DNA of 62,858 nucleotides, filler included, from Reclinomonas americana ATCC 50394 (Eukaryota), in assembly GCA_048213135.1 (NCBI GenBank). It is 43 parts of 43 records of this genome, joined end to end, with 100 filler letters (N's around TTAATTAATTAA, not from the genome) between each part and the next. Parts side by side here need not be neighbours in the genome. Positions count along the whole stretch, not along the records: positions 60,051 to 61,405 come from AFZH01025765.1; 42 more parts are not named here. One strand, given 5' to 3'. The translations under genes and the position numbers were made by a program. The notes under the pieces are model-generated. The model saw nothing but the letters and a program-made list of their open reading frames with translations. It did not search any database and was not told where the DNA came from. How positions within the stretch are numbered: position 1 is the stretch's first letter; every line of letters begins with the position of its first letter. Shown one piece after another: positions 1 to 62,858 of the stretch.

Positions 1-23285: not shown

Positions 23286-24147
23286 CTGCACAAGGGGAAG
23301 TGAGTAAGTGAGGAAGGGAGAGGGGAGAGGGGAGGGAGAGGGAGAGGGAGAGGGAAGAGGGAGGAGGGAAGAGGGAGAGGGAGAGGGAGAGGGAGAGGGA
23401 GAGGGAGAGGGAGAGGGAGAGGGANNNNNNNNNNNNNNNNNNNNNNNNNNNNNNNNNNNNNNNNNNNNTTAATTAATTAANNNNNNNNNNNNNNNNNNNN
23501 NNNNNNNNNNNNNNNNNNNNNNNNTGGAGAACGAACGAGAAGGAAAGAGCGTCTCGTTTTTCTGCCACGAAGAAACGAGGCGAGGGATGCTGCTTCAGAT
23601 TACATGCCGCTCGCAGGTGAAGCGAGAGGCGGACCAAAGCGTCGCTGAAGGAGCAAGGGAGGTGTACACCAACGTGCCAGCGACGCGACGAGGAAGTGAT
23701 CAGCGAAGAAACACGCTTCATAGTACTTTCTCTTTTTCTCACTTACTCATTCGACTCTCCCCCCGATCTTGCGCATGTACAGGGTGCATCGAGAGTTGAG
23801 CGTGAGTAGCACAAGGGAGCAAGGGAGGAAATGTCAAATGTCGGTATATGCGAGCGACACGACGAGGAAGTGATCAGGGAATGCTGATTCTCACTCATAC
23901 ACTCTCTCGCGGATGGGTGTCCGCCGTGCATTGAGAGACGAGTGTGAAAACGACGGACAGGGCGCCACAGAGTGGCAGCAACACCCGTGAGCCTGGGAGT
24001 GCCAGCGACACGAACAGGCTTCGCTTATCCCAAAGGAACGCGCCAAGCGGTGCTAGTTCTGATTCTATCTCGCAGTCCCTCTCTCCTTCCCCCTCGGTTC
24101 CCTTCTCCCTGTCCTCCCCGTCACCCCTTTCCCCCTTTCGCCACCCA

Positions 24148-24784
24148 CCTGCAACTCCTCATCCGACAACATGCGCTTCACCGACGACGAGTTTTCCCTC
24201 GACACCACATATCGCGGCATCGGCACGCCCGCACTGGCCAGCACCTGGTACATTTGCGCCCGATTCGAGAACCACATTTGCTCTCGCAATCCATTCACCA
24301 TGAACGGCCGATGCATCGCCTCGTACTCAAACGCTGCACGCCAACGTCAGTTGCGCATGGGGCGAAGCACTAGAGCACACACATAGACGCGCGCACCCTT
24401 GTCCATGGGGAATCCGTGACATTGAAAGCAAATGAGCGCATCGCAGCGCGGCCAGTCGACCACCGGCAGCGTCAGAATCACCTGATCGCCGAAATACACA
24501 AACTCAAACACGCCGTCGGGATTCATGTGCGCAATGATTTCCCGCATCGGTCGACACCTACAAGCAACAACACCAACAAACAATCAATAAATATACAAGC
24601 ATCAATACAGTGCTGATTAGCCGACGGTCCGCTTACGTAAATGATGAGAGAGCGGCATGATAAGGAGAAGGGCAAAGCGAGAGAATCGGTGTGTGTAAAA
24701 GAGGGAGAGTACATGTGATCAACGCGACGTGTAATCGACAGATAAGTCGACTAGTTGGACGCCTAACTCGCGCCTTGCTTTCCA

Positions 24785-24785
<1 letters not shown>
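24148..24785 (-). CDS. VIP1: PPIP5K/Vip1 inositol pyrophosphate kinase, N-terminal domain, multi-exon, partial
   Basis: MESKAR..RPMREII, FGDQVILTLPVVDWPRCDALICFQCHGFPMDK and RPFMVNGLREQMWFSNRAQMYQVLASAGVPMPRY match the Vip1 N-terminus. Confidence 0.85.
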
Positions 24786-24852
<67 letters not shown>

Positions 24853-25119
24853 TAGTGTGTGTGAGTAGTGTGTGTGTGTGTGTGTGTCGTGTNNNNNNNN
24901 NNNNNNNNNNNNNNNNNNNNNNNNNNNNNNNNNNNNTTAATTAATTAANNNNNNNNNNNNNNNNNNNNNNNNNNNNNNNNNNNNNNNNNNNNTCGATCCC
25001 ACATGCGCCCTGCCGACGCGCTCCCTGAGATCGGCGACAACAAAAAAGCAAGTAGAGGTTACGTCTCAAGCACAGGAGGCACGGAGGGTATGAGCGGGAA
25101 AAAAGAAGACGAAACTACC

Positions 25120-26170
25120 CAGCGGTCCGGGAGAGGGATCGCGTGAGGTCACACCACTGACGCGGCGTGCGCCCAGCGACGGCAACGATGATGTGTGCTC
25201 CAAAGTGGCACCCTTGGGCCCAGCTCCAGCTCCAGCTACAGCGCCACCACTCCCAAACGAGCGCCGAGGTCGTCGAGGAGCGTCGCCGGAAGAAGCAGTC
25301 TGAGGTCGCGGGAGCGGAGCAGCCGGTGACGGCGACGATGCTTCGTCGAGCAGAGGCGGAAGCGTAGGGTCCGACTGACGTCGGGCATTGCCACGCACCG
25401 TGACATGAACCCGCACGTCCGACTTCTCCTCGTCCTTTATGTACACACAGACGCGAGGGTGGGTCAGCAAATTGGTGCCATTGATTGCTGTATCCAATCT
25501 ACCTGCAGCAGAGCGTCGTACAGAATGCCGCCGGACTCCTGCGCGTGCAACAGTGCGTGCTTCCACCACACCGTCTTGATGGCCGACTCCACACAGTTGC
25601 CCTGTGATGCGTGATTGGGCCAAATCAGTATTTCAATCAACTTGCTACGGACCTTGCCCCCAGTCGAACACACTCATTTTCCACTCTCATCACAAACACC
25701 CTGTCTCAACACACACTCTCGTGTCACACTCACCGTAAGCTGTTCCAGACAGAGCTCGTACAACGCCAGTGTGTCAGAGCGCAAACCAAGCACATCGGCG
25801 TCGGAGATAACGCGTGCCACCCGAGACGCCTATCGAATCAGTTACACAAATGAGTCTCACTTTCACACACAAGGCGCGTGTGTGTCTGTGTGCGAGTGTG
25901 TGCGTGTGAGAGAGAGGGGAGTGGAGACGAAACTCGAGCCTCCCATTCACGGGGAGAGTCCTGCATCAATCGATCTTCTCTCGTGCGATACAATAATGCG
26001 AAAAGCTGCGCGAGCAATGAAACCGTCGCAGAATGTCCCCATACCTCCAAAGGTCGACCAAGACTTGCCCCAGCTCCCAAAGGAGCTGCAAACTAAAGCA
26101 GATGCTAGCTGGAATACGAAGCTGCATTCTACCTGCAAAGTACTGTGATTCTCTTCGAACTGCAGCTGCA
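25120..26170 (-). CDS. Unknown multi-exon protein, partial
   Basis: GT-AG-bounded exons ASRVARVISDADVLGLRSDTLALYELCLEQLT and GNCVESAIKTVWWKHALLHAQESGGILYDALLQ. Confidence 0.4.
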
Positions 26171-26639
26171 GACAACTTGGCTCACTCTCCGACACATGTA
26201 CAAAGTCACCAGGCCTTCATGCACGCGCAGCCGTGCTTGCCGTCATGAATAAACCTCGGCTGCTGTCTTCATTCTAATAGCCCTCCCCCTCGAAACCCTG
26301 TCTCCCTGCATCTACATCTGCATCTGCAACCTTCATCCACCACGATTGCGCCGGCGACCNNNNNNNNNNNNNNNNNNNNNNNNNNNNNNNNNNNNNNNNN
26401 NNNTTAATTAATTAANNNNNNNNNNNNNNNNNNNNNNNNNNNNNNNNNNNNNNNNNNNNTCCTCCACAACTCCTCCTCCTCCTCCTCCCTTCCCGACTCC
26501 ACCATATCTCTCTGGTGACCTGTGTGTGCGTGGGCGTGCTCAAAAAACAGGTTGGTGGCTGTTGCATTTTGTGTGTGTGTTTGGTGTGTTTGGTTTCGCA
26601 TGACCCAAATATAGCCACTCTTTACACAAAAAAACAGTC

Positions 26640-27780
26640 ATGACGTTTCCATACAACGGCGACTATGGCCTGGGTGGCTTTGGTGGCATGTCGGAGGGCT
26701 ACGAGGAGGACTCCAGCTTCCCGGTGTCCATGGCGACGCCGGAGCTGGGGATGTGCTTCTGGAGTGCGTTGCCGGCGCCGGCTGTGACGCCAATGGACTT
26801 TAGTTCGCAGTCACCACCTCCGCCTCCGCCACCACCACCACCAGCAACACCCACCGCCGCCGCCGCCGCACCTCCTGTTCACCAGCAGTCGCCGGTGCCG
26901 CGTCCGCCCACACAGCACTCGGCGGCGGCACTGAGCTGCAGTCTGCCGCCACCGCCTGTGCTGCCGCCGATGGTGCTGCCGAGTGCCAGCGCGTGGGCGC
27001 CATATAGCGCCAACGTGCCGGCGTCGCTGCGCATTCGCTTCAAGAAGTGCAAGTCGACGGCGGAGGCCTACGCCGACCATGTGCCGCACTCGCTCGAGTC
27101 CAACCCCTACAAGTGGCACATGGAGCTGTCGGTGCCGTGCGGCGGCCTCGTGCCGCACATGGCGCGGGTGTACTTGGTGAAGGAGTCCATGGAGGTGGTG
27201 CCGCTCACCCCCGGCAAGCCCGCCAATATCACGGGCGAGACGGGGCTGTTTGACCCGGCCGAGGGCACATGCCGCCTGACGCTGACTCTGTTTGCCCTCA
27301 CCCATAATGTGCGTCGTCGTCGTTGAATCCGCTCTGGCTTCTGTTGTACTGTGCACTCACTTGTCTGTGCAGCATGGGGGCAGCAGGTTCCGCTTCGTGG
27401 TACACGTCGAGTCGGCCAACGGCGCGCAATTTGTGGAGGTGACGTCGACGCCCTTCACGATTGTGGCCAAGCGTCGCGACAAGAAGCCGGCGGCTACCGC
27501 TGCTGGCACCAAGCGGTCGGCCGCGAAGATTGAGGTCGACAGCGGCGACGATGACGATGACGACGACGATGAAGAAGAGGCACCGTCGTTGGCCGTCAAG
27601 CGCGCTCGGACAGCCACCAGCAGCAGCAACCGCCGTCGCACCTCCACCGCCGCCAGCGTCACTGACTTGCCGCGCAATCCGTCGGTAGAGGATCTGCGGC
27701 GGTTGGTGTTGTCGCTGTCGGAGGAGTCGCGCCGCGTGCTGCAGCGGTGCCTGGAGGAGACGGCAGCTGCTGGCCAGTAA
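26640..27780 (+). CDS. Complete two-exon gene (358 aa), putative Ig-fold (CudA/Ndt80/velvet-like) transcription factor
   Basis: ATG 26640, intron 27309-27372 (GT..AG, 64 nt), TAA 27780. Acidic/Pro-rich N-terminus; beta-rich core ending LTHNHGGSRFRFVVHVE...VEVTSTPFTIVAKRR; basic NLS-like clusters. Gene model is solid, function is inferred. Confidence 0.6.
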
Positions 27781-27984
27781 GGCCCGCTCCCCTACACACA
27801 CATATACCCCCCTCTTCCTCTTTNNNNNNNNNNNNNNNNNNNNNNNNNNNNNNNNNNNNNNNNNNNNTTAATTAATTAANNNNNNNNNNNNNNNNNNNNN
27901 NNNNNNNNNNNNNNNNNNNNNNNTCTCTCCTGCTCCCCGCTTCTTTTCTCTCTCGCTCTCTCTCTCTCCTCCCACCAACACAGA

Positions 27985-28260
27985 TCATTGGTCGCCTTTT
28001 TGCTTGTATGCTCTCGCGGCGGTGTGCACCCGAGTCACTGGACATGCGCGACACGTTTGGCGTGGAGATCCCGGCGGTGCGCCTGCAAGACCTGCTGTTC
28101 TGCCTCTTCAACGATGCACTGTTGGTGGTGCGTGCGCTGCCGGGACAGAAGGCGCAGTGCAATAACTTGGTGGCGGAGGCCGGCATTGTGGACACGTCGC
28201 ATGCGGAGTTTTGCATGCCGGCGGCCGCCGCTGTCATGGCGGAGGATGAGGAGTTGCGTG
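27985..28260 (+). CDS. Exon of an unknown protein, possibly PH-like
   Basis: Acceptor cacag; DLLFCLFNDALLVVR resembles the PH-domain LFND.LL strand. Confidence 0.35.
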
Positions 28261-28940
28261 GCAAGGGGGAGAGGACAAGAGGGACAGGGGAGGGGAGAGC
28301 AAGCTGCCACCGATACCGTGCGTCACAACAGTGCTGAGCAGGCTGTGAGGGTGGAGTAATCATCAACACACATTGCACACGCGCAGACGATCAAACACTC
28401 TCACGCACACACCTTCGCCGCAGTGCGGTAGGTGCTGAGAGAGCAGCTCTTTGGCTTCACAGTCGCAGCAACACCACGCATCTTTGCGCGCCCACCGCGA
28501 CGAACAGTGCGTTGGCTCTCAGGGCACTGGAACGCTTGGAGGTGAGGATTATTGTGCTCTGGTAGAAGTCGGACCATGCTCAGTCGGCCTCATTGATATG
28601 AAGTGCGGGGACAGACTTACATATCATGTCCTCCTTTGTGATCGCAGTCTAGTCGACGTGGACGAGCATGTTGCGTGCTCTCCGCTCATCCGTCTGCAAC
28701 GCAGGCCACGCGGTGCTGAAAATGCTGACATCAACTGGCGGTGTGTGTGTGTGTGTGTGTGCGTGTGCGTGTGCACGTGTGTGTGTGTTGCGTAAAAGAG
28801 AGAACTAAATCAAGTGTGTGGCCACACTCGCAGCACGCGCGTGCACGAGTACAACTCCCGCCGTCTTCCTGCCGTCGCGCGATGGTTTGTCAGCAGCAGC
28901 GCGTAGCTTATGTAAATGTGACCCTCTGACCGATCACCAT

Positions 28941-29010
28941 CCAGCTGTTGTCGTCCGTGACCTGCCGTCGGTTGTACTTGGTGAGCTCTCTCTCTCACAC
29001 ACACGCGCAC

Positions 29011-29042
<32 letters not shown>

Positions 29043-29176
29043 TCTTTTTCTCACTCTCTCTCACTCTCTCTTCCTCTCACTCTCTCTCTCTCTCTTCCTC
29101 TCTCTCTCTCACCCACACTCTTCCTCTTACAGCTGTTGTCGTCCGTGACCTGCCCTCGGTTGTACTTGGTGAGCTC
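28941..29176 (+). repeat. Tandemly duplicated 36-nt micro-exon with intact splice sites
   Basis: cag|CTGTTGTCGTCCGTGACCTGCC(G/C)TCGGTTGTACTTG|gtgagc at 28945-28980 and 29133-29168. Confidence 0.75.
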
Positions 29177-29190
29177 TCTCTCTGTCTTTT

Positions 29191-29222
<32 letters not shown>

Positions 29223-29817
29223 TCTCTTCCTCTCCTTCTGTTTCTCTTTCTCTCTCTGTCTCTTCTCTCTTTCTCCTTCTCTCTCTCTTCTNNNNNNNNN
29301 NNNNNNNNNNNNNNNNNNNNNNNNNNNNNNNNNNNTTAATTAATTAANNNNNNNNNNNNNNNNNNNNNNNNNNNNNNNNNNNNNNNNNNNNGAGAGAGAG
29401 AGAGAGAGAACTGAGTGTGTATGGAGCCACGCAGGCTGGTCATCGGACTGTCTTGCTTCTGCTCGTCGCCTGGCTTCTATTCGTTCACCTGGTGCTTTGT
29501 ATCTCCTGCACTCAAGTTCCGACCGTGGTTAGTTTGCCGTTGTTTACTTCCTCTGGGAAGCCGGAAAGCTTTGAAGAGAGAAAGAGCGTGTGTGTGTGCG
29601 TGTGAGAGAGAGGATGCGAGGAATGAGTGAGTACGATTCGGATTCGCCGTTGCTCGTCGCCCGTCTTCTGTTCGGTTTTCTGATGCTTGTTTGCCGTGCT
29701 TTGCTCCCGCGGAATGCTGACAGAGAGAAATAGAAAAAGCGGACGAAACAAGAAAAAGAGCGTTCCATTGCCGTCTCACTTTCCCTTCTCCCCCCTCCTC
29801 TCCCCCACCTCCAACAG

Positions 29818-30162
29818 GGTCAATTCTTCGCCGTCAAAGCCGTCTCCGAGAACTTTGGTGTGGGACCGGACTCGGTGTGCGATCCAGTGGCACGGGAAAA
29901 GGTGGTGGTGCGCGCTCTGCGAAGATTCCAGATCCAGAGCCCAGTGCCGAGTGCCACGCATGTGTTGCAATACTACGGAACGTTCACCAGCGGTGATCAA
30001 GTGTGTTTTGTGTTGGAGGTGAGCCGTGGGTGGCAGTGTTGGTGGATAGTGCGGTTGCAGCGAGCGCGCACTGAGAATGTTATGCAGTACATGGACTGGG
30101 GATCACTGGAGGACATTTGCCACAGATTTGGGTTTGCGAACTTGCCGGAGGAAGTGCTGCAG
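29818..30162 (+). CDS. STE7/MAP2K-like protein kinase, N-lobe exons
   Basis: GQFFAVK...HVLQYYGTFTSGDQVCFVLE|YMDWGSLEDI...LPEEVLQ. Confidence 0.75.
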
Positions 30163-30703
30163 GTGAGGAACGGAGAGAGAGCGCAAGAGGGACGGGGAGA
30201 GCGAGCGAGCGAGAGAGAGAGAGGAGGGAGACGCTGCTGATGATTGCCTCGGCGCCTTGTTACTCCTCTCATGCCCTCTCGTAGTAGACATCCTACAACT
30301 TTATTCTTCACTCTTGTGGCCCGCCGTGAATTTGGCGTGACTGTTTCTCTCTGGTTCTTATCCTTACCGATTACATCTTCGCGGCGCCTTTCCCTGTCCT
30401 CCTCGGTGCTCTCCACCGTGAACGGCAAGACTCGCTATTTCTCTCTGTTCCTCAATCCCTCTTCTCGAATGGTTCCAATGTTCTAAGGGAGCTTGGGTTG
30501 TGCTTGCCTCTTCCGTGCTCTGCTGTTCTTCACTCCCTTGTACTGCCCGCTGTTCCTCTCCATTCCATATTTACCTCATCTTGAAATGCATCGCGCTTCT
30601 CAGGTTGATCACGGTGCGGTTTACCTCCACGTTTTTCTGTCGCTCGCCACTTTCTTCCGCTGTCCGCCTCGTTGTTCTCCACAGAGGACAGCAAAACGCA
30701 TTC

Positions 30704-30757
<54 letters not shown>

Positions 30758-30894
30758 NNNNNNNNNNNNNNNNNNNNNNNNNNNNNNNNNNNNNNNNNNN
30801 NTTAATTAATTAANNNNNNNNNNNNNNNNNNNNNNNNNNNNNNNNNNNNNNNNNNNNGGAGAGAGAGGGTGAGAGAGAGAGAGAAAGACAGGGA

Positions 30895-31420
30895 GGGAAA
30901 GGCTGCGTGGCACTCGGTGGTGATGTGACATCGGAAAAGGACAACGAGAATAGAGACTGCGAATCAATGCGAGAGAGAGAGAGAGAGAAAGAGGGAGAGA
31001 GAGGGGTGAGGGAGAGAAAGGGGGAGAGAGAGGTTGCGTGGTACTTGGTGGTGGTGATGCTGTGACATCGGAATGTGAAAGAGGTAGATCAGACCGAGAG
31101 GATGACAACGAGTGCCAGATCTTCGTGCATTTGAACGGAGAGGGAGAGGGAGAGGGAGAGGGAGAGGGGGAGGGGGAGGGAGAGAGAAAGAGGGCGACGG
31201 AGAGGGAGAGGGAGAGGGAGAGGGAGAGGGAGAAAGCAGCAGCAGTCGGCTCTTGCGGCGCTGATGGTGTTGAGAAAGCATTAGCAGACTCATGAGTGAC
31301 AGACTTACAGCGAGTGCCGGAAAGCGAGTTTGTGTGTAGGAGAGAGAGAGAGAGAGCGAGAGAGAGAGAGGGCTCTCGCAGCACCAGGTGGTGCTGGTGT
31401 GACATTAAGAAAGGGGATTA
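30895..31420. repeat. Degenerate repeats embedded in GA tracts
   Basis: GGTGGTG...TGTGACAT(C/T) core near 30916, 31047 and 31386. Confidence 0.45.
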
Positions 31421-31622
31421 TCAGAGTGGGGAGTTATACAACGAGTCGGCAAGCGTGCACAGTTGCACGAGAGAGAAAGAGAGAGCTTGTACCGAACCCA
31501 GAAAGTGCTGCACAGCGACACAGTGGAGAGGGATAGCCTGTCAAGACTTTTGTCAATACATCAAAAGGCTTCTGAGCGCACATGAGGAGCAGAGCATAAT
31601 TGCTGACGCTTGTTGTGCACAG

Positions 31623-31979
31623 AGACCTGCGCGGCACTGCCCCACCTGAACATTCCGCAACCGACTCGGGAGGATGCCAGGAAGCTGCTGAAGGGCGAGT
31701 ACTCATGCACGCCAACCACAATCTGTTATTGTTGATACTCATCACCACCTTGTGCAGAGCTCGACAGGAACAACTCTGGTCACCTGGAGTACAGCGAGTT
31801 CGCGGTGTTTGTGGAGCGCGTGTTGCGTCATTGCCTTCACCAACATCGCAATCGTTGTTCGCAAGTCGGCGCTTACTTTACCCACTCCTGCCAGGTACAT
31901 TGCCTCGGCCGAGCTGGGCTTCTTGACGCAGATGCAGGCCATGCAGGAGGCGGCGGCGGCTGCTGCTGCCGGCCATTGA
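31623..31979 (+). CDS. EF-hand protein, 3' exons
   Basis: LNIPQPTREDARKLLKE|LDRNNSGHLEYSEFAVFV gives a canonical EF-hand loop; requires a GC-AG intron at 31695-31757. Confidence 0.75.
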
Positions 31980-32330
31980 TGCCCAGAGGAAAATATTGTG
32001 TTGGACGAATCGGCGTTCGCTTGTAAACTGTAAGTAAAATCGAAGCATTGGCGGAGGCGGAGAACAGCAGTCTCAGCTGTTCGCTCTTGTCCACCACGCA
32101 CTGAGAAGGCGCGGGGCCCTCGACGTCAGAACCGTCTGTCAGTCTGTTGGTAAGTGAAGTCCCCGGGGACTTTGAACATCACGGCAATCCCGGCATTTGA
32201 GAGAGAGAGAGAGAGAGAGATCTNNNNNNNNNNNNNNNNNNNNNNNNNNNNNNNNNNNNNNNNNNNNTTAATTAATTAANNNNNNNNNNNNNNNNNNNNN
32301 NNNNNNNNNNNNNNNNNNNNNNNACGAAAC

Positions 32331-32412
<82 letters not shown>

Positions 32413-32531
32413 GATAAGTCGCCCTACGTTGCGACGCCACAAATTGGCCACGAATGCATCGCGGTCTGCAGCGAGAAGAGAGTGAGCCAACAAGGAAGAA
32501 GCAACATACTGAGTGAGAGAGTTAAACTAAC

Positions 32532-33663
32532 CTTCCAGAGCAGCCGCTGACGACGGGCCGAACGTACCCAATGGTCGCACCTCGCCCGACAGTCCATTCG
32601 TGCCCACACCGTGCTGCAATTCTCGGTTAGGAGCTGCCAGACTCGAGACACACGGACATAGACAAACGCAACATTGGCGAAGCTGCTGTTGCCTCCACTG
32701 GGTACACGCTGCAGCACCGAGTGTGGTGCACTAGCGTGCGATGGCGACGGCACGGCTGCGTGGCGTATACCAAGAGTGAGGTTTTTTCCAGGCAGCGCGC
32801 GTCATTTCGAGTTTGACGCAACTACCGGAGGAACCACCGTTGCCATACGACGAGGCGACGGCGGTGGCCGCCGACATGATACTACCGGCAGTGCCGGTGG
32901 GCACGGCGGCGGCAGAACCTGTGGCAAAGGAGGAAGCCTGTGCACAGAGACGAACGACTCAGCGAAAATGAACACGAGACAAACGTAAACACGCGCTCGA
33001 ACGCTCACCGGCGTGGCACCAGGCATTGGACTGCTCAGCACACCGCCACCAGACGAAAACCCCGCAGACGCCGTCGCAGGTACCGTCGTTGCCGATGATG
33101 CTCCGGCTGCCGCAGTGGCGGAGGCACTCACCGAGCTGGCCGCAGCCGACGTCGGCGCCGACGACGACGACAAGGCAGACGACGAGGAGGAGGCCTGAAA
33201 GTTGGACGACTCGAGCGAGCGCACCACCAGCTGTCGAACGTGGCTCAGCACCTGGACAGAGTGCAACAGTGAGTGGCAATGAGAGAGAGAGAGAGAGAGA
33301 GAACGCGGCTCCGACCGGTACCTTGGAGAGGCGCGATGAGGAGCTTTGTGGGTACTCGGCCTGCAGTTGCTGCGCCGCCTGATCGATGCGCCACAGAATC
33401 TCTACACTCGGCGGAGGCTACACCACGGGAAAACAGACGAACATCGAGACACACAACGAAGAATGGAAGAGAAGAGGGAGGGAGCAACAGGCCAAGCAAG
33501 GGTCAAGGGCGAGTGAGTGAGAGTGAGAGAGTGTGTGAAACAGCGACGACGACGACGACAAGTCGAACCTTGGTCATGTGTGTGCGAATAAACTCAAAGA
33601 GCGTGAGCAGCGTCTCTGGCCGATTGCCAGCCACCAACACACGCTCCAACAGACGATCATACA
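32532..33663 (-). CDS. Unknown multi-exon helical protein, partial
   Basis: Exons VYDRLLERVLVAGNRPETLLTLFEFIRTHMTK, PPPSVEILWRIDQAAQQLQAEY and VLSHVRQLVVRSLESS with GT-AG borders. Confidence 0.4.
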
Positions 33664-33787
33664 CTGCACACCAACAGAAGAACAATGNNNNNNNNNNNNN
33701 NNNNNNNNNNNNNNNNNNNNNNNNNNNNNNNTTAATTAATTAANNNNNNNNNNNNNNNNNNNNNNNNNNNNNNNNNNNNNNNNNNNN

Positions 33788-34082
33788 AGTGATTGCATCC
33801 GTAAATAACAAAGGTTTAGACTTTTGCAATAGTGAAGAGTTTACAGTTGATAAATTTGATAATGGAATGATTACTATCACGGACGGAGATAGATATATTG
33901 ACATTAAGTCAAAGGTGTTTACAAAGATGTTTCACCCTGCTTATTGCATAACCTGCCATCGTTCACAAGGCAGAACGTTTACATGTGATTATTCCATCGT
34001 TGAATGGGATTATATGGATGATATTTGCAAATATGTGGCATTGAGTCGCGCAAGATCATGTAAACAAATTTCAATCTTTTAA
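33788..34082 (+). CDS. SF1B (Pif1/RecD-like) helicase C-terminus, partial
   Basis: PAYCITCHRSQGRTF (motif V) and KYVALSRAR (motif VI). Confidence 0.85.
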
Positions 34083-34104
34083 ATTGTATTCATATATTAT
34101 TAAT

Positions 34105-35151
34105 ATGACTACTTTAGATAGTATATATGTAAAGTTCAATTATCCGGCCAGTGCAAAGCTTTATAAGTTGGCAAAGGCTGAAGGGCTAACCGTAACTATG
34201 AAAGAAGTGAAAGATTTCTTATTAAATAAAGAAGGTGCACAAATACATACTCGAAAGTTAAAGAAGGTAGAAAATCCTATTAGAACGGTAACTAAACAAA
34301 TGTCTTATCAAATGGATTTATTAGATATGACCAAGTTTAGCACCAAAAATAAAGGATTCAAATGGATTCTTATCGTGGTGGATATATTTGATAGGAAAGC
34401 TTGTGCAGATGCCTTGAAATCTAAATCACCAAATGATGTATTAGAAGGTATCAAGAAATGTTTTAATTATTTGGGCAAACCAAAGGATGTTACATCAGAT
34501 GATGGTGCTGAATGGAAAGGCGCAGTGAAAACATATTTAGAGAGTGAGAAAATAAGTCATAGGACTGCAGATGTTGGCGATCATAATGTATTAGGTATAA
34601 TTGATAGGTTTAGTAAAACATTAAAATCTATTATATATAAAAGGTTCTCTCACAATGATAATGTTGATTGGGTGCCAACATTAGATGAAACAATAAAGGC
34701 ATATAATGCGACGCCACATAGTTCATTAAATGATAGAAGTCCTAATGAAGCGGAAAAGTATTCATTTGACACGGCCATGTATCAGTATAGAAAAATACAA
34801 GAAATCGAGAAAAAGAATGAAAAGAAAAAAGATAAAATAAATGTTGGTGATAATGTTAGATATAAGTTAAAGAAGACAACATTTTCAAAAGGATATGAAC
34901 AACAATGGTCAAATACTATTCATAAAATAATTAGTAAGAATGGACAAAATTATGAATTAGATAATGGTATGTCATTAAGGGCACAAAGTTTATTGTTAGC
35001 TGGAAGTATGCCACAGCAAACACCAGTTATTAAACCTGTTGAAGTAAAGCCAAAGAAGGCGATAGTTCAAATAGATGAAGCAAAGAAACAATTACAAAGT
35101 GAAAGAAGGAAAAAGAAAGAAGATAGACCATTAACCCAGATTATTGAAGGT
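34105..35151 (+). CDS. Retroviral-like (rve) integrase of Polinton type, 3' partial
   Basis: YQMDLLDM, GFKWILIVVDIF, VTSDDGAEW, LGIIDRFSKTLK, YNATPHSSL, VGDNVR...FSKGYEQQWS; N-terminal KLYKLAK...VKDFL. Confidence 0.9.
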
Positions 35152-35580
35152 NNNNNNNNNNNNNNNNNNNNNNNNNNNNNNNNNNNNNNNNNNNNTTAAT
35201 TAATTAANNNNNNNNNNNNNNNNNNNNNNNNNNNNNNNNNNNNNNNNNNNNACACCTCTTCCCTCTTTCCGTCTCTCTCTCTCTCTCTCTCTCTGGTGTT
35301 CATTCTTTGGATCCGCGTAACCACTGGGCACGGCCTGTCAAATACCTACATGACTGAGATCGTAATCGTTATGGCCGCGGAGAATGACTTGTATCGACTC
35401 TCTTCATCGCGCTTTTTGGCACTTGCAATTGCCTCCGTGCGGGGTCAAAGAGAAGGGACTCGCACATTTTTTGATCCCTGTTCCTTGTACTTTTTTCTTC
35501 CTTTACTTTTCCTTTCTTTCTTTCCTGGTTGCGCGCATTTTTTTGGTGCTGACTTGCGTCATTGTTGGGGGAAACTCCAG

Positions 35581-36571
35581 GTGCCTCGGCCACTCCTCGC
35601 ATTTCGGCGCACTCGGCCAACCTGCATCGCGAGGGTCGCGTTGAGGACCGCCTGTATGGTTTGGCACTGGCGGCCAACTCGAAGCGCGAGGCGCTGGTTT
35701 TCAAGCACGAGCACAACACGATTATGGAGCGCGATCCGGTCACTGGTCAGCAGCTGTTCTCGCCGCTGATCAACCCGCGTTCGGCGGCGCTGGTGCGCGA
35801 CAAGCCGGTGGAAGAGGTGTGTGTGTGTTTGTGGACGAGATTTGTGTGCGCCCAGTGATTGATTTCCTCACTCTTCATTGGTGCTGCGTAGGTGCTGTTG
35901 GAAAAGGGCGAAGAGTTGCACACGAAGCGGCAACAGGCGCTGGAGAAGACGGAGAAGCAGCTGCAGGAGCAGGTGATGGCACCTAAAGCCGGACCCATGA
36001 GCCGCCTGCTGGCCGAGCGGATTGAGGACCGCGACCGGTTGCACAAGCCGATTCGAAACTTGAAGGAGCGCTCCGTGCGCAACATTGAGGACACAGAGTC
36101 GCAGACGTACACATTCAAGTTGCGCCGCAATCCATCTACTCCTCCCTTTTATCTATTTTCTTGTGTCTTACCTCCCTGTTTTTTCGCTGCAGGCCGAGCT
36201 TGAACCCGACGTCTGTGCAAATCGACAAGCAGGTGGTGGGCGTGCACAACGACCCCGACGCCCGCATGAGTCGGCTAGTGCGCAAGGAGCAAGAGAAGAA
36301 CCAGTGGCGCACCCTGCAGCAGCAGGAGCGGTTACGGCTCGAGCTGGAGGAGTGCACCTTCACTCCGAACCGTGGTGGCGCCTCGGGCGACGCCTCGTTC
36401 CAGGGCGCACCGCAGTCGCCGGCTTCGCAGAGCAGCGCCAGCCGCTCCTCGTCGACTCCGCGGCGGCGGTTCTCGGCCGAGTTTGTGGAGCGCAACTTGG
36501 AGTGGGCGCGCCGCGTCAACAGCCGTGTCGAGTTGGAGCGCCTCGAGCAGGCCAGGAAAGCGCAAGAAGAG
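35581..36571 (+). CDS. Protist coiled-coil protein with repeated TFxP motifs, multi-exon, partial
   Basis: QQLFSPLINPRS, TYTFK|PSLNPTS, EECTFTPN and VEDRLY. Confidence 0.55.
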
Positions 36572-36712
36572 GTCTGTGTTTCTCCTTGTGTTTCTCCTTA
36601 TTTTATCGCATTNNNNNNNNNNNNNNNNNNNNNNNNNNNNNNNNNNNNNNNNNNNNTTAATTAATTAANNNNNNNNNNNNNNNNNNNNNNNNNNNNNNNN
36701 NNNNNNNNNNNN

Positions 36713-36757
36713 GCCTTCATGTACTACCCGTGGGCCGCCACGATCGGCGCTCGATGA
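36713..36757 (+). CDS. C-terminus of the upstream gene, probably the ABC peptide-binding protein
   Basis: AFMYYPWAATIGAR*; TGA overlaps the permease ATG (ATGA 36754-36757). Confidence 0.55.
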   Translation, partial: AFMYYPWAATIGAR

Positions 36758-37710
36758 GCAGCGCGCGACGCGTCGCAGGGAAGCTCGGCGGGCTGCTGCT
36801 GACGCTGTTCCTGGCGTCGCTGCTCGTCTTCTTCTCGCGGTTCCTGGTGCCGGGCGACCCGGTGAGCTTCCTGCTGCGCGGTCGCAAGCCGAGCGACGAG
36901 GCGGTGGCCGCGGTCACGGCGCAGTACGGTCTGGATCTTCCGCCGTGGGAGCAGTACCTCCGCTGGATCCTCGGTGTGCTGCAGGGGGACTTCGGCCGTT
37001 CGCTGCAGTACCGGCAGGATGTCACCCAGGTGATCGGCGATCGACTGCCGGCGACCCTGATGCTCGTCGCCATGGCCGGCGCGATCGTGCTCATCGCCGG
37101 GGTCGTGCTCGGCGCAGCCGCGGCGCTCAACCGGGGGAAGGCGGTCGATCGGTTCATCCTCATCGGACTCACCGTGCTCGGCGCCATCCCGTCGTTCGTC
37201 GGCGCGATCGTGCTCATCGCCGTGTTCTCCATCCAGCTCGGCTGGTTCCCCTCCTTCGGCTCCGGCGACGGGTTCTTCGACATGCTCTACCACCTGACCC
37301 TGCCCTCGCTCGCGTTGGCGCTCGTCTTCATCGTGCTGGTCGGGAAGGTGACCCGGTCGGCCATGGTCGATCAGCTGGGCCGTGAGCACGTCGAGGTCTC
37401 CACGAGTCGCGGCGTGCGCCGATCGACGGTCATCCGTCGTCACGTCCTGCGCAACGCGCTGGGCCCGATCCTCACCGTGAGCGGCGTGCTCGTGGCCGGA
37501 CTCATCGTCGCGAGCTCCATCGTCGAGGCGGCGTTCGGCCTCTCCGGCATCGGCTCGCTCCTGGTGCAGTCGGTCGACCGGCTGGACTTCCCGGTCGTGC
37601 AGGCCATCGTCCTCCTGGTGGTGCTCGCCTTCGTGGTGATGAACGCCCTGGTCGACATCCTCGAACCCTGGATCGATCCGCGCTCCGCAGCGGGAGCAGG
37701 TGCCCGATGA
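36754..37710 (+). CDS. dppB: Peptide/nickel ABC transporter permease (DppB/OppB family)
   Basis: VPGDP, YGLDLP..EQY..W...VLQGDFGRS, RLPATL, HLTLP, RHVLRNA and DFPVVQA; high-GC actinobacterial codons. Confidence 0.92.
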   Translation: MSSARRVAGKLGGLLLTLFLASLLVFFSRFLVPGDPVSFLLRGRKPSDEAVAAVTAQYGLDLPPWEQYLRWILGVLQGDFGRSLQYRQDVTQVIGDRLPATLMLVAMAGAIVLIAGVVLGAAAALNRGKAVDRFILIGLTVLGAIPSFVGAIVLIAVFSIQLGWFPSFGSGDGFFDMLYHLTLPSLALALVFIVLVGKVTRSAMVDQLGREHVEVSTSRGVRRSTVIRRHVLRNALGPILTVSGVLVAGLIVASSIVEAAFGLSGIGSLLVQSVDRLDFPVVQAIVLLVVLAFVVMNALVDILEPWIDPRSAAGAGAR

Positions 37711-38073
37711 CCTCTTCGACCCCCACCCTCGCGATCCGGCTGCTGCGCTCGCCGCGCCGGAAGCGGCCGCGATTCCTCTTCCTCGCGGCGATCGTCGTGC
37801 TCGCCGTCGTCACACTCGCCGCGATCTTCGCGCCGTTCGTCGCCCCGTACGATCCGGATGCCGTGGACTTCCTGTCCTTCCTGGCCCCACCGTCCGCCGC
37901 GCACTGGCTCGGCACCGACTCTCTCGGCCGGGATCTGCTCAGCCGCCTCATCTACGGCGGACGCACCGCCCTCATCGGACCGCTCCTGGTCGTCGTCTTC
38001 TCGACCGTGATCGGCATCCTGCTGGGGCTCTGGGCCGGCTGGCGCGGTGGCTGGATCGACGCCGCCCTGAGCC
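37707..38073 (+). CDS. dppC: Peptide ABC transporter permease (DppC/OppC family), partial
   Basis: APYDP, PPSAAHWLGTDSLGRDLLSRLIYGGR and GGWID; ATGA overlap with dppB. Confidence 0.92.
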
Positions 38074-38186
38074 NNNNNNNNNNNNNNNNNNNNNNNNNNN
38101 NNNNNNNNNNNNNNNNNTTAATTAATTAANNNNNNNNNNNNNNNNNNNNNNNNNNNNNNNNNNNNNNNNNNNNTTCGCATGTCTAT

Positions 38187-38600
38187 GTGAGTTGTCCCGG
38201 TTGCATTGTTCCTTCTCCCTCTCTCGCTCTCCTTTCTCAATCATTCATTCATTGTGTCTATTCAGCAGCACGATCCGTGATCCCGCTCAAATGGAGAGTT
38301 GTCTCTCTCCCTGTCGCACCATCGCCGGTGCATGCATCGCCGGTACATCGATATCGCAAGGTTCGGACGTCTCTGTGAGTTGTCCCTGTTGCATTGTTCC
38401 TTCTCCCCCTCCCCCGCTCTCCTCGCTCACTCACTCATTCATTCATTGTGTCTGTTCAGCAGCACGATCCGTGATCCTGCTCAAATGGAGAGTTGTCTCT
38501 CTTCCTGTCGACGTCTCCACCATCGCCGGTGCATGCATCGCAAGGTTCGGAAGTCTCTGTGAGTTGTCCCTGTTGCATTGTTCCTTCTCCCCCACTCGCT
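38187..38600. repeat. ~185-bp tandem repeat (two full copies and one partial) of an intron/exon-like unit
   Basis: Units start GTGAGTTGTCCC at 38187, 38375 and 38559; the full units contain TTCAG|CAGCACGATCCGTGATCC.GCTCAAATGGAGA|GTTGTC. Confidence 0.8.
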
Positions 38601-39633
38601 CTCCGTTTCTCACCATCGATCCAGTCATGCCTGGCTCGTCAAACAGGAGCGTACTGCATGCAGACCGCACGCGGTATTGCGACACACTGTTTGTCGTCTT
38701 CTTCCTTCTCAATAACCGCCATCGATTGCAACAGCATGTGTGTGTGTGTGAGAGAGAGAAAGAGTGTGTGTGTGTGTGTGTTTGCATGCTTGTTCCTGCT
38801 GGTTTGTTTTCCTCACTCCCCATCCTTCTCCTCTTCCCACTCTCAACCTCTCAACATTCTCCTTGAGCTCCTTCCCCTTCCCCCTTCCCCACTTTCCCCC
38901 CTCTGCTGCAATGAGCGGGATGGCAGACTTTCCACTCCGTCGCCTTGCTTGCTTTTCTCTCTCCATCGACCACAGTCGATGGTCATGCGGTGCAAGGAGA
39001 CTGGCACAGCGTCGCTCCATCCATCTCTTCCTCTCTTCCTCCTCCTCTGTGGCTTTTGCCTCCGTCCTTGGTCTGCAGTGTGTCGTGAATGCCGATTGAT
39101 TCGGGAACCACGAATCGCGGACTGGGTGGCTGCGGTGGTGGCTGTCGTGGTGGCGCAATGTATGCATCAGCTCTCTGCATCTTACTCTCCTGCACACACT
39201 GCCTCTGCGATGAATACCAGCAAGGAGAGGGAGAAGAGACGCACACACTTTGTCCAGCGTCGCATCGTTTGTCCCCCGCACCTCTCTCCGCTCTTTCTTC
39301 TTCTTCTGTTATGTGGTGTGATGCGCTGATGCACGAGCAAAGCAGCAGTGGTGCGGCTTGCGTGTGATCGTGCATGCATGAGCGAGTGAGCGAGTGACCG
39401 TGTTTCGTCGTTGGCACACATTCTCTCGTTGCGTGTGTGTGTTTTGCGAGGAGACTCGGAGAATGAGGAGGAGGATGAGTGTGGCACGCTTGTCGACATC
39501 GTGCATGTGCAGCTGCTTGCACACGCACACACCNNNNNNNNNNNNNNNNNNNNNNNNNNNNNNNNNNNNNNNNNNNNTTAATTAATTAANNNNNNNNNNN
39601 NNNNNNNNNNNNNNNNNNNNNNNNNNNNNNNNN

Positions 39634-40993
39634 TTGCAGTACAAACGAAGTCGGGTCGACTGACGATGCTATCACAGCAGAGAACTGCTTGTTGGCACCA
39701 GTCAACTCGTAATATGCGCCTTGTCCCCGATACTGCAGGCAAACTCGGTACAGTGCTCCACTGCCGATAGCTGGCAACTGGACGACCAGGTCAGCGCCGG
39801 ATAGCGCATTCATAGATGTCGCTAAACTTGGAGCGCTGTTGGCGATGTCCGCACAAACCGAGTTCTGGTCGGTCATCAACCGCAATCGTACTCGGTCTGT
39901 CGAATCCAGATTGCTGCCAGAGATCGTCAACACTAGTCCAGCTGCCAGAGGTGCAGTGGCGCCGAGAGGGCGAACGGTGGTGGCATAGACGAAACCGAGA
40001 GTGTTGGTGACTCCGGCAGTTAGCCATGTTGCTTCCGCTGCGCTCGTCCGAACACACACCGTTCGCGTGCCCGTGGCGCCGACTGCGTTCACCGTAATCA
40101 CGGCGGTCGAGTCCGACACGACGCTGATGGCTGTTACAGAAATTGCGTTGGTGTTGCCAGTGCACGATCCAGATACAATCTTTGCCTGCAACGTACTGCT
40201 GACAAACACAAAACCGTTTCCAGTCACAGTGACAGTGGCAGTAGAAGCCGTAGTGATGGCAGACGGACTGAACGAAGTCGCTCCAACAGCAGCCAGCGTC
40301 TGACCGCCGATGACACCAACTGCTGCCGCCGCCGATGAATTGTTGCCGGGGCGCAAGCACAGCCCAAAGTTACGGCCAGTTGTGTCCGACGCAGTGACGT
40401 TGGTGACTACTTGCGTATCATACACCTGCACTGTTGGTGTCGAAAAGACTAGCTGCGTCACCGGCGAACCAGCACACGTGTCTCCTTCCGCGACTGCGTA
40501 AAATCTGTCTGCAGCGCTGAGACCGCTTCCGGTTACTGTGAGTACCGCAGTCGTCGAAGTCGCTTGGAATGCGCTTGGTGCTGCGTTGGTGGCTGATACA
40601 ACTGAGAACACGTTCGCAGACGAGTTGGCCAGGGGATAGAACGACCCTGAGCCAGCGTACTGGATACACACAAGATACCGTCTTCCACTTGTGATCGCAA
40701 CAGGGATCTGAACTGTCGATTGGCTTCCAGTGGACGCAACAGTGGAACATGTGATAGAAGCAACACCGTTGGGATTGGCACACGCCAGACTGCTGTTGGC
40801 GTCCAACGGTACCAACTTCACAACATCAGCTGCCGACAGTTGCTGGCCAGAGAGTGTCAATCTCGTGAATGCTGGAGTCGACAAAGGAAGTCCGGTAGGC
40901 GACACTGACTGAGCCCCGACAATTGACAAACCCTGCGGGTTTCCAACAACCAACCATGTGGTTTCCATGCTAGTGGCTCTACCACACACCGTG
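39634..40993 (-). CDS. Giant repetitive surface protein with ~105-aa Cys-paired Ig/IPT-like domains, copy A, partial
   Basis: Intronless open frame; modules (S/A)P....LT(V/I)(T/S)G..L...D....C...(Y/F).(V/L)C; N-glycosylation sequons. Confidence 0.75.
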
Positions 40994-41093
40994 NNNNNNN
41001 NNNNNNNNNNNNNNNNNNNNNNNNNNNNNNNNNNNNNTTAATTAATTAANNNNNNNNNNNNNNNNNNNNNNNNNNNNNNNNNNNNNNNNNNNN

Positions 41094-42436
<1,343 letters not shown>

Positions 42437-42553
42437 GTCGTCGTCGTCGTCGTNNNNNNNNNNNNNNNNNNNNNNNNNNNNNNNNNNNNNNNNNNNNTTA
42501 ATTAATTAANNNNNNNNNNNNNNNNNNNNNNNNNNNNNNNNNNNNNNNNNNNN

Positions 42554-43913
42554 CTGCAGTACAAACGAAGTCGGGTCGACTGACGATGCTATCACAGCAG
42601 AGAACTGCTTGTTGGCACCAGTCAACTCGTAATATGCGCCTTGTCCCCGATACTGCAGGCAAACTCGGTACAGTGCTCCACTGCCGATAGCTGGCAACTG
42701 GACGACCAGGTCAGCGCCGGATAGCGCATTCATAGATGTCGCTAAACTTGGAGCGCTGTTGGCGATGTCCGCACAAACCGAGTTCTGATCGGTCATCAAC
42801 CGCAATCGTACTCGGTCTGTCGAATCCAGATTGCTGCCAGAGATCGTCAACACTAGGCCTGCTGCCAGAGGTGCAGTGGCGCCGAGAGGGCGCACGGTGG
42901 TGGCATAGACGAAACCGAGAGTGTTGGTGACTCCGGCAGTGAGCCATGTTGCTTCCGCTGCGCTCGTCCGAACACACACCGTTCGCGTGCCCGTGGCGCC
43001 GACAGCGTTCACCGTAATTACAGCGGTCGAGTCCGACACGACGCTGATGGCTGTTACAGAAATTGCGTTGGTGTTGCCAGTGCACGATCCAGATACAATC
43101 TTTGCCTGCAACGTACTGCTGACAAACACAAATCCGTTTCCAGTCACAGTGACAGTGGCAGTAGTAGCCGTAGTGATGGCAGACGGACTGAACGAAGTCG
43201 CTCCAACAGCAGCCAGCGTCTGACCGCCGATGACACCAACTGCTGCCGCCGCCGACGAATTGTTGCCGGGGCGCAAGCACAGCCCAAAGTTACGGCCAGT
43301 TGTGTCCGACGCAGTGACGTTGGTGATTACTTGCGTATCGTACACCTGCACTGTTGGTGTCGAAAAAACTAGCTGCGTCACCGGCGAACCAGCACACGTG
43401 TCTCCGTCTGCGACTGCGTAAAATCTGTCTGCAGCGCTGAGACCGCTTCCGGTTACTGTTAGTACCGCTGTCGTCGAGGTCGCTTGGAATGCGCTTGGTG
43501 CTGCGTTGGTGGCTGACACAACTGAGAACACGTTCGCAGACGAGTTGGCCAGAGGATAGAACGACCCTGAGCCAGCGTACTGGATACACACAAGATACCG
43601 TCGTCCACTTGTGATCGCAACAGGGATCTGAACTGTCGATTGGCTTCCAGTGGACGCAACAGTGGAACAAGTGATTGAAGCAACACCGTTGGGATTGGCA
43701 CACGCCAGACTGCTGTTGGCGTCCAACGGCACCAACTTCACAACATCAGCTGCCGACAGTTGCTGGCCAGAGAGTGTCAATCTCGTGAATGCTGGAGTCG
43801 ACACAGGAAGTCCGGTGGGCGACACTGACTGAGCCCCGACAATTGACAAACCCTGCGGATTTCCAACAACCAACCAAGTGGTTTCCGTGCTTGTGGCTCT
43901 ACCACACACCGTT
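42554..43913 (-). CDS. Giant repetitive surface protein, copy B (near-identical to 39634-40993)
   Basis: Same length and boundaries; about 33 substitutions by manual comparison, 5 of them non-synonymous. Confidence 0.75.
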
Positions 43914-45039
43914 NNNNNNNNNNNNNNNNNNNNNNNNNNNNNNNNNNNNNNNNNNNNTTAATTAATTAANNNNNNNNNNNNNNNNNNNNNNNNNNNNNNN
44001 NNNNNNNNNNNNNGGAACGGATAGATGATGTGCGCGCCTTGGCTGTTGCTGTTTCTGCCGAGTGACAATGGTGGTGGCCATGGAAGACTGTAGACACGTA
44101 CTAGGTCAGCAACACATGGTGAGTGCGTGTTCTGCATCTGCGTTGAGGAAGTCGGTGAGACTTGGAGACAGACTAACTCAATTCTGTGTGTGCCATGAAC
44201 ACAGGCGTGCTGGCAAGTGACTGGCATGCGAAGACACGTGGTTCTGTGCCACACAGTGCGTGCATGAGACGATGCACCGACCGACTGTGAGTGTGATTGA
44301 AGGCGCGAAGCACTGATTGTGACTTGGGTGAGAGGAGGCGAGCCTCACGACGCTCCATCGCTGTGCACGTGCTACTGTACTGGTCGCTGCTCTCCTGTTC
44401 CCTGTGACTCTCCATCTTCGTCGTACCATCATGACGTGCACCTCGTCAGCTTCGCTGTGGGCCGAGCCACGGAGGTGTGCGGTTTCGATGACTCGGTGCG
44501 TTATCGATTCTCGAGTTTGCTGTGGCTTCAGCACAGCTGGACCACATGTGCACAGCTGCATATCCAAGCAGCCCGACATTCCAATCCTCGTTGGCAGAGA
44601 ATGCAGGTCAGTCAAAAGAGAGTGTCGCTGGTCAGCAGCACGGTGCAGTGGAGCGCCACCTTGTGCCACCACCGCCTTGCATGTCCATTCTGCCGATTTC
44701 TCATCGACGAGTCACATGTCGGTCTTTGAAAGCCCGCACGCATGAACGAAGCCACGTCGCTCTCACGACCGTCTGTTGTATGGGGTGCTGGCTACAGCCT
44801 GGCGAGGGATGAGGGACGTCTCGGAGCAAGGCGGGAGAAGAAAGGCGGGAAAGGGTGACAATCCCGAGCGAGCAAGTCACACACACATACACGGGGAATG
44901 GCAACAAAGGTGTGAATGTGTGCGCTTTTTGCGTGGTTGGTGTCTGTGCGCAGGCGTGCTTTTGTGTGCGGTTGTTGTTTGTTGATGTGCGTTTCTTCGA
45001 ATGTTGCACGTGCGTCTCACCATAAGCGTTGGGCACAGA

Positions 45040-45373
45040 TCATTCAAAGTCTCGCGACTGTGGTGCGATCCGTCGCCGTCACTCCCGATAGCAAGCACAT
45101 TGTTGGTGGGTGCATGGACACGACCATTCGAGTGTGGTCTCTGGCGAGTGGAGAAGAGGTGCGACGGCCTGAGATAGACAGTGGCCCGGTGTGGTCTGTC
45201 GCCGTCACCCCCGATGGCCAGCAGATAGTGAATGGGAGTGGAGACTGTACCGTGCGTGTGTGGTCGCTGGTGAGTGGGGAGGAGGTGCGACGGCTAGAGG
45301 GACACGATGATAAGGTGTGGTCTGTCGCCGTCGCCTTCGATGGCCAGCACATTGTCAGTGGGAGCTGGGACTG
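45040..45373 (+). CDS. WD40 repeat protein with high-identity 42-aa repeats, partial
   Basis: V(R/W)SVAV(TP/AF)D(S/G).(H/Q)IV.G..D.T(I/V)RVWSL.SGEEVRR, three copies. Confidence 0.85.
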
Positions 45374-45473
45374 NNNNNNNNNNNNNNNNNNNNNNNNNNN
45401 NNNNNNNNNNNNNNNNNTTAATTAATTAANNNNNNNNNNNNNNNNNNNNNNNNNNNNNNNNNNNNNNNNNNNN

Positions 45474-46800
45474 GCGAGCATCGAGATAATGGCATGCAGA
45501 GAGCGGCCCAGTTTTCTGACTGCCTCTCCCGTGGTGCCCTCAGCACCGGTGCCCCCGTCGGCAGCTGTGGCATCCACGAGCCGGTGCAAAACGTCAGCTC
45601 CAGCCGCCGCCAAGTGCGCCGACATATCTCGATACTGCGCCAGCACTGTGCACAGCGAGTGCGAATCAGCACCACTGTCGCCGCTCTCGTAGTGTCGTCC
45701 GTCCATGCCGCTCCCACTGTCACTCCCGCCACCAGAGTTCAAGTGCTGCAAAATGTGACGCAAAGCGCGCAGCTCACGCTTGCGCGAATTACTCGCAACT
45801 CTGGCCGGTGTGCCTGCATGCAGTCCAGTCGACGTCGTAAGGAAGAATCGGTACAATGGTGCAACTTCGCTGGATGACATTTTGAGTAATTATAAGGGAT
45901 GTACCTTGAAACACGCGACACAAGGCCGACGCGACAGCATTTGCGGAGGCCGGCGTGAACACGTGTGGTGCCCATTGGACCAAGAACAGCTTGCAGTCGT
46001 CTTGCCAAAATGCCGTTGGCGGTGCCCGACGACAATCGATGACAGCAATGGCAGCGTGCGTTGCAACGCTGCTGGATGACCCGGAACAAGAGGAAGCGCC
46101 TCCTGCAGCTGCGGCCGCAGTGCGGGTCGAACTGGTACCGGTCACCACCGCCTTGTGCAAGCTCAGGACGGACAGTGCCAGGTTCACATCGATCGCGCCT
46201 CGCTCAGCGCGAAGGCAATCAAGTTTGTCGACATCGCATTGAGCTGACTGCCGAAGGTCGGAAACCGCCTGCTTCGCGAACTGTCTCACGTTGTCCTTGC
46301 TGGATCCATTGGAAACAATGCCGGCAGTAAGAACACAGAGAGAGAGAACGCGCGCACCAAGAGCAAAGCACGGTGACGCACATCAATCGTTTGGCAACAT
46401 CATCAGGCCCCGTATCGTCGAGGACCTTCAGCAACAAGAGATCCAGCGCCTCGCAATCGGTGTCACGGTCGGCCAGGGTCGCCGCTGCACGGTGCGAGAA
46501 GTACGCCCTTGAAGACCGCGACATCGCCAATGCGTTTGCTATGGCAGCAAAAAATGTTCGCAGGGCTGGAAAAGCAAAACAACGCACTCAATCAGTGATG
46601 GAAGTATGATTGGTGCACAAGTTTCTCACCAGCGAGTGCGGTCTTCTCTGTCTTCGTCAATGTGACGCGGGGGGCGCCGACCGATGCAGTTGAGTCTGTC
46701 ACGGTCGCGGTCGGCGCAGCTGCCGTGGGCACTGCGGCCGGTGCAGTGTTTCGAGGGGTCACAATCGGCTCCTCCTCCTCCTCTTCTTCTTCTTCTTCCT
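45474..46800 (-). CDS. Alpha-solenoid protein, weakly FANCI-like, multi-exon, partial
   Basis: WQDDCKLFLVQWAPHVFTPASANAVASALCRVFQ..MSSSEVAPLYRFFLTTS loosely parallels FANCI solenoid 1. Confidence 0.35.
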
Positions 46801-46933
46801 CCTCCTCTTCCTCCTCCACTTCGTCCTACATCCNNNNNNNNNNNNNNNNNNNNNNNNNNNNNNNNNNNNNNNNNNNNTTAATTAATTAANNNNNNNNNNN
46901 NNNNNNNNNNNNNNNNNNNNNNNNNNNNNNNNN

Positions 46934-47283
46934 TGGGCGGCAGTACGCAGACAGCCACGGTGACCCTGGTGTCGGTGGATGCACGTTGCGGTCCAGTGAC
47001 ATTCATCTGGCAAGGTACGCATGTGTGGCGCGCTCGCACAGAGTGAGAACACCGAGTTGACTCACAATCGTGTCATGGCGATGCAGTGCGCGCCGATGTG
47101 GAGTTTGCGCACACCCTGGTATTGGCGACGTCCGCATTCACCGTCACCTCCACCACGGCCTTGTCGCAATCGGTCTCGTTCAAGACACCGACCACCACCA
47201 ACACCAACTACCGCTTGTACGTGTTCGCTGTCGACAAGTGCACCAGTGCCACCTCGGATTCGGCTCCGTTCCGTGTCGCGTGA
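46934..47283 (+). CDS. C-terminus of a Thr-rich beta-strand (Ig-like) protein
   Basis: Ends TNYRLYVFAVDKCTSATSDSAPFRVA*; one intron. Confidence 0.45.
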
Positions 47284-47357
47284 GAAGGATGAAAACAACA
47301 AGACACAGAAGACGCTGAAATGAAAGCGTCATCAATCGTTTTTGCACACATTATTTA

Positions 47358-48285
47358 TCACGTAAACTTGACAGCACGTAATGCCATCTCAAAGTCATCG
47401 TTGGGTCTAATGCACGCGCGTGCCTCGCGTGCTCTGCAGCACACACACAATCAACATCAGCCAGCGCGACAGCACAACGGTGGCACGCACCTTGCGAGGG
47501 CATCATCAAACGACAGCCGATACTTCCGCATCAAGTAGTATACCAGCACTGACCCACTGCGCGAGACACCAGCCTCACAGTGCAATAGCACGGAGTGGTC
47601 CTGCTGACGCCACTCCTCGATCTGCACAAACGCTCGCTCACAATCGCTGATGATGCGATCGCAATACTCGGGGCGATCTTGCGCGTCAATCACCAGATAC
47701 GATACTCCGCGATCCTCGAAGAGTGCACCGTGCGCCGCACACATGCTCACTGGCGAGGAGGAATGTGAGAGAGGAGGAGGAGGAGGAGGAGGAGATCAGA
47801 GTGCATGGACAAACCAACTCGTCGAATGTTGTGCTCGGTGAACACGTCCCAGTCCGTGGCACCAGTCAAGTTGCCGATAAAGAGACCTGCATATGTATGT
47901 GAGAGAGGCTCGTCATCACACGCAGCTGCTTCAGTCGCGACGAAACCTTCTTCCACCTGCAACAATTGCAACACACACGTGCACACACTCAGTCACAGCT
48001 CCTCTTCCACTTCCTCACAGGCACACACACCTGATTGATGGGTGTGAGCAGCGCCTGCAACATGACGGCCTCCTCATCCTCAATCATCATCGAAAAACAG
48101 ATATCACGATCCGGGACAAAAGACAATGGGCGCGGAAGATATCCGCGAGCAAATTCAATGACACCAAGACACGCGCAGTCACTCTGCGTTGCCTTGGTGG
48201 CGCTGCTGCTGCTGCTGGCCACGCTGTGCACGGCCTCACTCAGCGTCGACCTGGAGGAGGCATTCGTCAGTGACTTTGAATGTGC
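47358..48285 (-). CDS. Dual-specificity protein phosphatase, multi-exon
   Basis: GLFIGNL, VLLHCEAGVSRSGSVLVYYLM (HCxxGxSRS) and final exon RACIRPNDDFEMAL*. Confidence 0.92.
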
Positions 48286-49203
48286 GCACACACNNNNNNN
48301 NNNNNNNNNNNNNNNNNNNNNNNNNNNNNNNNNNNNNTTAATTAATTAANNNNNNNNNNNNNNNNNNNNNNNNNNNNNNNNNNNNNNNNNNNNGCGCTGC
48401 ACACAGACACTCATAGTGAGAAGAAAGAAAGAGAAAGAAGGGGGAGGAGGAAGAAGGAGGAGGAGGAGGAAGAGGAGGAGAAGAAGAAGAAGAGCGAGAG
48501 AGGAAAAAGGAGGAGGAGAAGAGGAACAAGAACAAGCAGAAGAAGAAGAAGAAGAAGAAGAAGAAGAAGAAGAAGGAAGAGGAGGAGGACGAGGAGGAAG
48601 AAGGAGGAGGAAGAAAGAGGAAGAAGAAGGAGGAGGAGGAGGAAGAAGAAGAAGAAAAGAAGAGGGAAAGAGGAAGAGAGCGAGTGGGAGTGAGAGACAA
48701 GCAAAGGACAGACTGCAAGTGGGAGAGAGAAGAGGAGAGGGTTCGAAACAAGAAAATGCACCGTTTGACAAGATTGCAAGATGCGCTCCTCCAGCTGTGT
48801 TGCACAAAATGAGTGAGCGAGTGAGCTGTGTGCACAAAGGAGAGATGCAAGGCACGCACTCCTCTCGCCGCCGCTTCTTCCATTGTTGTTTATGGCGGAC
48901 AATACTGTACTCGACGTCGGTCCCGTTACGCCTCCCACAACATTGTCGTGAAGGACATTGTGGAGCGTGGCAAGAGCACAACCGGAAGCAATCCTGCAAG
49001 CGCGACACGAGTAGAGAGCAAAAAAACAATCGACGTCGCGCGTGTCCTGCCACACTCGTTTCCTCTCTTTCACAGTCGCGACACGCGCTCTCTCTCTCTC
49101 CACGCGCGATTAACTCGCGCAGCAGCAGCAGCAGCAGCAGCAGGGGAAAGGCGACAAAAACAGACGCTTATCCTGTCAACGTCGACCGTCCAACGGCCAC
49201 CAA

Positions 49204-49752
49204 ATGAGCGCACGCGAAATGCGACCGACTCCGCCTCCTCCGCCCGTCACAGTCGTGCGCGGAGGAGGCAGTCTCTCTTTGCGTCGCCACGCGAACATGG
49301 CTCGGCGTCGCGCTCTCCAAGAGTTCCTCGCCTCTGCGCCACCACACGCACTCGAATCGGACCGAACACCATCCCCACCCAAAGCAGGCACTGGAGGCAT
49401 AGGCATTCCCTCATCACCCGCTGCCTTGATGCTCATGCTGTTGGAGCACAACGCGCCTTCTTCCGCGGCCAACAATAGCATGCCCGTGTCGCCTTCTGTA
49501 TTTTCACGGACACCGCAAGCCGAACGCGTCTTGTCGGTGGTGTTGCAACGGGAGCGGCAGCAGGCGGTCGATGTCGACTCTGTAGTGGAGGCGGGTGCGG
49601 ATGCGATTCAGGCGTTGGCTGATGAGCAGGGCGGGCTCGCGCAGCCGTTGGCGCAGGGGCATTTGGAGCGCATGGAGAGGTCGTTTGTGCGGAGGCAGCG
49701 CAGAAGGATGAATTCGCCGTCGATGTGGTTGCAGGCGGAGCAGGCCAAGGCG
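49204..49752 (+). CDS. Unknown protein, N-terminal part
   Basis: ATG-initiated GC-rich frame open to the contig end. Confidence 0.35.
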
Positions 49753-49852
49753 NNNNNNNNNNNNNNNNNNNNNNNNNNNNNNNNNNNNNNNNNNNNTTAA
49801 TTAATTAANNNNNNNNNNNNNNNNNNNNNNNNNNNNNNNNNNNNNNNNNNNN

Positions 49853-51210
49853 CACAGAGTGAGCTGGCAAGCCAACAGTCACCACGTACTTGTGCGTGGC
49901 GAGGGGTTCACAGGAAGCAAGATGTACTGTGATATTCGTGTCGTGCGTGGTCAGAGCGGCGGTGCTGTGAGCAGTGCACGCGTCCTGTCGTCGCGGTACA
50001 TGGCATGTGTTGTTGGCGCGGCTGTGGATGTGGGTGAAGAGTGGGAGATTGGCGCGTCTCACAGTGGTGTTGAGAGCAGCGTCAGCGGCGGTCGACTGGA
50101 TCGGCCCGGGGCCGTTTGGCCTGTTGGCGTTGTACCGCAGTATGTGGCAGCAGTGGTGGGCGACAATGTGCACGTTGTGCTTGGCAGCGGCACCGATGTG
50201 GACAGTGCCGAGATCGGGTGGTGTCGGTTTGGAGACGAGTGTACACGGTCGGCACTGTTGTGAGCAGTGGCGAGATTGCATGTGCGGTGCCTGGGTTGCG
50301 AGCAGGCGGCGGTGTGTTGGTTGAGGTTGGCCTTGGCGGGTACGATGTTGCAGGTAGTCGCATCAATGTGGGGGTCGGCACTGTGGTGCAACTGAATGTG
50401 CAAGTGGGCAACATGACGGAGAGCTGGAGTGCGGCGCATTTGCGTCCGAGTCCGACGCGCGTTCTTGCCGAGGGCGGTTCACGGATTGCGGCGACGACTG
50501 GTGGCGTTTCAACGAGTGGTGTGGTTGACTTTGTTGTTGGTGGCAGCTCTGTGGGCGCAGCATGGGGACTTGATAGTGACACTGTTGAATGGGTGTTTAC
50601 GGCGCCGCAGCACAGCGAAGGGTTTGTGCCGATTGAAGTGAGCATGAATGGCCGTTCGTGCAGCGACGGACGCGGCAACGGCGTGGAGTATGTGCGAATG
50701 AGTGAGATGCATCGTGTGCGACCAGGTCGTGGCACGGCGGGGGCGAATGTGTTGCTGGCGGTGGAAGGGGAACACTTTGCACGTGACGAAGATGGCGGTG
50801 TATTCTGCAGCAGCAACGTCGACACGTGGACCAGAAGCAGTGTGAGCGGCAATGTGGGTACTACTGGACGCGGCGGTGGCACGAGTCAGTGGATGAGTGG
50901 CGGTGGTGCTGGCGCAGTGGCTCACCGTGCGCGTGCGGTTTCGAGTCGGATGATGTTCTGTGCGATGGAAGGTGTGCGGTCGAACAGTGCCAGTGTGGGT
51001 GGCAACGATGCAGGCAGCGTGCGACGGAGTGTGCGAGTGAGTGTGAACGGTCAGGAGTACACTGGTGGTGGAGGCGTGGTGTATGAAGAGCGAGCTGTGC
51101 TGCTGGTTGATGGTGTGCGTCCGAGTCGAGTGTCGAGTGACGGTGGGAGTGAAGTGGTGCTAGATGTGCGAGGACTGGATACGGGGGCTTTGACGGATGA
51201 GCTGTCGTGT
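49853..51210 (+). pseudogene. IPT/TIG-repeat surface protein with a 1-nt frameshift near 50238 (pseudogene or read error)
   Basis: IPT motifs VLVRGEGF, WCRFGDE/VYTVGTVVSSGEIACAVP, VPIEVSMNG, VRPGRG...VEGEHF and VRVSVNGQEYT; the frame switches at GGAGACGAGTGTACACG. Confidence 0.7.
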
Positions 51211-52443
51211 NNNNNNNNNNNNNNNNNNNNNNNNNNNNNNNNNNNNNNNNNNNNTTAATTAATTAANNNNNNNNNNNNNNNNNNNNNNNNNNNNNNNNNN
51301 NNNNNNNNNNTGCGGTGGTCTGGTTGGCCCACAGAGGAACCTGCAGGCCAGGTGTCAGATGCAACGAACGCAAAGCGTGCTGCGTGGCAAGAGGGACCTG
51401 ACGCTGGTCAACGCAACGAGACACTCCAGTGCAGACAGATTGCTCGGGTCGTGAGCCAGTGGCAGCATGGCGTGCGAAGTGTTCGCCTCGTGCAGCGCAG
51501 CAATCTTCTGCTGCAGCGGTGACGTGGCCACGACGGGAGGAGGAGGAGGCGGAGGGGACAGAGGAGGTGGTGGTGGTGGTGGAGGTGGAGGAGGAGGTGG
51601 TCGAGGCAGAGGTGCGGGAAGAGCAGCCGGCGACACACTGCCTGCAGGCATCTCATACTTGGAGGATGGCGGAGATTTGGCGGAGCGCGAGGCCCCACAG
51701 CCACCACCTCGAAGGGCGGCACGATGGCCACAGCCACCGTGCATACAGCTGGCGAAGGAAGAGAGAATGTGAGGGGGCAAGAAACAGAGAAACGAGAAGG
51801 AAGAAGAGAAAAGGAACAAAGTAGCGGCGCTCATGATCAGCCAAAAACCAGACTCACCCTTGCATGTCCACTGTGAGCAAGTGGCACACCGTGTGAGAGA
51901 GCAAGCTGGGCGGAGAGTCGATACGCAGCAACTGCGCGAGATACAACACGCCCGCTTGCAAACTGCAACTGTGAAGAATATTGTGGTGAATCTGTCGTGA
52001 ATCACCGTAACTCCGAGACCAGGACAAGCGGCCAGCTATCCCCCGGTGGCACCGATACATGCTGAAGTATAGAGCAGAGCAGTTCACCGCCAGCTCGTCA
52101 TGCAAGTCCAATCTCGACTTCGACTTCGATATCGACTTCAACTTCGAACTCCTCAGGGGCCTTCCGAGCTTTGCTGCAACGCCCCATCGACATGGTGGTC
52201 ATCATGATATGCACTTTGTTGCTGCCAGGGCCCAGTGCAAGGTGTGTGCGCATTGTGGTCGAAGTCAACTTTGACCAAGTCCCACCGCAACACACACGCA
52301 CACCCACACCCACACCCACACCCACACCCACACGCACGCAGACATTCTTGCACACGCACACACTTTCACTTTGTTTCATCCCACACCCACTCCCTCTCTC
52401 GCTCTCTCACACTTTTCCCCTTTGTTTTATCCGCACGAGCATC

Positions 52444-52668
52444 ATGGACGCTGTCAACAGTCAACGACTGGCAGCAGCAATTAAACGCTTCGCTGCGGCG
52501 ACGAAGGCGTCGACGGCTAGAGAATTCAACGAGGCAGCCGCACTCTTCGCCGAGTGCGTGCGCGATTTCACTGAGCTTCTTGGCCCGCACAATCAACAGT
52601 GGACGATCGCCTCGGTGATTCACCATTTTGAGTCTCTCGGGTGCATGGCCGACCGTACGCGCGCAGTT
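52444..52668 (+). CDS. Unknown helical (TPR-like) protein start
   Basis: MDAVNSQRLAAAIKRF...EAAALFAECVRDFTELLGPHNQQWT. Confidence 0.35.
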
Positions 52669-52768
52669 NNNNNNNNNNNNNNNNNNNNNNNNNNNNNNNN
52701 NNNNNNNNNNNNTTAATTAATTAANNNNNNNNNNNNNNNNNNNNNNNNNNNNNNNNNNNNNNNNNNNN

Positions 52769-53103
52769 ACATCGCCGGCCAGGTCGCCTTCCCGGAGATC
52801 GACGTGCGTCAGCGTCTGACCGTGTCGACCGGGTACGGGGTCGCCGAGCTGATGGTCCACGGTGCAGTCGACCTGGTGGGCAAGACCCTGGGTGAAGCGG
52901 GCCTCTGGGAGCGCGACATCACGGTTCTGACGCTGCACCGGGGTGTCAGCGTGATCCCGAACCCGCGCAAGCACGTCGTGCTCGAAGCCGACGACCGGCT
53001 CTTCTGCTTCGGCAAGCTCGACGAGATGCGCTCCATGGTCCCCGAGCGGCGCCGTCGCCGCGCCAAGGTGCGTCGCCTGCCGCGCCAACCGCTCTCAGAA
53101 TGA
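52769..53103 (+). CDS. C-terminal TrkA_C/RCK_C domain, probably of an actinobacterial RimK-family ligase, partial
   Basis: FPEIDVRQRLTVSTGYGVAEL...LVGKTLGEAGL..RDITVLTLHRG..VIPNP....VLEADDRL..FG. Confidence 0.7.
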
Positions 53104-53107
53104 ACGA

Positions 53108-53145
53108 AAGCGCGGCCGCTCGTCAGGACGAGGGCGGCCGCGCTT
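53108..53145. terminator. Probable bidirectional intrinsic terminator between convergent genes
   Basis: Inverted repeat AAGCGCGGCCGC(53108-53119)...GCGGCCGCGCTT(53134-53145), with additional inner pairing. Confidence 0.7.
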
Positions 53146-53166
53146 CTCGAGGCGGATGTCGCGGGA

Positions 53167-53879
53167 TCAGCGCGGTCGCTGAGCGCGGACCTTCGTGGGG
53201 TCGATGCCCTTCGGGATCGGCAGCGAGGACAGCGACTGCGACACGGAGTCGATGCGCCGGATGACCGCGGCCATGGTCGTCTTGTCGATCGCCTTGGGGA
53301 GCTTCTTGATGGTCTTCGAGAGATCGGCGATCGCGACCTCGTCTTCTCCGTGGCCGACGTACAGGACCGTGACGGGGACGCCGTGCGCGACGCGCTGCGC
53401 CTTGCTGCGCTCCTCGTTGACGAGACGGGTCAATCGTCCGCGAGCTCCTTCGCCGACGACGACGATGCCTCCGCGGCCCACGGTGCGGTAGACCGCCTCC
53501 TGTGTCTTGGGGTTGATCCCGACAGGGGTCTCCGAGGCCTGCCAGCTGCGGCCGAGGCTGGTGCTGAGCACGTGGCCGGTCGCACCGGGCATGCCGTCGA
53601 TCTTCGTGTACATCGCCGACGTCGACAGCCGCGTCATCAGGAAGAGCGCGCCGAGCACGCCGAGCATCAGACCGGTGATACCCCAGAGCACGAGCGTCCA
53701 GATCTGGAACGGCGGGATCAGGTAGCCGGCGACGAGACCGAGGAGCACGCCGATGAGGAGGATCCCCCACTGGAGCCACGGGGAGCCACGGGGTAGGCCT
53801 CACGAGTGAACCGGAAGAGGGACTTGATCTGGGAGAAGAACCCAGGACGCTTCTCGGGTTCGGGAGCACGCTTTGCCAT
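53167..53879 (-). CDS. DUF4191 membrane protein with an apparent +2 frameshift near 53780-53795
   Basis: MAKRAPEPEKRPGFFSQIKSLFRFTREAYP then IDGMPGATGHVL, AVYRTVGRGGIVVVGEG and LPIPKGIDP; span 713 = 711+2; two C4 runs where C3 would give YPWLPWLQ. Confidence 0.85.
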
Positions 53880-53886
53880 GAGGACC

Positions 53887-53892
53887 AGCCTA
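53887..53892 (-). promoter_or_regulatory. -10 box of a probable leaderless promoter for the DUF4191 gene
   Basis: TAGGCT lies 7 nt before the ATG with no Shine-Dalgarno, a typical actinobacterial leaderless layout. Confidence 0.5.
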
Positions 53893-54042
53893 CCCAGTTC
53901 GCGGATGCCGTGATGTCGAGTTCGCGCCCAGCGGAGCGCCAACCGACCGGACTCTTCCTCCACATTGGCCGGGATCGCGCCATTCCATCCACATCGATGC
54001 CGATCAGTCCCTCGCGGGGTCGCTGTCGGCTGTGATGGGGAC

Positions 54043-54124
54043 ATGGCAGATGTCGAGATCGAAGACCGGGGCACCGCGCTCCTCCCGGGAGCTCATCGTG
54101 TGGTCCGCGTTCTCGATCCGACAG
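54043..54124 (+). CDS. Actinobacterial hypothetical protein start, partial
   Basis: MADVEIEDRGTALLPGAHRVVRVLDPT, running off the contig. Confidence 0.4.
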
Positions 54125-54248
54125 NNNNNNNNNNNNNNNNNNNNNNNNNNNNNNNNNNNNNNNNNNNNTTAATTAATTAANNNNNNNNNNNNNNNNNNNN
54201 NNNNNNNNNNNNNNNNNNNNNNNNTCGTTGTCGTTGTTGTGTGAGTAG

Positions 54249-54329
<81 letters not shown>

Positions 54330-54336
54330 GCTTGCT

Positions 54337-54870
54337 CACCAAAAGCACGGCCACTCGAGTTGAGTGGGGGAGTGCGATTGTTCTCCGCAAAGCGCGTTGC
54401 GACTGCCTCCAGTCCATGCACCACACGCAGACGCGCATCAGGCAAGAAGGAGGCGGAGCCGGTGAGGTCCTCGACAGAGAAGAGACGCTGCTCGGCAACT
54501 CCCAGTGACTTGCACTCGGCGAGGAATTGCCGCACATTCTCCGCGTTGGCCGCCTGCCCACCGCCCTCGCGCACTGCAACAGCCGCGCCGGGGTTTACCT
54601 TCTTCACCAGTGCAAGCAGCACCTGTGAGAGAGAGAGAGAGTGCGTCTGTCTGTGAGAGGAGTCGCGACATGTTTGCGCGTGAGTGTTGACAACACACGC
54701 GCTCAACTTTGCCATCGCGCAGCAATGTGAGCAGATCGTCCGAGGGTGAGCCGCCAATGGCACGCCCGAGCACTGTCTCCAGCCACGAACGCACGTCGCG
54801 TTGAAGCGCAAGAGTATCCGCAGACACGGCACTAAAGACGAGGAATAGTGTGAGAGAGATGGCGCGCCAT
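54337..54870 (-). CDS. Calponin-homology domain protein, 5' exons
   Basis: VRSWLETVLG...LLTLLRDGK|VLLALVKKVNPG...ENVRQFLAECKSLGV....LFSVEDL. Confidence 0.85.
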
Positions 54871-55068
54871 TGTTGCAAGCAAAATAGGAAAAAATGAGTG
54901 CGTGAAAGGAGCGCGTGTGCAGCTGCTGCATCTGGCTTGAGTGCGCGCGTGTGTGCGTGAGTGTGGGGTCAGTGCACGCAACGCCATGAGTGATTTTGAA
55001 TGAGAGGGACAGATGGCGCGCGGGACAGTGGTGCCCGCGCGCTGGAACTGTCCATCGCACACCACACA

Positions 55069-55582
55069 ATGGCCACCGCAATGGAGACCGATGTGCCCAC
55101 AGGGCCACCGAAGAAGCCGGCAGGTGCAGTACGCAACACACACACACGCGCGCGCAGAGGAAAGAAAGAGAGAGAAAGTTGTCACGTGCGCGCGCCATAT
55201 GCCTCTCCAATGTCACGCGCAAGCACACACGCGCGCAGCCTCGTGTTGCAACACTGTGCATCGCGCGACAGGAGAGAGTGCACATTCAGTTGCACTCTGC
55301 AGTGTCCACATGTGAATTGACATGTTGTCTCTCTCTCTCTTTGTGTGTGTGACACAACAGGTATCATCTATCCGCCACCCGATCTGCGTGTGATTGTGGA
55401 CAAGACGGCGCAGTTTGTGGCCAACAACGGCAAGGAATTCGAGCGCAAAGTCATGAGCAACGAGAGCGCCAATCTCAAGTTCCAGTTCCTGTTCGAGATG
55501 AACCCGTACCACGCCTACTACGACTACAAGGTCAAGGAGTTTGAGCATGAGAAGCTGATGCAGGCGCAGAATGGAGGCGCCG
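55069..55582 (+). CDS. SF3A1: Splicing factor 3A subunit 1 (SURP1), 5' exons
   Basis: MATAMETDVPTGPPKKPAG|IIYPPPDLRVIVDKTAQFVANNGKEFE...KFQFL...NPYHAYYDYKV; head-to-head with the CH gene. Confidence 0.93.
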
Positions 55583-55682
55583 NNNNNNNNNNNNNNNNNN
55601 NNNNNNNNNNNNNNNNNNNNNNNNNNTTAATTAATTAANNNNNNNNNNNNNNNNNNNNNNNNNNNNNNNNNNNNNNNNNNNN

Positions 55683-57040
55683 GTTCGGCCAGTGTGACGC
55701 CACTCTTCTCCCTGTCGCTAAGGCGAGGTGCGTTGCCAGCCTCGGTCTCGTTGGCCCTTGAGCCACTCGAGGACGGAGGGGGGTTCTGCGGTTCGCCTCC
55801 TGTCTCCTGCTGCCGGAGTGCCTGGGCCGAATCGCAGCGTCCAAGAACACGGGTAGCACGTGCTATGAGCGCCTGCAATCGGTACGGGACTGGGCTGGGA
55901 GGAGCAGCAAGGGGAGGTGTGCCTAAGCGGGGTTCCGACATTGTCAACGCAGCAACGTCTTTTGAGGTGGTCTGCTTCCCAGAGACCACGTCGCTGCGTT
56001 GGGCATCGCCCATTGAAGCGGCACCATCACCGTGGTGTGCCGCAGGCGAAGATTCCTGTGTCACCAGGAAAGGTGGGCTGTCCACACCGGCGTTGCCGTC
56101 GGGTGAGAGAGCACCGTTGCTGCTTCCGCCATCCTGTTCAAGGGTGGCAGGCGGTTGAGTGCGCGGGGGCACCGGTGACACATTGTCGGTGACAGCCAGA
56201 TGATGAGGTTGATTGGCCGTCGCAACTGCCTCGCGCCCGTCAATGCTGCCACTGCCCTCAAGGCTGGCAGCGGCTTGCGCGGTTGCAGTTGTTGTGGTTG
56301 TGGTGGTGATGAGCTGTTGACCACGAACCTCCGTCAGCCGTGTCGACTCACTTCCAGAGTGGGAGTCGTCGACAACGGGCGACGGTTCGCCATCGCCGTC
56401 TCGATGCACTCGCTCCTCGGGGCAGGCCGCTGAGCGGGCGGCTGCACTACCGGCGGAACGACCACGTGCATGGAAGACCTTGAGTGGCGAGACAAGCGGC
56501 AGTCCACTACTGCGAGTGGATTGAGCCGGTGTCGAAAGAAGTGCACTTGATCTTGCACTTGTCTGCGCGCCGGCAGCAGGTGCGTGCGAGTATGTTGAGC
56601 TGGTGGCACAGCTCTCAACTGCGATCAGCGCCACGCCGTTGACGAGACCAGAAGACTGATTATCATCAATGCGGCGTGACCCTTTTACGTCATCCTCAAT
56701 CTCTACGCCCTCTCCGTCACCAGCAGCCGGTGACGGTGTCTCAGGTGCAGTAGAAGACTCGCGAGGTGGCATGGGGAGCATGAGCACTGGTTGTTGGGCA
56801 ACAGTAGCAGTGGACGTTTCCAGTGCGTTTCTGTTTCCCGCCGAGCGTGGTGCAGCGGTGAACGACTCGCCGATCGTTGACGGCCCACCCGCCTCGGCGG
56901 GAGGCTCACCGTTGTCGTGCGGTGTAGCCAGCCCACAGTGCTCTGCCGACGGTAAAGGAGGAGGGCGGTCAACGTGCTCAGAGAGCGCGTTGGAGTCCAA
57001 ATTGGACTCTGCCATCGCTCTCACAAGAAGCGAGAGCGAA
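55683..57040 (-). CDS. Long intronless Ser/Pro/Ala-rich disordered region of an unknown protein
   Basis: Frame open across essentially the whole contig; no recognisable domain. Confidence 0.5.
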
Positions 57041-57140
57041 NNNNNNNNNNNNNNNNNNNNNNNNNNNNNNNNNNNNNNNNNNNNTTAATTAATTAANNNN
57101 NNNNNNNNNNNNNNNNNNNNNNNNNNNNNNNNNNNNNNNN

Positions 57141-58400
57141 GGGGAAGAAGAAGAGGCGGAGAAGGAAGGGATGCAGAGGAAAAAGAGCGGTGAAGAAAAA
57201 AGAGAGCGGGAGTGGGAAGAGGAAGAAAAAGAGAAAGAGGCGAAGAAGGAGAGGATGCAGAGGGAAAGGAGCGGTGAAGAAAAAAGGAAAGGGAGTGGGA
57301 AGAGGAAGAAAAAGAGAAAGAGGCGAAGAAGGAAAAGATAAAGAGGGAAGGAGCGCGCGAGGAAGAGGAAGAAAGCCGAAACGATAGACAGAGAAAGAAG
57401 GCAAGAATATGAATGGCGGTGATATGCAACGATGGAGGAAAGGAGAGAGGCGCGCGGTAGGAGAGCAAAGAAGACAGGAAGAACAGAGAGAGAAAAAAGG
57501 TGGCGTGAGAGAGATGAAGTCGAGAAAGGAAAGGAAGTAGCGTGATCAGCAAACGGCCGAAAATCACCGCCACACACGCACACATACGGTGAAGAGGTAC
57601 ATGGAGAAGGAATAGAGGGAGAAGAGATGCAAAGAGAGAGCGAGAGAGTGTGCAATGCAGGCGGGGCGGCTGAATAGCTGCATATGCATGAACACGCGGT
57701 GCACCGGCGAATCCATGCACGAAGACATTCAAGGATAGAGGGAAGGGAGGAGAAGAGAGCAAAGACAGGAAGGAAGGAAGGGAGGAAGGGAGCGTGATTC
57801 GTATCGGAAGAATGGTGCAATCACGCGGAGCACTGGCAAATGCATGCACACAGACACACAGCCGTGCTCTCACCAAGAGAGGAGGAGGAGGAGAGGGAGA
57901 AGAGAGTTGAGAGAGAGAGAGAGAAAGGGAGGTGAATAGGGAGAGGTGAAGAGGAGGAAGAATTGTGTAACCAAGCGGAGCAATGGCGAGACAATGCACG
58001 TAGACACGCAACTCGTACGGAGAGAGAGGAGGAGGAGAGAAGAAAAAGAGAGGCAGGGAGAAGAGAGTTGAGAGAGAGGAAGGGAGGTGAATAGGGAGAG
58101 AGTACGTGGGAGGAAGAATTGTGCAATCATGCGGAGCAATGGCGAGTCAATGCACGTTTAGCAAGAGAAGCGACGAGAATGAGTGAAAGCGAAAGAGGGG
58201 AATAAAACAGGAAATGCACAGCAATGCGAGTGGGCGGAATGGTATGCATCAGGCGATTCCACGCACGCAGACACACACACAGTCGTGCTCTCAGCAAGAG
58301 AGGTGGACGAGGAGAGGAAGGGAGGCGAAGAGGGATGCGTGTCAGCGGAAGAACTGTGCAATCACGCGGGGCAATGCACGAAAACACACAACACGTATGA
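57141..58400. repeat. Purine-rich region with degenerate tandem repeats
   Basis: GAAGAATTGTGCAATCA.GCGG.GCA core near 57807, 57957, 58113 and 58348; an ~84-bp duplication at 57150-57330. Confidence 0.65.
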
Positions 58401-58834
58401 CGAGAGAGGAGGAGGAGGAGGAGAGGGAGAGAGAAGAGAAGAAAGGGAGAGGAACGGAGGTAAAGAGAAAGGAAGGGAGGAAGGGAGGAAGGGAGGAANN
58501 NNNNNNNNNNNNNNNNNNNNNNNNNNNNNNNNNNNNNNNNNNTTAATTAATTAANNNNNNNNNNNNNNNNNNNNNNNNNNNNNNNNNNNNNNNNNNNNGT
58601 CGGCCGGTGGAGTGCGGATGCCGTCACACGCGTCACCGACCAAGAGCGACGCGGCCTCCTCCACCAAGCGCTCCGGATCGGCCGTCACTGAGGCCGCCTC
58701 CCCGTCACCGGCCTCTGCTGTGCCAATGCCACTACCACTACCACTGCAAGGTAGTTGGGGAGGAGCAAATGCGCGCGCTGGCGAACTTGTGTGGCAATCT
58801 TGGAGTGACATTGATTTTGTTTGTGTGCGGTGCA

Positions 58835-59718
58835 GGGTCAACCGGATCGTCAGCGCACTCGGCCGATCGGCATGCAACCTCAGCCTCCTCACTGTCGCCG
58901 CCGCCGCGAGCGTTGTTTGATAGTGAGGAGGGCCACGACAAGGTGGCAGAAGAGCTCAAGCGACGCTCCGATGCCACATCTACAGTTGCGGCGGAGTCAG
59001 TTTCTGTGCCGTTTCGCGCTTCTTTCTTGCTCACGATGTTGACGGTAGATTGAGGCTATGCTCTCCACGGTGGAGGAGTTCATGACAGAGAATCTGTTCA
59101 ACGAGGACGAGGCGCAGATCATGGGCATTGATTTGCTGGATGGTGAATACGGAGGGACGCTGTCGGCGCGACTCGCCCGCGGTGCGTACTCCTCCTCCAT
59201 GCGCCACAACGCACAGCTTTGCTTATCACTTTGTGTGTTCATTTGCCTGCCTCGTAGAGCGCGACCTCATGGGCCTCATTGAGATCGCCGACATCAAGCA
59301 ACGTGAAGGCTCGAGCGCCAATGCAGGGGCGGTGTTGGAGGAGAAAGCATTCGCGAAGCGTGAAGAGGTAAGTGCGAGAGAGTAGCAATCGCTACGCACG
59401 AATGAGATGCACGAGCCGGTTCTCACTCGTGACACGCCGGGCTTGGCGGCGCAGTTTATGCGAGAGAGTCGGTTCCAAGTCGACACGCTGCTGTTGCTCC
59501 GAGACCGCCGACTCGAGGAGCTCAAGCAGCCCATCAAGGAGCTGGAAACGTGGGCAGCCAAGACCGACGCTCCGAGCTACTCGATGACGGAGGAGGGCGC
59601 AGTAATGCAGGTCAACGCCATGGATGCCGACGCGATGGGCGACCTGGTGCAGCACGTGGCCAGCAACATTCGCGTGTTGGCCGAGGCACTCAGGCTGTAC
59701 AGCGGCACACAGAAGCAA
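58835..59718 (+). CDS. Unknown multi-exon helical protein, partial
   Basis: Exons FDSEEGHDKVAEELKRR, MLSTVEEFMTENLF, ERDLMGLIEIADIK and FMRESRFQVDTLLLLRDRRLEELK. Confidence 0.45.
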
Positions 59719-59743
59719 GGTACGACACCATCATAGGCGAAGC

Positions 59744-59840
<97 letters not shown>

Positions 59841-60050
59841 GTCGTCGTGGTGTAGAGGAGAGAGAGAAGACGACGAGACGACGACGACGACGACGACGAC
59901 GTACGTACGTACGGTACGGTACGGTACGGTACGGTACGTCGGTCGGTACGNNNNNNNNNNNNNNNNNNNNNNNNNNNNNNNNNNNNNNNNNNNNTTAATT
60001 AATTAANNNNNNNNNNNNNNNNNNNNNNNNNNNNNNNNNNNNNNNNNNNN

Positions 60051-61405
60051 ACGATCAACGAAGGTATGTTTTGTGTTCTGTTTTTCTCTGCAGACAGGTT
60101 CTTATGCGGCGCATTGCAGTGAATGTTGCACCGACGGACATTTCACTGACGGCGACGACATATACACCGCCGACCACCGCCAATCTTGTGATTGGTAGCC
60201 TGTCGACGACCGATGCCAACTCGGCGCAGACGTTCACGTACACGATTGTGGGTGGAGCGAATGCGGCCATGTTCAACATCTCTGGTGCCCAGCTGCGCAT
60301 CACAACTGCGGGTCAGAATGGAACTGGCTTGGTGGTGACTGTGCGATCGACGGACAGTGGCAGTGGATCGCTGTTCTTTGACAAGACATTCACAATCAAC
60401 GAAGGTGTGTTGTTGCAGGCAATTCACTGGTGATTTTAGCTCGTCGTGTGTCTCACGCACGTCTCCTGTACAGTGAATGTTGCGCCGACGGACGTTGTGC
60501 TTTCGTCTGTGACGTACTTGCCGCCGACCACGGCCAATGTGGCCGTCGGTTCGCTTTCCACCGTGGACGCGAATTCATGCCAAACGTACACGTACACGAT
60601 TGTGGGTGGAGCGAATGCAGCCATGTTCAACATCTCTGGCGCCCAGCTGCGCATCACGACAGCCGGGCAGAATGGAACTGGCTTGGTTGTGATTGTGCGA
60701 TCGACGGACAGCGGCAGTGGATCGCTGTTCTTTGATAAGACCTTCACGATCAACGAAGGTGTGTGCTTGCAGATCTATGTTGTGTGCATGTGCTTGTCCA
60801 CTCATCGTCGATATTTGCAATTGCAGCCAATGTCGTACCCACGGACATCACAATGTCGATCGCGGCATACACGCCGCCGTCCACATCTAATATGGTTGTT
60901 GGCAGGCTGTCGACGACTGATGCCAATTCATGCCAGACGTACACGTACTCAATTGTGGGCGGAGCGAATGCGGCCGTGTTCAACATTTCTGGCGACCAAC
61001 TGCGCATCACTGCGGCTGGGCAGACGGGCAATGGACTGGTGGTTATTGTGCGCACCACCGATAGTGGCAGCGGGTCGTTGTTCTTTGACAAGACGCTTGT
61101 CATTGACGAAGGTGCGGAGCAAGATAGTTTGATTGAGCTGTTGTTGCGTTCGGCGACTTATCAAGCGTTGCGAATGACCCACAGCCAACGTCCCTCCGTC
61201 GGACATTGCGCTGTCGGCGACAATGTACACGCCGCCGACCACCGCCAATGTCGTGGTCGGCGCTCTGTCGACAACCGATGCCAACGCGAGCCAGTCGTTC
61301 ACGTACTCGATTGTGGGTGGAGCGAATGCGGCCATGTTCAACATCTCTGGCGCTCAGCTGCGCATCACGACAGCCGGTCAGAATGGAACTGGCTTGGTGG
61401 TAATT
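60051..61405 (+). CDS. Cadherin-like repeat protein, one 95-aa domain per 285-nt phase-1 exon, partial
   Basis: Exons 60120-60404, 60474-60758, 60827-61111 and 61185 onward; each NVAPTDI.L...VG.LST.DAN..QT(F/Y)TY.IVGGANAA.FNISG.QLRIT...VR(S/T)TDSGSGSLFFDKT..I(N/D)E. Confidence 0.85.
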
Positions 61406-61505
61406 NNNNNNNNNNNNNNNNNNNNNNNNNNNNNNNNNNNNNNNNNNNNTTAATTAATTAANNNNNNNNNNNNNNNNNNNNNNNNNNNNNNNNNNNNNNN
61501 NNNNN

Positions 61506-61975
61506 GCTGCAGAAGGCCCAACTTGAGTGCAAGCTGAACAAAACCAAGGAACGCAAGCAGCAGCTGAAGGCCGAACTTCTTGAGCAACGTCAGCAGGCAG
61601 AGATGCGCGAGAAGCAGCTCATGGCCGCAACCTTCGAGCTCAAGCTGAAACCCGAGGTCCGCGAGGTGAAACTGCAGATGCTGCTGGTTTGTTGCAATTG
61701 GCTGTGCTTTGCACATGGGGTCAAACTGTGCACTGATCGAATCGCTGCAGTGCTCGGCGCTGCACGAGCGGATCGAGGACATTGTGAAGTGGATAGGCAT
61801 CCGTCGCCTCGAGATGGAGGAGATGAAGGCGTTTTTTCGCCAAATATCGCCGGCGCAGCGCGCGGTCGAGGATTTGAAGTTCAAGCGGCATTTTTCGGAG
61901 ATGTGCGACTACGAGACCATGTTGTCTGCTCTGCGCTCCCGGGTCGACCGACTCACTTCTTCCTTTCAGTACTGA
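61506..61975 (+). CDS. Coiled-coil protein, 3' exons
   Basis: LQKAQLECKLNKTKERKQQLKAELLEQ...|CSALHERIEDIVKWIG...LTSSFQY*. Confidence 0.45.
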
Positions 61976-62120
61976 GTGGCGCGCGCTTGATCGTATCCAC
62001 CTCGGCCTTTTCTCTCGATTGCTGTCTGTTCTTCTCGTTGCGATTGGACGACATGTAAGCGTTTGCGTTAATGTAGTTGAGATTGATATCCATCATCGTC
62101 TACAGTTTTCTCTCCCCTTC

Positions 62121-62437
62121 ATGAGCGACGCGGGCTCCACGGCAAGCTCCACACATCGCTTCTTCGATCGCAGCGACATTGACTGGCCAGGTAGGCTTGA
62201 CACAGAGAGCGAACGAGATAGAGTGAAAGACATGTCCTTCACACACTCTCTCTCTCTGTCTCTGTCCCCTCTTTCACAGCGTCGCCCGACCGTTCATCGA
62301 GTGTGCGCACTCAACGTCGACCTCGTGTGCGCACTGCGAGCTTGGATGATGATGATGATGATTTCAGTGATGGGAATGACGATGAGGCGGATATGTCGTT
62401 CATGGATCGATTGAGAGAACGAGAGCGCATTGTGCAT
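62121..62437 (+). CDS. Unknown protein, 5' exons
   Basis: MSDAGSTASSTHRFFDRSDIDWP|...SLDDDDDDFSDGNDDEADMSFMDRLRE with a GT-AG intron. Confidence 0.35.
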
Positions 62438-62858
62438 GTTGCGTGAATGCAAGAGGGGGGGAGAGGAGGGAAGAGGGGAGAGAAGGGGGAGAGGGGGCAG
62501 AGGGAAAGGGGGAGGGAGAGTCTTGTGCAATCTCTCTTCTCTTCGAAGCCTGTTCTTCTCTCTCTGCGTTCTTCCTTATCTCTCCTCTCTCACTGCTCCT
62601 TCCCCTCTCTCTCTTCTCTTCTTCTTCTTCTCCTTCTTCTTCGTCGTCTTCTTCTTCTTCGTCTTCGTCGTCTTCTTCTTCTTCTTCTTCTTCTTGTTTT
62701 TCTTCTTGTTCTTCTCTTTCGTGATCTGCTTGTTCTTCTCCTTGTTCTACTTGTTCTTCTCCTTCTTCTTTTTCTTCTTTTTCTTCTTCTTCTTGTTCTT
62801 CTTCTTGCTCTTGATCTTCTTCTTCTTCTTCTTCTTCTTCTTCTTCTCCTCTCCTCTC

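What the first reader, a model, noticed from the sequence alone, without database searches (positions are those of the whole stretch)
33788..35151. AT-rich Polinton-like virus fragment: SF1 helicase next to an integrase with a D-D-D triad
Seen: an intronless AT-rich contig in which a Pif1/RecD-like helicase ends 22 nt before an rve integrase. The catalytic positions read QMD, TSD and GIID-R, so Asp replaces the Glu of the GxxER motif, with 34 residues between the 2nd and 3rd. The frames are intact. Established: Polintons, PLVs and mavirus-like virophages integrate into protist genomes as AT-rich islands, and mavirus protects Cafeteria populations from CroV; mavirus uses an SF3 helicase. Inference: a possibly undescribed endogenous or co-cultured PLV of this flagellate with a DDD-variant integrase.
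Basis: partly seen in the sequence, partly recalled or inferred. Interest (0 to 1): 0.75.

Follow-up and report, generated by a model that had tools for sequence, protein, structure and literature searches.

The report
Protist virus with unusual integrase site
This AT-rich scrap is part of a small DNA virus inserted in a single-celled eukaryote's genome, and its integration enzyme belongs to a widespread lineage in which the usual third catalytic glutamate is replaced by aspartate, or sometimes asparagine.

Summary
The 1,364-nt contig (GC 0.32) carries a helicase C-terminus, a 22-nt spacer and an rve integrase with D71-D132-D167 (34-residue spacing). Both genes are cut by the contig ends.

The helicase is the tail of a Tlr1-like pPolB-HNH-SF1 fusion. 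Two further 97-98% copies in the same genome sit beside an A32 ATPase, a probable capsid/penton/fibre module and host DNA; one neighbouring contig shows a sharp terminal-repeat/host junction. So this is an endogenous polinton-like virus of roughly 18 kb, an architecture already published.

The Asp is a lineage trait, not decay. Of 150 distant relatives, 129 have D, 12 N and 9 E, while a canonical control set was 34 of 34 E. Copies are under purifying selection (26 synonymous versus 6 replacement changes). A nearly invariant His lies seven residues before the Asp. The D-type enzyme also occurs in a virophage. My literature searches found no description of this D/N lineage. Catalytic activity and target-site duplications were not shown.

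The scan had already noted the capsid module, a helicase fragment and a two-integrase island on other DNA of this genome. Verdict: new variant of a known kind.

The parts
33788..35151 (.). Whole AT-rich contig (G000:C10280), an internal piece of a polinton-like virus
   Evidence: GC 0.317, bounded by assembly linkers; 97.2% to G000:C7882 over 1,190 nt and 97.8% to G000:C518 over 1,085 nt
33789..34082 (+). Last 97 codons of a pPolB-HNH-SF1 (Tlr1-like) polymerase-helicase; SF1 motifs TCHRSQG and YVALSRA
   Evidence: Matches the C-terminal 97 aa of 1,216-1,341-aa proteins in related loci (E down to 1e-22; alignment), which carry HNH and PIF1/AAA_19 domains
34067..34079 (+). Empty insertion site: in copy G000:C518 a 178-aa GIY-YIG endonuclease gene is inserted here, flanked by an imperfect repeat of this 13-nt stretch
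   Evidence: BLAST break at these bases, flanks, GIY-YIG E 3.8e-6
34083..34104 (+). 22-nt AT-rich spacer between helicase stop and integrase start
   Evidence: Sequence; in 45 related loci the spacer runs from -14 to 323 nt, median 22
34105..35151 (+). rve-family integrase, 349 of about 358 codons: three-helix N-terminal domain, RNase H-like core, beta-rich C-terminal domain; no chromodomain
   Evidence: Pfam rve; AlphaFold2 mean pLDDT 82; Foldseek best hits PFV/MMTV/RSV intasomes, E about 1e-14, and a MELD virus integrase, E 1.4e-17
34315..34317 (+). Asp71, first catalytic residue (QMD)
   Evidence: D in 138 of 141 D/N-type relatives, other 3 gaps
34498..34500 (+). Asp132, second catalytic residue (TSD)
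   Evidence: D in 139 of 141 D/N-type relatives
34582..34584 (+). His160, nearly invariant, seven residues before the third position
   Evidence: H in 127 of 129 D-type and 10 of 12 N-type proteins; 4 of 34 in the canonical E control
34603..34605 (+). Asp167 at the position of the canonical catalytic Glu
   Evidence: Aligned to the Glu of GLVER; D 129, N 12, E 9 among 150 relatives

Best explanation
The contig is an internal piece of one copy of an endogenous polinton-like virus (PLV) of about 17-18 kb. Inferred gene order: left terminal inverted repeat (TIR), small genes, fibre, major capsid protein, PLA2-like protein, A32 ATPase, penton, three unknown genes, pPolB-HNH-SF1 polymerase-helicase, integrase, right TIR. 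The fusion protein most likely copies the linear genome by protein priming from the TIR ends (predicted for this family in PMC11161782; inferred). The integrase most likely is a working two-metal strand-transfer enzyme that joins the genome ends (5'-ACAC...GTGT-3') to host DNA (inferred). It belongs to a large lineage whose catalytic helix reads H-x-x-L-G-x-x-D/N where retroviral integrases read P-x-x-Q/N-G-x-x-E. D71 and D132 probably bind the metals as usual, while the second metal site is remodelled so that a shorter Asp suffices and Asn is sometimes tolerated. Shown: sequence, fold, lineage-wide D/N, purifying selection, module linkage in relatives, one right-end and one left-end host junction. 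Inferred: the capsid fold, that this enzyme made the insertions, and the metal geometry.
For: Three genomic copies keep D-D-D. C10280 vs C7882 differ by 26 synonymous and 6 replacement codons over about 201 and 846 sites, ratio about 0.055. Third position: D 23, N 1, E 1 of 25; D 129, N 12, E 9 of the best 150 of 8,935 hits; control 34 of 34 E. A tree built without the motif columns splits 26 E-type rows from all 45 D/N rows plus 2 long-branch E rows, SH-aLRT 99. A helicase-family ORF lies directly upstream in 45 of 53 informative loci. C7879-C7883 run collinearly: fibre, MCP candidate, PLA2-like, A32 (E 1.9e-11), penton candidate, then helicase end plus integrase, then TIR and host. C519, next to C518, repeats that order and shares 88.6% over 1,145 nt upstream of the helicase. 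The C7883 junction is sharp against empty sites C187 and C579. C8736 shows the mirror-image left end. P0003 (96%) and P0170 (92%) each come from one 17,812-nt contig.
Against: No activity data. No target-site duplication could be read, because no insertion has both junctions assembled; only 2 termini were found in the genome. The window contig itself touches neither host DNA nor capsid genes. Linkage of the other copies rests on contig-number adjacency, a 205-N scaffold gap in C518, and equal contig length in Logan. The MCP has no Pfam hit, no PDB hit, only a weak profile match (probability 9.5), a failed fold (pLDDT 31) and an Atlas hit with a below-threshold recognition score. Three E-type integrases in sibling elements of the same genome (C3368, C7427, C519) could act in trans. 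The C8736 left end belongs to a related element whose integrase is unknown. The C518 copy is one base shorter near codon 240. Twelve N variants are awkward for a strict three-carboxylate enzyme.
Confidence: 0.72

Rival explanations
1. Same virus, but the D/N protein is no longer a strand-transfer enzyme. It is kept for binding or protecting genome ends, and integration is done in trans by E-type integrases of co-resident elements.
For: Asn at the third position in 12 of 150 full-length relatives, needing 2 to 7 origins, and kept in two related 23-kb contigs (P0012, P0171). E-type integrases are present in the same genome.
Against: D71 and D132 are essentially invariant and never Asn, which is unexpected for a dead active site. 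Many D-type loci carry no second integrase in the DNA held. Strong purifying selection.
Confidence: 0.12
2. The contig comes from a free or co-cultured virus, or from another AT-rich organism, rather than from an insertion in this protist.
For: The contig has no host junction, and the assembly holds bacterial-looking contigs (GC 0.67-0.69 at window 36713-38073 and 52769-54124). A 17,812-nt near-identical element exists in a public assembly.
Against: A 97% copy (C7882) is followed by a contig with a base-sharp TIR/host junction whose empty sites exist elsewhere in the genome. A 98% copy is scaffolded to GC-rich host DNA.
Confidence: 0.08
3. A capsid-less transpoviron-like or Ginger-like replication-integration module that only happens to sit near PLV capsid genes.
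For: The helicase-integrase pair moves between capsid types: a virophage MCP in L026, unlike MCP candidates in L043, L062 and L093, and an intact pPolB in place of the helicase in L025. Such mobile modules are discussed in 10.64898/2026.10.13.758929 (passages).
Against: Two contig runs give the same capsid-to-integrase order, and the integrase and MCP homologs share a 17,812-nt contig length.
Confidence: 0.06
4. The Asp is a local mutation or sequencing error in a decaying copy.
For: One sister copy has a frameshift.
Against: D is in all three copies and in 129 of 150 distant relatives, with both GAT and GAC codons in use (58 and 8).
Confidence: 0.01

Closest known systems
Tlr1 element of Tetrahymena and PLVs with pPolB-S1H (Tlr1-like helicase) fusions (PMC5499653; PMC11161782)
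   Same: Large polymerase-SF1 helicase fusion, rve integrase, A32 ATPase, capsid module without a detected protease, linear genome with TIRs, homing endonucleases at the helicase gene
   Different: Here HNH lies N-terminal to the polymerase palm, and GIY-YIG is an optional free-standing insertion at the helicase stop. The integrase triad is D-D-D/N, which the passages I read do not mention.
Rhodomonas/Cryptomonas PLVs with an HNH-fused helicase immediately upstream of rve-INT (PMC12220804, section 12)
   Same: Same gene pair, same order, endogenous in a protist, TIR-bounded
   Different: The paper gives no active-site analysis ('DDE' occurs 0 times). Whether its integrases are D-type was not checked, and its supplements were not read.
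Polinton/Maverick and mavirus/EMALE rve integrases (PMC8547959)
   Same: rve fold, integration as low-GC TIR-flanked islands; the mavirus integrase is a structural match (E 2.8e-14, 16% identity)
   Different: Mavirus-type elements have a virophage MCP, protease and SF3 helicase, and often a chromodomain. This element's MCP candidate has no virophage-MCP Pfam hit.
Retroviral integrases (PFV, MMTV, STLV)
   Same: Three-domain layout and RNase H-like core; first two Asp in register
   Different: Third residue Asp or Asn instead of Glu; His and Leu where the aligned STLV sequence has Pro and Ser; no HHCC zinc motif seen in the N-terminal domain
mariner DD34D transposases (recalled, no call)
   Same: Precedent for an active D-D-(34)-D triad in an RNase H-fold transposase
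   Different: A separate superfamily (Tc1/mariner); the resemblance is convergent and was not tested here

Membership tests
Polinton-like viruses (PLV) | A32-type packaging ATPase | tested here: met
   Pox_A32 E 1.9e-11 in C7881, the contig numbered next to integrase copy C7882; also in C519
Polinton-like viruses (PLV) | [quoted passage not shown] | tested here: inconclusive
   555-aa candidate: Atlas features 0.98 to Preplasmiviricota clusters, some with Capsid_N (24%) or Sputnik_MCP (29%), but recognition below threshold; no Pfam or PDB hit; single-sequence fold failed
Polinton-like viruses (PLV) | Single jelly-roll penton | tested here: inconclusive
   253-aa candidate: Atlas 0.98 to viral and DUF5901 clusters; syntenic proteins hit DUF5901; fold not tested
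Polinton-like viruses (PLV) | Terminal inverted repeats and 14-40 kb size | tested here: met
   Right end at C7883:1-299 and left end at C8736:206-491 are 80% alike and inverted, though from two different copies; 10.7 kb is assembled in C7879-C7883 and the near-identical Logan contig is 17,812 nt
Polinton-like viruses (PLV) | No capsid maturation protease | tested here: inconclusive
   PF00770 found nothing in the genome, but the control genomes did not ring either; the assembly is gapped
Polinton-like viruses (PLV) | Target-site duplication on rve-mediated insertion | not testable with these tools
   No insertion has both junctions assembled
Tlr1-like / pPolB-S1H elements | pPolB palm fused to a C-terminal SF1 helicase, 1,000-1,400 aa | tested here: met
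   The window fragment is the C-end of 1,216-1,341-aa relatives. Own-genome piece C10489 carries HNH, polymerase-like motifs and Walker A; its link to this copy is inferred.
Tlr1-like / pPolB-S1H elements | rve integrase | tested here: met
   Pfam rve above cut-off; intasome fold
Polintons/Mavericks in the strict sense | Stand-alone pPolB with exonuclease | tested here: not met
   The gene upstream is the helicase fusion. A stand-alone pPolB occurs in sibling C3368 (E-type integrase) and in one D-type locus, L025.
Mavirus-like virophages | Virophage-type MCP | tested here: not met
   The linked MCP candidate has no PF21915/PF22031 hit, whereas the L026 MCP scores E 3.5e-69 in the same library
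Mavirus-like virophages | SF3 helicase plus pPolB | tested here: not met
   The helicase is SF1
Canonical D,D(35)E retroviral-type integrases | RNase H-like core with two Asp in register | tested here: met
Canonical D,D(35)E retroviral-type integrases | Glu as third catalytic residue | tested here: not met
   Asp167; lineage-wide D/N
Canonical D,D(35)E retroviral-type integrases | Metal-dependent 3'-processing and strand transfer | not testable with these tools
   Needs biochemistry
Ginger / IS481-like / LTR retroelement integrases | Phylogenetic placement among these integrases, without capsid genes | not tested
   No named Ginger or IS481 sequences were in my trees; the linked packaging and capsid-like genes argue against it

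The most novel reading that the evidence does not exclude
A widespread branch of retroviral-type integrases, shared by PLVs and at least one virophage, has rebuilt its second metal site. The nearly invariant His160 (or the neighbouring Asp159) helps hold the metal or the viral DNA end, making the third carboxylate dispensable, so that D-D-D and D-D-N enzymes both integrate whole viral genomes.
Probability: 0.25. Interest if true: 0.75.

Novelty: new variant of a known kind. Interest (0 to 1): 0.5.

Why it matters
The third Glu of retroviral-type integrases is regarded as essential (recalled), and PLV and virophage integrases are routinely labelled 'DDE' without inspection. A lineage with at least 141 clusters at 50% identity that uses Asp, and repeatedly Asn, is a natural experiment on two-metal catalysis and is easy to test in vitro. 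It also means motif-based annotation may wrongly call many endogenous protist viruses integration-dead, and the motif gives a marker for following the pPolB-S1H plus integrase module as it moves between PLVs and virophages. The virus itself is a new member of a known architecture.

Tried and rejected
Single-sequence AlphaFold2 of the MCP candidate failed (pLDDT 31), so no fold search was run on it. Pfam, PDB-sequence and hhalign tests of the MCP were blank or weak, and its homolog search returned one protein. No sequencing run was listed for the contig, so reads, coverage and expression were not examined. The metagenome and IMG/VR scans used patterns containing IDRF, so their D counts are circular; I used them only for gene context, and they include near-duplicate contigs. 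Three IMG/VR loci (L027-L029) were distant E-type integrases of large-virus contigs and were left out of the context count. Genome searches for virophage MCP and adenain protease found nothing, but their controls were also silent. phmmer aligned D74 with the first catalytic Asp of STLV integrase; I rejected this because Q-x-D71 is the conserved rve motif and D74 is only 106 of 129 conserved. Compensation of Asn167 by an acid at 159 was suggestive only (12 of 12 vs 47 of 65, p 0.058). Termini could not be defined in metagenomic relatives. The left flank of the C7879-C7883 insertion was not found at the end of C7878. The FastTree tree placed E-type rows less cleanly (5 changes) than the IQ-TREE subset (2 changes). 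Rfam found nothing in the window. Searches for experimental precedents (E152D, IS1595 DDN, DD34D-to-E swaps) returned 0 papers, so those points stay recalled. The host lineage was not determined.

Full report
**1. Observation.** The window is a string of 43 unrelated contigs of about 1.36 kb joined by artificial linkers, so the neighbours of the finding say nothing about it. The finding is one whole contig, G000:C10280, with GC 0.317 against 0.51-0.69 for the other 42. It holds the last 97 codons of an SF1 helicase (33789-34082), a 22-nt spacer, and an rve integrase frame from 34105 to the contig end. The triad is D71, D132, D167, with 34 residues between the last two. D167 aligns to the Glu of GLVER in a solved deltaretroviral integrase. 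AlphaFold2 gives a confident model (mean pLDDT 82) whose best structural matches are PFV, MMTV and RSV intasomes and a MELD virus integrase.

**2. The helicase.** The 97-aa piece matches the C-terminus of 1,216-1,341-aa proteins in related loci, which carry HNH and SF1 domains and polymerase-like motifs between them. A separate AT-rich contig of the same genome, C10489, holds the middle of such a gene, with HNH, the motifs DVNKCRRN, KLMINAFIG and HINTDC, and a Walker A; that it belongs to this copy is inferred. This is the Tlr1-like helicase of PMC5499653 (parts 1-3 of 5 read), which PMC11161782 (passages) renames pPolB-S1H and predicts to be an active polymerase. Of 67 related loci, 53 hold at least 250 nt upstream of the integrase; 45 of these have the helicase directly upstream on the same strand and 49 have it somewhere. 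These loci include near-duplicates. PMC12220804 (sections 11 and 12 and passages) already reports an HNH-fused helicase immediately upstream of rve-INT in cryptophyte PLVs, so the gene pair is known.

**3. The element in this genome.** Two further copies exist, C7882 (97.2%) and C518 (97.8%). Contig numbers in G000 appear to follow physical order: AT-rich runs sit between GC-rich host contigs and genes continue across them. C7879-C7881 carry small genes, a fibre-like gene, a 555-aa MCP candidate, a PLA2-like protein, an A32 ATPase (E 1.9e-11), a penton candidate and three unknown genes. C7882 follows with the helicase end and integrase. C7883 opens with about 300 nt of AT-rich sequence that switches within a base or two into a host repeat whose empty form occurs in C187 and C579. 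C8736 shows the mirror image: a host tandem repeat, then an 80%-alike terminus, then homologs of the left-hand genes. The ends read 5'-ACACATATATA and TATATATGTGT-3'. Only these two termini were found, so no target-site duplication can be read. In C518 the element is scaffolded to host DNA across a 205-N gap, and C519 continues with the front of the helicase and the same gene order, 88.6% alike over 1,145 nt. Independently, a 96%-identical integrase and a 92%-identical MCP each come from a single Logan contig of 17,812 nt; I infer it is the same contig. The weak point is the MCP: the Atlas places it with Preplasmiviricota capsid-like clusters, but at low recognition, and Pfam, PDB, hhalign and folding gave no firm support. 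The window contig has no link of its own to host or capsid; it is a third variant of the family.

**4. The third catalytic position.** Among 25 homologs it is D 23, N 1, E 1. Among the best 150 of 8,935 hits in a library clustered at 50% identity it is D 129, N 12, E 9; ranking against a D query favours D slightly. A control search with a canonical relative gave E in 34 of 34, with no D and no Q, and it carries the opposite bias. In the 141 D/N proteins the first two Asp never become Asn. His160 is kept in 127 of 129 D-type proteins and Leu163 in 124 of 129, against 4 and 1 of 34 in the control. On a 73-row tree (26 D-type rows drawn at random, all 12 N rows, motif columns 158-171 removed), 26 E rows separate from all 45 D/N rows plus two long-branch E rows from this genome, SH-aLRT 99; N needs 2 to 7 origins. 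A larger FastTree tree was less clean (5 changes). N is retained in two related proteins from 23-kb contigs. Between C10280 and C7882 there are 26 synonymous and 6 replacement codon differences, a ratio per site of about 0.055. The D-type enzyme also sits in a virophage with Sputnik-type MCP and penton (L026) and beside an intact pPolB (L025), so the module moves between capsid types.

**5. How it most likely works.** A linear TIR-ended genome is copied by the pPolB-S1H protein (literature prediction), packaged by the A32 ATPase into a jelly-roll capsid (inferred), and inserted by the integrase (inferred from purifying selection, invariant D71/D132, its place next to the right TIR, and real junctions). 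I put about 0.72 on an active D-type integrase in an endogenous PLV. The simplest chemistry is that Asp167 replaces Glu at the second metal, as in mariner DD34D enzymes (recalled). The repeated Asn and the fixed His suggest a remodelled site; that His or Asp159 helps bind the metal is a guess at about 0.25 (the Asp159 test gave p 0.058). The main rival is a catalytically dead end-binding protein complemented by the three E-type integrases of sibling elements.

**6. Novelty.** The virus is a new member of the Tlr1-like/pPolB-S1H PLVs. It fails membership of strict Polintons and of mavirus-like virophages. I found no description of the D/N lineage. Searches: 'DDD + integrase + polinton' gave 7 papers and 'virophage + integrase + catalytic triad' gave 8, 7 listed, both seen as listings only and none on this topic by title or abstract start; 'DD35D/DD34D/retroviral integrase/maverick' gave 0. 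'DDE' occurs 0 times in PMC7805220, PMC12220804, PMC4642659 and PMC10120064 (passages). The preprint 10.64898/2026.10.13.758929 (passages) calls these enzymes DDE. PMC8547959 (passages) was used for EMALE features. Most subscription papers are not in the library, and I read no supplements; alignments there could already show the Asp.

**7. Earlier notes of this scan** describe a capsid module, a helicase fragment and a two-integrase island in this genome. One pointed me to the 2024 re-examination of the fusion protein, which I then read. Look-ups by sequence and by words for the D-type triad found nothing.

**Verdict.** Real, correctly read and endogenous. Known virus architecture, with an apparently undescribed and easily testable active-site variant. 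Interest 0.5.

Noticed in passing
G000:C518 (L013:9204-9740, minus strand): A 178-aa GIY-YIG gene (weak AP2 match at its C-end) is inserted exactly at the helicase stop, flanked by an imperfect 12-13-nt repeat; the 93 nt of helicase next to it are only 85% alike to the window copy while the integrase side is 98%, as expected of a homing endonuclease with a co-converted tract.
   Followed up: partly
G000:C518 (L013:8433-9167, minus strand): This integrase copy is one base shorter in an A-rich run near codon 240 and ends at 244 aa; decay or assembly error was not distinguished.
   Followed up: partly
G000:C3366-C3368 (L118, L111, L014), C7423-C7427 (L133, L123, L117, L103, L015), C519 end (L016): Sibling PLV-like elements share fibre and capsid-module genes but pair E-type integrases with other replicases: stand-alone pPolB (C3368) and a DUF5906/SF3-like helicase (C7427). 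The C7427 and C519 E-type integrases fall inside the D/N branch on long branches, possibly reversions.
   Followed up: partly
G000:C519 (L016:3864-5542 and 6651-8428): A 1.7-kb inverted duplication (87-89%) of a helicase-front-like gene and a 158-162-aa gene; C519 also holds two MCP candidates in opposite orientation, so it may be two joined elements or a mis-scaffold.
   Followed up: no
L026/L090:1620-7869: A virophage (Sputnik-type MCP E 3.5e-69, penton E 1.7e-31) carries the SF1 helicase plus D-type integrase module; its integrase is sister to that of pPolB-bearing L025.
   Followed up: partly
L040:3513-7346 and L083:9231-10049: D-type elements in metagenomes abut retroelement-like genes (RVT_1 E 2.7e-19 in L040; a copia-like frame by eye in L083), suggesting endogenous copies in other hosts.
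   Followed up: no
L069:1846-2388 and homologs in 7 loci: A conserved two-transmembrane SLATT-like protein (SLATT_5 E 0.0015, below cut-off) is encoded just downstream of the integrase in one subgroup.
   Followed up: no
G000:C7423-C7424 (L133, L123): A leucine-rich-repeat-like gene (by eye) lies near the left end of a sibling PLV.
   Followed up: no
window 39634-40993 and 42554-43913: Two 1,360-nt contigs share nearly the same first and last 25 bases, suggesting variants of one repeat unit; no Rfam match.
   Followed up: partly
window 36713-38073 and 52769-54124: GC 0.67-0.69 contigs that look bacterial (the first reads like an ABC-transporter permease operon); probable contaminants of the assembly.
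   Followed up: no

What the first reader, a model, noticed from the sequence alone, without database searches (positions are those of the whole stretch)
60051..61405. Bacterial-type cadherin domains amplified as exact one-exon modules in a protist
Seen: at least five consecutive repeats; three complete exons are exactly 285 nt, all phase 1-1, separated by dissimilar 56-73 nt introns. The C-terminal halves of the exons differ mostly at synonymous sites, and the domains carry N-glycosylation sequons (NIS, NGT). Established, from memory: N.APTDI.LS...VG.LST.D....TFTY.L....F.I.G..L...VR.TD.GG..F.K.F.I is the cadherin repeat of cyanobacterial/planctomycete adhesins, not the metazoan type. The Ca-binding xEN and DxE motifs are replaced here (PPT, GQN). 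Inference: a horizontally acquired domain that gained a boundary intron and expanded by exon duplication into a possibly Ca-independent adhesin, convergent with animal exon shuffling.
Basis: partly seen in the sequence, partly recalled or inferred. Interest (0 to 1): 0.7.

Follow-up and report, generated by a model that had tools for sequence, protein, structure and literature searches.

The report
Bacterial-type cadherin repeats as protist exons
A short unplaced contig from a flagellated protist carries a real, intron-split fragment of a gene made of repeated cadherin-fold domains of bacterial ancestry, one domain per exon, which have lost most calcium-binding residues; it is a neat example of a known kind of event, not a new kind of system.

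Summary
Positions 60051-61405 contain a 13-nt exon tail, three 285-nt exons and a 221-nt truncated exon. They are separated by GT-AG phase-1 introns of 56, 69, 68 and 73 nt. The region is one whole 1,355-bp contig in a chain of unrelated small contigs, so it has no genomic context.

- **Coding:** exons evolve under purifying selection (dN/dS 0.13-0.26), while the introns are essentially unalignable.
- **Domain:** each exon is one domain, 41-49% identical to abundant bacterial cadherin repeats. The window domains themselves fail Pfam Cadherin. The cadherin fold rests on a model built with bacterial alignment rows (pLDDT 92.7; Z up to 10.9 against solved cadherins). A window-only control fold failed.
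- **Calcium motifs:** the xEN and DxE motifs and the linker Glu are lost.
- **Relatives:** the nearest are two large eukaryote-type proteins, one from Euglena longa. They share these losses and form one clade with the window domains (100/99.9), beside a short bacterial subtype.
- **History:** acquisition from bacteria and motif loss therefore predate the amplification seen here.

Splicing, expression, full gene architecture, source organism and adhesive function remain untested. I rate this a new member of a known kind, of moderate interest.

The parts
60051..60063 (+). 3' tail (13 nt) of an upstream repeat exon, encoding ...(T)INE
   Evidence: Identical to the last 13 nt of exon 2. Cut by the contig start next to an artificial linker.
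60064..60119 (+). intron 1, 56 nt, GTATGT...TGCAG, phase 1
   Evidence: Related DNA contigs in runs X2 and X3 diverge just upstream of 60122, with ...CAG|CC ends.
60120..60404 (+). exon 1, 285 nt, one complete cadherin-fold domain (in-frame codons 60122-60403)
   Evidence: HMM positions 1-93, 131.6 bits. Bacterial relatives.
60405..60473 (+). intron 2, 69 nt, GTGTGT...TACAG, phase 1, contains stop codons
   Evidence: Its first ~14 nt resemble intron 3.
60474..60758 (+). exon 2, 285 nt, complete domain (codons 60476-60757); this is the sequence modelled
   Evidence: (pLDDT 92.7), plus 51 and 57 (cadherin fold).
60759..60826 (+). intron 3, 68 nt, GTGTGT...TGCAG, phase 1, shifts the frame
   Evidence: An X3 contig follows exon 2 for about 10 nt into this intron and then diverges.
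60827..61111 (+). exon 3, 285 nt, complete domain (codons 60829-61110), the most diverged copy
   Evidence: (72-75% nt identity to exons 1, 2 and 4).
61112..61184 (+). intron 4, 73 nt, GTGCGG...CACAG, phase 1, shifts the frame
61185..61405 (+). exon 4, first 221 nt of a fifth repeat (codons 61187-61405), cut by the contig end
   Evidence: HMM positions 1-75.

Best explanation
The contig is a fragment of a real nuclear gene of a flagellated protist. The gene encodes a long, probably secreted and N-glycosylated protein built from tandem cadherin-fold beta-sandwich domains of 95 residues.

The domain descends from the abundant bacterial cadherin repeat (consensus NEAPTD...EN...TDxDAG.TFTY...FNISG...DFE...TDQGG). 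It belongs to a small eukaryote-type clade that also holds a 2,199-aa protein on an unnamed 575-kb contig (P0174) and a 2,014-aa Euglena longa transcript product (P0227). That clade had already lost the xEN Glu, the DxE loop and the linker Glu before these lineages diverged. These losses should abolish at least two of the three inter-domain calcium sites of a canonical cadherin linker.

In the window's organism, one repeat unit, carrying a phase-1 intron inside the linker codon, was amplified in tandem as an exon-plus-intron cassette of 341-358 bp. The exons then stayed under purifying selection. Their last ~180 nt were partly homogenised by gene conversion, and the introns drifted until they could no longer be aligned.

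Shown: the anatomy, coding constraint, homology, fold (conditional on the bacterial alignment rows), motif loss and clade. Inferred: splicing, cassette duplication, transfer from bacteria, secretion, and a role as a surface or matrix adhesin or spacer.
For: - **Gene structure.** Four GT-AG introns lie at the same codon position and phase, with stops or frameshifts between exons.
- **Coding constraint.** dN/dS is 0.13-0.26 in all 6 exon pairs, with dS 0.42-1.31. Intron pairs score only z 1.5-3.2 over shuffles.
- **Same boundaries elsewhere.** DNA contigs 85-87% alike in 2 of the 4 runs laid diverge at the exon edges.
- **Short introns are normal here.** An 81-nt GTGAGC...TACAG insert in the dynein contig is skipped by all 5 homologues compared.
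- **Homology.** One search gives 43 hits; every hit that carries an organism name is bacterial (others carry only a functional label or none), at 32-51% identity. One search gives 4,146 representatives at E<=1e-3 and 340 at E<=1e-30.
- **Cadherin family.** 41 of the 46 rows of alignment A4 match PF00028 at E<=0.01. None of the four window rows does, so these are 41 of the 42 bacterial rows. The A4 profile hits solved cadherins: CELSR1 5.7e-33, protocadherins 1e-9 to 1e-13.
- **Fold.** pLDDT 92.7, pTM 0.82, seven strands. 40 of 41 listed Foldseek rows are cadherins, best E 1.7e-3. 50 of 50 listed VIA-align entries are cadherins, Z 8.9-10.9, rmsd 2.1-3.1 A, 83-94 of 94 residues aligned.
- **Linker.** The spliced TINE-V-NVAPTD aligns without gaps to bacterial TIN[ND]-V-NE[AT]PTD.
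- **Nearest relatives.** P0174 scores 96.5 bits and P0227 84.4 bits against the window-domain HMM, with the best bacterial domain at 71.7 bits.
- **Clade.** The 17 eukaryote-type rows separate from 47 others at 100/99.9. The next set out adds 3 bacterial rows of the short 94-aa subtype, at 98/93. The window's 4 rows are together at 87/74.
- **Secretory features.** P0174 has one N-terminal hydrophobic segment. Sequons number 37 against 22.9+-4.3 expected in P0174 and 57 against 22.7+-4.5 in P0227. They have 24-29 Cys against 0-6 in five bacterial homologues.
- **Mosaic identity.** Exons 1 and 2 are 55-75% identical over nt 1-105 and 83-97% over nt 106-285.
Against: - No RNA run holds the stretch, so splicing and expression are unobserved.
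- The contig is 1,355 bp with both ends inside the repeat. The start, the end, any signal peptide or membrane anchor, and the true repeat number are unknown. Collapse or chimerism of a repeat assembly cannot be excluded.
- None of the four window domains passes Pfam Cadherin or any NCBIfam model.
- The confident fold depends on 42 bacterial rows. A control with the 4 window rows alone gave pLDDT 42.7.
- The tree has only 97 columns, its bootstrap had not settled, and it is unrooted. On the tree alone the eukaryote clade could be sister to the bacterial domains rather than derived from them. No metazoan, choanoflagellate or oomycete cadherins were in the tree.
- The window clade has only 87/74 support.
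- The source organism is not identified. The dynein marker is at most 54% identical to anything listed.
- Two metagenome scans found no further copies.
- Whether the P0174 gene has introns could not be checked.
Confidence: 0.7

Rival explanations
1. The domains descend vertically from an ancient eukaryotic cadherin, or reached this lineage from another eukaryote. In that case the resemblance to bacterial repeats reflects slow evolution, or transfer from eukaryote to bacterium.
For: The tree is unrooted, and the 17 eukaryote-type rows form their own clade rather than sitting deep inside a named bacterial group. Cadherins with intact motifs are reported in oomycetes (PMC2926784, passages read). 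Two unnamed contigs (P0029, P0031) carry DxNDxP-type repeats that also hit the query.
Against: The family is very large and spread over many bacterial phyla, while only two eukaryote-type relatives surfaced among 1.84 billion representatives. The clade attaches beside a specific short bacterial subtype at 98/93. The non-repeat part of P0174 carries Big_5, and its remaining matches are mostly bacterial-type (two are named bacterial MAGs, the rest unnamed), carrying Big_9, Cadherin_4, Cadherin_5 and He_PIG at 24-28% identity. The metazoan-centred Pfam model scores the window domains at E>=0.039.
Confidence: 0.12
2. The contig is a decaying pseudogene or a non-functional tandem repeat, and the apparent introns are degenerate spacers that are never spliced.
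For: There is no expression evidence. The contig is an unplaced repeat fragment, and the assembly breaks at both ends.
Against: Three exons keep exactly 285 nt with open frames. dN/dS is 0.13-0.26 in 6 of 6 pairs despite dS up to 1.3. All four spacers keep GT and AG at the same codon phase while the rest of each spacer has diverged beyond alignment. Other copies, 85-87% alike, keep the same boundaries.
Confidence: 0.08
3. The contig comes from a contaminant, either a bacterium or a different eukaryote such as prey or a symbiont, and not from the organism that supplied the other contigs.
For: It is an isolated 1.35-kb contig with no linkage to anything. The domain is bacterial in type.
Against: A bacterial origin is excluded by stops and frameshifts between units that are removed only by GT-AG splicing. 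G+C is 0.51 for the bin 60001-62000, against 0.50-0.60 for most of the window. The 56-73-nt GT-AG introns match the 81-nt homology-validated intron in the dynein contig. A different eukaryote cannot be excluded.
Confidence: 0.08

Closest known systems
Bacterial cadherin-repeat surface proteins, for example 'cadherin domain-containing protein' of Rhodopirellula halodulae (P0005) and the repeats in loci L001-L075
   Same: The same domain family over its full length (query 1-92 over 94-99 residues) at 41-49% identity. They share the NxAPTD start, FNISG, TDxGG, FxK.FTI and the linker register. The arrays are tandem with a period of about 100 residues.
   Different: The bacterial copies keep xEN, DxD, D[FY]E and the NE linker, and they pass PF00028 (41 of 42). 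They are uninterrupted ORFs and have 0-6 Cys. The window copies are 95 residues long, lack these motifs, and are split by an intron at every linker.
P0174 (unnamed 575-kb ENA contig) and P0227 (Euglena longa transcript GGOE01002849.1)
   Same: They share the derived YTPP[ST]T.N motif, the deletion of the DxE loop and a domain length of ~92-95 residues. They form one clade with the window domains at 100/99.9. These are the best single-domain matches.
   Different: Their 8-9 repeats are heterogeneous and pair position by position between the two proteins, which indicates an old array. The window repeats are near-copies of one unit. Identity to the window is only 49-57%. The rest of their architecture (a Cys-rich region, Big_5, and a C-terminal part with VNDAP linkers) cannot be looked for in a 1.35-kb contig.
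Oomycete cadherins (Pythium ultimum, Phytophthora), PMC2926784, passages read
   Same: Cadherin-domain arrays in a protist outside animals and choanoflagellates, with no catenin-binding tail reported.
   Different: Those are described as 'true' cadherins that keep the LDRE and DxND motifs and pass Pfam thresholds. The window domains do neither, and they are closest to bacterial repeats.
Trichomonas vaginalis cadherin-like protein CLP, PMC6520450 (search listing and start of abstract only)
   Same: A protist surface protein with a cadherin-like fold, implicated in adherence.
   Different: From the listing, it was recognised by structure prediction and is linked to calcium binding. It was not compared here by sequence or structure.
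Animal cadherins with calcium-free or partial linkers (protocadherin-15 and cadherin-23 are among the fold matches; the linker property is recalled, not tested here)
   Same: Cadherin-fold domains in series, where some linkers lack canonical calcium ligands.
   Different: In animals these are exceptions within otherwise calcium-rigidified arrays. Here every linker seen lacks the same ligands.
Phase 1-1 exon modules of animal extracellular proteins (exon shuffling; recalled textbook knowledge)
   Same: One domain per symmetric phase 1-1 exon, so units can be duplicated or skipped without breaking the frame.
   Different: This is a tandem amplification within one gene of a non-animal. No shuffling between genes was shown.

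Membership tests
Cadherin domain (Pfam PF00028) | Significant match to the family HMM at or above the gathering score | tested here: not met
   the only hit is on exon 4, at E=0.039 and 14.8 bits against a 28.8-bit cutoff. The other three domains have no hit. In contrast, 41 of the 46 alignment rows match at E<=0.01; by deduction these are 41 of the 42 bacterial rows.
Cadherin domain (Pfam PF00028) | Seven-strand Greek-key beta-sandwich superposable on solved EC domains | tested here: met
   The model has pLDDT 92.7 and seven strands. VIA-align lists 50 of 50 cadherin entries, Z 8.9-10.9, rmsd 2.1-3.1 A. Foldseek lists 40 of 41 cadherin rows, best E 1.7e-3. This is conditional on the bacterial alignment rows: the window-only control gave pLDDT 42.7.
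Cadherin domain (Pfam PF00028) | Calcium-binding motifs xEx/PEN, LDRE/DxE, DxD and the DxNDN linker | tested here: not met
   Alignments, linker: EN becomes PP; the D[FY]E loop is deleted or replaced (GQNGT); DxD becomes DAN; linker [ND]VNE becomes EVNV. Retained: D31, the TD of TDSG, and the linker Asn. Mapping these onto the three canonical calcium sites is recalled, not computed.
Cadherin domain (Pfam PF00028) | Tandem arrays with a period of about 100-110 residues | tested here: met
   95 residues per unit, with 5 consecutive units (3 complete).
Classical and animal-type cadherins | Transmembrane anchor and a cytoplasmic catenin-binding tail | not testable with these tools
   The contig ends inside the repeat array. 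The relative P0174 has no hydrophobic 19-mer other than the one at its N-terminus.
Bacterial cadherin-repeat adhesins | Full-length sequence similarity to the NEAPTD...FNISG...TDQGG repeat | tested here: met
   1,904 domain hits in 188 of 188 proteins with the window-domain HMM. The best bacterial single domain scores 71.7 bits.
Bacterial cadherin-repeat adhesins | Encoded as an uninterrupted prokaryotic ORF | tested here: not met
   Stops and frameshifts between units, with GT-AG phase-1 introns at every linker.
Eukaryote-type clade (P0174, E. longa P0227) | Shared derived characters: YTPP[ST]T.N, loss of the D[FY]E loop, short GG loop | tested here: met
   The clade has 100/99.9 support.
Eukaryote-type clade (P0174, E. 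longa P0227) | Same overall architecture: signal peptide, Cys-rich region, Big_5, C-terminal VNDAP region | not testable with these tools
   Only this contig of the window matches P0174 or P0227 (tblastn). No whole genome is held for the window.

The most novel reading that the evidence does not exclude
A bacterial adhesin repeat captured by an ancestor of euglenid-like protists has been turned, in this lineage, into a symmetric phase 1-1 exon cassette. The cassette expands, contracts and homogenises by unequal crossing-over and gene conversion, and it can be skipped in splicing. The cell would thereby get length-variable, calcium-independent surface rods. This would be an independent, non-animal re-invention of modular exon amplification, built on a horizontally acquired domain.
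Probability: 0.2. Interest if true: 0.7.

Novelty: new member of a known kind. Interest (0 to 1): 0.45.

Why it matters
Cadherin-fold proteins outside animals bear on how eukaryotes obtain adhesion modules. Here the path can be read in some detail. A common bacterial repeat entered a protist lineage, lost most calcium ligands, and gained sequons and cysteines. In one descendant it then became a one-domain-per-exon cassette that amplified in tandem. This gives a concrete case for testing two things: whether intron placement at a linker promotes domain amplification outside animals, and whether a cadherin array can work without calcium-rigidified linkers. The value is limited by the fragment's size, the unknown host, and the lack of expression data.

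Tried and rejected
- **Whole-genome search:** no genome is held for the window.
- **RNA evidence:** no RNA holder is listed. The four runs laid are contigs with no joints, so nothing can be said about splicing or expression.
- **Metagenome scans:** one with the eukaryote-type alignment A2 and one with a degenerate DNA pattern from the conserved exon half. Neither found a relative.
- **Earlier notes of this scan:** none by place or by sequence.
- **Rfam on the whole window:** no family at gathering score, so no RNA marker for the organism.
- **Cluster look-up for P0174, P0227 and four other proteins:** the service is switched off, so the source of P0174 stays unknown.
- **First genome-contig query with A1:** rejected for lack of a conserved stretch. 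It was replaced by the tighter bacterial alignment A3.
- **Organism identification through the dynein fragment:** best hit 54% (a brown alga), so inconclusive.
- **Window-only fold control:** not confident, pLDDT 42.7.
- **Bacterial contamination:** rejected because of the introns.
- **Sequons as a eukaryotic adaptation:** rejected for NIS, which is ancestral. It is kept only for the general sequon excess in P0174 and P0227.
- **Literature:**
  - 'cadherin' + 'Euglena': 54 papers, 15 listed, none on this topic by title.
  - 'cadherin-like' + 'euglenid': 0 papers.
  - A Blastocystis paper flagged holds no 'cadherin' in its current version.
Full report
**What the window is.** The 62,858-base window is not a continuous locus. 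It consists of 43 stretches of 1,353-1,375 bases in falling order of length. Each pair is joined by 44 N, TTAATTAATTAA and 44 N. The finding (60051-61405) is exactly one of these stretches, a whole 1,355-bp contig. Its neighbours are unrelated contigs, so there is no genomic context, and both contig ends fall inside the repeat.

**Anatomy.** The contig holds the following parts:
- a 13-nt exon tail (60051-60063)
- intron 1 (60064-60119, 56 nt)
- exon 1 (60120-60404, 285 nt)
- intron 2 (60405-60473, 69 nt)
- exon 2 (60474-60758, 285 nt)
- intron 3 (60759-60826, 68 nt)
- exon 3 (60827-61111, 285 nt)
- intron 4 (61112-61184, 73 nt)
- 221 nt of exon 4 (61185-61405)

Every intron begins with GT and ends with AG. 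Each lies after the first base of a codon (G|TG = Val or G|CC = Ala). Two introns shift the frame and the in-frame one carries stops, so the exons fall in frames 1, 1, 0 and 1. An uninterrupted bacterial reading is therefore impossible. Tandem Repeats Finder sees period 354, 3.6 copies, score 1042. No other contig of the window carries the domain.

**Is it coding and eukaryotic?** All six exon pairs give dN/dS of 0.13-0.26 with dS of 0.42-1.31. The introns align no better than z 1.5-3.2 over shuffles, and most of that comes from their splice ends.

Identity along the unit is mosaic. Between exons 1 and 2, the first ~105 nt are 55-75% identical and nt 106-285 are 83-97% identical. Identity then falls to 16 of 30 in the first intron bases. 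In the C-terminal halves of exons 1, 2 and 4, changes are 11 synonymous against 1 non-synonymous, 6 against 2, and 5 against 1. This fits partial gene conversion on top of purifying selection.

Short GT-AG introns are normal in this assembly. A dynein heavy-chain contig (41095-42336) has an 81-nt GTGAGC...TACAG insert that all five homologues compared skip.

No RNA run is available. The DNA contigs of two runs that are 85-87% alike stop matching just upstream of 60122, with ...CAG|CC ends, and about 10 nt after 60758. Further copies therefore share the same exon edges, with different introns.

**What the domain is.** Pfam and NCBIfam do not recognise the four window domains. The best Pfam result is PF00028 at E=0.039 and 14.8 bits, against a 28.8-bit cutoff, on exon 4 only.

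Sequence searches are unambiguous, however:
- One search returns 43 long multi-repeat proteins at 32-51% identity. Every hit that carries an organism name is bacterial (Rhodopirellula, Pirellulales, Anaerolineales, Longilinea, Limnohabitans and others).
- The exhaustive search returns 4,146 representatives at E<=1e-3 and 340 at E<=1e-30. They match the whole domain, query 1-92 over about 94-99 residues.
- A scan of one genome per prokaryotic species found 538 relatives of the bacterial consensus. I kept 75 loci from Bacteroidota, Planctomycetota, Verrucomicrobiota, Cyanobacteriota, Chloroflexota, Desulfobacterota, Bacillota and Pseudomonadota.

41 of the 46 rows of alignment A4 match PF00028 at E<=0.01. 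None of the four window rows does, so these are 41 of the 42 bacterial rows. The A4 profile hits solved animal cadherins: CELSR1 at 5.7e-33 and protocadherins at 1e-9 to 1e-13.

With A4 as input, AlphaFold2 gives a seven-strand sandwich at pLDDT 92.7 and pTM 0.82. Foldseek lists 41 rows, of which 40 are cadherins, protocadherins, desmogleins or CELSR and one is the SraP adhesin. The best E is only 1.7e-3, with TM up to 0.73. An independent scan of 48,161 representative chains lists 50 entries, all cadherins, at Z 8.9-10.9, rmsd 2.1-3.1 A and 83-94 of 94 residues aligned. A control fold with the four window rows alone failed (pLDDT 42.7). The fold call therefore rests on the homology to the bacterial rows.

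**Calcium motifs.** Compared with the bacterial consensus, the window domains differ as follows:
- ..EN.. is replaced by ..PP..
- TDxDAG is replaced by TDAN
- the D[FY]E loop is shortened and replaced by AGQNGT
- the spliced linker TIN-E-V-N-V-APTD stands against bacterial TIN-[ND]-V-N-E-[AT]PTD, with no gap

The intron lies inside the Val/Ala codon of this linker. The first Asp of DxD, the Asp of TDSG and the linker Asn are retained.

By my recollection of classical cadherin sites, the lost residues are ligands of sites 1 and 2, and site 3 might partly survive. I did not compute this.

The NIS sequon is the bacterial FNISG motif. NGT is new and lies in the replaced loop.

**Nearest relatives.** When the window-domain HMM is run over 188 retrieved proteins, two single domains stand out: P0174 residues 223-314 (96.5 bits) and P0227 residues 75-166 (84.4 bits). 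The best bacterial domain scores 71.7 bits. Both share YTPPSTAN, lack D[FY]E and are 92 residues long.

P0174 is 2,199 aa and comes from an unnamed 575-kb ENA contig. P0227 is 2,014 aa. Its source label carries the prefix GGOE01, which a passage in 10.1101/573709 assigns to Euglena longa.

The two are 43% identical over the non-repeat region, and only these two appeared as close relatives there. The remaining ten hits are mostly bacterial-type (two are named bacterial MAGs, the rest unnamed). They carry Big_9, Cadherin_4, Cadherin_5 or He_PIG domains and are 24-28% identical. Pfam finds only Big_5 in both.

P0174 has a single hydrophobic segment, at its N-terminus. Both proteins are enriched in N-x-S/T: 37 against 22.9+-4.3 expected in P0174, and 57 against 22.7+-4.5 in P0227. 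They have 24-29 Cys. Five bacterial homologues have 0-6 Cys and a smaller sequon excess or none, the largest being P0187 at 35 against 24.8+-4.2.

**Tree.** I built a domain tree of 64 rows. It holds 4 window rows, 8 from P0174, 5 from P0227, 2 DxNDxP-type rows from unnamed contigs, and 45 bacterial-type rows. One long row, P0043_119_219, was left out. For bacterial proteins other than those kept whole, only the two best domains were used. The method was IQ-TREE with LG+C20 on 97 columns. The bootstrap had not fully settled.

- The 17 eukaryote-type rows lie on one side of a branch with support 100/99.9.
- The next starred set out adds three bacterial rows of a short 94-residue subtype, from P0027 and P0187, at 98/93. 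For P0027, one search lists PF13573 together with PF00028.
- The four window rows are together at 87/74.
- P0174 and P0227 domains pair position by position.

The array in P0174 and P0227 is therefore old and heterogeneous. The window's repeats are a younger amplification of one unit.

The tree is unrooted and lacks animal, choanoflagellate and oomycete cadherins. Transfer from bacteria is thus inferred from three things: distribution, attachment beside a particular bacterial subtype, and the bacterial-type character of the rest of P0174.

**Organism.** A dynein heavy-chain fragment shows a flagellated eukaryote, but its best listed match is 54% identical (a brown alga). Perkinsus, dinoflagellates and Pythium follow at 45-49%. 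Rfam found nothing. The kinship of this gene with a Euglena longa protein suggests a euglenozoan-related source, but that is a lead and not a result.

**Mechanism proposed.**
- Shown: a tandem array of at least five cadherin-fold units under selection, one per symmetric phase 1-1 exon, lacking most calcium ligands.
- Inferred: an exon-plus-intron cassette of 341-358 bp was duplicated in tandem. The introns, identical at birth, have since drifted, which fits dS near or above 0.6 for most pairs. Gene conversion keeps the last 180 nt of several exons alike. The product is a secreted, glycosylated rod or spacer that acts in adhesion or in the surface matrix without calcium-stiffened linkers.

**Comparison and novelty.** Cadherin-like repeats are common in bacteria. 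Cadherin domains have been reported in oomycetes, with intact LDRE and DxND motifs (PMC2926784, passages read). A cadherin-like adhesin has been reported in Trichomonas (PMC6520450, listing only). I found no paper on cadherin-like proteins in euglenids.

This is a new member of a known kind. Its instructive features are linker-phase introns and a cassette amplification on a domain of bacterial ancestry. The small fragment, the unknown host and the missing expression data hold the score down.

Noticed in passing
window 1-62858: The window is a chain of 43 small contigs (1,353-1,375 bp) in falling order of length, joined by N44-TTAATTAATTAA-N44 linkers. Any finding that spans a linker, or that uses neighbouring genes as context, would be an artefact.
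   Followed up: yes
window 39634-40993 and 42554-43913; also 50074-51210: Two contigs each carry a 453-aa open frame with an IPT/TIG domain at the same residues (345-427; E 7e-8 and 1e-7). A third has TIG at residues 126-197. The small-contig bin seems enriched for repeated extracellular-domain genes that the assembler could not place.
   Followed up: partly
window 41095-42336: An axonemal-type dynein heavy-chain fragment (AAA_lid, AAA_8) with an 81-nt GT-AG intron that five homologues skip. The contig ends in a long (TG)n run.
   Followed up: yes
window 34045-35151: An open frame with a retroviral-type integrase core (rve, E 2e-10) in a low-G+C stretch (0.385 for 34001-36000). This is probably a retrotransposon fragment.
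   Followed up: no
window 11781-13148 (minus strand): A 456-aa open frame filling a whole contig, with a marginal FapA beta-solenoid match (32.2 bits against a cutoff of 31).
   Followed up: no
window 61506-61975: The contig after the finding encodes the C-terminal part of a coiled-coil-looking protein. By eye, it has a 64-nt GTTTGT...TGCAG intron at 61687-61750. This was not validated by homology.
   Followed up: no
window 59745-59950, 42390-42453, 62612-62847: Contig ends are often microsatellites, such as (TG)47, (GAC)11, (GTACG)11 and (TCT)79. This probably explains why the assembly breaks there.
   Followed up: no
loci L001-L075: The bacterial repeat is 66-90% identical to one consensus across phyla as distant as Bacteroidota, Planctomycetota, Cyanobacteriota and Desulfobacterota. 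This suggests frequent transfer of the repeat among bacteria.
   Followed up: partly
P0029 and P0031 (unnamed ENA contigs of 171 kb and 635 kb): Two 256-aa proteins with DVNERP/DANDKP linkers (animal-style DxNDxP) also hit the window domain, at 2.9e-13 and 4.0e-12. They sit on a long branch among the bacterial rows. Their origin is unknown.
   Followed up: partly
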